Shown: one piece after another, positions 1-64,000 of the stretch
Numbering within the stretch: the stretch's first letter is position 1
Layout: every line of letters begins with the position of its first letter
Assembly: GCA_010356995.1 (NCBI GenBank)
Contig: ML996699.1
Coordinates: forward strand, 216,323 to 280,322
Length of the DNA stretch: 64,000 bases
Direction of reading: 5' to 3'
Source of the DNA: Trichodelitschia bisporula
Lineage: Eukaryota
Made by a program: the position numbers and the translations under genes
Notes under the pieces: generated by a model
Seen by the model: only the letters and a program-made list of their open reading frames with translations
Databases searched by the model: none
Told to the model about the DNA's origin: nothing

Positions 1-1564
1 CGTGGCGATAGACGCATCTACCCACATCTCTTAGCAAGAATAGGGAGAACCCAGCGCTTCATTCGTCCGAGTAGCATGCCTGTGAGAATGGGAAGAAGGG
101 TCCGAGCCACGGAGTCTGCAATAACAGACGGACAATTGGACCGGGGCGATGTGGCGATGTGGCGAGAATGGCCGTTAGTTTAAGCGAGTAAAAAGCTTTT
201 GCTCCTCTATGTGAGCATATGTGTATATTGAAAACGCCTAGATCGCCTGCCGCAGATGTGGGAGGGGGTGTCTTGGCAGGACAAGCAGTCACGGACTCGT
301 CAGACCAGATAATCGCTGAAGAGGTTACCCCAGTCCCAGGTTCATTGGGCATGACAGGCCGGATGCGGGCTTCGACTCACTTTCCACGGAAGGATGCAAC
401 AATCTAGAACGTCGAGAGTGGTGGGAGATCGGATGAGCCAAGGTGTATATACTACGGCAGACTCCGGCGGATGCGCGGCGGGGTAGAAAGATCGTAGTGG
501 AAATTTGCGGCCACATGCCATTTCAGCACGTACCAAAGCTAGGCGGGTATTCTGGATAAGCGAGAACCTTGGGGAGACTTCTAGGTGACCGACATGCGCT
601 TGAGATGTTGAGGGCAGGACGGAGGAAGCTGGACCGGATGGCGATACGTCTCCCGTGGATACTAGTTCTAACCCAGAATCCCTAGCGGAACACCGTCACA
701 AATAGCAACCCTAACCATCCTCTCGACATCCTGGCTACGGTAGAGCCGCTTGGAGATGGCATCCAGAATGAAGAAGAGAAAATTGCTGAGGTTGTCGAGG
801 AGTCAAGAGGGACAGAGGCGAGGTCCAAGCACGTTGTTGCCAATTGATATGGTCCAAGACAAGCCCCACGTCGATGCGAGGCAGGCCTAATATGTTTCGT
901 CCAATAGGACCATCACAGCCCAAGCCTCCGGTAAACGAACCTCTCAACTCCCTTCAGCCTAAGAGCGGAGAGGGAGACAAGGACGCATTGTGGCATCGTA
1001 CCTGTGATCCTCAGAATCCTCAATATGAGGGAAAGCCTTATACGGCCTTGCATTCCCGGCATCTCCCATTGCTCTCCAAAGCCAAAGCTAAGACAAGCTC
1101 TTTGGCTCCGCCCCAGGTTGGTAGCAATGTAACTCGCGTCCCTGCGTCCCCTAAAAGAGGGTGGAGAGAACGCTACGATCTGTCCAACCTTATCAAAACG
1201 ATCATCTCTAAGAGTGTCACTTGCCCTTCTCGCTACACGCTCGTTCGGAACAACTAACCGAATCTCTTCCACGCCGTTGGCCTGTCCAGTGAGCATCTCA
1301 CTTACCCCCTAGGCGGCCAATTCACAAACCCCTGGACGTCCACCGTATGCGCGGAAATGCAGGTACCATATGGCCGTTAATTAAAGAACCGTTGAGTTTG
1401 CGAGAAGGGAACGCGTGGACGGCAGCGCCGCCCCATTGCCCAGCTGGACGCAAATACGCAAAATATAACAGAGTAGTGAGCCGCCAGTTGTTGACAGTTC
1501 CCCGCACTGCGTTCCGAAACAAGGCCCTCGATTATTTCCTCGTGTGCGTCGCATGATAGGCGTC

Positions 1565-3653
1565 ATGGCGAGGCTCAGCCAGGCGCGTGGTATGACCAGA
1601 CTCGTCCGGTGGCTCTGGATCGCCGCCATCTGCTCATCATCCCTATTGGCCACTGCCCGGCCCGAAGACACCTTTGCATTTTCCGCCGAGGCCATCGAGG
1701 CCGCCGCAAGGGCAGAGGCCGTCGACAACCGTGACCTAGGGAACATTGTCCTGCCGGAGAACGACACCTTCTACACGGCACCGTCGGGTTTCGAGAAGAC
1801 CGCTCCGGGTACTATCTTGCGCTCCCGGCCGGTGCCAAACCCGCTTACCATCAACAACAAGGACGCCATCAACGTGAAGGGAGCATGGCAGATTCAGTAC
1901 CGTACCCAGAACAGCGTGGGTGAGCCGGAAGCCGCCGTCATGACGGTGTTGGAGCCGTACAATGCCAAGAAGAATAGCTTGTTGGTCTACCATTACTTCA
2001 CGGTACGTCCAGCTCAGATATGCTGATACGATGACGCTCGTTGCTAACCGGTGTTGAAGGATTCGTCCTATGGCGGGTAAGCGCATCCACCCTTGCCCAT
2101 TTAGGCATCTGTCTTACATGCACAGTTGCGCGCCGTCGATCGCCTTGCAAGTTGGCAACCGACAGGACAATACCTATGTCCAGCTCCAGTCCCTCATCGT
2201 CGTCGCTGCTCTGAGCCAAGGGTGGTACGTCAGCGTCGCTGACGATGGGGGTCCTCAAGCAGCTTTCGGTATGATCTCCATGAGATTAGGTCAACCACCT
2301 AACGAGAATCAGGCTCCGGCCTCCAAGCAGCATACGCCACGCTGGACAGCATCCGCGCCGTGAAGCAGTCTGGCAACATTACCGGACTCAATCCCGATCC
2401 CATTACGACGATGTATGGGTACTCGGGTGGTGCATTGACCGGTAGTTGGGTACGTCGATCTCGGTGATTCGGGCTGAGAACTGACGCTGTTAGACGACGG
2501 AAATGCATCCGCTCTATGCCCCAGAACTGAAAATCCACGGCGCAGCACTGGGTGGAAATATCCCTAATATCACGGCATTGGTACGGACCTTCAACAAGGG
2601 CGACCGTGCCAGCTTTGGACCTCCAATCATTTTGGGGATGTCGCATGACTACAAGAACCTCTCGGACTGGCTGAAGGAGAACGTCATACCAGGTCAAGAG
2701 GCGGCGCTTCGAAAGGCTGACTACCAGTGCTTTGACTCCAATGAAGCCTATGCTCGGACGGAGTTGGGCATATACTTCAAGCGCACGTACCAGTCGCTGA
2801 TGGACGATCCCGTCCCTCAAAGCGTATTTTACTGGGGTGGTAGGTGATCATTGCATTGGAGTCCTGGGCTTCAACTGACGAAGTTAGGCGTCCAGGGATT
2901 GCGCGCAGTTCCCAAAGTGCCTTGGTATCTTTACGAGGTATATATATCTGCGCTGAGTTAGAGGCTACGCTAACACGTACATAGACAATCTGGGATGACG
3001 CGTCACCTGTGGAGCTCACCGACAGACTCGTCGAAAAGTACTGCGCTGCCGGACACAGCATCTATGTTTGTGGCTTCCCCTACGTTGAGTGCATCGACTG
3101 ACGTGAATAGTATGAGCGGAATCACCAGAAGCTGAATCACAGCGAGGAGTGCATCGCAGGACTTCCCGGCGCTTTTGCCTGGCTAAGAGACCGCCACAAC
3201 GGAATTCCCATCACGCTTGGTTGCAAGACCGTCCAAGTGGATCAGCCATTCTGGGGAGCGCTGACCGATAAGGGCGGCTTATTGTTGCGCGGCTTGCTGG
3301 ACGGATTCCTCGCATATCTGGGGCTTCCGGTCGGGCCGGGGTTGTCGCTAACGGCTCCGAAGCTCAAGCCTGCGCCCGCTGTTTCGGCAGTGCCAGCGGC
3401 GGCTCCCAAGGCACCCAGCGCACAAGGAACCTTACCCAGCTTGCCCAAAGCAGCTACCGGACAAAGGCCAGCACCAAAGGCGACTGCACCAAAGGCTGTT
3501 GCTCCCAAGGCGATTGCTCCAAAAGCAGCTGCATCAAAGGCGGCGGCTCCAAAGGGAACAGTTGCGAAGGGGGCCACGGCTCCAAAGACGCCCAAGGCGC
3601 CAAAAGGAGTTGGCTTCAGCTTTGATGGAGACGGGCTGGACGTGTATGAATAG
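1565..3653 (+). CDS. Secreted lipase, LIP family (Candida antarctica lipase A-like), 8 exons, with an Ala/Pro/Lys repeat tail
   Basis: Hydrophobic signal-like N-terminus (WLWIAAICSSSLLATA). Family motifs FYTAPSGFEKTAPGTILRSR, AWQIQYRT, CAPS and GWYVSVADDGGP. Nucleophile motif GYSGG near 2418, with candidate catalytic Asp (TIWDD) and His (LNHSEE). Seven GT-AG introns splice in frame. The start could be 1553, 1565 or 1592. Confidence 0.9.
3460..3610 (+). repeat. Coding repeat with roughly 15-nt period, (AxAPK)n, in the lipase C-terminus
   Basis: Translation PAPKATAPKAVAPKAIAPKAAASKAAAPKGTVAKGATAPKTPKAPK; recurring gcTCCAAAg-like units in the DNA. Confidence 0.85.
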
Positions 3654-4571
3654 TATGCATATAGAGGAATTCCAGTTGGGGATCAATAGATGCATAGAGA
3701 GGATATTCCCAATGCTTGGGACACCACAGACTACGCTTCCATTGCGGACATGAGAGTCGTGCCTGCTTCATGCCGCTCCGCTTTCAGTAAGTCGGCTTGG
3801 TAAACGGGATGCACACATAGTGTTGACGGGTGGCTGACATGGTGAAGACGGCTTGTAAAGATGTGCCTTGAGGAAATGGAGTTGGAACATCCGTTCACCC
3901 AGTTGCAATGAGAAGATGTTTGTCGATATATGTCAGTCCAACTTGACGCAATGACTTGTCTCAGCAATGACGCTGAATGATAAACACGTGACAAATTTAA
4001 GCCTGGTTGCCGCCTGCCTCTGGTCCTAGAAATGGCTGGATAGAGATTCGAAAGAGGCTGGCATGGAGCACTGGAAGTGCGATCCGAAACAGATGGTGGA
4101 ATGAACGAGTCGGGACGAATGGCAAGTGCAGTGTGCAGAATAATTCCCACTACAACTTCCCAAAGAGAATGATCGCGATGCATCCAACTCTAAGGACTGC
4201 AACAGCAGAAGAGTGAATGATCAGGTTCATTGTTTTGGAGGAGTTTGATGTGGTCGACCAGTGACTTTCGTTGCTGTTGCCGTGGAGCCTGAACGCCATT
4301 GGCCTTTTCTTGCCTAGCGGCTGGCTTGCACGGGCCTTGTGGACAAGTGCCCCGGCGGACAAACAAAAGCTCGCGAACCTGGTTAACGTCCAAGTCGCCA
4401 ACCACCTTTCTCCTCCCCCTCACAAAGCCGTGTGTACCTCCACCCACTCACACGTACCTCCTCCTCCTCGCCACTTCTCTCCCCTTCCTTTCTGCTGCTG
4501 CTGTAGAGGTGCTGCCGCTTTCAACCCTCTCCTTTATCTCTGTCAATTTAATCCTCCTGCCATGCTCTAGT

Positions 4572-4580
4572 CACGCGAAA
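4572..4580 (+). promoter_or_regulatory. Possible SCB/MCB-like G1/S element (CACGCGAAA) upstream of the Dbf4 orthologue
   Basis: Matches the CRCGAAA consensus about 130 nt before the ATG of a G1/S gene. Single copy, could be chance. Confidence 0.25.
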
Positions 4581-4711
4581 GGATCGCCCATCTCGACGTG
4601 TCGACCTCCAACCCGTCGCGTGGTGGACCCTCATCGTGGACCCCTCCCAAAACACCAGCCTCTCACCCCACCCTCTACCATACTTCCGCTCGGCCTAGAT
4701 CGAGTCTGGGT

Positions 4712-6716
4712 ATGGCGACTCTGAGGGTTCCTCCGTCCCCTCAACCGCCTTCCAACATGGCTCATCACCGTGTCCCATTGACCACACTCGCGAATGGTCC
4801 CAATTCACCGTTTCGAAGCAATGCGATTACTAACGTCAAGCGATCTCGCACGCAGACCACTGTCACCTTGGACGGATCCCTCGACAACCAACCGCCGCAG
4901 AAGAAGCAGGCTATCGCGTATGGTGAAAATGAATCACGTCGCCCCGCCGTGCTCAGGAAGGGGACATACCAGTCTGTCACGAAGGCTGCCGACGCGTTGA
5001 ACGAAACGAAGCCGACAAAGCAGGTTGATAAGGGGAGCAAGAGAGAACAGGACAACATGGAGAGCATACGGCAGTGGAAGCGTCATTACCGCAAGGTTTT
5101 CCCGCAGATCGTCTTCTTCTTCGAGGGCATCCCGAAAGACGTGCATGCGAGGATTTCGCGTCAGATCCTGACCCTTGGAGCGGTACGTACTAAACTGCAA
5201 CTGGTTGGCTGTTCCTAATATTCTGCAGCGCGAGGAAATCTTCTTCTCCAACAAGGTCACCCACGTTGTTACCACGCGGGATATTCCACCCGAGTCAAGC
5301 ACGTCAAATACGGGATCTGCGCATTCAGAGGCACGCCTCCACGAGCAGACGAAAACCATTAACCCGTCCCTGCTGGAAACGCAGTCCCGCAACAAGTTTT
5401 CCTTCGAAAGCGCGCTCGCCCGTCGACAGGCATCCGCTGCCGGGGTTACGTATGTGTCTCAGCACCTTTCAGTTTACTTGCGCTAACTGCATAGAACACG
5501 TCTTGAAAATGGCATTGTCCGCAAGCAAGTCGACGTTCTTCACAAAGCGAGGGAAATGGGGATGAAGATCTGGGCCCTTGAAAAGCTTGATCGCATGCTA
5601 TCCACCTTGTTCAACACAGACACTGAGGATGCACCTCTGCCGCAAACCCGCACACAGTCTGCCACCGCTAAGTCACGCGATGGCCTGGCGCAAATGTTGC
5701 ACCGGGAGACCCAACAGGCAACCAACAATGTGGACTGGGCATGCGACATGGTCAACTTTAGAGGCTACTACCTCTACGTCCATGACATGGACGAGCAGAC
5801 GCGCCCTGCCATGATTCGGGAGTACTCGCGCGCAGCGCAGAAAGAGCAAGGAAAATGGCCGCAGCTTCGCGTAACCTCTCCTGGCAGATGCCCCTTCCTC
5901 GACGAGCCGCGGAGCAGGGTGTTAGAGAACCAGGCTGCGGAGAAGGCTCGTGAGGAGGCCAAGACGATTGCTAGCAGAACGCGTGCCGCGTCTGCTGCTC
6001 TCCAGGCCCACCGGCCACTGGCCGAGAATAATAATCTGGCTACCCGTCGGGCGACGTCCACTCAAGAGTCGTTCGCGCAGCCCAAGCCCGGCCCGATTCA
6101 GCGGACCAGCACCGATACTCTTCCGCCGTTTGGCTCGATGCCAGTGAATACACGTGTCGTGTCGCGTTACGGCGGCGAGCCGACCGCTTCTGGTATGCAA
6201 CCGTCGAACATCACCTCGGCAATCCGCTCGCAAATGATTTCCTCGACGGCTCCGGGCATGGGCCACAAGGCTGCGTCTAAGGAGATGAATCAGCTCAAGC
6301 GCAAAGTCTTGGAGCGGAACAGCTCTGCGACCACTACGTCGTTCCTTGCTGACGCGAGGGCCGGTCTCGGTGACGATGCTGGTGCATCGCGGCCCAGCAA
6401 GCGCAAGGCGGAAGCTTTGGAAGGCATTGCCGAGGAGGAGGTCATCGATGTGGCGAATGAGGTGCGGCCGAAGCGTAGGGTCGTCACGCGCAAGAGGAAG
6501 CAGGACAAGGAAGCGAAGCCGGGTTACTGTGAGAACTGTCGGGCTAAGTTCGATGACTTTGAAGAGGTCAGCTTATTCCTGATCATTGTGATACAGTACT
6601 GACATTAATAGCACATTGCTTCGCGTAACCACCGCAAGTTCGCCTTGGCTCAAGAGAACTGGCGTGAGCTCGACTCGCTTCTCGAACAACTGGTACGCCC
6701 ATTGAGGGACGAATAA
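4712..6716 (+). CDS. DBF4: Dbf4/Dfp1/Him1 (NimO) regulatory subunit of Cdc7 kinase, 4 exons
   Basis: Motif N (IRQWKRHYRKVFPQIVFFFE...LGA/REEIFFSNKVTHVVTTR), motif M (YLYVHDMDEQTRPAMIREY...WPQLR) and a C-terminal DBF zinc finger (KPGYCENCRAKFDDFEE/HIASRNHRKFA). Stop TAA at 6714-6716 after the last intron. Confidence 0.93.
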
Positions 6717-6766
6717 TTTTTGTACACCTGCATACCTCTTGGGCTTTGCATCTCATCATCTGATCC

Positions 6767-6805
6767 GCACCCGATTTTGGTCCTGCACCCGATTTTGGCT
6801 CTGCA
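6767..6805 (+). repeat. 18-bp tandem duplication in the Dbf4 3' region
   Basis: gcacccgattttggtcct / gcacccgattttggctct / gca. Confidence 0.85.
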
Positions 6806-7671
6806 TCACCCACAACTAACGCTTTTATGATAAGTCTGATAGGGAAGAGAGTGATGGGCATGAGAACGTTGATGGTGGCTTGTGGCCTTCAACAGAGGCG
6901 AGAACCTCACCTGATGCGGTGTCCATCCCTGATATGCCTCCAACGAAGCGGCGGAAGAAGACGAGCTGGAAAGCGGCTGCCCGTGTTACCACGGTTGAGT
7001 GGCTTGTGAAGCATGTCCCTTGTACGCGTTAATGGTCATTTCTCGGGGTTCTTTGCTCGCGGGGTATGTCATCGGTCATGTTACGAGTTTGAACTGGGTA
7101 GGCTTCGGTTATGCTCATGGTTGCATATGTCTGGGTGGACTGCTGCCTGTGTTCTGCTGTATTTATGCTCTGCGGCTGTACATATTCACGGACTGCACGC
7201 TTTTGTATGGCATCGGAAGCAAGGGGAAGGAGGCGCTTTGACAGTTGGCGTACTTTTGCTATGGCAGCATTTGTGGTGGCGCATTTCTTCACCGGGAAAA
7301 GGGGACAACGGGGACGAGGGGAAGGAGTTTTGGGGGCCAGAGGGGGAACAACGCTTTTGCTGCATTTTCCGCAGCATCTGTACTTTAGCACTGGGGAGAA
7401 GCTTGTATGAATTGAACAGTGAACAAGACTTGCGGCTCAACCTGCAATATGAGGGGGACTGCAGTGGAGTGATCGGCACCAGGTCGGGGTAGATCCGAAG
7501 CCAAAAAGCAACAGGGCGTCCCCCAACGGCTTCTGACAACGGTAGGCTACCGCTACCCCTCCAACCGTCATCACCATCAACCCCGCCCTGCACTGCCCCG
7601 CAGCTACCACCTGTACCCGCACAAGCAAACGTCAGCAGCAAACGCTATTCACCGCGATAAAGGCAGCCACC

Positions 7672-8276
7672 ATGTCCTCCCCTCCGCCCCCCGCCTCTCC
7701 TCGTCCCGACCCCGCCATCTCGCGCAGCTCCACCCCCGCCAGCCCCTACCCCGCAGAAACAGCCACGCCCCCCGCCGTGCCCATCCCGGACGACAACGAA
7801 GGCGCAGAGTTGCCGCTCACGATGGCGGCGAGTGTGGTCCTCACGGCGCTGCCGCGGGATACGCGTGCTGCGTTGCAGGGCGCGGGGGATGTTGGGGTTG
7901 AGAAGGGTGAGTCCGGCTTGCACATTCCCAGATGGTGTGGATGATGCTAACCGGGGGCGCTGTAGTCACGATCCGCTTCCAGCCTGCGCACTCTGCGCCG
8001 GCGTTAAGGCAGAAGGTGTTCAAAATCAGCGCGGCGCAGAGGTTCGAAACGGTGGTACGGTTTTTGCGGAAGAAGCTTGGGACGAAGGAGAGTGAGAGTG
8101 TGTTTTGTTATGTGAACTCTGTGTTTGCGCCGCGGTTGGATGATGCGGTTGGGAATCTTTGGAGGGTGAGTTTGGCCCCTGGTGGTGGGTGGGGTGTTGC
8201 TGATGGGTGTGTGTAGTGCTTTAAGGTTAAGGATGAGTTGGTGATTGCTTATGCTATGAATCCGGCGTACGGATGA
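7672..8276 (+). CDS. ATG12: Ubiquitin-like autophagy protein Atg12, 3 exons
   Basis: [24 protein letters not shown]...[40 protein letters not shown]-terminus reads YAMNPAYG* with a terminal Gly. Confidence 0.95.
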
Positions 8277-8520
8277 GCGAATACAGCGTGGGATGGGAAG
8301 GATGGGCCGGCGAGAACCTATGAGTTTGAGTTCAAGTTGAGTGGGCAGAACCGAGTAGGTCACTCCGGCAGCAGCATACTGGACAACTGAAGACCAAGAC
8401 ATTAGACGGGCATTCATATCGCTACGCCTATCTAAGCAAAAGGCCACCATAATGCAGCAATCCTAACCAACACCAAGAACGAAGAGGGTATATCGAAAAT
8501 CCACATCGCTAACCCGCCGC

Positions 8521-9639
8521 TCAACTCGTTTCCGCAATCACACGCTCAAACTCCTTCACATCCTCCTCCTTCATCGGATAAGTGTGCTCCCGAGCAGGGT
8601 ACTCGCCCGCCTTAACTTCGTTCTTGTACTGCTCGATCGCCCGCAAGCTCTCACCCCACACATTCCCGTACTGCTTCACAAACTTCGGGATGTATCGCCC
8701 GGGCGGGAAGTTCCCAGCCATGTCCACCTGCACGAGCACCTGCCCGCTGCACCCCTTGCCCGCACCAATGCCAATTGTCGGTATGCGCAGCTTCTCCGTT
8801 ACTACCCGGGCGACATCCTCAGGCACCGCTTCAAGCACTACACCAAAGGCACCGGCCTCCTGTACGGCACGCGCATCGGCCAGCAGATCCAACGCGCCGG
8901 CTACACTCTTGCCCTGCACACGGAAGCCACCGAGGGCGTTTTGGCGCTGCGGCGTGAGACCGACATGGGCGAGAACAGGAATACCAGCCGCGGTGAGGCG
9001 CGCGATAGTCGGGGCCATGGAGCGGCCGCCCTCCAGCTTGATAGCATGCACGCGGCCCTCCTTGACCATACGTATCGACGAGGCGAGTGCTTGTTCAGGT
9101 GATATTTCATAGCTGCCCATAGGGAGGTCACCGACCTAACGTGGCGCGTTAGCGGGAACGTGGGGTAGTGTGGGGTGCATATGCGGGTCGATTGCGCAAT
9201 GCACGAATGCACAGGCGCACCCGCCCAGACAGCGTAGGGAAGCGCATACAATAAAAGCGCTCTGCGTCGCGCGCGCCACGGCGCGACAGCACATGAGCAT
9301 TTCATCCAGTGTCACTTCGCTCGTGTCCGCGAGCCCTAGCCCGACCATCGCGAGGCTGTCCCCCACGAGCACCATGTCTACGCCGGCGTGATCGGCGACG
9401 TGCGCTGAGGGGAAGTCGTAGGCTGTTAGCATGACGATGGGCTCGCGCTTTTTGTACATGCTGCCTAGGGTGGTGAGGGTGATTTTTTTGCGAGGCGAGG
9501 CGGGGGGGGTGCCCATGGGGGAGTGGGAGGAGTGGCGTATGGTGGTTGTGGTTGGGGGGGTTGCGCATGGCTTGGGAGGGAGGGCGGTGAGACGGCGGCG
9601 GGAGAGGGGTGCGATGGTTTGGAGGAGGGCACGCGACAT
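8521..9639 (-). CDS. panB: Ketopantoate hydroxymethyltransferase (3-methyl-2-oxobutanoate hydroxymethyltransferase) with mitochondrial-type presequence, 2 exons
   Basis: MLTAYDF, LVGDSLAMV, DLPMGSYE, IKLEGG, HVGLTPQ, PTIGIGAG, GQVLV. One intron at about 9136-9249. Yeast orthologue is ECM31. Confidence 0.96.
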
Positions 9640-10771
9640 GGCGACGGTTTTGAGTGAGGATGTTCAAGGCGGGATGGGGATAGGGAGCGATCGCGGCGAC
9701 GACGAGGTGTAGTACGGTGTTGAGGTGGGATCGGGGGTCGCGGTGCAGACTATGACGGTCTGTGGAGAAGAAGAGCCGAACGGAAAGGATTCGAAAGGCA
9801 TTGTGGGCGAGCGGGGGCCTTTTTGACGGGATTGAAGGGGTGGTATGTGGTTTGCGCTGTAGAGCTCGTTCTGGTTGCTTCACTTTCGGCGAGGAATTTG
9901 TCGAGCTGCGCCTTGGGCTGGGGATCAGCCGGAGGAGGAGCTGCTTTGATCCGAGGTTCGAGGAGCTTGTGGCGGTGCACTTGCTTACCCTCCACGCCTT
10001 CTCAACGGTCAACCCGCAAGCAAGGGTATTCGGATGCAGGCTGTCACGGCTGTCACTCGGGGGGCGAAGATGAGGGCCGGTACGCTTTCAGGCACTGCCT
10101 GTCGGCTTCTCTGAGCCAGAAAGTTGATGACCAGCCGATCCTCTGCTTTCTTCTCTTTGTCTTTCCTCTTGTCGCGCTTCACCGAACACAGCACTGTTGC
10201 CTTCAAAGTTGCATCTTCACCAAGCGTATGTACTTGGTTCGCCCGTCCTCGCATGGTTTCTTGCGCACTTTACCGGGTCTCCCGTAAGCCGCGGCGAACC
10301 GCCCCATGTGCCGTGGCTCACGTTAACTTCGGGTATCTGTCGGCGTGTTTGCCGGGTAACCTGTCTGACTTCCGTCACGAGACAGCAGCCATCACGCATC
10401 CGGAGGCGAATGACAGCTAACATAGCGATGACTACATCCGTACACAGGTGCAGTAAAGGTTCTTTAGCTGTGTCTAACAGTCAGAATAGTTGTCCTTTCT
10501 TCATGGTCTAGTTCTGGATCATAATCGACTTTTATCATCTCATAGTCGGCGAATCTGAACTTCCAATTCCGACGTCACGTCCACACCGTTGTAAGGTACA
10601 GGACATGCAGCGACGCGCAAGAGTTCTCCACACGTACGTAGACCCAGGGAATTATATTTCTACTGCAACTCCAATCGGGTATATAGAGGGCGGCTCGACC
10701 AAACCCCTCGCCATGCCAAACGGAACCGTTCCCTACTCTGAACCAGCCCTGCCAGCAAGGCTGAAGCAGTC

Positions 10772-10799
10772 GTAATCCAGTACGGAGGTAATCCAGTAC
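10772..10799 (+). repeat. 12-bp direct repeat in the panB/UBC8 divergent intergenic region
   Basis: gtaatccagtac-ggag-gtaatccagtac. Confidence 0.75.
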
Positions 10800-11526
10800 A
10801 CAGCACGCAGGGCCAACAGAGACAGTTCCTTAAATTGAGGGGAAATAATTCAGCTTCGACGTTGTTATTGTGCCTTCTCTGAACCAGGTAGGCCTTACTC
10901 TAGCTGCACAAATTTGAGATTCATAATGTGGTGGCGACCGTTTGAGCCTTCTGCCGACTCCCACGATAACTAGCAACCAGTGTACACTCCACTGGAGTCT
11001 AGTTCTAGGGCCTCAGGCAAAGGTCAGATATTGAAGGTGAATTTAGTAAGGGTGACTGAGTAGATTGCGGTGCTTGCCAGCTCAACTCCTTCACCCCACC
11101 AGCTTGTCGATGAGGCCTCATGCGCCACGCCACATTCAACCTGGCGGTTGCCAGCGCGGGGCCTAGCTGTCATCCCCGCTGCCCCGGTCGCGGCCACTCC
11201 TGCCAACTCCACAGCCCGCATCTCGATGTGAACGTCCTCCTCCTTTCACTCCCTCTACTTAAGCTCTTTTTCACGCTGTTGTTGTTGAGTTTTTTTGCCT
11301 TTTACAATAGCATCTTGCTTTTTTGCGCCTTAGCCGTTGCCGTACTATTCCCGCGCTCCGAACAAAGCCATCCAGCACCCCGCACTTCCGCCTTTAACCG
11401 CATCGCCATCATCAAGCTTGTCGCCCCCCAACTGTTGCCGCCGAGTGTCTTTATGCACTACGTAGCGCCTGCTATCCCAGATTACAACACACTTTCTGCG
11501 TTTTAGCGTTCAACAAGCGGTCCAAA

Positions 11527-12470
11527 ATGAGTTCTCCAAAGCGTCGGATCGAGATGGATGTAGGTGGAACCCCGCAGTCCTTTGAATGTGGCAAAGCTAA
11601 CAGTTCGCAGGTCATGAAGTCGGTGCTCCGTGTATACCTAACTCGTGGGAATGACTGAATTTGCCTAGGATGTGCAGTTCCGCCCACCGCGGTCGACCGG
11701 TCTGTACTAAGGGTGGATAGGCTCATGAGCGACTACGAAGTGACGTTAGTCAACGACAACAGTATGTGGATACTCACCCTTGATCTTAGGATTGCTAACA
11801 TGCATAGTGTTTGTATTCTGCTATCTTGCTCTCCCTAAACTCACACTTGTGTAGGCAGGAGTTTTATGTCCGGTTCAAAGGCCCCGAAGAAAGTACGTCA
11901 TAACCATCCTTATCGTTCGTTGCTGACAGCAACAGCACCATTCGCCGGTGGTCACTGGAAGATCCACGTCGAGATTCCTGATCAATATCCGTACAAGAGT
12001 CCTAGTATTGGCTTCGTCAACCGCATTTTCCACCCGAACATCGACGAGCTGTAAGGAACCCTGTCGCCTCTCGCTCTCCCGGACATACTCTGACGGTTGG
12101 AAGCTCCGGATCTGTCTGCTTGGATGTGATCAATCAGACATGGTCCCCAATGTATGACATGATCAACATCTTCGAGGTCTTCCTGCCACAGCTGCTCCGA
12201 TACCCGAACCCGGCGGACCCGCTCAACGGTGAGGCTGCGGCGCTGATGATGCGCGAGCCAAAGAACTACGAGGCGAAGGTCAAGGGTGAGTACTTCGTGC
12301 CGTAGCTTTCTTAACTAAGCAACGTAGAATACGTCCTCAAGTATGCCACCAAGGAAGCGGTGGATGAGGCGGGCAACGAAGATGAGTCTGAGAGCGAGAT
12401 CAGCTCCGTCGGTAGCTACGGAGAGGATGAGGAAGATGAGGAAGCAGCGGGTAACATGGAGGACATATGA
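11527..12470 (+). CDS. UBC8: Ubiquitin-conjugating enzyme E2 (UBE2H/Ubc8 type), 9 exons including 8-nt, 3-nt and 1-nt microexons
   Basis: Spliced product [68 protein letters not shown]...[22 protein letters not shown]..., with HPN motif, catalytic Cys and an acidic tail. Confidence 0.95.
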
Positions 12471-14290
12471 GGCCCCGACCAGCGGCAAGGGAGGGCCTAA
12501 ACTTTTCATGAATCATCTGGTTTAGGGGCTTTACGGGTATACCTTTCGGTTTGTACTCAGGGGAGAATGGAGACTTGGCGCTTTTGCGACTGACTCTTGC
12601 CGTATTCAACTTCGGAAGGGGACGGAGTTTTATGTTTCGTCTGTTCGGGGGTCTGGTTTTAGGTACTCTATATCAACGGTTCGCTGGCTCTGGATGATCG
12701 TCACGACTACATCGTCCCCTCTCTCCGGCTAGCAGCCATGTACCCACACCTTTTAACAGCTTCGGAGTCATCCTTGACTTGAACTTTCAGACTCACATGT
12801 ACGATGAACAAATGGCCGGCACCGAGAGATTCTGTGATAGAACCCCCCAAAGGAGTGATGGCGAGCAGTAAGATGGTCAAGGTGACCTAGGTGCGTCTCC
12901 TTGACAAAGCCATGACGGTTCGGAGCCAGGCAGGCACAGCGGATGGTTTGAGAAAGGTCAGAGATCTGGTTCTTGCTGCCTGATATGACTATCTTGCGAG
13001 ATCGTTGTTCGCTTGTTCTCACGAGCGGCGGGAATCAGCACTCTTCTAAGAAGAAGTGTAGTTCATGTCACGCGATAGAGACCCTGTCAGCAACCCTGGT
13101 GTGTCTATATGCGGAAAGGTGGCATCCTTGGATTTGACAGAGCATCGTACGGCAGGCTTATGATGTTGCAGCACCTTACACCGGCAACGGATGTCTGGTT
13201 CTAGACGGCCCTGTGGTGACATTCTAAATAGCAGTGCTAAAATATCGAGCAGCTTCCGAGTCTGGGCTATTGTATGCGGCGCACAATGGAACACAGAAGC
13301 AAGCGTCCGATCCGGATATCAGTTATGTCACAGCAGATGCCTCAATGATTATACGTTACTTGCATTGGGGCTTGTCGTCCACTCGAACCATATTCTGGCG
13401 CACAACGTCTTCAAATGTGGGATATATAAAGCACGCGGGTGGGACGATAACTGGACACAGCATGAGGGGCGGTTCGCGTGCCCAGCCACGATACTGTACG
13501 GTACTGTGATACGTACCGGAGACACCGCCCGAAGCGCACAACATCAGACTATTGGCCATTCCCCCACTCAACCAGCCGTGAAATCTCAAACGCAACAACC
13601 AGAATAACCTCCCGCACAGCAGCGAAAACAGCGGAGATATAATTGTAAGCGAAGTCTAATCACCCCGCCATTGGGGGAAGACTCTGCTCAGCCCTCTGTC
13701 CCCGCACCCAATCATACTACCCGTGCCTCTCTCACGGAGTCCCAGCGACCGCCGGATAGCATGACGTCGGGCGCATCGAACCAGCTGAGTGCACCAGACA
13801 CCCAGCAACCCCTCTCCACTCCGACACCTGGATACGGTTCCTGCGCTCACTCCCCCGTCAAGACGAACGCACGCACGCCGCAGCCCCCGCCGTTGCGGTG
13901 TGCCGTCGCAACCCTTGTCACACCCGTGCCCACTCCCCCGTTCCATTCGGCAAGCCCGAAAAGCAACCAGTCTACCACGGCAGCTTGACCGACGGACCCA
14001 GTGCCGCTCTGGGGATGTGGGGGCTTTGGGGGCTCGGCATGTGCTTCGGGGCATCGTGTCTGACCGCGGTCGTGCGCGGGGATTGAAGGTGAGAGGGGGC
14101 CCGGGAATGTGGGCGAGGCTGATGTTAGGATCGGGAGCTGCAGCATGCATGGCGAGAAGGAGCGACGGGGGCAAGGGGTGGCGAGATGTTTGTCAGACTG
14201 TGAGGGGCGTGAGATGGGGCCCGGGGGGCGGTCTTCTTGCAGACCTCTCGCGGGCGATTGCAGGCATGGCGAAGTGTGTTGCCCGTTTGT

Positions 14291-14328
14291 GGCCTGCGCT
14301 GAGCGGCCTGCGCTGAGCGGCCTGCGCT
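14291..14328 (+). repeat. 14-bp tandem repeat, 2.7 copies, upstream of the calpain gene
   Basis: ggcctgcgctgagc twice, then ggcctgcgct. Confidence 0.9.
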
Positions 14329-14604
14329 CTTTCTCGAGCTGCATGCGCCATGCAAGCCACCCGGCTTCTAGCGCGGCCGTCCCGTCTATCTTTACCGCCT
14401 GCCCCGCTCGGCCCGTCGTAGGAGCTGAGGCGGGCAACGGATGCGCGGAAAGCATAACTACATAAGCGGCGCCGCGGGGTTGCGTTACTTCCCTAGCTTG
14501 CCTTTTGTTGACAGTCGAGATACCCCATCTTTCTTGAATATCTCGTTCTGGGTAAGCGTTTGCGATCGAGGATATCGTTCCTCGCAGTGTCTCTTCTTTC
14601 CCCT

Positions 14605-17600
14605 ATGGTTGCCACTGTATCTTCGCCGCCCCTCGAAATGTCAAAAGCAGACCTCGCAATGCGCTCCGGCGCCGCGCCTATCCGCCCCCCCGCCCCGACT
14701 CACCCCTCTGCTTCGCACTCTATCCCCCTCGCCGCGACCCCGCAGCCCATCTCCCGCCCACCGACACCCCCCGCGCAACCCTCGCGTCCGCAGTCAATCA
14801 TCGTACACCCCGCGACCGTGGGCCCGCTTACGGGGCAATCCCGGGCAGCCGAGAAACGCAAGCGGCACCAGCCGGCGCAAAAGACGGTCGACGACTTCTG
14901 GTCCGCGTTCAGCAGCAAGACGCCCGGAAAGCCGTACTGCGTTCTGCCGGACAATTTCTATGCGCGCAAGGCGGCGGCGCAGGCTTACCTTTTCTCACGG
15001 GCGGCGAATGCGCTGGCGAGTTATGATGAGGCGCGGGCGAGTTGCGAGGCGAAGGTGGCGAAGATCGTGAAGGAGTGTCGGCGATTGAATGTCAAGTATC
15101 GGGATCCGCATTTTGATATTGAGGCGGATTTTCGGAGATGGGTGGGCGATGTTCCGTATTCGGATTGTTTGATGGGGTTGATGGATCAGAGTACGCAGCT
15201 CAGGCCGGCGAGTGTTAAGAGAGTGGAGGATATATTTGTGGATCCGCAATTCTTTGTCGAAGGGCCGACGGCGAACGATGTGCGGCAGGGTAAAGAGGGG
15301 GATTGCTGGTTCATGTCGGCGCTGTGTACGCTGAGCAATAAGGAGGGCCTCATTGAGCGGGTGTGTGTGGCGCGGGACGAGCAGGTTGGGGTGTATGGGT
15401 TTGTCTTTCACAGAGGTTCGTCTGATGTTGAAACCCTGTGGACGATTGCTAAATACCTCAGATGGCGAGTGGATGTCGGAAGTCATCGACGATAAGCTCT
15501 ACCTCATCAAGGAGGACTTCAACGAAGCGACGCTCGAGCGCAACAAATGGCTAGAGCTCCAGAACCGCACGAGTCCCGAGGAGGAATACCGCACGGTGAT
15601 GCAGACTGGCTCTCGCGCGCTTTACTTTGCTCAGTGCAGCGACCCAAACGAGACCTGGCTACCGCTGCTGGAGAAGGCATACGCAAAGGCACACGGAGAC
15701 TACTCGGCGCTTGAGAGCGGGTTCGTGGGAGAGGGTATCGAGGATCTTACGGGTGGCGTGACGACAGAGCTGTTTTCGACAGACATTCTCGACAAGGAGA
15801 AGTTCTGGAGAGAAGAGTTGATGAACGTCAACAAACAGGTGTGTTACAACGCCCGCGCCCTGGTAAAAGAGTCGCAAGAAGCTGACAATCAACAGTTTCT
15901 ATTCGGGTGCGGGCAAATGGGTGGGAAGCACGGACAGCGCAACGGCATCCTGGAGAAGCATGCCTATTCCATCATGGAGGCGCGGGAGGTCGGGGGTGAG
16001 AAGCTACTGAAACTGCGGTATGTGAGGCCACCGAAGACTTTGCTTTTGCTTACATATCAGGAATCCCTGGGGTAATACCGAGTGGAGAGGAGCGTGGAGC
16101 GATGGCTCTGCCGAGTGGACGCCCAAGTGGATGGAACTCCTTGACCACAAGTTCGGCGATGATGGCGTCTTCTGGATCTCATACAAGGACCTGCTCCGGA
16201 ACTATCAGCATTTTGACCGCACACGTCTCTTCGGACCGGAGTGGACCATAACCCAGCAATGGACCAACCTCTACGTGCCCTGGTCCTCGGACTATCTCGA
16301 TACGAAGTTCAGAGTCACGCTTTCCAAGGCCGGCCCTGTCGTCATCGTGCTCTCCCAGCTCGACGACCGCTTTTTCCGCGGACTCGAGGGGCAGTACGAA
16401 TTCCACCTGCAGTTCCGGCTGCACAAGGACGACGAGGAAGAGTACATCGTGCGCTCCAACCAGAGCTACTACATGAAGCGCTCCGTGTCCACCGAGCTCG
16501 ACCTTGAACCCGGCAACTACACGGTGCTCCTCAAGATCACAGCCAAGCGCTACCCCGAACTGCCGACCGTGGAAGAGGCCGTCGCCGCAACCTGCCACTT
16601 CCGCCGCGAGAAGCTCCTCTCCATCGGCCTTTCCTACGATCTGGCCCACGCAAAGGGCGCCTTCCGCGAATCGGCCGCCGAAAAGGCAGCTTTAGAGCGC
16701 GCAGAGCGTCGCCGCAAGCGCCGTGAGGAGGCATTCAAGGCACACAGCGCCCGCCGCCACGAGCATCGCAAGCGCAAGCTGCGTCAGATGAAGCAGGACG
16801 CCAAGCGGGCGGAACGGGGGGGCCATGGGGAGCGTGTGGGACTCGGTATTGTTGAGCGGCAAACCAGCTTTGACCGCCGGCTTGAGACGCTACATGCGGC
16901 GCAGGAGTCGATGCGGACGATTGGGGATGGGCCGTTGTTGGATGAGCCGGAGGGGCTGGCGACGCCACCTTTGGGCCCTGTGGGGCCGGGGCTGGTCAAG
17001 AGGGACAGCTTGAGTTTCCATGTTAATGGAAGGCGGGATACGCTTCTTGGGAGGAATTCCCGCTCTGGAAGTCCGGCCGGAAGGCGCGATCGGCGGGATA
17101 CCTTGAGTGTCAGGCCGCCGGGTGGAGGGAGTGGGAGCAGTGCTGGTGCACCTGGGATTCGGCTCCAGCGGGCGAGTTTCAGCAGCGGGAAGCCAGGGCT
17201 GTCGCTGGCGGATGTGAGCGACGATGATCTAAGCTGGGACGATGAGCTGGATGCGCCGGACGACAGCGAAGATGATGAGGAGATTGGGTTTAAATCCGGC
17301 TCCGTATCTGCTTTTGGGTTCGGCGAGGGGCGCGGACGGCGGGATGAGGAGGAGGTGGAAATGGAGAATCCGTGGAATGCGGTTTGCGTCGTTGGGCTTA
17401 GGGTTTACTCGAAGGACCCGGAGGTCAGAATTCAGGTTGTGCGCGGCTCCGAGGACCATGAGGCGAATGGAGAGGGGAGAGTTTATAAGAGCTTGGATGT
17501 GGATGATGCCAGCAAGGATCCGTCGAGGGAGCCGGTTAGTCCGATCAGTGCCGGGGCACATGGGCCGACTAAGAGCTTGTTCGAGATGCTGAAGGGGAGC

Positions 17601-17612
17601 GAGTTCGATTAG
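14605..17612 (+). CDS. Calpain-family cysteine protease (CysPc plus domain III-like), 4 coding exons
   Basis: Catalytic triad motifs QGKEGDCWFMSA, HAYSI and R/NPWG; WLPLLEKAYAKAHGDY; EDLTGG; DDGVFWISY. Putative 5'-UTR intron at 14552-14587. No MIT-like N-terminus was seen, so it is not called PalB. Confidence 0.92.
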
Positions 17613-18338
17613 ACTTGAAGGTTTAGGGTGCCAGTTCGGGTAGTTATCGGGCAAGCGGGATTGAGAGCGTTTGGGTGCTTTTGGCGAGTACCCGTATCTT
17701 TCTGTACCTTGCCTGTTGTAGTGAGCCACATATTAATACTATTCTTCAACGTAGAATGGTATTCTCCAGGGACGAAAGAAAGGAAATCCAAAGCAAGTGA
17801 CGTCGATAATGGTTTGGAAGTGAGGTCGCTTTTGTACCAAGCGAGAGCGCCCGAGACTTGTTTGTGCCTTGTTGAGGCCTCGACGATATTGATTGCCTAC
17901 GATTTCAGAAACCCAATCTCCTGACGCAGAATACTGTACAGGTAGGAAACACCGTCTAAGACTGGGAACTTTTTCACTCTGGAGAAAATCCGGACCCATA
18001 GACTTCAAGGTGGTAAACTGTTGACTTGAGGCTCTGGAACTTGCAGCTGGAGTGGAAAGGCTGTGGCGGTTGCTCAATGATGACGATTTGAGGACGCGCG
18101 GCCATTGGCCTGCTCCGCCCAGACAGGTGTGGCTTGACGGACCAAGTGGCGCGCGACCTGACCTCATTAATCACCCCCCCCCAGAGCTTCACCTTCGCTC
18201 TCATCTCAAGCACCGGCGCACTTCACCATCTGCTTCTACGTCACCCACTGGCTCTGTTCCATTAGTACACCTCGACCTCCCTCGCTTACTGCGTATCACC
18301 TTCTTGCCTCCCTTCCTCTCCCCCTACCCGCGCCAGCC

Positions 18339-20848
18339 ATGTTTCGCGCGCAGCAAAACGCCTTTGACGCCGTGGTTGGTGAGTAGCAGGCACCCGTCAA
18401 ACATGCCGCCAGTTCACGGTATCTTGGAAGGGCTGGTCTGACTGTTACGTGTAGGCAAGGCAACCGACGAGAACCTCACGAGCGAGAACTGGGAATATAT
18501 TCTGGTACGACCTTACCCCGCCTTCGATCGAGAGCCGGCGGCTTGCGGCGCAGTACAGCGTAAAGCTGGTTGGGACACTTGCTAAGTGTGATGTGACTGC
18601 AGGATGTTTGCGATAAAGTCAGCGCAGAGGATACTGGGTGAGAAGCCCCTTCGGCATGCGACTCGGGTTACAGATCGAGTTCGATAGCGCCCGGCATGGT
18701 TCATTACTGACTTGCGGACTTCGTAGTGCGAAAGATGTCGTGGCCGCCCTTATCAAGCGCCTGGCACATCGGAATGCCAACGTTCAGTTGTACACTCTCG
18801 AGGTACGCTCTGCTGTGGCTGACAAGTTGAGTGTCGACTGACTGAACAGCTCGCCAATGCTCTCTCACAAAACTGCGGCGTCAAAGTTCACAAGGAACTG
18901 GCATCGCGCAGCTTTACCGAAGCGCTCCTGAGGTTGGCTGGAGACAGAGTTTGTACTCCTCCTATGTTCTGGCCCTAGCTAATCGACGAAGAACACCCAC
19001 CAGCAGGTCAAGTCTAAGATCCTTGAGCGCATGGAGGAGTGGGCGGAGATGTTCTCCTCCGACCCGGACCTTGGAATCATGGAGCAGGCATACATGAGGC
19101 TGAAGACGCAGAGTATGGCTCCTTGGATAGGGAGACGTGCCCGCTAACGCAACAAGATCCGAATCTGCACCCACCGTCGAAACCCGTCAAGACGCTCATT
19201 ACTGACGCGGACCGCCGACGCGAAGAAGAGGAGCTTCAAATGGCGCTTGCGTTATCCGTTAAAGACCGAGCAACTGCATCAACGGCTGCATCTACGGCCA
19301 CCTCCCAACCGCAATCTTCCTACCAGCCCGAATCCTCCCAGGCCCCCCAGCTGGAGCCGCAGCCCACTCACCAAGGCACCACGGCAGCGACTGTTTCGCG
19401 CGTCCGCGCCCTCTACGACTTCCAGCCCTCGGAGCCTGGTGAACTTGCCTTCCGTAAAGGTGACGTCATCGCGGTTCTCGAATCCGTCTTCAAAGACTGG
19501 TGGAAGGGCTCGTTGCGTGGCCAAACGGGTATCTTTCCGCTCAACTATGTGGAAAAGCTACAGGACCCCACTAGGGAAGAACTGGAGCGCGAGGCGCATA
19601 TGGAGTCCGAAGTATTCGCCGAGATGAAGAACGTGGAAAAACTACTGGCGTTACTGAGCACTAGCTCGGAACCCGGTAGGGGGGATGTCCGCGACAACGA
19701 AGAAATTACGGTAGGTTTCCCTTCTATTTTTGTGGACGACCTAACAGTCTAGACTTTGTATCATTCAACTCTCGCCATCCGGCCTAAGCTCATTGAACTT
19801 ATTGGGAAGTATTCGCAAAAGAAGGGTAAGGCACTTAGCCCTTAATGCGCAATAGCTCACATCTTTAGATGACTTCACGCAGCTTAACGAAAAGTTTATC
19901 AAGGCTCGCCGCGATTACGAAAACCTCCTGGAGGCCTCCATGTCTCAGCCGCCACAGCCAACCTATGGGCGACCTGCTTACACCTATGGTGGGGCTCCAA
20001 CGACCGCGCAGGCCCCTGGCTATTCTGTAGGCGGTGCATATCCCGCTCAAGCACCAAACCCAGAAGGTCGCTACTTCTCTCCCGCGCCGCAGGAGCCGAA
20101 TTATCCACCGCAGAACGCCCCGCAGCCGTTTTATTTCGTCCCCCCGTCACAACAGGCTCAGGGCCAGCCGCCTCGTCCCTCCTCCAATACTAATGCTTCT
20201 AGTGACGACCTCTACGCCAACCCTCCTTCTCGGACAAACACCGATAGTGCCCGTCCGCAAACTATGTACGACACCATTCCGGCTGCCGGTGGACTTAGCG
20301 CTCCTGGGGCTGCTGCGCCAGCGGCAGGACTCGGTTTGCCGCAGGAGCTGGCAAGCGGCTCCTTTGACAGCCCCATCGACAACCGCCACAGCTACGCCGC
20401 CCCGCCGAGCCAGCAGTACGGTGGCGCCCCCCCGGCTCAGACGTCCCAACCCTGGCGCCCCTACGGAGATCCCGCCGCCAACCCCGGCCCTGCCCCGCAC
20501 TCTCCCTCCTCCCAGTATTCAACCCAGGCGCCATCCGCCATCGGTGCGCTACCCTCGCAGAAGCCCAGCCACCCGCCAGGCGCCTCGGACCCCTTTTCAG
20601 ATCCCTACAGCCAGGCCCGGCCCGGTCAAGCGCAGGTGAGGCCACCGACCGGATCTCCGGGCGCAGAGTCGCCGAATGCGAAGCCCTCTGGCCCGTATAC
20701 GGCGTATCAGCAGCTCCCGCCTTCACAGGGCCAGCCTCAGCCTCAGGCACCCGGTTACCAGGCATATGCGCCGGCCGGCGGTGCGCCGGGGAGGTGGAAT
20801 GGGGTGCAGGCGGGTGCAGGTCGTGACGAGGAGCAGTATTACCGGTGA
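18339..20848 (+). CDS. HSE1: ESCRT-0 subunit Hse1/STAM (VHS, UIM, SH3, GAT, Pro/Gln-rich tail), 9 exons
   Basis: VHS motif AKATDENLTSENWEYILDVCDKV...RNANVQLYTL; UIM REEEELQMALALS; SH3 VRALYDF...DWWKGSLRGQTGIFPLNYV; GAT LYHSTLAIRPKLIELIGKYSQKK. Confidence 0.95.
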
Positions 20849-21344
20849 TGAGCGCCTGGGGACAGCAACGTGCTTGATGTGATGTATTCCCCCAGGTCGG
20901 CTGCGCTAGGAGTCTGGTGTATTGATCCTGGGTTCTTGTTCATTACGGCGGGGATGGCAGGGGTGAGGTGTTGGTGGGGTGGATTGTTTTCTGTTTTCCT
21001 AGGCTTGACTGCGGATTAAGTATGATGTCTATGTGTATATGCCTGGAAGTGCGGGGTATGTCTTCTATCTGGCAGCGACAGCTGTTCTTAGCAACCTTTG
21101 AAGGCCTATGTCTGTGTACTTATGATGTGACCGCAAATGCAATGGCAGCATGATGCCCCAGCCGGTTGAACCCCTCTTTGGGACCTTTTGAGGAGTCACG
21201 GCTGACGTCATTTCCAGCGCCAAATGCCAAAGTCTGAGCTCGGAGCGCCGTTTAGCTTCTCCCTTCCATTCAAAATGTTTTGCACTATATATACTCAGGG
21301 TGCGGAGGGTCCAACACCACACTACGACGAGCACAGCTCGCCCA

Positions 21345-21416
21345 TCTTCCGTAGTCTAGTGGTCATGATTTCCGCTTGTCACGCGGACGGCCCGGGTTCG
21401 ATTCCCGGCGGGAGAG
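21345..21416 (+). tRNA. tRNA-Asp (anticodon GTC), intronless
   Basis: Acceptor stem TCTTCCG/CGGGAGA plus discriminator G; D-arm TAGTCTAGTGGTCATGATT; anticodon arm TCCGC-TTGTCAC-GCGGA; T-arm CCGGG-TTCGATT-CCCGG. Confidence 0.97.
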
Positions 21417-21420
21417 ATTC

Positions 21421-21425
21421 TTTTT
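21421..21425 (+). terminator. RNA polymerase III oligo-T terminator of tRNA-Asp
   Basis: T5 run 4 nt after the discriminator base. Confidence 0.7.
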
Positions 21426-21809
21426 GCTCTCATCCTTTTCACAAGAGTGCACAAAGTAAACTACTGTGGCTAGATATTGCTATGTTTCAATTTTTTGATC
21501 TGATATCAACTCTGGGCGTTGTGGTCCTCTGAATTTGTACTGAATGATCCTAGAGATACGGCTCAATTTACAGTACCACTGGATCATTAGCCGACAAGGC
21601 TTACTCGTTGAGAGCTTTCCCAGCTTCTGTCACGGGAAGTGAACGAACAAGGCTCGGGAGTCTATTCTTCATGCTATTAATGCCAACTGCCTCCCGTACG
21701 GTTGGAAATCGAGCTACAAACTTTCCTTCCAACCCAGATGAAGCTTGAATTCTCCAGCCCACGAAAGCACATCGCAGATGCCACCAGTCCCACTTCGTCA
21801 ATGCAGCCG

Positions 21810-23264
21810 TTACTGCTCCATGAACACCAACTCCCCATTAACATTCTCGATCCTCTCATCCAACTCCACCTTCGCCTCCCTCCACCTCCCACTACGATCC
21901 CTCAGCAGCGCAACCAGACTCCCGCCCTCAAGACACACCTCCTTCGCACTAGCCATGAAGTTCCCATCCGCGTCCTCAGGGCCGACCCACGCAAACGTCC
22001 CGTCATTATTCGCCAGCCAGCGGTTTAACGAGAGCTCGGACCAGTAGTGCTCTCCTTGCACGCAGCGGCATCTGGCCGAAAGGGTGCAGTTCCAATTCTG
22101 GGACGTCCTGTCCTGGGAGGTGCCGATGCGGATGTCGCGCGAAGTGTGGGAGAAGTTGCCGCGTTTTGGGCCTACGACTGGGTCGCTCCCTGGGGCCAGG
22201 GCGGGCATGTGAGGTTCGACGATGGGGACTGGGAGCTCGTGGGATGGGGGCTCGGGCTCCTGGGCGAGTGGGACTTGTCGGACCCCCGCTACATATTGGC
22301 GAAGGTAGGCCACGTAATTGGGAGGCGCGGACTCCTGGGAGAGTTCGTTGGGGCGGGGGGGCGCCGTTGCTTGGGGGGCGGTATTGAGGCCTGCGTTGTC
22401 GATAATGTCCATGATCAGCTCCTTAGCATACGCACGGTTGGCCTCGGTGCCAATCAAGTTGATGACGGGACGCAGGCCATTGATGTCCTCATCCGCCCAA
22501 ATGATACTGATGCCGCATCCACTGCGTTCCCGGAGGTCTGCGAAGGTCTGACTATCAAGGCCGAGGAGGCCAAAAGCCCAGTGCGGCACCATGATCTGCT
22601 CTTGGTTCTCATCTTCTTGGAGGGGCTGCTGAGCGGCAGCCGGGTTCGCATCACGGGGCGGAGGTTCTGAAGGCGGGGCGCTGGTGGCGAGCGCCTGGGA
22701 GAGTTCGGTGGGATTGGGAGGCGCCGTCGCTTGGGGAAGGGTGTTGATGCGCTCATTGTCGACAATCTCCATAATCAGCTCCTTAGCAGCCGCACGGTAG
22801 GCCACGGGGCCAATAATGTTGATGGGACGTAGGCCATTGTTACTCTTGTGCGCACCAAGGATATTGATGTCGCATCCACTGCGTTGCTGGAGGTCCGCGA
22901 TGGTCTGACCGCCACGGCCAACGATGAGGCCAATAGTCCGGTCCGGCACCATCATCTGCTCCTCGCGATCATCTTCTTGGAGGGGCTGCTGAGCGGCAGC
23001 CGGCTTCGCATCACTGGGCTGAGGTTCTGAAGGCGGGACGATAATGAAATTGTCCCGGTTGTTGAGGGGATATGGAAGCCGAACGGGTAGAGAATAGCCC
23101 GTAGCTGCCGGGAATTCGCGCCCTACGTCTTGGTGTCCGGTATACGCGTCGGAATACACGCCGCGGGTGTATGAGCGAAAGCCATGTGGGACGGCGGGCT
23201 GGGGTGCTGGGTCCGAAGCGCTAGTTGCGTCGACCGACGGACTAGGCGTAGGCTTCATGACCAT
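21810..23264 (-). CDS. Intronless 484-aa protein with two tandem KH domains and a C-terminal cyanovirin-N homology (CVNH) domain
   Basis: KH1 is QMMVPDRTIGLIVGRGGQTIADLQQRSGCDINI...LRPINIIG...AKELIMEIV; KH2 is a diverged copy. CVNH is GNFSHTSRDI...LSARC...SELSLNRWLANNDGTFAW...GNFMASAKEV...LDERIENVNGELVF. ATG in a good context (caaaATGg). Confidence 0.88.
   Translation of the reverse strand: MVMKPTPSPSVDATSASDPAPQPAVPHGFRSYTRGVYSDAYTGHQDVGREFPAATGYSLPVRLPYPLNNRDNFIIVPPSEPQPSDAKPAAAQQPLQEDDREEQMMVPDRTIGLIVGRGGQTIADLQQRSGCDINILGAHKSNNGLRPINIIGPVAYRAAAKELIMEIVDNERINTLPQATAPPNPTELSQALATSAPPSEPPPRDANPAAAQQPLQEDENQEQIMVPHWAFGLLGLDSQTFADLRERSGCGISIIWADEDINGLRPVINLIGTEANRAYAKELIMDIIDNAGLNTAPQATAPPRPNELSQESAPPNYVAYLRQYVAGVRQVPLAQEPEPPSHELPVPIVEPHMPALAPGSDPVVGPKRGNFSHTSRDIRIGTSQDRTSQNWNCTLSARCRCVQGEHYWSELSLNRWLANNDGTFAWVGPEDADGNFMASAKEVCLEGGSLVALLRDRSGRWREAKVELDERIENVNGELVFMEQ
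22330..23040 (-). repeat. Internal tandem duplication with a 360-nt (120-aa) period, each unit holding one KH domain plus linker
   Basis: 22610-22680 and 22970-23040 are nearly identical (atcttcttggaggggctgctgagcggcagccgg...gaggttctgaaggcggg) at an exact 360-nt offset. Outer boundaries are approximate. Confidence 0.9.
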
Positions 23265-23333
23265 TTTGAAGGCGTGGAGGAGTGCAGTTTGGAGTTCAGA
23301 TGGTAGACAGGGCGAACAACCATGGGGGCCTGG

Positions 23334-23418
23334 CTGCTGGTATTAAGTATTGGCGGTGGTGAGGGATCCGGATCCTGCTGGTATTAAGTACTGGCGGTGG
23401 TGAGGGATCTGGATCCTG
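23334..23418 (+). repeat. 41-bp tandem duplication just upstream of the KH-CVNH gene
   Basis: ctgctggtattaagtaYtggcggtggtgagggatcYggatc at 23334-23374 and 23375-23415, with 2 mismatches. Confidence 0.92.
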
Positions 23419-23566
23419 ACTTGGCGGGGTGGGCGTTAGGCTGACGCGTGTGGACCCTTGGACCACGGGGCGGTGCGGGGTTGGGGCTGTGTCGGTGTAA
23501 GGTTGAACCCCATGAAGTGGTACAGTATGACAGGTACAACAACCGGACTCCGGTCCATCTCGACTT

Positions 23567-26500
23567 CTATTCATGTTTGTTCTTCGCACTATCCTGCGAA
23601 GTAGATTGCATGATTGTCGATACCGTATCATCCCTCGACGGCTCTAAGATGCCGCCGGTGATGTGGAACGAAAAGTCGAGCTCGCCAACCAATTCTTTAA
23701 CATTTCTACCTTGCTCAGTTTCATCCAGTTTCCAGGACGCGAAACCTACGTGAGTAAGACCTCAAGGTCGGAAATGATAGACTGCGTCGAAATCTGGGTC
23801 ACTGCAAAGGCAGCGTACCCGGGCTCATGAATGTGCCGCACGCTCAAGATGTCGCGGTCTAAAGCCTCCATCTTCGATGTGAGCCCATACGGCGCCGGCG
23901 CGCGGAGATATGGCGGAAGTGGTTGGGCGCTGATGATGCTGGAGGAGAGAATGGAGAGGAGGGAGGTGATTTCATGAGAGGTAGGACGAACGGAAGACAT
24001 GACTCCCTGGAAGTCGCGGCACCACTGTGACTTGCGGAACTCTGCAGATGCCAGGAAAGTGCTGGAGGAGTAGCCCATGAGAGTCGTGTAGCTTGCAATG
24101 CTGTCAAGAAGTCAGCTCTGTCCGCCTGCAGACCCGATGTACATACTTTTCTGCTGCGGTGATGATGGCGTCATATCTTGCCTTAGGAAATTTACCACCT
24201 AGCATCAGCTCCCATTTTGTCATCTGAGAATACATCTTCAGGCGAGAGATGAGGATCATCACTTTAGAATAGACCTTAAGTCGGGCCGCGTCCAGGGGCC
24301 TGAGGGAATTGTTCTCCGGGTCCTCCAGAATCAACTCGGCCGTATCCTGTTGAATTCTCGACTGAATGGTTTCATGGATTATCGAATAGTAGCTTGCCAG
24401 GAGGTAAAGCGTTGCTCCTACGTCCTTTCGCAGCTGCGAGTGCTCAGTGATGGGGTAAGGCAGCATCGTCCAGATGAAGGCAACGAAGAGACCGCCAGCC
24501 ACCGTGGCAAGGCGGAAGACCCCAATCAGCGTGATCGAGAAATACTTCTGGCCGTTGGCAGTTATCGCAGCAACGCCAATCTTCCTGACTTCCAGTTCGT
24601 ACCCGATGATCAAGACGCTAGTCACGATGGATACCATACCGACGCTGACGAGCTGCGGCATTTTCAGCAGTACGTATATTGCAAGGCTGACAAAAAACCA
24701 AAGGAAGACGAGGATGCCAGCTGTTTGCCCATCTGGGATGTAGTAGATCAGGAACGAAGCGAGCATGGCGATGACGGTTCCGATGACCCGGAGGACGTAA
24801 CTGAAGAGACTCTGCCCAGCGGTTGGTGCCATTGAAATTGCCACCATAATCATGGACCAGAGGAGACGATTTTCAAGGAAGAAAGTCTGCGTGTCATGCA
24901 GGTATGAGATGATCCCAATGGAAAGCGTGGCCAGGGCAACCCGAAAGCCAAATGCGGACTCCGAAGACCGCAAGCCCGCCGCGAGGGCACGGAGGAATTC
25001 TCCTATCCGTTCGACTATGTTTTGAGGTGGAAGGTGTTCCGGATCCCGACGGGCGGAGTATGCTTGTCCCATGGCAACTACTTTGTCGGACTCGCGAAAG
25101 CGCTCGTCATAGCTATCGCCATCGTCCCGAGAGTAAAACGTGCTGATTATCCATTTCCGGAGGCGCTTTGCTCCCGGTAAGATGAGGTGGCTTCGCGAAA
25201 GCTTTCCACTATCCATGAGGCCGTCGGCGAAATGAACCATATCAAGAACGGCCAGTCCAGTTTTGAACATGAGGTACTCCAACTGGAGATGTCAGCAAGA
25301 GTACCAGAACTTAGCATCCACACTCACGTATAGGAGGACATAAAGCTGTCGCTGGTGGCGCTCCGGCCCATGCGTGAACCAGGTGATGTCAAAGTTGTCG
25401 ATACCGAACCGAGGCTCGTTCTCATAGACCTCCTCTTCCACCTTCAAGCCCCTGCGCTGGCACCATTCATCAAGTGCAACGTTTTGGTCCTCCTTGAATT
25501 GCTTGATGATCTGATCCATGTACGCCGCAAATCCAGTATCTCCGGGCCTCGTCACATCTCCCTCAGCCTCAACGTCTGACTTCCGAGGCCGTGGAAGCAT
25601 TGAAAACTGCAGCATGATGTGCTCTAAGCCTTCCTGCACGGCCTCAGTGATGGCCGTAAAAGAGTTGTGAAGGAGCTTCATATTGTCGGACCACTCCGTG
25701 GTAAGCCGCCGTCTCTTTTCTTCCTCGACTGGATCTAAGCCCTCCTCAACATTATGCTCCGTCCAGTCATTCGCTGCAGCGATCCTTTGGAAGATGTCCG
25801 TCACGGCACCCAACCCCAGAACCGGAATCATGATCTGGCGGGTCAATTTGTTCATTTCTTTGAGATCGTCAGGGCCCAGCCTGCCCCAGGCAATCTCACG
25901 CTTTGCGAACGGCAAATCGCCTTGGAGCTTGCTGTGCAAACCCATCATGGCGCCGACGGCAGCTTTGACGGCTTTAGCTTCTGGGTGCAGGCTGCTTCCC
26001 CTGTCATCGACTGTGATGTTCTTGGTGAAATCGCTCGGCTTTTCGAGACTTTGTAGGTACGATCTTTGGGTCTCGACGCATTCCTGTAACGATTTCAGGA
26101 ACCCCGAAAATTCCATCATCACGATCTTGCGGGAGCTCGTCGGGAATACGACGAAATGGACTCCGGTGGCGATGGCGAAGCCAGTGAGGAAGCAGTAGAG
26201 AATCTTCAGGATGAACCGAATCCCAGCGGTCATGTCCTGTAGCAGGGAGGAATAGATGCTGATGACGATGACGAAAATGGAATAGATGATGGCAGGTACA
26301 ACGAGTTGCGGACTGCGAGCTCGGAGGGAATTGATGACATAGACCTGCATGAACATCCAGATTCCAGACACTGCTGAAGCAGACGAGTTGTACGTCGTGA
26401 ATCCCGTTGCCGTTCGGGGGGGTGGTGGTTCACCTGAATGCTTCCGCGCCTGCGTCACGCAGTAGACAGAGAGCAGCCCAACGGCCGCCGCTAGACATGC

Positions 26501-26955
26501 AGTGAAAGCGCTGAGCAGAGTGTTCTGGACAAATTTCGCTCGTGGTTGGACACACATAGCGATGACGGAGATGATGGCGACTAAGTATCCGAAATTGCCA
26601 TAAAACTGCGCAACTGTAGTCGATTGATACCTTGAATGATAAGTCCAAGTTTGGCAGAAGATCTCAGAGTAGCACTTACATTGCTAGGGCAATGGTTGGT
26701 GGTACGCCTCCCCTACGGCTATCAGAAGAGTTCGGTAACAAGTTAAATCGTCACTTACTTGGCCATGAGAAGTAGCAAAGGAACACTGAGACCCAAACCA
26801 TTCCAGATGGCCGTCGCCTTTTTGGTGATCACATTATCCAAACGCTTTTTCACTGATGGCTTTGTCCGACTTCTGGTCAAGGTGATATTCTGGCCAATGC
26901 CCAATGGAACATCGGCCGCCAGGGAAGGAACCTGGTGAAGAGGATCCGAAGCCAT
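23567..26955 (-). CDS. Polytopic membrane protein, ArAE/FUSC-like fungal family (aromatic acid exporter-like), 6 exons
   Basis: Two hydrophobic blocks. Motifs PRAKFVQN, FAKREIAWGRL, RRDPEHLPPQN, SAFGFRVALAT, RLLWSMIMVAISM, IIGYELEVRKIG, PYPITEHSQLRKD, GGKFPKARY, LPPYLRAP, VKELVGELDFSF. Confidence 0.82.
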
Positions 26956-27563
26956 TGTTTACATGCGTGGTGGGGGGAGAGCAGGTGGATTACTTTGCAC
27001 TGCGATCAAAAAATGCAGAGAGGTTCGATCTTCTATTGTTTTCCGCTTTGCCTTGTTGTTGCGTGGGGAAGACTCATCTTGCAGCGTTGCTTTGCAGCTT
27101 GCACTCGCCGCCACATTTACCGAGGTGGTGGTTGGTACCTGTGCTGTTCGATTATTGGTGCGCTTTTGAGCGAAACGTCATGGAACCTAGCGGGAGGGGG
27201 CAGAGGGCAACGGGATGCATGGCTTAGTGAGACGAAAGTCATGCCGGGTTTCAGGGCGTCGCCGCTGACTGAGAAGGGACGAGAATGGACAAGAAATGCG
27301 GAGTCGCCGGACCGCCGAACGTTTGATGCGAGTCAACAAAAACACATCCCACTTGGCATCCAGGAACAAAGGAAGTGTTCCGAGAGCTAGGACACCCAAC
27401 AAGGGTAGAGTACATTCCAGCTGAATTTCTCGGTAACTCTTAAGGGCGGAGTCTCGTCCGTCAGCACACCCGAGAACCAAACCCTGTTAGCAATATACCG
27501 TAGAACGCAGAGCGCTAAGACCACTATAAAATTGCACCGCCACGTTCGAATCCATATCAGTCA

Positions 27564-29026
27564 TCATTCATCCCATCCCTCTGCATTATTCCATCCCTCC
27601 TCTGCGCTCAGAATGCCGACCGGCGGCCCAGAAACCGCTTCCTCTTTGCTCTCCTCATGGTTCACAATGATGAAGCTCGTGAGCACGATCGCCGCTCCAA
27701 GCCAGTATAACGCTGTCACGTACTGCCCATGGATGATCATCTGCCCTATCAAGGACAGTGGAATCGACATACTGAGCCCCACAGTTGTAACAAGAGGCGA
27801 CGTCAAAAGGGCTGCATATGCCCAGCAGAAGTCCGATAAGAGGGAGCTCAATGCGTTCACCTATCAACATTAGCTCAACGGCCATTTAACGAGAGCCTGG
27901 GACTTGCCAGTATGATGGTCAAGACGCGCCCCTTTGGAGGGAGCTCGAAGGGCTCAATTCCCGTCCAGTTCAAGATGAAGAAACCTGGCCACAAGAGCAG
28001 CATATTGAGGAGGCCCACGAAGCCAAAGAACAGCGGCATGTTCACGCGTCTTTCATCTCCGATCTTCTTCTTCATGATGACGATGTACAATCCGTAAAGG
28101 ATAGCACTGAATAGCGCCTGCACATCGCCTGTCGCAATTTCCTTTGGCGACTTGTGCGGGAACGTGCCTCTGTTTCCGTCGTTCTTGCCTGTGATATCAA
28201 CAGAAGAAACGAGTATGATGCCTAAGACGGATGCCAGCACCCCAAGCAGCTTTCTCACAGTAAACTTCTCAACATGGAGCAGCGTTCCAACAACCAATGT
28301 CCATATGCTACTCGTAGACGTGAGGATCGTTGTACTTGCGACCGTGGTATATTCGAGACAAGCCGAGGACATGTAATTCGCTGCAAACCACAGGATGGAG
28401 AAGTGCAGGCTGAGAAGGAGCGTTCCCGACGGACTCAACTTGCTGTCGCCCGTTCGTAGTCCGCTCCGCATTGACAAGCCTGACCCCGCGAGGGGATCTA
28501 GCGCATCGAAATCGTCGTCCGAGGCAGACGATTCCCCATGGTCCAGTATTCCTTCTCGCAGCTGCTCATCGTCCGGCTTGATAAATGCCTCGCGCTCGCT
28601 CTCGCGCCCACAAGAATCGCAGCGAAAGAGGTTCCTGAGGCTCTGCATCGGGGACTCGAAGTCGGAGGGCCGTAGCCAGTACTGTCGGAGCAGCATGGGA
28701 CCCAGAGGAAGTATAAAGAAGCAAGAGTTGACATAGGTGACAAAGTATGGCTTCGAGTAGGTATTGTCCGCGAAGATGGTCTGCAAGCGTGAGATGCGGG
28801 AGCAACATCAACATTAGAAACGTACGCTCGCGAGGAAGTTCGACAGTGTCCAAAGGCACACAACCATGGCCAACGCACATATACCCAATGTGTGCCTCCA
28901 TCGGCTGTCCCACGATCTCTTCGTCGACATGTTGCTGCTCCAGCTTCGTCGCGATCGGACTGAATGCTGTCTTGCGCCGTACGAGCGCTGCGATGCGTCG
29001 CTAGGGAAAGAATCTCGGTGGGGCAT
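27564..29026 (-). CDS. EamA/DMT-family transporter (yeast YML018C/Thi74, SLC35F5-like), 3 exons
   Basis: IFADNTYSKPYFVTYVN, LWFAANY, YTTVASTTILTSTSSIWTL, LFFGFVGLLN, SDFCWAYAALLTSPLVTTVGLSMSIPLSL. The second intron is GC-AG. Confidence 0.9.
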
Positions 29027-29507
29027 CGTTTGCGGGGTTACATAGGCAATTTCGCGATGACAGTGGCATTGAACACGTAACAGCACGGCACGACGGGAAG
29101 GTCTCAAGGGTTATGTCGGTTTGGAGAGCCGTAGGCAACAATATTCGTATCATGGTGGTCGCTCAAGTCCGAGCGCCTACTGCCCCGCCGGGATGAGACG
29201 CCGCATCCCTGCAATGGGAAGCACGAGATGATAACATTGTGGCTGGTGACGCAACTCAACGGCTTCAAGTTTGATCGAATAAGCTAGTATGCACATGGAG
29301 CGCTTCCACAAGAACCCAAAAGGCATGACCTCAAAAATGAGACTTGTGATGCTTATAAGACAAAACGAGCAGTACCAAGTACATGGCAACCAACATAGAT
29401 AGCATGAATCAAAGCAAACCGTGGTTTCTTCCTCTGTGCTACACCGGACGCCCAAACAACCAGGATAGCTCGCACATCTGGCTGCTATCCAACACCCAAA
29501 GACATAA

Positions 29508-30487
<980 letters not shown>

Positions 30488-30792
30488 CGCTGCTGTTTTG
30501 TGCTTGACAAACGTTCAGAGAGGATCTAGAGTGTAGTGCTCTGCAGGAGATTGGAGAACAAGCACCACAGGGGAGCTGTTGAGACCGATGTCATTGCATG
30601 AGCTTTGGGCTAGGCGCCAACAGGCAGGAGCACGTGCCCACCCATAACGCCTTTTGTTTCTCTTTGGCACAGCACATGAATGTGATTGGTCGATAAGGAC
30701 TGCGTAGCCTCGTGGTCTTCGATGCTTCATTGTCTACGGAATGAACGCCGCGCTACATCAACACTCCAGTAAGGGCTATCCAGAAAGACACT

Positions 30793-32838
30793 TCATAATC
30801 CCTTGCCTAGAAGCTCCCGCTGTATCTCATGAATGGCCATATCACCAGCGCATAACGATTCCTTCGCTTCAACCGCCTTAAACGCCTCCAACGCCCGGCA
30901 TACGTCTAGCACTTCGCCTTCAACGGGCGCGCAGTACGCGAGCAAACCCAGCGCCAACACCAACCTCTTGATGATATCTTTGCTCTGCTTTTCTCGATTG
31001 ATCGCTTCGATAATGCCGGCTGCAATCTCGACCTGCTCGTGCTCGAGAAGGGCATCGTCCTGCTGCTTGATCCTAGCGTGATGATTCGCGGAGGCAAGGT
31101 TGAAGGCAAGAGTCGCTGCAGCCACCCGCACATTTTCGTGAGTTTCATCAAGTAAGCCCGTCGTTACGAGCTCGATCAGCTCTTTTCGGAGGTTCGGTAG
31201 TTCCAATGCTACGCGCCTTGACATTGGCGATGCAAATATGTTGCATGCGAGCTTTAGAGAGACGATTCGGAGAGAGTACGGCGCAGCAGGCTGAAAGCTG
31301 TTGACATGGTGCAGAACGGTATTGAGCGTCTTCGTTTCCGGTTCTTCGATGAAGAAAGAAGCCACGCGGGGGTCTGCAATAGCAAGCCGCAAGAGATCAA
31401 AAGCTGCAAAGAGCGAGTCTGGAGGCAGCTCATGAACGCTGGCCTGCAGGATGAGGCCAAACTTGGGTAGAGGCGGAAGTGGAGATTCTAGTCACTTTAG
31501 CCGACTTCCGGTGGGGGTACGGAAGACAGCCTACCTTGAGGAACTTTGTTATGAACTGCCGAGATGAAGTCCTTTACAGCCACGATTGTAGGGTCATGGG
31601 CGTAAGGGCCAAGTTTCGCAACCACCTTGTCGAGAGGCGGAACTTGGACATATTTGGCAGGAACAAGAGCCTCTCTCTGCAAATGTGGAACCCGCAAGAT
31701 CATATGGGGATGCGTGGGGTGAGCAGATTCTATCAGCAGCCTGACGCTTCCCCGTAACCGTGCCACGTCGGCACCGGACCACTTCTCTTCGACCTCGCCT
31801 TTGAGGAATGTCATGATGGTTGGCGTTGCTCTCACGCCGTACCTCGTGGCAATTTCCGGGGCGTTGTTGATATCGACTTTGATCAAAACAGCCCTGTGTT
31901 TAGCTTCCGCGGCGAGCTCGTCGTACGTTGGATACAGGACCTTGCAGGGGGCACATGTGGAGCTGGTGAAGAAGATGACTGCACAGGTGTGAGAGGCGGA
32001 CTGGAGCAGTCGGTCCAAAGCATCCAATGTTGTGACATTCTGGACACGGCCTTCAACCGGGATCTGTGGAACAGCCTGTGGCGGAACAGGGGCCTGTGTT
32101 ACTCCTCTCATGGCTTGATCTAACTGCGGCTTGAGCATCTGGCCGAAGGGAGTCTCCAAAACTCTTTGCGGAAGGGATGTTATATGGTCCGGAATTCCAC
32201 GGCCTACCAGGAACATGGCGAAGTCATTGGAGCTTTATGGTCAGTGACAGCCGGTGAAACGAAATGGACAGCAAAGGGCAAACGAAGCAACAGAAATGGC
32301 TACAGGGGAACCGGGGGTCACATACAAATTGTTGCAGTTGTGCATGAAGAGATCGTATGACTGGAGAGGTTAGCAAACGCATGGATTGGTAAAGGGCTAC
32401 TGACTTCAGCCGTGTAGATTCGTTTCAACGACTCCAGATACTCCAAGATAACTTCTATGGGAAGCTGCGTCTTTCCAAGATCAACGATCTCCATGGGCTG
32501 TCCATGATGGGTCGAGCCAGCGTAGGCAGTTTGAACACCAGCTCCGAAGAAATACTCCACACCTTCGAAGACTACAGCCGTGTGATATACGGCATCTGGG
32601 TGGCGGTTAGTCGCGGTAGCAACTGCGCAAGGCAAATGAGTTTCATGTACCAATGTGAGTACCGAGAAACTGCCTCGAGAACTTGAGGAGTCAATACCAG
32701 CAATCACACTGAGCTGATGCTATCTCCTACCTGTCTGGCAAGACCCTAGGTTGGTTAGCCTTTTGCTTTCCGGCGAAGCAGGCTGATGCTACTGGTACGT
32801 ACCTTCGAGAGATCATAAACGTAGAGCTTGACATCCAT
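30793..32838 (-). CDS. PPPDE (DeSI-type) peptidase, thioredoxin and PUL domain protein, 7 exons
   Basis: [17 protein letters not shown], catalytic His (DAVYHT) and Cys ([10 protein letters not shown]), thioredoxin motif TCAPC...ATPT, and a PUL-like helical C-terminus ([23 protein letters not shown]). Confidence 0.9.
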
Positions 32839-33431
32839 GGCGAATCACAAGGGAGCAACTGAGCAAGGGAATGGGCAATCTAGTAGAGTTCAATATGGGA
32901 AGTGGTGCGTGATTCTTATGTATTTCATGGGATCTTGACCTATTACGCGGCTGGCGGATGCCTGCTTACCGCTGCTATCGCATGCTAGTTGCAGTGACCG
33001 CGTGTGCAGCCCTGTGCCTGCGTTGACCCGTTTGTGGCGACATCAGCGGCGAAAGACCAGCCAAGAGCAGTTGGGCGGCGTCCCTAGCAAGACGAGCGTT
33101 AAAGGGGGCCGTGCACTCCCGTCCTGTCGTTCTCTGAGGAACAATTTGGCCCTTGGCTTGTCTGGCAGGAAAAAGGAGGGAAAGCGATGTTTAAACGTAG
33201 CATCAACAACAGTCTCCAATTGCTTGCTTGTTCGCCCTCCCTCTATCCTGAGACTGTGTCCCTTTGAAAACAGATAGCACACATTCAATTTGTCCTTCTG
33301 TCCTTGAAAGAGAAATCAAGCAACTAGCCTCCTTGCTTGGCCAAATAATGCTTCCTTCGTTGTCCTCAACATTGCCCCCCTCTTCGCCGTAGATAACTTT
33401 TCTCCTGCGCCCGCCGCGCCGCCAACGCCCC

Positions 33432-35279
33432 ATGCCGTCGAGCGCCGTCGACGTCCACCAGCGCTCTGGAATCTGGTCCTACTTCAACTTCAATTCCTCA
33501 CCTGCCACCACTAGGAACCGTCGCACGTCGTCCGTCTCCCTCCCCACTCGTAATCAGGCCTACCCCTTCGAGCGCAGCGACAGGCGCTCCGATACGGCCT
33601 CCTCTGCCTTCTCGCATGACGGCAAAACCGCGTGGATGAATCACGGACAGCGAGCCCGCTACCTCAAGGCCGGCGGCCTGATCGCCTTTGTCCTGCTCTT
33701 CTTTTTCTACTTTGCGCCCGGCGACCGCGTGGGTCAATACGTTGGTGGTTCGTGGGGTTGCCTTCGCTGTTTCTTCATCGCTAACGCTGCCAGACCATGC
33801 GCCCTCATTGCACTCCGGCGACCATGGCCACTCTCATGAACATACGCCTGTCGACCCCTCTGCCGATACAACAAAGTGTTCGAAGCCCTACCGTCCTCAC
33901 AAGCCCCTCGTACAGTATGCGCTCATGATCGACGCCGGCAGCACCGGCTCTCGCATCCACGTCTACAAGTTCAACAACTGCGGCCCGACCCCCGAACTCG
34001 AAGAAGAAATCTTCGAGCAAACTGCCAAGCGCGAGGGCGGCTCTGGCCTCAGTTCCTATAAGGAAGACGCCGAGGGCGCCGCGCGCAGTCTCGATCCCCT
34101 CATGGACGTCGCGGTCAAGAACGTCCCGAACAAATTCAAGTCCTGCACTCCCGTCGCCGTGAAAGCCACCGCCGGGCTCCGCAAGCTGGGCAAAGAAGCC
34201 AGCGAGCGCATCCTCGAGGCTGTGCGCCACCGCCTCGAAACTGCGTATCCCTTCCCCGTTGTTGCGGAGGACAAGGGCGGCGTCGAGGTCATGGACGGCA
34301 AGGACGAGGGCGTATACGCTTGGATCACGGCGAATTACCTCCTCGGCAAAATCGGGGGTCCCGACCACACGCCCACGGCAGCAGTGTTCGATCTCGGCGG
34401 CGGCTCGACGCAGATCGTGTTCGAGCCGACGTTCCCGATGCCTGGCGGGGGTATGCCCGAGACGCTGGCCGAGGGCGACCACAGGTACGAGCTCGACTTC
34501 GGAGGCCGCAAGTTCACTCTTTATCAGCACTCCTATCTGGGCTACGGCCTCATGGCAGCGAGGGAGAATCTGCACCGCGCGGTCGTCGAGGCCATGTACG
34601 AGAGCCACAAGGACGACAACAGCTGGCTCGAGCGCCCGGTCATGAATCCCTGCATTGCGCCGGGCATGAGCCGCGAAGTGACGGTCGAGATGTCCAAGGG
34701 CCATGCGCTGGGCGACAAGGTCAAGGTGCAAATGATGGGGCCGAAGGAGGGTGCGCCGGTGCAGTGCCGCGCGCTGGCGGAGCGCACGCTTAAGAAGGAT
34801 GCGGAGTGCACGTTGCACCCTTGCGCGTTTAATGGCGTGCACCAGCCGAGTCTGGATAAGACGTTTGCGCGCGAGGATGTTTACCTGTTCTCGTACTTTT
34901 ATGATCGTACTCAGCCGCTCGGTATGCCGGAGAGCTTCACGTTGCGCGAGTTGAAGGATCTGGCGGACCGGGTGTGCCATGGGGAGGGACATTGGGATGT
35001 GTTCCAGAGTGTGAATGGGGCGATGAAGGAGTTGCATGGACGGCCGGAGTGGTGTCTGGACCTTAACTTCATGCTGGCGCTGCTGCATACGGGGTATGAG
35101 ATGCCGATTGAGCGCGAGGTGAAGATTGCGAAGAAGATTAAGGGGAATGAGCTTGGGTGGTGTCTGGGTGCTAGGTATGTCTTAACACTGTTGAAGGGAT
35201 CACAGCTAACGTGCGAAGCTTGCCTCTGCTCAGCCAGGAATCAGGCTGGAAGTGTAAGATCAAGGAGATCACGAAGTAA
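33432..35279 (+). CDS. GDA1: Golgi guanosine diphosphatase (GDA1/CD39 apyrase family), 3 exons
   Basis: N-terminal type II TM anchor. Apyrase regions IDAGSTGSR, KATAGLR, DEGVYAWITANYLLG, DLGGGSTQ, GWCLGA. Introns at 33748-33793 and about 35175-35218. Confidence 0.95.
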
Positions 35280-35510
35280 TTCTGGTGGCATTGGATCGAA
35301 AAGGAGTTGGCGCATCGGGCTACGTAATCATGCATTCTTAGACGTCCATCGCATATGCTCTACCCGAGCCTTGAAGGTTCAGCGACTTGATGTCTCTATT
35401 AGATATTACGTATTATGTGGTGACGTAGCCGATACTCGGCGAGCCTGCGAGTTGGCAAAGGTTAGGGCGTTATGGGTATCGATAGCGGCTCGCTTCTGAT
35501 CCTTCATTCC

Positions 35511-36571
35511 CTAATCCTCCACCTCCTGAATCTGACCTGGCTTACGCTCGGCCTTCTTGCCCAACAGCTTGCCCATGACATCCTTTTCCTTGGGCTTATC
35601 GTCGTCTTCTTCTTCCTCGCTCTCGCTGTCACTGCTTTCCTTGTTTGGGTCCTTCTCCTCCAGCACACCAAGTCCGAGATTCTGTCCTCATTAGCGTCTG
35701 CAATATACGAAATAAGGCTCTCACAAACCAACTCAATGTACTGGTCCCCTTCATCCACATTCTCAATCACCCGCTCGTCCAACTTGCCCTCCTCGCGCGC
35801 CTTCTCGAGCTCTTCGTTCGCAGCCTTGAGCTGGGGAAGGAAGCCACGCAGCTGCTGCAGTAAAGGGGAAGGGCGTGCGGCGTCGGCGGTGATGGTCGGT
35901 TTAACACCGGGGCGGACGTTGGTGATAGTCTCTGGGGCATCATCATTGGCATCATCCTTGGCTTCATCGTCACGACCGTCGTCAACGTAGTCTTCATCGT
36001 CGTCGCTATAGTTATGAAAATCAACAATGGGCCAGGTTTCCCCAGTTGGGCCGACATAGTGGGCCTCTGCAGGGGGCCCATCGGGCACGTAGTCGCCGTC
36101 TTCGTTCCTGTGCCACCCTTCAAGAGATGGATTCGCGTCTTCTAAGTGGGAGTGCATCCCGGGGTAGTCTTGGGTGAGTATCCTGTCCCACCCGGTTGTT
36201 GAGTCCTCAGACTCGTAGTCGGAGTCGGCCTCGGGGTCGGAGTCGATCTCGGAGCAGGCGTGGGCCATATTGTTGTATGCCTCATCATCCATTTGGCTCT
36301 CCCTCTCGTAATCCGAGTTGTCGGCCTCGGACTCGGGCTCGGATGCAGTCTCTGCGATATCCTTCTCGGGCGGCGAGGGTACCTCTGTGTCTTGCGGGGC
36401 GGGATCGGACTTGCCAGTCTTGTTGCTCGAGGTCTTGTTGCCGGTCTCGCTGCCGGGAGCTTCGTTGCTTGGAGCCTTGTTGCTGGGAGTAGGGTTGGCT
36501 TTGGGGCGGACGGAGCGCGTAGGCTTGATTTCGGACTCATCTTCAGAGCGGATACGCTTTTCGGCTGCCAT
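35511..36571 (-). CDS. DUF4598/NOPCHAP1 (C12orf45)-like acidic protein, 2 exons
   Basis: C-terminal LLQQLRGFLPQLKAANEEL...YIEL/NLGLGVLEEK after removing intron 35684-35728; long acidic low-complexity N-terminus. Confidence 0.75.
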
Positions 36572-37308
36572 TTTTCCAGAATTGAAGTTGGCGCTGAAGG
36601 GATTCAGGATAGAATAGTTGGATGACGTGATGGACGCGTTGCGGATGGTGGAGGTTTGCGAGGCTGGGAATCTTTTTGGCGGTGGGAGGGGGCAGAATAG
36701 TGAGCGCTAGGCGCCACGGCGCCAAGTGCTCAGGTGTGGCTCATGTGGCTGATGCAAATGAATGCCGTCTGATTGGTAGATGTGGATGAGGTGGGGTGAG
36801 GACGGGCGGCTGAGCGAGGCACAGCGAAGAACGGCGAGAGACAAGAGAAGGCGGGACAAGGGAGGGGAAGCGGAGGCGAGTGGAGTTGCTGCAGGACAAG
36901 CCAGGGCGATGCTGCGGCCGCTCTCGTAGCCGCCCTTAGGTAATGCTACGGTAGTACCTCCACAGCTTCTCAGCTGAGAAGCTCCTGTACCTGTTCTCCC
37001 TTGAATCTCTACAACCCTCTTCGCCCTCCCCTCTGAAACGCCCCGCATCCCGTTGCCTCCTCCGTCTAGCCTTTCGAGCAGCTCGTATACCTACCTGCCC
37101 GCCGTCGAATCAGACCGGCGACTCCGGAAACACCAACACCACTCCAATACACACCTGCATGGTCGCTGAAGTTTAAGTCAGGCCGGCCCCCAAAGACACG
37201 CCGTCTACCTTCACCTCGCCTCTCCTCCCGTCTCCTTCCAGCTTCAAAGCCACCGCGATCATCATTTCAACCCCGCTCATCCAGCTCCCTCCCAACCCCA
37301 CCACCACT

Positions 37309-38209
37309 ATGGCCGCCCCCCACTCCCTCCAGACCCAAAACATCCCCCCCTCCATCCGCGAACCCAGCACCGCAACCCCCGACAGCGCCTCGCCCGCGCG
37401 AGGCAAAGCCATGGTCGCCGCCCTCCACCGCCGCCTCCGGCCAACCTACCCCCTCGTGCACGGCTGGGACTTCTGGCACGACCGACAAAACCGCAAAGCC
37501 GGCAGCGAAGCCTCAACCACGCGGTACGAAGACCGACTCGTAAAACTGCACTCCATCACCGACGTCAAGCACTTCTGGGAGCTGTACAACAACTTCGATC
37601 TCAGCGACTTGCCGCTGCGGGATAGCGTGCATTTGTTTAAACAGGGTGTGAAGCCGCTGTGGGAGGATGCGCGGAATGTAAGGGGGGGCGCGTGGACGTT
37701 TCGCGTGCCGAAGGAGAGGGCGGGGGAGTTTTGGCAGCATGTTAGTTTGCTGGCGATTGGGGAGAAGTTGCAGGATGCGGTGTCGAGCTCAAGGACGAGT
37801 ACGTTACCCCCTCCCTGGCGTCATTTTCGTTCCCTACTAACGCCCCGCAGCCTTCGTCGACGACATCTGCGGCTTATCCTACAGCGTGCGCTTCAACTCC
37901 GTGCTCATCACCATCTGGAACCGCGACGCAGACCACGCAGAGGGCATACAACGCATCCTAGACACCACCCTCGAGAACATGCCCGAGGGTCTAGTGCCCT
38001 CCACCCCCACGGGCTATTACTACAAGAAGCACTCGGAACACTCCGGTTTCACCGCGCCGGGCGTAGCTAGGACGTCAGCGTCCGCACCAGCCTCCACTCC
38101 GGCTCCGGCGCCGATACCGCGGTGGGGACCGGGAGCTTCCCCGCTCGCTGAGGAAGTCGAGCCCGAACTCGAAGCTTCGGCCGGAGCAGAGCGTGCGCCG
38201 AGTCCGTAA
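37309..38209 (+). CDS. eIF4E-family cap-binding protein (non-canonical paralogue), 2 exons
   Basis: YPLVHGWDFWHD, FWELYNNF, HLFKQGVKPLWEDARNVRGGAWTF, AIGE, DDICGLSYSVRFNSVLITIWNRD, YYKKH. Confidence 0.9.
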
Positions 38210-38510
38210 TGCCGCCTGGATGAGCGACTTTTTGGATAATCAGCATTTCGGGAGTTTGGGCTGGGATTCGAAGGGAATCTGGACGCATATGCTCCATGGC
38301 AGGGCACGGTATAGGTTAGGTAGGCGAGGCTGGATATCACGCTGGTAGCTTTAGTAGCGTTTTCGCCCCCAAAATGGAGGCCTGTTCGTGAATTCATGCC
38401 TTGTACGCTGTAGCCGTGCGCCGCGCTCTGTCCCTAACCGGCATATATGCGCCATCAAAATCCCAACGCCACGCTCCCATAAAACATCCCCTCCCCATGC
38501 ACAGTCCAGC

Positions 38511-39083
38511 CTAGCCAAAAACCCCCGCCCTCCGCATAACCCCCTCGAACTCCTCCCTCCCCACCCCCCTCTTCCACCCTTCCCCATTCTCCCCACTCGC
38601 CTCCCGCAACATATCCACCAAAACCCCCTCCTCCACCTCCTCCCCCAAATCCCTCGCTATCCGCCTCAAATGCCCCAGCGTAATCGGGCCCTTTGTCCCA
38701 CGCGTAAACAACTTATACGCCGCATCTATCTCCGCCCTCTCCATCCTATCCGCGCCTCCTTCCTCGGCCGCGTCGCGCAGGCGCAGTGCTGCATAGCTCG
38801 CGAACGGCGCGAGGGGCACAAACCCCGTACTCAGCGGGTCGAGCGTGGAGAGCAGGTCGGGCATCGAGGGCGGGGGTGGAATGTCCAGCGCCACGAGGCA
38901 GCGGCGCACGTCGACGGCGCGCAGGACGCCGTCTTTGGCATCTGGGTAGGAGGGCGCGTCAACGGCGAAGAGCGCGAAGGCGGTGCGGATTGCTTCTTGG
39001 GTTGCTTTTGGGAGGGCGCGTTTGCGGGGCGGCTGGTGGCGGTTAATTATCAGACCGAAGGAGACGGTTTTGGAACTTGCCAT
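38511..39083 (-). CDS. EF-hand (centrin/calmodulin-like) protein with degenerate EF loops
   Basis: IRTAFALF, DVRRCLVAL, LDPLSTGFV, EIDAAYKLFT...GPITLGHLRRIARDL...LVDMLREA...VGREEFEGVMRRAGVF. The start is uncertain because the frame is open to 39356. Confidence 0.8.
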   Translation of the reverse strand: MASSKTVSFGLIINRHQPPRKRALPKATQEAIRTAFALFAVDAPSYPDAKDGVLRAVDVRRCLVALDIPPPPSMPDLLSTLDPLSTGFVPLAPFASYAALRLRDAAEEGGADRMERAEIDAAYKLFTRGTKGPITLGHLRRIARDLGEEVEEGVLVDMLREASGENGEGWKRGVGREEFEGVMRRAGVFG

Positions 39084-39754
39084 GATTGAGAGACGGAATG
39101 AGGGCGACGCGGGCGCGGATGTAGATTTAGGGCCCTGGAAGCGGGGAAGCTTCTTTGGCTTCTTTGTGGGGTGGGGCGCCGGAGGGCTTTTGTTCGATGT
39201 CGTAGTGATAGACGCGGAGATGGAAGCGGCGATGGACGCGGCGGCGGAGCGGGCCAGGCGCTTGGACTTCTCTGCGGCGGTGGGGTCGGGCGTACAATGT
39301 TCCGGGTGCGGAGGGCAGGTATAAAATTTCGGATGAGCTCGAAGCTTCAACGACAATCGTGGCCCGCAGTGCCTTTCGACAGCAAACTTCTTTTCTCTTC
39401 ATATCTGAGAATGCAGACCTGGATATGCCTTCATGTGCTATTCAATTGTCGGATCACACTCGCCAGTGCACGTCTGCAACGTGCAGCCACGCCGTAAGCC
39501 GTATTTTATACGCTCCATCATAGCTAGAGCTTGCCATCTCCATTTCTAGGATGAGCAAGTGTGGACAATGGAGCAAAAGCAACTACTTTCAACTGCGTCT
39601 CCGCTCCCTTCTTTGCGGGGTGTTGTGCAGCGCGTGTCATGCGCCGGAAGGATACATCTCAGTTGTGATTCATCAATTGGCTATTTTGTGATATCTGGAG
39701 CGGAGTTGCTGCATCACACCATAAAGCATCTAGAATTACCCTTCAGCCTTACAA

Positions 39755-40530
39755 TTACTTCGATTTCGTCTTCTGCCAGGCCGCATCCGCGTCTATACGT
39801 CATGTCAGCTTCGCTTCGTCCATGAAGAGTCGACCAACCTGGATGGATCTGCGGCTCCGGTATATACTTCCTCGCCTCTTGCTTGCGCTTGTAGTCACTG
39901 CCAAACTTCTTGTCCCGCGCTGAAACCACCTTATCAAAGTCCATCTGACTCACCTCCGTGAAGCTGGTCATCAGCTTCGGCATGCCCATGGGCAGCTTGT
40001 GCCCTTTATCCGTCTGCCACAGGTGAAAGACCTTGCCGTAAACGGTAACGAGGTCCTCCATCTCCTTATTTTCAGCCACTTCCCACGCAGCCTCGGGCAC
40101 CCCAGCTGGCTTGGGCATGATGAGCATGCCTGACTTGACCTCGAACACATGACTATGCCACAGCGTGCGCTCCTCAGGCGGCAGCGTCTCGAACAGCTTC
40201 GCGCTAACCATGTACTCGATGCCGATGAGTCGCGCATCCTTCTCGGGGCTATCGTACAGCAGGCACTGGCGGACATCTGCAGGTGATCGGTTAGGCTGAA
40301 GGTCTGTAAAGGTGAAGACATCTGATACCATCGTTGAGGTGTGCGCAGTAGTGATTCGTCTCCACGCAGCGGGTCGGGTCTTCGACGTACGAGTGGAAGG
40401 CGTTCAGGAAGCCGCAGACGTTCTTGAGTGGCCGGAAGTCTTGCGTCATGCCAGCTGCGGTGTCGAGGACCTTGTTCGTGGTGGAGAGAGGGCAGCCGGG
40501 TGCGCCGTGGGTAACAGGCATGGAGTCCAT
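39755..40530 (-). CDS. DUF1264 / oil-body-associated protein-like, 3 exons
   Basis: ETNHYCAHLND/DVRQCLLYDSPEKDARLIGIEYM, LWHSHVFEVKSGML, YGKVFHLWQTD. Confidence 0.88.
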
Positions 40531-42030
40531 GATTGCGTGGTGGTATGCGATGCTCTGATGAGAGTATCAAGACTGGAATTAGGGAGTGTAATGGTTGAAG
40601 ATGCTGACTGCTTCTGGAGAAGGTGAGGGTGCGGGGAGCGGGCAAGTTTATTGAGCTGCTTGATAGCAATTGCGATGGAGACATCCGACAAATGCCAGTT
40701 TTCTCATGGCTACGTCACACGTCATGGTTGCATCCCCAGGGAGAAGGCGCGGCACACGCTTGGTGGTTGACGATCGAGATTATGGGCCAAAAGGCATCCA
40801 CAACCCAGCTGCACGGGTGCCGGCCTTGTCCTTGTCAAAAGCACATCCCCGCTCCATGGCGAGAGTCCCACCGCACATGCAAAGGTTTGCTCCAACTCAC
40901 GAACCAACAGTCCCGGTTGCATGTGCCAGTGGTGGTCCAAATTAGGCCTGCCTGGAGATTGATATGATTGAGGTTCGCCGACGTGAGACTTTACCTATCA
41001 GTTCAACTGCAGCTCGTTCTTCCTGCAGGATGCTTCCGTCAGCCGCTACCGAGAGGACGTCCTATCCTCGACATCCAGAACCGCCGACGATAGCATGCCT
41101 ACGAGAACACTCATAAGTTGATATCGTCAGTTGGTACCGCACTCTCATGCCGATAACTGAAGACACTCGCTGTCCTGTGCGCTCGATGGACGCGAAGAGA
41201 GTGGAGTTCGACTTTACCGCAAGATAACAATGAGCATCTGGTCTCCACGGCCGTACCACAGCACAGTCATATCGCCCTCGCCTGTTGAGCAGAAAGGTGG
41301 AGCTTTATTCTCGTCCAGCGAGTGAATCATTGCCATTCTTCGGAGGGCGAACGGCAACTTCGGCGGACTACCGAGTGTCCACCAAGAATGCTCGACCTGC
41401 CATGCGTAGCCTTGCAACAACCATCCCCAACACATCTCCACCATGGCCACAGCCGCCTCTCAGATGCAGGAACTGTGGGATCTTACGCTTATCGACGGAG
41501 CTCCTCGTCAATTTATACTGCGCTCGTGTGGCCAAGACTCCCGCATATCGATATCACTGGCGTCTGGATCCAGGGTAGCGGAATGTACTGGAACCCGTAC
41601 CATTGACAGCCGTCATGTACCGCAATTCCCCCGGCGACTGCCGACCTAGACTCGATCAGATGTCCGATTTTTCCGGCCGGACTCGAAGAATACTAAGCCA
41701 TGACGTGGGGTAGCCACTTATCCACCATTCGTTGACTGTGTCTTGAGCACGTTAGCAGCGATGCTGATGGTACCTTCTTCTACTACAATCTTCGTATTGC
41801 TACCATCTGTTACTTCCGTGCAATCTCGTTGGACACCCGTTCTCATGAGAATTCTGCATCCGTCCTGTGTTCGCCCAAAACAGAGAAAATATTTGTCGTC
41901 GAGGTATTTCTTCCCATTCCTCCTCCTAGATCAGGCACAACAAAGAACCCGTCGATCGGAGAGTGTACATTCATTCCTATATCCATAGCTTTAATCCTCC
42001 TCGCCGTGCCACGGCAGTGGCCGTGGACTA

Positions 42031-45000
42031 ATGGATCCTCCCACAGGCGACGAGAATTCCAAGCTTAGTGTCAGCGGCGGCCGTTCTCCAGAGGCGGAAT
42101 CATCACAGCAGCCCTTGGCTATCCCCTCTGATATGAGCACAGCAGAGGGGAAGCGAAAGAAAGTCGAATTCTCAAGAGATACCGCCCCGCCTTCGCCCGA
42201 GGAACCATTATCCCCCTTCGAACATGTCTACCCAGTCAGCCCCCAGGGGAACACGACACCGAGTCCGTCCCGTCCGAGCCCAACGCTCTCGGATAGCCCG
42301 CAACATGACGAGCCGCCCCTCGTCCGCCGGAACTCGGTCTCGGATCAGGAGCTTTCAAGGCAAATCCACCATGCCTTTGGTAAGCCGTATCATCCAAAGA
42401 AGCCCGCGATCCGCAAGTCCACCTTCGTCAAACCCCCGGAGCCAGAACTCGCCGAGGAGGAGCTCCACGGCACGGTGAAGTCCCGCTCCGTCGTCGAAGC
42501 TCAGGAGCGCGCCAAACGCCTAGCAGCCAGAGTAGGGACCTACTCCGCCAACATATCGCGCGTCAACTCAACTGACACCATGGGCGATCAGATAGCCGTA
42601 GCCGGACCAAGCAGCCACGCCCCAGCAGCCGAAACCGACACGGATGACGATTCAGAGGACGATCTATACCTACGAAACGTCGATCGAAGCAAGCGCACCG
42701 GTGGAGACGGACCCGTCGAACGCGCCACAACCGAAACACGCAACCTCGTCAGTACGTTCGGAGGCGCCCAGTCCTCCGGCCGCAAACGCCCCACCCCCAT
42801 CCAGGCGCCCCCCTACGAGCCGCGACCCTACCAGTCCCGCTCCCGCAATCCGGACGAGGAGGAGTACTTGACGTCCGGTCAGGTCACGCCCATGACGGAG
42901 GGGGGCAGCATCACCGAGGAATACGTCCCCCCTCCTTCGACGTACCGCCCCGGCCTGCTTGCGGACCTGCTCACTTTGCGCGGGAAGCGCGAGCGCTATG
43001 CTTACGGCCGGTCGCGCGACTCGAGTGCCGAACCCAGCTTGACTAGTACGCCGCCGCGGTCGGGGGCGTCGACGCCGACGGGCCGTGGGAGGTTCTTCCG
43101 CCGGCGCACCCGCGAGGGGCTGCCGTATTCGGGGTCCGTTGCGCAGTTGATTGGGTCATCGTCGACGCTTGCGCTACCGACGCTTCAGTCGGCGGAGGGG
43201 TTTGCCGAGCAGGCCAAGCGGCAGCGGCCGAAGCGCCCGGAGAACCGGAAGCGGACCAGCAGTGCGTTTACCACGGCGTTGAACCGCATGTACCGCGGTC
43301 GGAACGAGGATGAGGTGCGAATCACGGTGCATATTGCCGAGACCATCGCGCGCCAGAAGTACCTGGTGAAGCTGTGCCAGGCGCTGATGATGTACGGGGC
43401 GCCGACACACCGCCTCGAGGAGTACTTGAAGATGTCAGCCCGCGTGCTCGAGATCGAGGGCCAGTTCCTGTATATCCCCGGGTGCATGATCATCGCGTTC
43501 GATGACTCCTCCACGCACACCACGGAGGTCAAGCTTGTCAAGACGACGCAGGGCGTTGACCTCGGCAAGCTGCGCGACACACACGAAATATACAAGGAAG
43601 TCGTGCACGACATGATTGGCGTCGAGGAGGCGACGCGCCGGCTGAACGCGGTCCAGCGCCGCAAGCGCAAGTACCCGCTGTGGTTCATCGTGTTCACGTA
43701 CGGGCTGGCGTCGGCGTTCGTCGGGCCCTTTGCCTTCGAAGCGCGTCTCATTGACATGCCCATCTCCTTTCTCCTCGGCATCCTCCTCGGCACGCTGCAG
43801 CACGTTTTAGCGCCCAAGTCGGACCTGTATGCGAACGTTTTCGAGATCAGCGCGGCGGTTATGTCGTCCTTCCTGGCGCGGGCGATGGGGTCCATCCGTA
43901 ACTCCCATGGCGAGTTCATCTTCTGCTTCTCCGCGCTGGCGCAAAGCGGCATCACTCTCATCCTGCCGGGCTACGCCGTGCTCTGCGCGTCCCTTGAACT
44001 GCAATCCAAAAGCATAATCGCCGGCTCCGTGCGCATGGTCTACGCGCTAATATACTCCTTCTTCCTCGGCTTCGGCATCACCGTCGGTACCGTAGTCTAC
44101 GGCCTCATGGACCACAAAGCCAGCAGCGAAACCACGTGCGGGAACAAAATCCCCACGGGCTACTACATCCTCTTCGTCCCCGGCTTCACCATCTGCCTCA
44201 TCATCATCAACCGCGCGAAATGGAAACAAGCACCCATAATGATGGTCATAGCCCTCTCGGGCTACGTCGTCAACTTCTTCGCCAGCCGCCACCTCCACGG
44301 CAACACCCAGGTCATAAACACCCTCTCCGCCCTCGTCATCGGCATCGAAGCGAATCTCTACTCCCGCCTCGGGCCCCGCTGCGACAACTACGTCTCCCAC
44401 AAATGGGCCCGCTACGTACAACCCTGGCTTAGGCCGCGCCTCCGTCCCGTCCGCCGCTTCGCCCGCCACTTCGCCCGGCACACGCGCCGCGCGGTCCGGC
44501 GTGCCGAGCGCTACGTCCCCCGCACCGCCCGCCTGCCATGGATCAAGTGGCTCAAGCGCGTGCCCAAGCTACTGCGCCGCCGCAAACCCCTCCCCGAAGA
44601 TCCAGAGGAAAAGGCCCGCGAGGAAGAAGCGGCGGACCGGCGGGACGCGCGGCTGAAGAGGCGGGCGGAGCGGCGGGCGGCACGCGGGGATGGGTACCCG
44701 CTTAGGCGGGCGCGAGTGCGGAAGGAGCGGGGGAGCGATGAGTCCGGGTCGGAGTCTGAGTCTGAGGGGAGTAGTTCGAGTTCGGAGAGCCCGGAGCGGC
44801 CGGTGCGGGACAAGGTTGGGTTTGGGCTTGCGGCGGCGGCGATGTTGCCCGCTATTTTTGTGCAGGTGCCGAGTGGGCTCGCCGTAGGGGGCAGTTTACT
44901 GAGTGGTCTGGCGAGTGCGGATGAGCTGGTTAATGGGGAGGGTCAAACGACGGTGGTGAGCAATGCGAGGGACGCGACGGTGATGAATGGGACGGCGTTT

Positions 45001-45114
45001 AATGTCGGGTACAGCGTTATTCAGGTGGCGATTGGGATTACGGTTGGCTTATTCCTGAGCGCGTGGATTGTGTATCCGTTTGGGAAGAAGAGGAGTGGGC
45101 TGTTTAGCTTTTAG
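42031..45114 (+). CDS. PRM10: Pheromone-regulated membrane protein Prm10 / ThrE-family (DUF1212) exporter, intronless, 1027 aa
   Basis: ITVHIA...RQKYLVKLCQALMMYGAPTHRLEEYL, YIPGCMIIAFDD, ILPGYAVLCASLEL...AGSVRM, LPAIFVQVPSGLA, IQVAIGITVGLF...YPFGKKRSGLFSF. Confidence 0.92.
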   Translation: MDPPTGDENSKLSVSGGRSPEAESSQQPLAIPSDMSTAEGKRKKVEFSRDTAPPSPEEPLSPFEHVYPVSPQGNTTPSPSRPSPTLSDSPQHDEPPLVRRNSVSDQELSRQIHHAFGKPYHPKKPAIRKSTFVKPPEPELAEEELHGTVKSRSVVEAQERAKRLAARVGTYSANISRVNSTDTMGDQIAVAGPSSHAPAAETDTDDDSEDDLYLRNVDRSKRTGGDGPVERATTETRNLVSTFGGAQSSGRKRPTPIQAPPYEPRPYQSRSRNPDEEEYLTSGQVTPMTEGGSITEEYVPPPSTYRPGLLADLLTLRGKRERYAYGRSRDSSAEPSLTSTPPRSGASTPTGRGRFFRRRTREGLPYSGSVAQLIGSSSTLALPTLQSAEGFAEQAKRQRPKRPENRKRTSSAFTTALNRMYRGRNEDEVRITVHIAETIARQKYLVKLCQALMMYGAPTHRLEEYLKMSARVLEIEGQFLYIPGCMIIAFDDSSTHTTEVKLVKTTQGVDLGKLRDTHEIYKEVVHDMIGVEEATRRLNAVQRRKRKYPLWFIVFTYGLASAFVGPFAFEARLIDMPISFLLGILLGTLQHVLAPKSDLYANVFEISAAVMSSFLARAMGSIRNSHGEFIFCFSALAQSGITLILPGYAVLCASLELQSKSIIAGSVRMVYALIYSFFLGFGITVGTVVYGLMDHKASSETTCGNKIPTGYYILFVPGFTICLIIINRAKWKQAPIMMVIALSGYVVNFFASRHLHGNTQVINTLSALVIGIEANLYSRLGPRCDNYVSHKWARYVQPWLRPRLRPVRRFARHFARHTRRAVRRAERYVPRTARLPWIKWLKRVPKLLRRRKPLPEDPEEKAREEEAADRRDARLKRRAERRAARGDGYPLRRARVRKERGSDESGSESESEGSSSSSESPERPVRDKVGFGLAAAAMLPAIFVQVPSGLAVGGSLLSGLASADELVNGEGQTTVVSNARDATVMNGTAFNVGYSVIQVAIGITVGLFLSAWIVYPFGKKRSGLFSF

Positions 45115-46062
45115 CTTTTGGGCATTGGGTGGTGTTTTGGTGCGGTGGGTGGATGGGCATATAGATTTTTGCTTTGGATGATTCCCTCGACGTCTCGCGA
45201 GCGCGTCGTGGAGACTGATGCATGGCATAGCATAGAACTGGACGTAATCAGCAGATGAACCGCGAGGCTCGGAAGAGCACCCACCGCAGTCCCGTACCAA
45301 GTATCCCGAAGCAAGCTCCACCATTACCGCAGCACGCATCACTCAAACCACCAAGTCTTTCAACACTGATGTCCCACTCGAGACCGCAGTCCCGCCTGAA
45401 TTACTCTCCGTACCTAACTAGCAGCGCGCGTGCGTCGACAACAAAGCTGATACCCTCGGCTAGCGTCTGATGTGATGGATAAAGGCAAGCGAGGGATGAG
45501 TGCGAATCCCCAGGCGCACGAGGCGCAAAGTGCAAAGCAAAGAAAAGACGCTGAACCTCCCTCGATCACCATATAGGGCCTGTCCAGCCCGTCAGTCCCA
45601 CCCCAACCTCCCACAGATTGCTGATATGCGCGAAAAAGAAACCATTCTTGTGACCAAAAGGGGAATAACAGGCGTGAAGTGAACATAGAAAAACGGTACC
45701 ACATCTCATCAGCAAGGGAGTATGCGCGCAAAAAAAAAATAGATGAGTTAAAGGAAATAACGAGACTGGTACATCTCACGCTCCGCCGCCATGATAACCC
45801 CCGCTCACGCTGCAAACGCAAGACACGCCATCTCGCAGCGCCAATAAAGTGTAAATGTCGCCATTGAAGATGAATCGAGAACTCAGAACGCCCTAGTGGT
45901 AACAAGTTACAATGAAATAAATCGACCATCCAGCAACGTCCCAACTGCCGGACTGCTTAGCCAGTCCATGAAATCATCGCGATCGGCTGAATCCCAGCAC
46001 TTTTCCCACCCATCGAGGTCGTAGGTAATGAAGCTGCCATACTATAGGCCGTTGCGGTTGAC

Positions 46063-47271
46063 TTAGATCAGACCGCACATCCGCAAGTTCTCTTGAATGA
46101 TGATATCTACGAAATTAGTAATTGTATATAGAGTATACGGAAAGGATTATATACCATTCACCGCCGCCATGACGAAGCGGATTTGCATAGTGTCGGTCGC
46201 GCACGTAAAGTGCGTATAGATCTGCTTCGTCTCGTGCTGGTTCAGCGACACGAAACGGTTCAAGATGTAGTCGCACGCCGCCTGGTAGTCTGAGCCGCCC
46301 TCATAATCGGGGAAGTAGTTCTTCATCGGGCTGATAGGAAGCTTCTCCTTGAAGCGATCGATCTTGTTCAGGAAAAGAATGATTGATGTCTTGATGAACC
46401 ACCGCGAGTTGCAGATGGAGTCAAACAGTGTCAACGCCTCTTGCATGCGGTTCACCGTCTCGTCCTCAAAGAGCAACTGATCGTACTCGGAGATGGCGAC
46501 AAGGAAGAGGATAGTAGTGACGTTCTCGAAGCAGTGGATCCACTTCTTCCGCTCTGACCGCTGGCCACCGACGTCGAACATGCGGTACGTCAGGTCGCCG
46601 ATGATGAAGGTGGTCTCGGTGATACCGGTGGTCTTGACACGCGAGCGCAGGACGTCTTGGTCATTGGGGATGTAATCGGGAGCGGCGATGCGGTCAATCG
46701 AATCAAAGTAGCTGTGATAGGTCAGTTACCGCAATCGTCAACTTATCGTTGGTAGTCAAACGTACTACTTGGCCGAGTCATTCAGCTGGTATTCCCGCGA
46801 CCGTTGGAAGCAGGATTGGACGCCAGCATCCTTCCAGAGCACGGCAATGGCGTTGCCAACCTCCGTGGGTAACCGATCGCCTTCGATTTGCGAGGGTTGC
46901 ATGAAGATGGTCTGCACATGGTAGTCGGCGCGCTGGTCGGCAAGCGGGAGTTCGAGCGACTCCATGGCTTCGAGGATGACGCGCATCGATTGGACGGTGT
47001 TGGAGAAGATTATTTCCTTGAACGACTCTCGCTCATCCCTCGAGTAGCCGCCCTCATGGATGAGCTTCATCTGCTTCAGAATCGTGGACTTTCCAGATTC
47101 ACCGGCACCTAAGACGATAAGAAGAGTGTAGTCGGTGGTCAGGGTCTACGCACCTAGGAGCAGCATCTTGATCTCATTGCGCTGCATCAAGCGATCCTTC
47201 TTGAGCTGGTTCTCAATCTCCTCATTCCGGGCCTTGCCCTCCTTCTCCTCTGTGCTCATACCACAACCCAT
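46063..47271 (-). CDS. fadA: Heterotrimeric G protein alpha subunit, fungal group I (FadA/GNA-1), 4 coding exons
   Basis: [20 protein letters not shown] (myristoylation/palmitoylation N-terminus), [37 protein letters not shown]-terminal CGLI*. Confidence 0.97.
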
Positions 47272-50200
47272 TGTGAAGGGTGTATGCAGGGACGACTGTG
47301 TGTGGGGGAGAGAGATGCGACGATAATTGGTGACCCAAGGTCCAACGCGAATGGTCCAGTCAAGTGAACTATAGGAAGAGGTTGTAAGCGTTGGCGGCTG
47401 CGAATAGTATTGAGTTTGCCTTTCGGTGTTGTGATGTGTGGAGTTGGTGAACAAAAAGTTGGGGAAGCGCGAGTTTCGGGGGTGCAGTCCAAAGGGGGAA
47501 GGACCGACGGAGTCCACGAAACAATGACTAGGGCTGGAGGGGGTGTGAATGGGAAGTGGAGCGACGTACCTAACAATGAACTGGATCAATCGTGATCGTG
47601 AAGAAGGACAAACAATTGTTGTGATGCCGAATGGGTTGGGAGTGGTCGGGGAGTGAAAGATGGGGTCGGGATTTGGAGATTGGGATGCGTGGAGACGGGA
47701 GAAAGAGAAGCAGCGGTGGATTCGGGAGGCCGAAGAGGAGAAGCTTGGCGGAACCGGGGGATGTGGGAGGGGGAGGGGGGAGAAGAGAGAGAGGCAGCGG
47801 AAGGCGAGAACAGGAGAGCTGGATTGACGAGCGACAGGGAGGAGCGAGAGAGGGCGGTGGAAGAACTCTTGGTCCGATGGGCTGCAGTCAATTGTGGACA
47901 CCACAGCTCTACTTGCACCTTGCAGTCTGCAACTTGTTGCTGCACCTCTAGAACTAAACTGCAGATGTCTTGCCTGCAAACTGCAACACTACTCGCCTAG
48001 CTGCTTTGACGCTAAATACAACTTTATTGGGGATCTTTCCCGCTTCGTTTGCTTCACTTGAAGCTGATGGATCTCCGAAATATGCCGGCAGGTGCAGGAT
48101 CTCGGAGGTGAAAGGCGATATTATGGCGACACAAGCTTACAAACGCAACGGCAAGCTCCTCTCTCAATTGGATGCGTGCAGTGCATTATTCAACGGGCAA
48201 CAGCTGAAGCAAGCCTCCAGTCTCACCTCCAACGTACCGTACTCTTGCATGTTTTTATCTCTTATCACTGCAGGTTTCTCTTTGATGCTGCAAGATGCAG
48301 TCTTCAGCTTAGGCTGTCCGATATCCTCTAATCTCATCTCCTCGTTGAACTATCGGCGCCTCATTCACCACTTCCACGCGGAAGCCGTCAATGTCAAAAT
48401 CTGTGCCTGGTGCGGAGGAGCCGGGGGCGCACCCTAAAGGAGCATCTTGGACACCAAGCGACCCGACGCCAAACCTTAAATGATGCCGCCACGCTGCACT
48501 CGCTCCTCCAGGCATGAAAAAGTATCCAGCCGAGCTAGCCGTGCCAGCCTCCCGGGTTTCTTTGCTGGCAGTTTGCGTGAAGGGCCAAAGTGAAGAATGA
48601 CATTGTTCAACTCGTTGAACTGAGAACGTGAGCCCTGTTTCGCAACTCTCTCAATTCCCCAGATATCCTGAGCCGAAGATCAGTGATCCGACCCCGTCTG
48701 ACTTGCTTCTTCAAAAGACGCAACAACTCCTCATTACCGGCCCGCCCGCCACGAGGCCCACCGGCCCACTACGGTAAGAGCAGCAAAAAAAAAAGCGTCG
48801 TCAACGCTTTCTAGAAGCGCTCTAGAAAAGGGGGCGCTCATTGCCATTATTACCAAGCAAACCAACCTCTTTTCGTCTGACCCGACTCTCTCCCCCCTCC
48901 CTGCCGTCGATCGACGGAGAACGAGCAAAAGAAGCGGACGCAGGCAGGACAATGAATACGATAACCCTATGGGTAAGTACAGTAGTATCAGCGCAGGCAC
49001 CAAACCCGCAGAACACCTGATGCCCACCTCCTCTTCCCGCCGCCGCACTACGTCCCATCCGTGTTTCAAACGTCCGCCGCCAAGCCGCCGCCTCCATGCA
49101 CCCCTCCCCGCCCCGCCCACCCAGGCTCCATTCCGCCACCGCTCTCCGCTCTCCACCATTTTCCCGCCCAGGCACTCCAGCCAAAGCCCCGTGCAGCCCT
49201 TTTCTTAATAATGGGTGCTCATTGGCTAACTTCCTGATATCCGTCACAGCGTCGCGCGCGGCCCCAGGGGAAAAGGCGCGGACCTCCGTGTGCGCCGAGC
49301 GCAGCCTTTTGCGGGGGCCCGGGTTTTGGGCTTGAGGTCACGGGTGCGCGGCTGGAGCGGAGATATCAACATCGTTGATGCGTTGTTCGAGTCCACAGAG
49401 CACCAGAATGGATGAGCTGGTGCTTTGATAGCCTGATAACTAACCGAAGTCCCCACCTCCGGAGGTAGAGATCGTGAGGCCTTCTGCACTCGGAGACCCC
49501 CACGCCCAAGTGAGTCAGCCGTCAAACAGCGCGGCCTCCGCAACGGCGGCATCAAACAGGACGACGTACAGCAGCAGTACTCTCGCATAAACCCCGCTCT
49601 CCGGGCATTAGCCCACTCCGCATCGCCTTACATCGGCGTACCCCCACCCCGCGTCCCTTGCATAGGGTGCTGCTCGGCCCGCCGGTAGGAGCCGAGAGCC
49701 CCGCCTCCCATTACCGTACGACGACACATCATCATGGCGAGATGTCACTGTTTGAACCTGCCCGCGCAAGTGTACAGAAGCGCTTTGCCGCCCTTACATG
49801 CCCACAGAGGTGGATGGCGAGGGCGTGTATGATCGCCGCCAGCATACCCCCAACACGCAGCGGGTAGATTGCGTCAACGCGTTAGCCGCGCTTACCCGCG
49901 CGCTGAAACGGCGAAACGGCGGGACCTGCCTTTCTCAGCCTCGCATGTGAACAGTAACTCCAGGCATCTACTGTAGTGTTCTACATCGAACTATACACGC
50001 CTGTATGTCCATGGTAGCGTCACCGCCGCAGCCGTGCTCGCCTACTCGGGCCTTAACACGCAGATATAAGATCGCCAGCCTCAGGCTAGCCGATGCCGTG
50101 GCGGCTTAACCGCCGTCATATACCCATCCCAGGACTAGCAGCTGCACAATCAGGGGAAAACGGACGAGTCTGCTTTGTACAGCACAAGGCTCGTACACGC

Positions 50201-50565
50201 AAGGGACGAGCTCACAGCCTCAGCACCTAGTCAGTTCCCCAACTACTCGTCGTACTCAAGGATGATAGTATCTAGCCGCAAACCGCAGCAAAAATGTTGA
50301 ATTCTTTTTCTCCCTTTTGTTTAGGCCCTCAATATGTACCCGCTACTCCCCCAAACATCCCTCTGCCTTTTGTGCAAAAACACGACAAAAAGAGGCCGTT
50401 AGGGCGCGCGGAAGAATCGTAGAACAAACGTGCGCCAGATCCAAGCCACCAACCCACACATATACGAGTATGCGCCGATCGGGCAAGCAGCGATGGTGGC
50501 CGGCGTCCTAGCCCTCCACGCCATTAGCCCATGTGAGGAAACCCAGACGCTCCCCCAAATCGTCC

Positions 50566-53500
50566 TTACATGCCCTGATAGGGCGCCGCGCCCGGAATCT
50601 GCGGCGCCAAACTGCCCCCAATGCGCCGCTGGGCATCCTGCTTCTCCTCCTGCGTCGGGTTTGACTTCTGCATATCCTCGGTGTGGGCGGGGTGGTTGAG
50701 GGAATGGCCGACCGACATGCCGACGCGGATCTGACCGGTTAGCCGATGCAACTAGGACATAGCCGAAGCAACTTACCAGAGTCTCCAGCGCGCTCCGCGA
50801 GTTATCGACCAGGTCGTCGTCCCACTGCATCACGCCGGGCTCGAAGAGAAGCAAGATCGTGCTGCCGCCTACGGCACATTAGCCCGCTGCCGTATATACA
50901 CAGCACCGCACTCACCAAACTTAAAGTACCCCAGCTCCTCCGCGCGCGCCACCTTCTCACCCGGCTGTCTCGTAATAACCGTGCTACCCACCATCATGGC
51001 TCCCACGCAAACCACCATAACGCGCCCATGCGCCACAGAGTCAATTGGCACCAGCACGCGGACGTTCTCACCATACACATCCAGCGCCGAGCGAATCGCC
51101 ATCGGGTTAACAGTATAATACTCGCCCTCGATGAGTTTCGGCTCGCCCATGATGCCATCGACAGGAATATGGAAGCGGTGATAGTCCTGCGGCGCCAGGC
51201 GGAAGATACCCAGCGCGCCGCCGGCGAAGCGCTTCGCGTCCTCGGGGTACGCATTGCCGAGCAGACGCTCAACGGTGAAGTCGCGGCCCTTGACCCAGAT
51301 GGTCTGCGCTTCATCGAGCTTATTGAAGACGACGGAGCGGCAGTCGGCGGGCGAGGTGACGATCTGCGGGCGGTCGGGTGCCGAGCAAGGCCGGGCGTCG
51401 GGTTTGAGCGCGCGGTAGAAGAACTGGTTGAAGTTCTTGAATTGCTCCTTGGGGAGCAGGACTTCGCTCATGTCCAGCTGGTGGAAGTTGATGAAGTCGT
51501 CGATTTGCACCGCCGAGGCTGGGTCGTCGTACTTCTTACCCTGCTTGATACTCAGGCTACGGAGCAGCTTTTTGACTGTGCAGCCGGTAAGAAGAAGGTC
51601 TGGTAATAATAGTTGGGGGCAGCAAAGGTAATACATACTTTTCTTCTTCTCCATGCTACTTGCCTTGAGGCCCTTGTAGAGCAGACGGATACCTAGACGG
51701 ACGTACACGCTCATGCGCTCCTCGTTGATCTGGCCGGTAATACGATCCTGGACGAGAATGTTCGCCGAGTTGGCGCCGAGTTTATAACCACCATAGCTGA
51801 TCTTGGTAATGACCTTCGAGTACCACTTGCGCTGGGCCTGGCTCGCTGTAACAAAGCCAGCCATCACGATGTTGTTAACTTGTCTCCAATCCTGGCTGGC
51901 ACACGTCGCGACGTGGGTAATGATGTCAGCATCGGATTTCTTGTTAAGGCGCGGCTGGTGGCAGATCGGACATTCGCGGATCTCAATGACGTGCTCCTCG
52001 CCGCGGTCATCAATGAGATCATTTTGTCCCAGGGTGCCACCTTCTTCACCTTCGGTTTCTTGTTGCGGTTGCTGGATGATGGGTATGTTCGTCTGAGAGT
52101 CGACAGCAAGGGTCTTTTCCGTGGTGAAGGAACTCGACTCGGACGGCGTCTTGGGGTCAGCAGCAGGAGTAGCAGGAGTGGTGCCGCCGAGGATCGGTTG
52201 GGTGATGGCAGTCGGTAAGTTACGCTTGAGCCAGTTCGTCTTGGATGACTCCGTCTGCTGCAGCTGGTCCTCCAGACATATGACCGCTTCGTCAAACGAC
52301 AATGTTGGTACATCTCCAGGCTCGGAATTTGGGAACCGTTTGAAGAAGCCTTCAATAGTGGACTCGTGGAGAGTAGACCCCAACGTGTCCAACATGGTCG
52401 TCAGCTCCACCAGGTCGATCCTACCGCTGTCATCGGCATCATATTGCTTGAGCATTGCGCGCCAAAATTGCTGCCGTAAGGCCTTGTACGGAAGATATTT
52501 GGCACGGACGTAGATGGTGGGATTATGCTTAGCCTCCCAGCGTTCCTTGTTCTTCAACTCCAATGGAAGAACATAGGATTTCAGCGCTGGGTCATCCAGA
52601 CCATCGGCAGTGGCTGGGTTCATAGCCGGCAGCACCATAGAGCTATCGGCCGAGACGGAAGGCGCGCTGGTTGGAGCTGCAGGGGTCGTGGTACCGCTAG
52701 CCCAATCCTCTTGTGTCGACGCAGGTGACAGATGTGGACCAGTATTTTCACGCTGGACCACAGGCCGGGCCGCCATCTTGGAAAGGCTCTGCTGCGATGC
52801 GGACCTCGACAAAGGCAGTCTGAACCGGGACCGCTTAGCTTCTTGCTGCGTAGATACCAACCCAGGTTCCGGGATTTCCGGCAAGTCATAGAGACCTGTC
52901 TCGGGGTCGGCTTCAGGAGCTGCATTGACGACACTCTCCAGGGGGAAGTTGACAGCTCCGACGTAGTCGTTCCCGGAGAATTTATCTCTGTCTACAACGG
53001 TAAAGCTCATCTGATATTTGATCTCATGGCGCATAACCTGGAAGACGAGTTTCTCATCGTAAACAGGGTTCAGGCAATGGCGAACGACACGAGTGCGGTA
53101 GGTTTTCCGTCCGAGAGATGTAACGACGAACGGGTCCATATCGAACGAGGTGCGTGTAACTAGATAAATTAGTACGGGCTCGAAGGCTCAAGATATACCT
53201 ACGGTTCTTTTCAGGGGGCAAGTCCGTAATCTTCTGGATCTCCATGAACAAGACACCAGCCACATCGGAGCCGCTGCTGAACTCGTAGCCGTGCTCTTTT
53301 GCCTTGCGCTTGAGACGTGCAAGACGGCGACGCTTCTTCTTCTTATCCACCGTCTCCGGCGCTTTGTTCTCATCAAGCTCTCCAGGAGTCACTGGTTCTT
53401 CAAAATCTTCATCTTCATCCTCGTCTCCTTCTCCTTCTCCTGCAAATTCATCGCTCGCCTCGGGGCTCGGAGACCCGCCCAAGCTCGCCAGTTTAGCGAG

Positions 53501-54222
53501 GATCTGCTGTGGTGTGGCAGTCGGGTTCGTGGGGTCAATCAAGGTGAACTGCAATTGGACCGCACCGGTAACGACCGCCGATTTCTTGCCGGTCCGCTTT
53601 GAGGACAATGGGTACCAGTGAGGCTACGTCTTGTCAGCCATATCTCCGGCCTTGTCCCGCAATCTGTCCCTACCTCAGTGGCAACTTGGCCAGTTGTGAA
53701 GAGCTCCTCGACAGCCACGTCAAGCTCGCCCATGTAGTCTTTCCCGAACCGGTCTTTATCCCAGCACACAGCTTCGAGCACAAGGCTCTGCACGCCCACG
53801 ATAGGCAGTTCGAAAGTCTGATTCCATTCCGGGTTGAGGGTCTTGTTGATGGTAGAGGTCGCCTCTTTGGCGTCGCCGAGGGTAAGAACCAGATACTAAG
53901 TCCATCAGTATGGCGCCGTGGGTGAGTTCTGTGTACTTACAGGATCGCTCGTACCGCTCTTATCCTTAGCCGCCAAATCCTTCCCCTGATGATGTCAGTC
54001 GCCGATGCCCAGCCCGCACCGCAGCAGCGCAAAGTAGCCCACCTTGAACACAGTAACTCGCAAAACTAGAACAGTCGTCATGGCAGCGTTTTCTCCAGCT
54101 CCAGGTCTCGGGCTCAAACTTCGGGTCGGGGTTTTGCTTGTAGGCGACGAAGCTTGGCCCGTTCCACCTTTTAAACGCGCGGGGAGCCCGCTCAGCCGCA
54201 CGGGAAGGGTGGGACGCACCAT
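50566..54222 (-). CDS. PSD2: Phosphatidylserine decarboxylase 2 proenzyme (C2 domains, EF-hand, PSD domain), 8 exons
   Basis: C2 motifs (KDLAAKDKSGTSDPY, WDKDRFGKDYMG, DMDPFVVTS), EF-hand YDADDSGRID, FNQFFYRALK, SPADCR, IFRLAPQDYHRFH, and the self-cleavage motif YFKF/GGST. Confidence 0.96.
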
Positions 54223-56589
54223 TGCGTTGGCGGGGGAAGGAGAGACGAGGGCGGGGTACTGAGGAGCGGGGGTGGGTGGGATGCTGCGACGAAGCAGGGC
54301 AGCGGAGGCGTCAATTCGGGCCTTGGTTGGTGGGCTACCCAGGTCCGTCTGCTCAATACACCTGGGCGGCCGTGATAACCATGGCCTTGCTGCAGGGGGC
54401 CGTTAAGGAATGCGGATAGATGACGATTGTTGGCTCTAGGAGGTGACGTCTCGCGCTTGCTGATCACTAGAACTAGGTGGGAGAGTAAGGTTATGGGATT
54501 GACGGTGAGAGAGATCGGAAGAGATCCGGAGCAGAACTTATGCGTATTTGGAGTGCGTCAGGTCGGCAGGATGCGGGAGGGATATTTTGGGGGTTTGAGC
54601 GGAGAAGCGTAGCGAGAGGGGGGAAGCAAGCAGAAGATCTGTGGGGGTTTTGGTGAATTGCAGGGAAGAGGAATGTCAGAGCTGGGGAAGAGTGGGGTAT
54701 GATGATGATGATGGGAACAGGGAGGTGAGAACGACGAGCAAGAAAACAGTTGAAGAGATGTAGAACTAGGATAGGGATGGGGTTATGTAGTGGGTTACTG
54801 TAGGGAATCGGTTGAGAAAAGAATAGATGCGGTGAGACTCAGACAATACATGAAAGTCTCTCTTCAGCTTTTCTCCTGGAGCTGAGGACAGAAAGCTTTC
54901 CCACCAATCCTCCCTTCGTCAATCGTCATTGCTCAAATGCGGCGCAACAAACGCCAGACGCTATTTGAGGACATGAAGTGGCCCCTCCCCCACCCTTCAC
55001 CTCCACATGCACCACACACCACACATCACACAGATCACTTCGGAGCCTTTCCCCAATAATCACCCGAACAATTCACCCACTATAACCCCAATTGCCCTCA
55101 ATTGCCCTCCATTTCCTCAGTTCCCTCCAACCTAATATACGCCAAGCCGGCGACTAGATATGGTAGGCAAGCACTTTGCCCGTGATTTTCGTCCCGTCAC
55201 AGCTCCCGGTCTCAGTCTCAGCCCCAGGCATGAGAACCTGCATCTCAGTCCGAAAGAGGGACGCGCTCGCTGATGTGCGAAGGATTTGTCTCCGCTATCC
55301 GAACGCCTCAGAAAACCCCTCAACGCATCGGCTCGCTACGGTCCGTATTCCCTTCGGCGTACCCACTATGACCCCTACTACGTACTACGTACTTAAACAC
55401 ATTGGCACCCTGAGGCTCAGCCACAGCCGTCTTTGCCTCCGCCATTCCCCCGGGCCGAAGCCATGGATTGACATGGACGGTGCGGCGCATTCCCGCCGTA
55501 ATGCCTTGCATGACGCCGGGAACACCACGGGAGCGTCTGCGGGAAGGAACAACCCCAGCTGCTCGGCCTCGTAGACAGAGGATCATGTCTTGTCGTACGT
55601 CCTGGCAGCACAGCCTGCATATACGATACTCGTACATTGATGTGCCTTGTGCCTATCCGCCGAGCGCTGCGGACATATCTGCCCGCAAGTACCGGGATCA
55701 TCCCCAATCCGCCCCCGGATCCCATCCCATCCGTCTACCGAGTCTGGCCAAGCTGCCAGGCACACAGTCCGCAGGGCTCATACGCAGTAGAGCCAAGGCA
55801 AATGTGAAATGTGGCTAGTACTCCGGCCTGTCGTTGCGGAAATGCGGAGAATGCCCTGTCGGGGCTTGCGTCATTTGAGGCGGTGGGTGGCCTCTTTTGT
55901 CGTTATTACGTACCCGTGGATCGGGTTCTGGGAACCGATGCTTGTGGGGAAGTTGTTTGAGCCTCTTTCCCAACAAGAGAGCATCACCTGCTTGACACAA
56001 ATTTATCCTCCGAACGAGGCCCCTGGTGGCAATTATCACGAAACGAGGCCTGAAATTGGACTCAACACTCGGCCAGATTGGCCAGATGGCTCTGAGCGAC
56101 CAGGCTCTGCCAAATGAGTGGTGCGCTGTCATTTCGTCGGGAGCGGCGAGGGCTAAGGATCATGTGTTTTGCTTCGGCTCGGTGATGGGAGCAAAGACTC
56201 ATTACGTGCTAAGGCAACTGTAATGCTGAAGATTGAAGTAGAAGACCAAGAGAGGAAGAGACTCTCGAGACTTAAATACACGATGCCAAGTATCATCCTT
56301 TGCCCCTTCCTTCTATCATGCGCTCATTGCATCATGTCCCTTGGTATGCGCCTTCCTGACATAACAATGCTCCTTCCATGTCCACATCACTCAGTGTCCA
56401 GCATATGCTGCTTGTACCTTTGGGCGTTTGAGACGTGGATATGGACGCGGTCACACGAACGCAAACCGACTCCGTTGTCAAGCATAACACTGGAGAAGGC
56501 GAACTGGATCATTATGGCATACGAAAACTTCAACGAACGTAAATACCAACATCAACACCAGCGCCGAACCCCCTTCACTCGGAGCCCAG

Positions 56590-58687
56590 TCAACTCGGCT
56601 CCGAGCGAACGAAGTAGGGTATATCCTGGAACTCCTTGTCTGCAAACTCCTTCCCGTACGTGTCTACGACGAAGTGACAGAAAGTGACCCACTCCTTCTC
56701 CAAGATCTGCTTCGCCTGCTCCTGCTCAGGCTTGCTCAGACAGCTGTACTGGATACTCCAATTGACAAGTTGGCGCCAACCGTAAAGACTCATTGACATT
56801 GATCCAACCATGACTTGATAAAATTCATGTGAGACAGAGTTACTGTAACCGCGATTACTCAAATTAGTTAGTGCCAATTGATGTGTGAGTAGGGGGGTCT
56901 GGGAGAGTACGTACGTGAAAAGAGAAGGGTTGTCGCTGTTAATGGTACAGGGAATGCCGGCAGCTAGAATTTCGGGATACGGATGCTCCTTGACGTTCCG
57001 GCAGAGGTGAAGCAACTCGTTAGAAGTCGGGCACAGTTCGACGCATATATTCTTCTTCTTGAATTCCTCAACCAGCACCGGGTGCTTGAGCAGCGAGAAG
57101 CCGTGGCCGATACGTTTCGCCTCAAAGAGCACCGAGTCATACAAGTTGGAGTTCTCCGGATTCTTCGAGCCGCCCGTATCGAGCAGAGACTCGCCCGCAT
57201 GAAACATGAATGGAATTGATATTCCAAGATCATGGCAGGTCTGCTGCATTGCGACCAGTTCCTCTTGGTAAAATCCGATGTGGTTTGCTCTGTCCTCGGC
57301 GCCCACAAGATCAAAGCCTAGTTAAATTAGCGAAGCTCAACATGCCCACTATTCACTTACCGCAGATGAGATCATCATATTCCAACTTCAGTTTGATACA
57401 GTCCACGATTTCGCGCTGCATCATGGGCTTAGGAATGGATCTCGGCGCGCAGTATATGATCTTCAACCCGAACGGGAACTTGTGCAACTCGCCCTTTGCC
57501 CCGAGTTCCTTTTTTTTCTCAGTGACCTGGTCAATGATGATCTGCATCTGTGCTCGGTGGTCCAGCATCTTTTTGCCGTCGTTGCCGGGAATCTGCTTGT
57601 CTAACAGCATGGGCCGCAGTTCGGCATACATGACGCGATCCCGGATCATGTTGTCGATGGCCTCACCGATGTACCAGCTATACACCGACTCGTAGTTCAT
57701 CAAACCTTTAAAACAGCGAGTAGCTTGATTGAAACGAGCCCAGATCCTACGGACGTTAGAGATGTGCCGGAGGATATCGGCAACTTACCCGTTGGTGGTC
57801 TGCGACAGACCGTACACTGCTTCTTGGTCGAGAATCATCTTATGAAGAACCCATTCTTCCGCATCTCCATAGCAGTGGGACTTGCTGTGCTTGTTCCGCT
57901 CCCGAAACTGGACCCTGAAATCAGACCACAGCATCCAGGGCTGTACGCCATCCCCCCGAAAAGCGGGCTTGTATGTTGCAGAAAAGATATCCACGCGGGG
58001 GGTAGTAGAGACAGACATAACGTTGAAAACTATCTCTGAAGTGGCATAATTTTCATCTTGCACGAGGGGCTCGGTGCTCCGAACGAACATATTTGGGACG
58101 TCCTTGGCCTTCTGGAGTAATATGACGGCTGGTAGTTCTGCATTGAAATGGAGATGCAAATGTGCCCCTTTGGGCAATTCCTGGGCGATCTTGAAGAGCC
58201 TGCTCCGCTCAATACGATCCCTGTTCGTCAAGAACTGGCCGCCCAGATCCAGAGTCTCGGGGCCGGGAATGGCTTCTGATGCTTGATTGCCGAAATCGAC
58301 GTCCCGTTCGTGCTCCCGAACTTTCCAGATGATGAGAGCCGCTTGCTGTTCTATGGCAGTCGCCCTTTCTCGTACGGGCTTGTCCCATGCCATGTCACGC
58401 TCCTTCTTCAACAGCTTAGCTCGCTCTGCCCTATGGGCCGCCATTTCGTCAGAACTCTTGATACGCTCCATGTACCCTTTGAAGACGGACTCCGGATCCC
58501 GGCGAGCAGCCCCATTTTGGCCATTGGCCAGCTGTTCATTGCCGTTTCTGGGCAAAAAGGTACGGGGCTGCTCATGCCGTGAATTTTGAGAGTCGGAGAT
58601 TGGAGAGGCAAAAGTAGGGACGGGCGTAGGCGACTGATTAGAGGTTGAAGGAGCTCCCAGGGACATATCTTCTTTCTCTTCGTCCAT
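56590..58687 (-). CDS. Adenosine deaminase-related (ADGF/ADA2-type) metallo-hydrolase, 4 exons, no signal peptide seen
   Basis: LPKGAHLHLHFNA, YAELRP, GFDLVGAED, FMFHAGESL, RIGHG, VELCPTSNELL, INSDNP. Confidence 0.9.
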
Positions 58688-60358
58688 TTTGGTTTTCTTG
58701 ATCGAAGAATCTTTTGAATCCTTTTTTCTTCGCCACCTCGGCTTCCGAGACAGCTTCTTTCCGAAGACCGCAAGGAGGGAGGCCGTGAAAAACGATGGAG
58801 TCCTCTGTTCCTCCAGCGTAGCCGAGTGATATCCAGGCTGTGACGTATTGAGGTCTGCAGAGAACGTGATCAGAATCGAGAATCAGTGGGCATAAAATAG
58901 CAAGCGGCTTTGTGACGCGGAAGACCCAAATTCACCAGCACTTGCGCAGTTCACAACTGAGAACTCGCCCCAAGTGCATCCGGCGGAAACGAGACGAAAA
59001 GGAGTGAAATACCCAAAACAAGTTGCAAATCCCAAATGGCAGGTAAATAACACGTGATCCGTCGTTCATCGCTCGGCCAGTGCCGAATATGCGTCGCTCC
59101 GGTATCATCGACAAGCAAAAGTTCAATCTGGATATTCCACAAGAGGCCGCCAGAATGACCACTTTATGACTTGGAATGGTGATCGCGATAGAGGATGAAA
59201 AAACACCCCACGATGCACGGAAATGATATGTCCCTTCAAGGCAGAAAAAGGGACGTCACAGGGTAGATATCAACGAGGCGGTGCCAGACAAGGCTGCTTC
59301 TCGTTGATCTAGAACCTGGGGAGGAAATGCGCAGGGGAAATTACATAGAAAGATAGAGCCGGCCTCATTATTAATGCGCACACAGCTACGCGCCGAGGAT
59401 AGAAGATGAGGGGTGATTGCGACAAAGAGAACAGGCTCCTCGTTCGTACCTTAGTTACCACCCAAGGCTCCAGCCTGAAGTGGTTGTAAAAGCCAAGCCG
59501 GCCCGAAATATATGCGCAGCGACGCAAAAAAAAAGTTGCGCTTGAACTTGGCCTGCAGTTATACGGACTCTGGGCACTTGCGATTGAGGCTCCGAAGGGG
59601 TTGCGATGTGAGATGAAGGAGGAGTGAGAGTTGCGAAAGATGAAGAGGGCGCAGCAAGTCCGCCTTTCTGGGGAGTCACGGCGCCGGAAAAGTGTATTTC
59701 CCTTCCGTTCAGGCCGTGTGGCTTGAAGTCAAGATCATGAGTCGCTGTCATGGCGACCTTCCTTGTAGCTTCAACGATTGTCGCTAGGGCAAGCTGCGAG
59801 TTCAGCCCCCGCCCCCGGTCTTTTGTAGCCTTGCGTTGTTGATGCACAGCCCCCTTCAAAGGTGGTGAAACTGGAAGAGCTGTATGTTATGCCGCGCTGA
59901 ATTCTACCACAGCACAAGGCGTAACAGCAGAGGCGCAGTGCTTGCACAGATGCACCACGTTCAGGGTTAGGATAGGCGTTGTGCTGGCCAACCAGTCCCC
60001 TCCATAGAAGGCGCACGCACGATTTTGACCCCTCCTTCTCATGGCGTTCGTTAGCGGTAAATGTTGGAGGCGGGGGTGGCCCGTGGCGTACTGCATGGGG
60101 CTGATTTCGGCTCTTTTCTCAATCTGCAAATGGACGCCGCATTGTGTGCCGGACTGAAACTGACGGGTTGGGTTCAGGCGTCCCGCATGTTTTCCAGCGG
60201 GTTTCTCCGTCTTCAAATCGTCTCTTTGAGGCTCAACAGAGCAGAGCTTCTCTCTTTAACCTTTGAGCTCCCCCGACGTCAAGAGGTTGTAGGAAATTGG
60301 ACAATACATCCGTAAACTCTTCCCAACCGCATGCTTCACTGTCTCTCTTTAGCCCACC

Positions 60359-61759
60359 ATGTTTTACACGCTTAGCTGGATCAGTGGCGGGTTCGACAAT
60401 ATCCAGCTCGATATCGTTGGTTTCCTTGCCATCTTGGGAGAGGGCTCGATCGAGGCCAATGCACAAGTCGCAACATTATCCCGAATCATCTACTTGCCTC
60501 GATTACTCCCCGCACCTCAGGCTCTGCTCAGACCGACGCGTCCGTCCAAGCTGGCCCCTATCCCAGGCTATGTGACTGGAATTTATTCTGGAAACTCACG
60601 GGACTATATCAACCACATTGGGAACGTTGTCGTGTAAGTAAGCTCAGGTTCATTCGGAATCGCTGCTGACACAAACAGGGAAGCAGAATCTCTCCCCGAA
60701 TTCTCCGTCAAATGCGTTCAGATCAACAAGCTCCATAAGAAGCAAGCAATAAATAAGAATAAACGTTGGGGAAAGAGACCGTCTGAGGATGTCAAAGCAA
60801 TGGATAAAGATGAAAAGGGGGGGAAGAGGCAGTATGAGGATGTTAAAGCAAACATGTATGGCCCACTTGCGGGGCTAGCTGTTTTCGGATGCATGGAGTC
60901 GTGTGTTCTCCTCAGCCTTTCCTTCTGGAGAAAGGACGGCATGGCCTTGATGGCCACGCTGCTGCTTTCGCTGCTTTCCACCCTCATCGGATTCGGAAAC
61001 AAGTGGGAACTCAAGCTTCCAGAGAGAAAGGACAGTATCGACAACCTTCCTCCCGGCAATCTTGTCATCCGATACCCCAAGGGCAACTTTCTCGTCATCG
61101 AATGCGATGAGAACGTGGCGCGCGAGCTGTTTTTTGCCCCAGAGAACATCAACTACCGGATCGCCAGTCCATGGAAATATCGCATGGTGTCACTTGTGGG
61201 CACTTTAATGCTCATGTTCGGCGTCATCTTCCTGGGTAACGCCACGACTTGGATGCAAGTGGGATTCGCTGTCGCATTCATGCTCCTCAATGCCGCATAC
61301 TGGATCGTCGCTGCCCTGCCATCGAAACTGCACTGGAATACTGCTTGCTACCAGGTGACCGAGCTGGCTTTTGAGAGAATGAAGACCCCTGACGAAGCCG
61401 CGCCGCCGGAGGGGATCAAGCCCAAGTGGGGGGTCGAATACTGTAAAACCTTTACAGAGGCCCTGTGGAAGGTCATCTGTGCCACTAGGAATATTGACTG
61501 GGTCCAGCGCAGTGATGCTGCTCCGAAGACACAGGAATGGGACGATTGGCTACACGAAGCACTGGAAATAGCCAAGAGCGTACCTTCACGGACAGAAAAT
61601 CAACAGCCAGAAAAGCAGCAAACTGAAATTCAACGGGCAAAGAAAAAATGGGCCAAAACCTTGCGGGAAGAAAATGCGAAATTTCAGGTTCCGGCCTGGG
61701 ATCCGAGGAAGGCACTTAAGAAACTCTACAGCGATACGAAAGCGGCCAACTCGGTCTAG
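60359..61759 (+). CDS. Uncharacterised fungal multi-pass membrane protein, 2 exons
   Basis: A clean GTAAGT...CTGAC...CAG intron at about 60634-60678 joins two ORFs in frame. Several hydrophobic segments; motifs LDIVGFLAILGE, LPRLLPAPQALL, GNLVIRYPKGNFLVIECDENVARELF. Confidence 0.8.
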
Positions 61760-62801
61760 GCCCGGCCTGCGGCGACCTGTCTCTGCATTAGATCGTGTTC
61801 TTTGTATGGTTTTTGGATAGAATTCTCTCACCTGGATGGGCGTTCATGAAGTTTGGATAATGATTTTGAAAAGCGTTGAGCGTGTTCTATCATGAAGTAG
61901 CACAATTTTTCGAGAAGCTAGACCTACAATATGGATAGTAGTAGATACCCTTTGGATATTCGATAATCACCACGCTGTTAGGTGTCGTCTGCGTAGCCGG
62001 AGATTTGATGGTATATCAACTCGGGATGATAAATGATGTAATATGACTGTTTCCATGTATTTCCGGCGGTGGCTAAAGGCAGGTCGTCAGAGTCTTGGCC
62101 TGCTTGTGTGACCCAGTGGGTGACTAATTTAAAAGGCAACCTAACCCACGGCACCTCGGAAGAAAGGACGCCCATACACTTCTCCCCTACAATCCATCAT
62201 CGCGCGACCCACAAAGACCACCGACAACATGTCTTATCCTTACGAATACGTTCTGAAAACAGCTATCCAAACTCGCGAAGCATGTCCTGTGAAGATGATC
62301 GTCAGCCGTTTTGGAGGTTGGGCGTGCGCTCACTAGGTCCCTTCCTGGAACCCCGATCTGGACTCTCCGGACACCATGGACCTTCACGAGGACTCTATGG
62401 CCTGCTACGCCAGAACTATTGAGCTTGAATTTGACGACGTCTGCTCCGTGGACGTGAGCCGATATCTCTTTCACCTTATTTTGAACATCTGCGCTCTTTG
62501 CGGTGCGAATACTTGCAAGGCTTGAGCATCACGAGCCAGCTTGTCCGGCCTCAAGAGAGACGCGGGTCGCTTGGCTGGGGGGCATATTGCAGAGCATCCC
62601 GAAGAAGTCTTTGCTGCAGCCTTGCTCTTGTCTGAGTCTGCTCCAAGCCATCTCTCGCCATTCACAATGACACAACACCGGCGCTTGGCGCCTGTCCATC
62701 CGCGGACCTGTAGTTCACAGGTACACATTCACCACTTTTGTCCACCATATCTCTGGCAACGATTGTCGACCTTCAAGTTTGTCTCCTTTCCCAACCACCC
62801 T

Positions 62802-63875
62802 ATGTTCAGCACATACACAACTAAGGCACTGAACGAATCTGCTCCAACCACCTCCACTCCTCCAACCACCTCCACTGTTCCCACTAGGTCCACTGCTTCC
62901 AGATACAGCAGCATATCCAAACGCGCCAATATGCCCTTGTTTGCTGTTAATTACCGGCGCTGGCGGGTCAAGGTATCCAAGGATGAAGTTAGGCAGATGA
63001 CCAAATTCCTCACCAAACGCAACAAAGGCTCAGCTGTGCCGGTTGATGCCCGCCTGGACGAACTAAGTCTGGAACTTGCATGCTCTCTCGACTTCGACCA
63101 TGAACCTGCGCCCCAGGAGCCATCCAAACCAGCCAGGAAGGCGAAATCTGTTCAGTGGGCCGAAGAGCCCAAGAAGTGGTCCCAAGAGAGGTCGAAGGGT
63201 TCTCGGCGTTTGTTCAGTGAAACTGTCATGGGCCGTCATGCGGAAATATTGCTCGCACTCAGAGAGCAGGAATGGGAAGACATCGATGATGGAGTTGACA
63301 GGGAGTGGGACGACGGAAAAGGCTGGGAGGTGGTCAAAGACGACGAGCTCGGGAATCCAGCTGCACCCACTAGGATTCAGGAGAATGTCCACCTTGATGA
63401 AGGATCTCCCAGCGAGCTGGAGGCCTCTTCACACACTCCAGAGCTCGCGAACATCCAAGACCCCGTGCGCACTGTCCAGGAGCCCGAAAGGCCTACCCAG
63501 CTGGTCCATCCTCCTACAAAGCGCGACAAGCCCCTTGCCGAACCGCAGCACCATATCATTACACCTCGGATACTTTCTACGGCAAAGAGCAATGACCGCC
63601 GACGCCCAACGGCTTCTCCAAAAGAACAGGCAACAAGACATCGGCTGTCGATCACCATGAGTGCCTCTCTCACGGGCAACAAACTTGAGCCCACCACTGG
63701 CTACTTCTTCACCAATCCGCTCGCCGTTGCGGCGCGCTCTCTTTCGGAACACTCCTTGGTCATCACCTGGATGAATCTCGGGCCGATAGTGCCGCTCTAC
63801 TATGACGAGTGGGGCGGGTTGTTCGCCCACACGCCCCTTCCCCCAACCTACTTCGACACCCTGGAGATGTTGTAA
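62802..63875 (+). CDS. Hypothetical, largely disordered protein (orphan-like)
   Basis: Open frame 62541-63875, with a plausible ATG at 62802 after a pyrimidine-rich tract. No recognisable domain; start uncertain. Confidence 0.45.
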   Translation: MFSTYTTKALNESAPTTSTPPTTSTVPTRSTASRYSSISKRANMPLFAVNYRRWRVKVSKDEVRQMTKFLTKRNKGSAVPVDARLDELSLELACSLDFDHEPAPQEPSKPARKAKSVQWAEEPKKWSQERSKGSRRLFSETVMGRHAEILLALREQEWEDIDDGVDREWDDGKGWEVVKDDELGNPAAPTRIQENVHLDEGSPSELEASSHTPELANIQDPVRTVQEPERPTQLVHPPTKRDKPLAEPQHHIITPRILSTAKSNDRRRPTASPKEQATRHRLSITMSASLTGNKLEPTTGYFFTNPLAVAARSLSEHSLVITWMNLGPIVPLYYDEWGGLFAHTPLPPTYFDTLEML

Positions 63876-64000
63876 TGAGATTGTTGAGGCGGGGCCAGAT
63901 ATCAGAGCTTCCGGCGATACGCCTTTAGCGGCGCCCTGTTCTCGGCTCGCGTCAAAGCAGCCCTTGGATGGTCGAGTTGAGAGAGGGCATGTGGAGGAAT

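Follow-up and report, generated by a model that had tools for sequence, protein, structure and literature searches.

Evidence for a One-Nucleotide Exon in a UBC8-Type Ubiquitin-Conjugating Enzyme Gene of Trichodelitschia bisporula and in Related Fungal Loci

Introduction

Exons of one base are already in print for plant and fungal genes. The APC11 gene of Arabidopsis thaliana possesses a constitutive 1-nt exon, which had been missed by annotation and was studied with reporter constructs; its authors also argue for sequential intron definition (Guo & Liu 2015, PMC4674806). In a single genus, Fusarium, 20 orthologues of the rarely expressed P450 gene CYP621A carry a 1-nt exon G (AG-G-GT) documented by RNA reads, in a paper that calls itself the first fungal case (Nelson & Syed 2026, PMC12940212). 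Long-read annotation of the basidiomycete Coprinopsis cinerea lists 13 exons of 1 nt in 13 genes; in the available passages of that work the genes are unnamed and accompanied by no conservation analysis, and its available supplementary files, the list of the 13 genes not being among them, hold no match to ubiquitin-conjugating or UBC (PMC12230235). Among orthologues in the Pezizomycotina, canonical introns situated one nucleotide apart have been described as arising through the loss of one of two introns, the published route being an alternatively spliced stwintron (Fekete et al. 2017, PMC5587772).

The DNA analysed here, termed the window, is a 64,000-nt stretch from the fungus Trichodelitschia bisporula, with approximately 55% G+C and many short introns, as would befit a filamentous ascomycete. 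We estimate at roughly 93% the probability that the T at position 11808 is a genuine 1-nt exon of a UBC8/E2-H gene possessing nine exons and eight introns. As in APC11, one base stands between two spliceosomal introns of a nuclear gene; unlike APC11, which is a different gene, from a plant, and was characterized with reporters, the present case draws on transcript contigs and comparative data, and its flanking introns are 46 nt each (PMC4674806). With CYP621A it shares its occurrence in the Pezizomycotina, a mid-codon base within a conserved motif, AG/GT flanks, phase-1/phase-2 boundaries, and incorrect public gene models. It differs in that the base is a T, matching neither exon-side splice consensus, in that the gene is a housekeeping E2, and in that the layout occurs in 40 deeply diverged clusters, where it lies beside exons of 3 and 8 nt (PMC12940212). 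As with the stwintrons, which likewise occur in genes of the Pezizomycotina, splicing takes place twice in succession at a single site, but whereas a stwintron nests one intron in a splice signal of the other and has no exon base separating the two, here the introns are neighbors with a coding base in the middle (PMC5587772). UBC8 therefore joins a very small class of genes already in print (APC11, Coprinopsis, Fusarium), in which its deep conservation in a housekeeping gene stands out. A literature search, with subscription journals outside its coverage, did not find UBC8 micro-exons.

Materials and Methods

Transcript evidence was taken from the contigs of two public runs, derived from one sample in one study, whose RNA label is a guess; these contigs were aligned to positions 11300-12800 of the window. 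With exon 8 as query, metagenome contigs yielded 452 confirmed relatives, and the analysis used the best 80. Seven of these (L017, L025, L048, L060, L061, L069, and L080) were left out for a missing or unmatched anchor peptide (SDY..NDN or QEF..), leaving 73 loci. Splice signals were counted in 41 representatives, the window included. The upstream micro-exons were parsed in 43 loci with a strict filter, namely G at +5 of every donor. The annotation survey drew on the best 120 hits, which included 65 named fungal genome models; the SDY..NDN exon is present in 43 of these models.

Results and Discussion

Gene Structure

The gene lies on the plus strand, as do all of its parts given below. Its coding exons measure 33, 8, 3, 41, 1, 38, 115, 182, and 143 nt and, once joined, yield an open frame of 187 codons; the introns measure, in order, 51, 50, 49, 46, 46, 43, 53, and 42 nt. 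The coding part of exon 1 (11527..11559) begins with the ATG at 11527, and the transcript contig reaches further upstream. Intron 1 (11560..11610; 51 nt, GTAGGT...GCTAAC...CAG) is followed by exon 2 (11611..11618), which consists of 8 nt (GTCATGAA), the letters CATGAAGAT being found between the sides of the contig joint. Intron 2 (11619..11668; 50 nt) has the donor GTCGGT, with C at +3. Exon 3 (11669..11671), seen in the contigs, is the 3-nt sequence GAT with AG before it and GT after it, and contributes the last base of the Lys and the first two of the Met in VMK-M-L. Intron 3 (11672..11720; 49 nt) has the donor GTGCAG, with A at +5, and a branch-like TACTAAG. The joint of the contigs at this place, 11561->11721, holds nine letters, which were resolved by hand into the 8-nt and the 3-nt exon.

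These two small exons (11611-11618 and 11669-11671) were absent from the original prediction; they are supported by RNA and are conserved. The pair was recovered in 26 of the 43 loci parsed, and a fused exon of 11 nt in a further 11. The remaining six could not be parsed, and the window is one of them: the donor of its intron 3, GTGCAG, fails the filter, though RNA confirms the intron. The fungus evidently tolerates weak 5′ splice sites (GTCGGT at 11619-11624, GTGCAG at 11672-11677) in RNA-confirmed introns of this cluster.

Exon 4 (11721..11761; 41 nt, G CTC ATG AGC ... GAC AAC A) occupies contig positions 674-714, and exon 6 (11855..11892; 38 nt, G CAG GAG TTT ... GAA GAA A) positions 716-753; between them lie the single-base exon and its two introns, which are treated separately below. 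Downstream, intron 6 (11893..11935; 43 nt, contig joint 11892->11936) precedes exon 7 (11936..12050; 115 nt), and intron 7 (12051..12103; 53 nt, contig joint 12050->12104) precedes exon 8 (12104..12285; 182 nt), the query of the homology searches. Intron 8 (12286..12327; 42 nt) is likewise marked by a contig joint (cut +1), and the coding part of exon 9 (12328..12470) closes with a TGA stop at 12468-12470, the contig continuing past 12800. No Rfam family reached its gathering score within 10500-13500, and the antisense strand at the locus has no notable open reading frame, the longest being 84 amino acids.

The 1736-nt contig overhangs the region 11300-12800 by 402 nt on the left and by 213 nt on the right. 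This overhang implies either a 5′ leader of approximately 630 nt or longer, or a merger with a neighboring transcript. A 128-codon open reading frame (11120-11506) is situated within that leader.

Encoded Protein

The family UQ_con (PF00179) is recognized in exon 7, which carries the core of the domain and its HPN motif, and in exon 8, with scores of 47.4 and 54.8 bits, respectively, against a cut-off of 27 (Pfam). The full-length spliced orthologues L001 and L020 reach 135 bits over profile positions 9-139 of 140. In the translation, the HPN motif is followed a few residues downstream by the Cys of GSVCLDV, encoded by exon 8; we take these to be the functional residues of an E2, the Cys being the catalytic one. 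The closest database proteins, 93-100% identical over exon 8, are termed "E2 8," "E2 H," or "Ubc8" by their sources. The gene accordingly named probably encodes a ubiquitin-conjugating enzyme of the UBC8/UBE2H type, a housekeeping type, the UBC8 assignment following the database names.

The Single-Base Exon and Its Transcripts

Intron 4, here called intron a (11762..11807), is a phase-1 intron of 46 nt seen in the window sequence, the contigs, and orthologues. It reads GTATGT...GCTAAC ATGCATAG, with GCTAAC 9 nt before its end and CATAG as its terminus. Exon 5 is the single T at 11808 (position 715 of the 1736-nt contig), which stands second in the Met codon of VNDN-M-QEFYV. Intron 5, here called intron b (11809..11854), is also 46 nt long, lies in phase 2, reads GTTTGT...CTAAACTCACACTTGTGTAG, and ends with TGTAG; its branch motifs (CTAAAC/CTCAC) are only near-consensus (CTAAA, CTCAC). 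The genome around the T therefore has the form CATAG-T-GTTTGT, both neighboring introns having GT..AG ends. Their 46 nt each compare with 42-53 nt for the other six introns of the gene. Introns a and b are thus two separate short U2-type introns, each with a GT donor, a branch-like motif, and a YAG acceptor. Slicing of the window gave the same coordinates for the 1-nt exon and for both introns as the original prediction. The hexamer GTTTGT, which had been cited there as the donor of other genes as well, is present at 3066, 18949, and 35728 (minus strand), where the donors are putative.

The contigs of both runs (X1, 1736 nt; X2) are 100% identical to the window, without a single differing letter. 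They omit five stretches, all but the first of which have GT..AG ends, from which it follows that the contigs are copies of spliced RNA. At the junction 11761->11855 one letter, T, stands between the two sides in both runs, which is the included form that the original prediction had proposed to look for in RNA. The resulting ACA-T-GCAGG cannot be generated by any single intron, because the genomic base is G, not T, at 11762 and likewise at 11854. With canonical splice sites the junction can be read only as two introns with T11808 retained between them, and in the mRNA the joined A-T-G encodes the Met of VNDN-M-QEFYV, a conserved segment of the UBC fold. The T-included form alone is seen in the contigs; contigs drop rare variants, so that minor isoforms (T skipped, or the donor at 11766 used) could escape. 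The introns are without contig cover, and the contigs are uninformative on retention or splicing intermediates.

The consequences of other outcomes were computed. Omission of T11808 shifts the frame to ...NDNSRSFMSG... with a stop after 87 codons; retention of intron a also shifts the frame, and retention of intron b introduces a stop codon. It had been implied that every route other than inclusion of the T shifts the frame; this is correct for skipping of the T and for retention of intron a, but a GTGGAT donor at 11766 joined to the acceptor at 11854 remains in frame.

Two other descriptions of the site were considered and rejected. It is not a stwintron: the RNA keeps the T, and the flanking bases disallow both the [D1,2] form (G-GT...AG-T) and the [A2,3] form (A-GT...AG-G). 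Nor is there a sign of tandem duplication between introns a and b, within-locus alignment against shuffles giving a mean z of 0.5, and 0.6 for the window.

Conservation among Orthologous Loci

The 73 loci retained from the best 80 of the 452 relatives fall into two groups: 56 carry 50-175 nt at the Met codon, and 17 read plain ATG. A shared parse, A-GT..AG-T-GT..AG-G, applies to 55 of the 56 unspliced loci, the exception being L024, which possesses a single phase-1 intron (A-GTCAGT..CAG-TG). Ten of the 17 ATG loci are spliced at every scorable interval. The other seven (L023, L028, L034, L053, L058, L066, and L076) are genomic, keeping other introns and having none at the Met codon. A second formal parse is possible in 13 loci, by means of a GC donor, an intron of 30-36 nt, a different base in the middle, or, in L009, a second AGTGT. 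Grouping the 56 loci at 80% identity of the intervening sequence gave 41 clusters, 40 of which have the 1-nt exon. The original prediction held that the codon is assembled as A-T-G from three exons, and this is borne out by the T in the spliced contigs and by AG-T-GT in 55/56 orthologous loci; the two-intron arrangement that it proposed to seek in UBC8 orthologues was found in those same 55 loci and 40/41 clusters.

The splice signals of the 41 representatives are similarly uniform. G is present at +5 of donor a in 41/41 and of donor b in 39/41, and a pyrimidine precedes the AG of intron a in 41/41. The sequence CTRAY lies 9-27 nt upstream of the 3′ end of intron a in 38/41, and strict CTRAY in intron b in 19/41. 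Donor b is the weaker of the two, a non-purine occupying +3 in 17/41 (T in 12, C in 5, and G in 0) versus 3/41 for donor a. Shuffling of the intervening sequences produced a usable AG-T-GT in 3.5% of trials, versus 41/41 representatives, and the arrangement is far beyond what chance would produce. Identity at third codon positions of exon 8 has a median of 0.47 among the representatives, which indicates that the lineages are deeply diverged; the nearest relative of the window is 84% identical in exon 8.

A pair of loci bears on the junction in another lineage. Between the spliced contig L020 and the genomic locus L033 the match is 97-100%, and across the junction L020 agrees at 57/57 bases with the mRNA that the model of a 1-nt exon predicts from L033. 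The pair thus adds another, independent instance of this junction.

Some further features of these loci may be recorded. Introns a and b are equal in length in 5/41 representatives (the window, L012, L022, L051, and L077), possibly by chance. Other introns have been lost singly in some lineages that retain the one-base exon: the intron between KGP and GG.W is missing in L014, L019, L073, and L075, that at HPNID/GSVCLD in L051 and L070, and that at AKVK/KYA in L009, L024, and L070.

Route and Order of Splicing

Acceptor a and donor b are one base apart, and simultaneous assembly of spliceosomes on both would be implausible. With sites so placed, the two introns would be excised sequentially, by intron definition. 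In recursive splicing, which removes very long introns, a ratchet point consists of AG-GT, a zero-length exon of which no base is kept. The site in UBC8 is not a ratchet point, since the T separates AG from GT and stays in the mRNA; one coding base is kept here, and both introns are minimal in size. The second step would nevertheless resemble recursive splicing, in that there are two steps and the first ligation would complete the following 5′ splice site on its exon side.

As to the order, removal of intron a before intron b is mildly favored. It fits the co-transcriptional order, and ligation of the upstream pair would turn the context of donor b from AGT-GT into CAT-GT, which is closer to the consensus exon side; donor b is, moreover, the weaker of the two sites. 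In the case of an artificial 1-nt exon in potato invertase, the downstream intron was removed first and the exon was partly skipped (cited in PMC4674806).

That partial skipping is one of the observations that would favor regulation at this site. One may suppose that inclusion of T11808 is conditional, the skipped transcript being frameshifted and degraded by nonsense-mediated decay, so that UBC8 is switched off. The premature stop after 87 codons would be located upstream of later junctions, and the weaker donor b across lineages is also congruent with such a switch. We nonetheless regard it as unlikely. The skipped form is absent from the contigs (though these drop rare variants), UBC8 is a housekeeping-type gene, and the conservation of the arrangement is explained equally well by the difficulty of precisely losing two abutting introns.

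Public Gene Models and the Alternative Donor

A public protein of 187 amino acids from Trichodelitschia bisporula (P0005, "hypothetical protein") matches the window at 100% identity throughout exon 8. It is reproduced letter for letter if the alternative in-frame donor GTGGAT (11766..11771) is joined to the acceptor at 11854, SM replacing M, and if the 3-nt exon is skipped. The RNA contigs contradict P0005 at both places, none of them using the donor at 11766. That P0005 and the RNA-supported protein are equal in length is a coincidence, one Met having been lost and one Ser gained.

The reading embodied in P0005, a single intron of 89 nt from 11766 to 11854 that gives VNDN-SM-QEFYV with the junction AGTATGCAG and no 1-nt exon, has in its favor an open frame, the exact match of P0005, and three more named models that read SM. 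We judge it very improbable. The contig joint in both runs shows T and not GTAT; the donor at 11766 has A at +5, where donor a has G in 41/41 lineages; in lineages with the donors GTGAGT, GTAAGT, or GTACGT, a donor 4 nt further in would give no Met; and all 17 of the loci without intervening sequence read ATG.

The 1-nt exon with its two introns is seldom recovered by annotation. N-M-QEF is read in 2/43 named models with the upstream exon among the best 120 hits, and 41/43 are wrong there; a further correct model, from Delitschia, escaped the search pattern of the survey. The other models of the 43 comprise four reading SM, four without the 38-nt exon, 11 that read through from AT-GT, 14 that do so from A-GT, and eight otherwise garbled. 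The original prediction had stated that gene predictors miss 1-nt exons, with which both the error in P0005 and those in 41/43 of the named fungal models from these best 120 hits agree.

Possible Artefacts

It might be argued that the spliced contigs derive from a processed, retro-copied DNA gene and are therefore uninformative on splicing at this locus, the RNA label of the runs being a guess. This has very little to recommend it, and is if anything less credible than the reading of P0005. A retrocopy of spliced mRNA would show the T anyway; the contigs are 100% identical through the untranslated flanks 11300-11561 and 12327-12800; ten more fully spliced loci read ATG; and the L020/L033 pair has the same junction in a second lineage. 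That the T is no real exon, the assembly containing an indel error or the strains differing, is a general possibility only, with practically negligible probability here, since an independent data type matches the window in every exon without a differing letter, no single-intron reading of the genome yields ACA-T-GCAGG, and AG-T-GT recurs in 40 further diverged clusters.

Age of the Arrangement and Intron Loss

The two-intron layout appears to be old, since it persists in lineages that are nearly saturated at synonymous sites. Lineages that possess one intron or neither fit later, individual intron loss, the direction of change being our inference from the sequences. Protein models, in which introns were inferred from translated text, supply examples of both kinds of single intron. 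An in-frame intron b by itself, of 57-63 nt, is suggested in Penicillium subrubescens, P. oxalicum, Aspergillus tanneri, and Coniosporium tulheliwenetii, and intron a alone, at 51-54 nt, in Penicillium malachiteum, Penicillium sp., and Venturia effusa. The class-level span of the arrangement is read indirectly, from such named protein models only.

Loss of intron b would leave a phase-1 intron, as in L024 and some Penicillium and Venturia models, and loss of intron a a phase-2 intron, as in Aspergillus, other Penicillium, and Coniosporium models. These single-intron lineages suggest a simple way for intron positions to come to differ by one nucleotide. Loss of either intron abutting a 1-nt exon suggests a second route to such shifts, distinct from the route through stwintrons (PMC5587772). 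We incline, by a little, to the view that the 1-nt exon of UBC8 is ancient in a large share of the filamentous ascomycetes, which would make it the most widely conserved exon of its kind so far observed, and that it may have been a natural halfway stage toward one-nucleotide intron shifts.

The RNA and comparative data show that the spliceosome in filamentous fungi can cope with a single-base exon flanked by two minimal introns of 46 nt. The dozens of diverged lineages that share the arrangement constitute a natural series of variants on the sequential use of abutting splice sites, and UBC8 could be a test case for gene prediction that is aware of micro-exons.

Follow-up and report, generated by a model that had tools for sequence, protein, structure and literature searches.

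A transcribed mosaic gene of Trichodelitschia bisporula joins a CVNH lectin domain to a duplicated KH-derived module

The window, a stretch of 64,000 nucleotides on contig ML996699.1 of the Trichodelitschia bisporula assembly GCA_010356995.1, carries a gene on its reverse strand in which two KH-derived units precede a C-terminal CVNH lectin domain (Table 1). It lies between the tRNA-Asp/P-Q-rich gene and a FUSC_2-like gene, and corresponds to a deposited hypothetical protein of this fungus. A first-pass annotation made from the sequence alone had described an uninterrupted open reading frame of 484 codons with a chimeric KH and CVNH architecture. Both statements were borne out, as Pfam matches to KH_1 (PF00013) and CVNH (PF08881) lie in one frame, and the ranges proposed for KH1, KH2 and CVNH agree with those of Pfam. 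An in-frame stop is located about 30 codons 5' of the ATG. The 1455-nt reading frame was open in none of 2000 mononucleotide shuffles, and each of the other five frames of the same interval contains 6-30 stops.

Table 1 Position and basis of the features of the KH–CVNH gene (window coordinates)
Feature	Position	Strand	Basis or remark
Complete single-exon coding sequence	21810..23264	(-)	484 codons + TAA, ATG start
Transcribed 3' flank (3' UTR at least this far)	21691..21809	(-)	X1 contig starts at 21691
Transcribed 5' flank, joined in contigs to the final exon of the FUSC_2-like gene upstream	23265..23705	(-)	cDNA-like contigs
N-terminal 76 aa, Pro/Ser/Ala-rich	23037..23264	(-)	without detected homologue
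Tandem duplication of 360 nt, 2.0 copies, 81% matches	22334..23037	(-)	TRF
Repeat unit 1, linker + KH1, aa 77-190	22695..23036	(-)	KH_1 match aa 102-166 = 22767-22961
KH1 GxxG loop G-R-G-G, aa 116-119, intact	22908..22919	(-)	aligned to the family-invariant GRGG
Repeat unit 2, linker + degenerate KH2, aa 197-310	22335..22676	(-)	KH2 about 22407-22601
KH2 loop position G-L-D-S, aa 235-238, beside a one-residue deletion	22551..22562	(-)	alignment of units
Pro-rich linker, aa 311-366	22167..22334	(-)	composition
CVNH domain, both lobes, aa 371-480	21825..22154	(-)	Pfam
Segment of 72 nt (aa 440-463), intron of the deposited model	21876..21947	(-)	only near-canonical placement GC..AG

The gene is tiled, without a single differing letter, by three cDNA-like contigs (21691-22638, 22614-22998 and 22974-23705) from two runs, X1 and X2. 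The runs are presumed to be RNA; the contigs are regarded as cDNA-derived because the same set skips two introns of GT..AG type in the neighbouring gene (joints at 23706-23749 and 24101-24146). The earlier statement that most genes of the window contain introns was checked on this upstream neighbour, in which two introns are confirmed. The expected transcript across the KH–CVNH junction is represented by the contig 21691-22638, which derives from both runs and holds KH2 and CVNH together with no joint and 0 differences. The KH–CVNH gene is a real, transcribed, single-exon mosaic.

The lectin domain scored 73.6 bits against the CVNH profile (cut-off 24.5) with all positions 1-102 of 102 covered, and 76.6 bits when the C-terminal 174 residues were scanned alone. 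Its AlphaFold2 (AF2) model (pLDDT 93.1, pTM 0.84) is a prediction that superimposes on cyanovirin-N with a TM score of 0.93-0.94 and an rmsd of 1.3-1.4 Å; fungal CVNHs were matched as well, and 25 structure matches were obtained at E ≤ 0.001. The full coverage of the profile and the complete cyanovirin fold of the model support the two-lobed domain that had been proposed. Set against 53 related proteins that end in a CVNH, the domain keeps 27 of 28 columns that are conserved in at least 90% of the family and 37 of 41 at the 70% level, where the relatives' own median is 38 of 41. Its identity to these relatives ranges from 35 to 48% with a median of 43% (within-family median 46%), and the highest local BLAST identity among the matches listed was 53% over 64 aa. 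Judged by these comparisons, the domain is a typical and well-conserved representative of the Pezizomycotina C-terminal-CVNH group, and the retention of family-conserved positions suggests that the lectin is the part of the protein under selection.

Several traits are shared with this group. The CVNH domain is located at the extreme C-terminus, starts with (K/R)GNFS and ends with -LVF-, a leader peptide is missing, and a low-complexity Pro-rich stretch precedes the lectin. Named examples are the Aspergillus 'cyanovirin-N / putative glutamine-serine-proline rich protein' and CVNH-domain proteins of Pseudomassariella vexata and Apiospora hydei, with BLAST identities of 39-46% to the T. bisporula domain. 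In many relatives, the CVNH is preceded by a glycine zipper and a region rich in Gln, Ser and Pro; the zipper was recognized as PF05433 in 11 of 149 relatives (best 150 of 355) and by pattern in 27 of 53. In contrast, the T. bisporula protein had no PF05433 match at E ≤ 1 and contains two KH-derived modules instead.

As stated in the first-pass annotation, the protein lacks a signal peptide: within the first 40 residues no 8-aa Kyte-Doolittle window exceeded 0.15, and the hydropathy maximum of the whole protein was 1.2 (19-aa window). Neither are there counterparts of the cysteines that we take to form the disulfides of cyanovirin-N, and the residues that presumably make up its binding sites are only partly matched in the CVNH alignment. 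Without a leader peptide and without these cysteines, the lectin is probably intracellular.

The N-terminus provided no indication of a source. A region search with the first 76 residues returned 33 candidates, of which only the KH–CVNH protein itself was a match, and Pfam had no entry for them; no significant similarity to the N-termini of the Pezizomycotina C-terminal-CVNH proteins was detected. Likewise, local alignment of the Pro-rich linker with the bodies of CVNH relatives yielded no significant similarity. When N-terminus and linker were compared with five CVNH relatives (15 tests, 500 shuffles each), even the best alignment was reached by 7 of 500 shuffles, and these comparisons thus do not show that the N-terminus descends in situ from a CVNH gene of the Gln/Ser/Pro-rich type.

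The KH part of the full protein scored 65.7 bits against KH_1 in two stretches. Scanned alone, the first unit reached 53.7 bits, well above the gathering cut-off of 21.5, and the second remained below it with 18.1 bits. In the AF2 model both units are predicted to adopt the β-α-α-β-β-α order (block pLDDT 78-92 for KH1 and 65-94 for KH2), and Foldseek matched the model to tandem and single KH structures with TMt values of up to 0.83. Matching sequences in the PDB belong to the KH domains of human FUBP2, also known as KSRP (2jvz), and FUBP1 (6y2d, 1x4m), and the model aligns with tandem-KH structures. The assignment of GxxG-bearing KH domains is correct for KH1 and fails for KH2, in which G-L-D-S occupies the loop position. 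Replacement of GxxG by GDDG abolishes binding by KH domains with the fold maintained (PMC3413153). KH1 with its intact GRGG may be capable of weak ssRNA or ssDNA binding, and KH2 is best regarded as a putative folded pseudo-KH that would be incapable of nucleic-acid binding. A folded KH domain without a working GxxG loop beside another KH has parallels in the KSRP GDDG mutants (PMC3413153) and in the extended di-KH of KHNYN. The KSRP defect was engineered and that of KHNYN resides in an old, conserved protein, whereas the defect of KH2 arose after a recent tandem duplication.

The origin of the KH part could be traced to a single module. KH1 together with its preceding linker matches the middle KH of fungal FUBP-like proteins at 56-67% identity in 11 of 11 proteins examined, as opposed to 24-30% and 35-40% for the flanking KH domains of the same 11 proteins; the similarity to the middle KH extends into the upstream linker. 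A likeness of KH1 to one FUBP-like module had already been pointed out in the first-pass annotation, and the motif cited there agrees with the consensus built from 119 middle-KH modules of fungi (best 120 of 133 KH relatives). In a tree of 39 rows and 87 columns, both KH copies, each with a very long branch, grouped with 11 Dothideomycete rows (SH-aLRT 95). These comparisons identify the KH part as a copy of the middle KH and its upstream linker from a fungal three-KH FUBP-like protein. Such proteins, deposited as 'far upstream element-binding protein' or 'KH domain-containing protein', have the middle-KH module and linker in common with the T. bisporula protein, which contains the middle KH only, but twice, and lacks the first and third KH. 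PF26594 and PF22891 occur in 86 of the 119 FUBP-like members listed, and PF00013 and PF08881 are the only families found here. The KH–CVNH protein is placed outside the FUBP-like family because it has the middle KH only, lacks the other regions and has lost 14-23 of 54 conserved positions.

The two units were described earlier as tandem KH RNA-binding domains; they are rather a 360-nt duplicate of one captured module, with the GxxG loop absent from the second copy. The repeat families D1-D3 recur in the units at a spacing of 357-360, a codon alignment shows 279 of 339 nt identical (82%), and the two indels that distinguish the units measure 3 nt each and keep the frame. This nucleotide identity and the 360-nt spacing led us to reject a derivation of KH2 from the third KH of the parent. 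Separately, tblastn can also place KH-b and KH-c of the parent over the two units.

Since their capture, both copies have changed far faster than the parent. They share 15 derived residues, and of 54 near-invariant family columns (at least 95% conserved) KH1 keeps 40 and KH2 31, corresponding to 14 and 23 lost positions. The dS between the copies is ~0.2. Over 113 codons, the dN/dS between the units is ~0.95, and the KH core has a value of 1.23; at values near 1, relaxed constraint, positive selection and subfunctionalisation of paralogous units are indistinguishable; the value of 0.95 is taken as a sign of relaxed constraint on the KH half. Its open frame is weak evidence of selection, because the units also stayed open in 3822 of 20000 neutral simulations (19%). 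Repeat-induced point mutation (RIP) as a cause of the divergence was rejected, given 33 transitions versus 38 transversions, a TpA/ApT ratio of 0.29-0.36 and a (CpA+TpG)/(ApC+GpT) ratio of 1.7-1.8; the GC content is 61% in both units. The proposal of a young gene did not hold up against the derived residues, the lost family positions and the dS of the KH copies, nor against the CVNH identity of just 35-48% to the 53 relatives. Owing to this KH divergence and low CVNH identity, the gene is no fresh copy of any sampled gene.

A second protein with KH and CVNH domains was not found among 149 CVNH relatives (best 150 of 355) or among the KH relatives (best 120 of 133). None of 103 pattern matches on metagenome contigs was confirmed as a relative, the ESM Atlas provided no usable match, and tblastn detected no further KH or CVNH copies within the 64-kb window. 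A literature search yielded no paper that mentions both CVNH and a KH domain, and none of the CVNH titles listed concerns a KH fusion. The first-pass annotation knew of no description of this architecture, and the protein, metagenome and literature searches are in line with that. The combination seems to be a new arrangement of known parts, so far present only in T. bisporula. Classical CVNH architectures fall into three types (PMC4632110). In the structure search, the CVNH model was matched best by the type III protein MoCVNH-LysM of Magnaporthe oryzae (PDB 2l9y / 5c8o), which likewise combines a CVNH lectin with a second binding module in one chain; both of its domains are reported to behave independently (PMC4392113). 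There, a LysM that binds carbohydrate is the partner domain and interrupts the CVNH between its lobes, whereas the T. bisporula lectin carries a nucleic-acid-binding fold on its N-terminal side. LysM+CVNH is recurrent in many fungi and was present in 4 of the 149 relatives (best 150 of 355), in comparison to 0 of 149 for KH+CVNH.

We favour, with somewhat better than even confidence, a lineage-restricted mosaic gene that consists of a constrained lectin and a fast-drifting, KH-derived arm. The middle KH and linker of a three-KH FUBP-like protein were captured in the N-terminal half and then duplicated in tandem (360 nt); both copies subsequently changed fast, with KH2 losing the nucleic-acid-binding GxxG loop. 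The KH-derived half probably owes both its tolerance and its preserved frame to its position upstream of the lectin. With the lectin apparently under selection, the KH half apparently tolerated and KH2 a putative pseudo-KH, the most probable role of the protein is that of a CVNH lectin with a new drifting KH arm, and not that of a tuned RNA-glycan coupler. Soberly read, the locus offers a clean, datable case of a gene born through domain capture: the captured module can be assigned to one particular KH among the three of the donor, along with its linker, the later duplication is visible in the DNA, and one KH copy is seen in the course of losing its binding loop, with the lectin half still conserved.

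The gene could also be an expressed but functionless chimera, a recent accident drifting towards a pseudogene with frame and transcription as leftovers. We consider this unlikely. The occurrence in one species only, the orphan N-terminal 76 residues, the KH dN/dS of ~0.95 and the survival of the frame in 19% of neutral simulations would be compatible with it, and the RNA might be explained by read-through, since contigs extend from the gene into the upstream FUSC_2-like gene. However, 27 of 28 conserved CVNH columns and a confidently predicted, complete fold would not be expected in such a chimera given how much the KH half has changed, the length of each indel is a multiple of three, and 484 codons remain open where the other frames have 6-30 stops.

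A true bifunctional adaptor, in which KH1, perhaps with KH2, binds specific RNA and CVNH binds mannose-type glycans, is quite unlikely; speculatively, it would couple the recognition of glycans or glycoproteins to mRNA control or to the sensing of viral or foreign RNA. The loss of 14 and 23 of 54 positions conserved at 95% or more, a dN/dS near 1, the missing GxxG of KH2 and the failure to find an orthologue with the combination all speak against such an adaptor, despite the presence of both domain types in one reading frame and one cDNA-like contig, the GRGG loop and 53.7 bits of KH1, the intact CVNH, and two KH units that are predicted to fold and are kept translatable by in-frame indels. 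A finely tuned RNA-binding role is disfavoured by the relaxed KH constraint (dN/dS 0.95). It is distinctly improbable that the protein is the first natural one to couple a working KH module to a CVNH mannose-binding lectin, as an intracellular adaptor with the pseudo-KH2 as structural partner of KH1. If this were true, the adaptor might hold RNA at high-mannose glycoproteins, or it might detect foreign, e.g. mycoviral, RNA jointly with glycans. A functional combination would constitute an unreported means of connecting nucleic-acid binding with a lectin, and its one KH and one CVNH would provide a compact natural scaffold for study.

The intronless structure is upheld by the contig 21691-22638, which shows no joint, and conflicts with the deposited protein model of 460 aa, which omits aa 440-463 inside the CVNH. 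That this public model represents a real product, with the 72 nt spliced as a GC-AG intron and a truncated, non-lectin C-terminus, is very improbable. A GC..AG placement is available, and contig assembly drops rare variants, by which a minor spliced form may be missed. Nevertheless, the 72 nt were retained without a joint in the contigs of both runs, the excluded residues align to cyanovirin-N strands and sit in high-confidence strands of the AF2 model, and with them the Pfam CVNH is complete (102 of 102 profile positions). In addition, a 7-nt direct repeat borders the segment, and direct repeats at segment ends are a known source of false introns. The single-exon gene corrects the public model, whose predicted intron removes strands from the CVNH fold.

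A joining of KH and CVNH in the genome assembly alone is hardly credible: the internal 360-nt repeat does break the short-read contigs at 22614-22638 and 22974-22998, but these homologous points of the repeat copies are the expected forks of an assembly graph, and the independent contig 21691-22638 spans KH2, linker and CVNH with 0 differences in both runs. Another repeat, a 41-nt tandem repeat at 23334-23418, lies within the transcribed 5' flank of the gene.

The frame of the KH-CVNH gene is preceded by an in-frame stop about 30 codons 5' of its ATG, and the same-strand upstream gene terminates before this stop. None of 2000 shuffles of the 1455-nt ORF remained open and the five alternative frames contained 6-30 stops, indicating that the open frame is not an effect of composition. 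Pfam identified a C-terminal CVNH domain and, in two stretches, KH_1 (65.7 bits). The matches are consistent with the KH1, KH2 and CVNH coordinates of the first-pass annotation, and its fusion ORF was thus borne out. No hydrophobic core was seen in residues 1-40, where the highest 8-aa Kyte-Doolittle window reached 0.15, and no 19-aa window of the protein exceeded 1.2, therefore neither a leader peptide nor a membrane span is indicated.

Features of the KH-CVNH locus and its surroundings (window positions unless marked aa)
Feature	Position	Strand	Details
KH-CVNH ORF	21810-23264	(-)	single uninterrupted frame, 484 codons
CVNH (Pfam)	aa 371-480		profile positions 1-102 of 102; 73.6 bits vs cut-off 24.5
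Tandem duplication	22334-23037	(-)	360 nt, 2.0 copies, 81% matches (TRF)
72 nt cut as intron in deposited model	21876-21947	(-)	inside CVNH
41-nt tandem repeat	23334-23418		2.1 copies, 95% identical
Upstream-gene introns	23706-23749, 24101-24146	(-)	44 and 46 nt, GT..AG, contig joints
tRNA-Asp (GTC)	21345-21416	(+)	about 400 nt past KH-CVNH stop, opposite strand
Pro/Gln/Ala-rich ORF, 302 aa	19940-20848	(+)	

The C-terminal 121 residues, modelled together with 38 relatives, gave a confident structure (pLDDT 93.1, pTM 0.84). Foldseek returned 25 matches at E <= 0.001; those listed were all cyanovirin-N, engineered variants, fungal, fern or cyanobacterial CVNHs, or the related lectin microvirin, with a TM of 0.93-0.94 and an rmsd of 1.3-1.4 Å to cyanovirin-N. 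With aa 340-484 as query, exhaustive HMMER searching retrieved 355 proteins at E <= 0.001, the top match apart from the query itself having 42% identity. The named near relatives come from Aspergillus ('cyanovirin-N / putative glutamine-serine-proline rich protein') and from Pseudomassariella and Apiospora (CVNH proteins). In them, a low-complexity region and a glycine zipper precede the C-terminal CVNH, which starts with the same (K/R)GNFS motif as in the KH-CVNH protein. BLAST matched 144 of the 149 listed CVNH relatives, and 53 were retained for conservation analysis (CVNH at most 4 residues from the C-terminus, at least 96 query residues covered, length at least 150 aa). Of the columns conserved at 90% or more, the KH-CVNH protein kept 27 of 28, and of those at 70% or more it kept 37 of 41 (median of the 53 members, 38 of 41). 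Its median identity to them was 43%, compared with 46% within the family, and seven of the 53 were equally or more divergent. Judged by these comparisons, the CVNH half is an ordinary, well-kept family member. Cyanovirin-N has two disulfides, and the aligned lectin lacks residues equivalent to their cysteines, which fits an intracellular protein.

The KH half consists of two units of 114 aa, each a linker plus one KH, which are identical at 279/339 nt and 74/113 aa, with two 3-nt indels between them. KH1 by itself scored 53.7 bits and KH2 18.1 bits, the latter below the KH_1 cut-off of 21.5; the G-R-G-G of KH1 corresponds to G-L-D-S in KH2, adjoining a deletion. Both units were predicted as beta-alpha-alpha-beta-beta-alpha in an AF2 model with a disordered linker between them (pTM 0.36), and Foldseek matches of the model were tandem-KH and single-KH structures. 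Since a GxxG-to-GDDG mutation abolishes nucleic-acid binding while KH domains stay folded (PMC3413153), KH2 is best read as a folded pseudo-KH.

The KH relatives were 119 fungal FUBP-like proteins (the best 120 of 133 minus the deposited protein), and all 11 that were mapped possess three KH domains. In 11 of 11, KH1 was closest to the middle KH (56-67% identity; first 24-30%, third 35-40%), with similarity continuing over some 15 residues of the upstream linker. Conservation of the middle KH is extreme: 54 columns reach 95% or more across all 119 sequences, none dropped, and KH1 retained 40 and KH2 31 of them. Over all aligned columns, 15 changes from the family majority are common to both copies and hence predate the duplication, 15 are confined to KH2 and five to KH1, and at 14 positions KH1, KH2 and the family majority each have a different residue. 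These patterns show that a specific donor module was captured first and duplicated afterwards. The domain capture proposed in the first-pass annotation is thus supported in detail; its 'tandem KH RNA-binding domains' are rather a tandem duplicate of one module with a sub-threshold second copy, and the shared changes and lost columns do not agree with a 'young' gene. A quick IQ-TREE analysis of KH1, KH2 and the 37 of 119 middle-KH modules with a species name placed KH1 and KH2 together with 11 rows assigned to Dothideomycetes in one starred set (SH-aLRT 95); the placement is unsure because the end branches are very long (2.77 and about 10 vs a median of 0.13). The dN/dS between units (Nei-Gojobori) was 0.95 over the full unit and 1.23 for the KH core alone, at a dS of about 0.2. 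The substitution spectrum, unusual in that transversions (38) exceeded transitions (33), excluded RIP as the source of divergence.

The KH copies evolve fast while the lectin is conserved. With moderate confidence we regard the KH-CVNH protein as a lectin to which a drifting, KH-derived arm is attached. Selection would act on the C-terminal lectin, and the KH-derived half would stay open and in frame because the lectin lies downstream of it; both indels between the units are multiples of three. Some single-strand binding may persist in KH1, presumably none in KH2. An expressed chimera without function is unlikely; in its favour, 19% of neutral simulations of the KH units were also stop-free, so that a frame without stops says little by itself about selection. 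Somewhat less probable still is a true RNA-glycan adaptor; functional coupling of RNA and glycan binding, as first suggested, is speculation.

The product is on public record as 'hypothetical protein EJ06DRAFT_88005 [Trichodelitschia bisporula]' (Dothideomycetes, Phaeotrichales). The deposited protein has 460 aa and differs from the 484-aa ORF solely by the absence of aa 440-463. The 72 nt removed as an intron allow eight equivalent placements, owing to a flanking 7-nt direct repeat, and only one is near-canonical (GC..AG). Transcript data came from two public runs (X1 and X2) of one sample in one study, with the run type a guess; their contigs skip both upstream-gene introns, whose minus-strand ends are of the GT..AG type, and are therefore cDNA-derived. 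Over the KH-CVNH ORF they span 21691-22638, 22614-22998 and 22974-23705 without a single letter difference or internal joint. The contigs break at equivalent positions of the two repeat units, separated by 360 nt, which is the behaviour expected of a fork in the assembly graph. The gene is real and transcribed. It is very improbable that the deposited spliced form is the main product: the cDNA-like contigs keep the 72 nt, and residues 440-463 align to cyanovirin-N strands and sit within strands of the confident model, according to which the full CVNH fold requires them. A minor spliced form is compatible with the contig data, as rare variants can escape contigs. The KH-CVNH gene is probably single-exon and the deposited intron an annotation error. 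An assembly chimera has a negligible probability, since a single contig (21691-22638) joins KH2, linker and CVNH.

Among the best 120 of 133 whole-protein relatives, PF00013 and PF08881 occurred together only in the deposited protein itself, which was also the sole protein recovered in a CVNH-part search among proteins of 266-847 aa. The 149 nearest CVNH representatives, taken without a length limit from the best 150 of 355 hits, all had CVNH and none had KH_1 at E <= 1e-5; their partners were glycine zipper (11), ankyrin repeats (4), HET (4), LysM (4) and TPR (1). Metagenome contigs yielded no relative, an Atlas search was likewise empty and a literature search did not find CVNH and a KH domain together. 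KH plus CVNH is a new pairing of known domains, within a single lineage that has been sparsely sampled. Several of the nearest CVNH relatives (P0159, P0172, P0257, P0264, P0122 and P0127) carry one to four CVNH copies with HET cell-death domains and/or ankyrin repeats. Such architectures hint at a recognition role for CVNH in fungal proteins of the non-self or incompatibility type. According to PMC4632110, only three CVNH architectures had been described and further ones exist; in the described 'type III' (MoCVNH-LysM, PMC4392113), LysM is inserted in CVNH, whereas the partner here is KH modules.

The large exon of the upstream gene (24104-25270, minus strand) matched FUSC_2, fusaric-acid-resistance-like (42.7 bits), and the gene is thus not of a classical transporter family. 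Contig 22974-23705 runs unbroken from its last exon into the KH-CVNH ORF across the gap of roughly 330 nt that follows its stop, reflecting either overlapping UTRs or read-through. The 41-nt repeat lies 70-150 nt 5' of the KH-CVNH start codon, within the transcribed leader. The 302-aa ORF had no Pfam match at E <= 0.001 and could represent the low-complexity end of what the first-pass annotation called HSE1. Around tRNA-Asp the contigs had several loose ends, as expected of a multi-copy tRNA gene.
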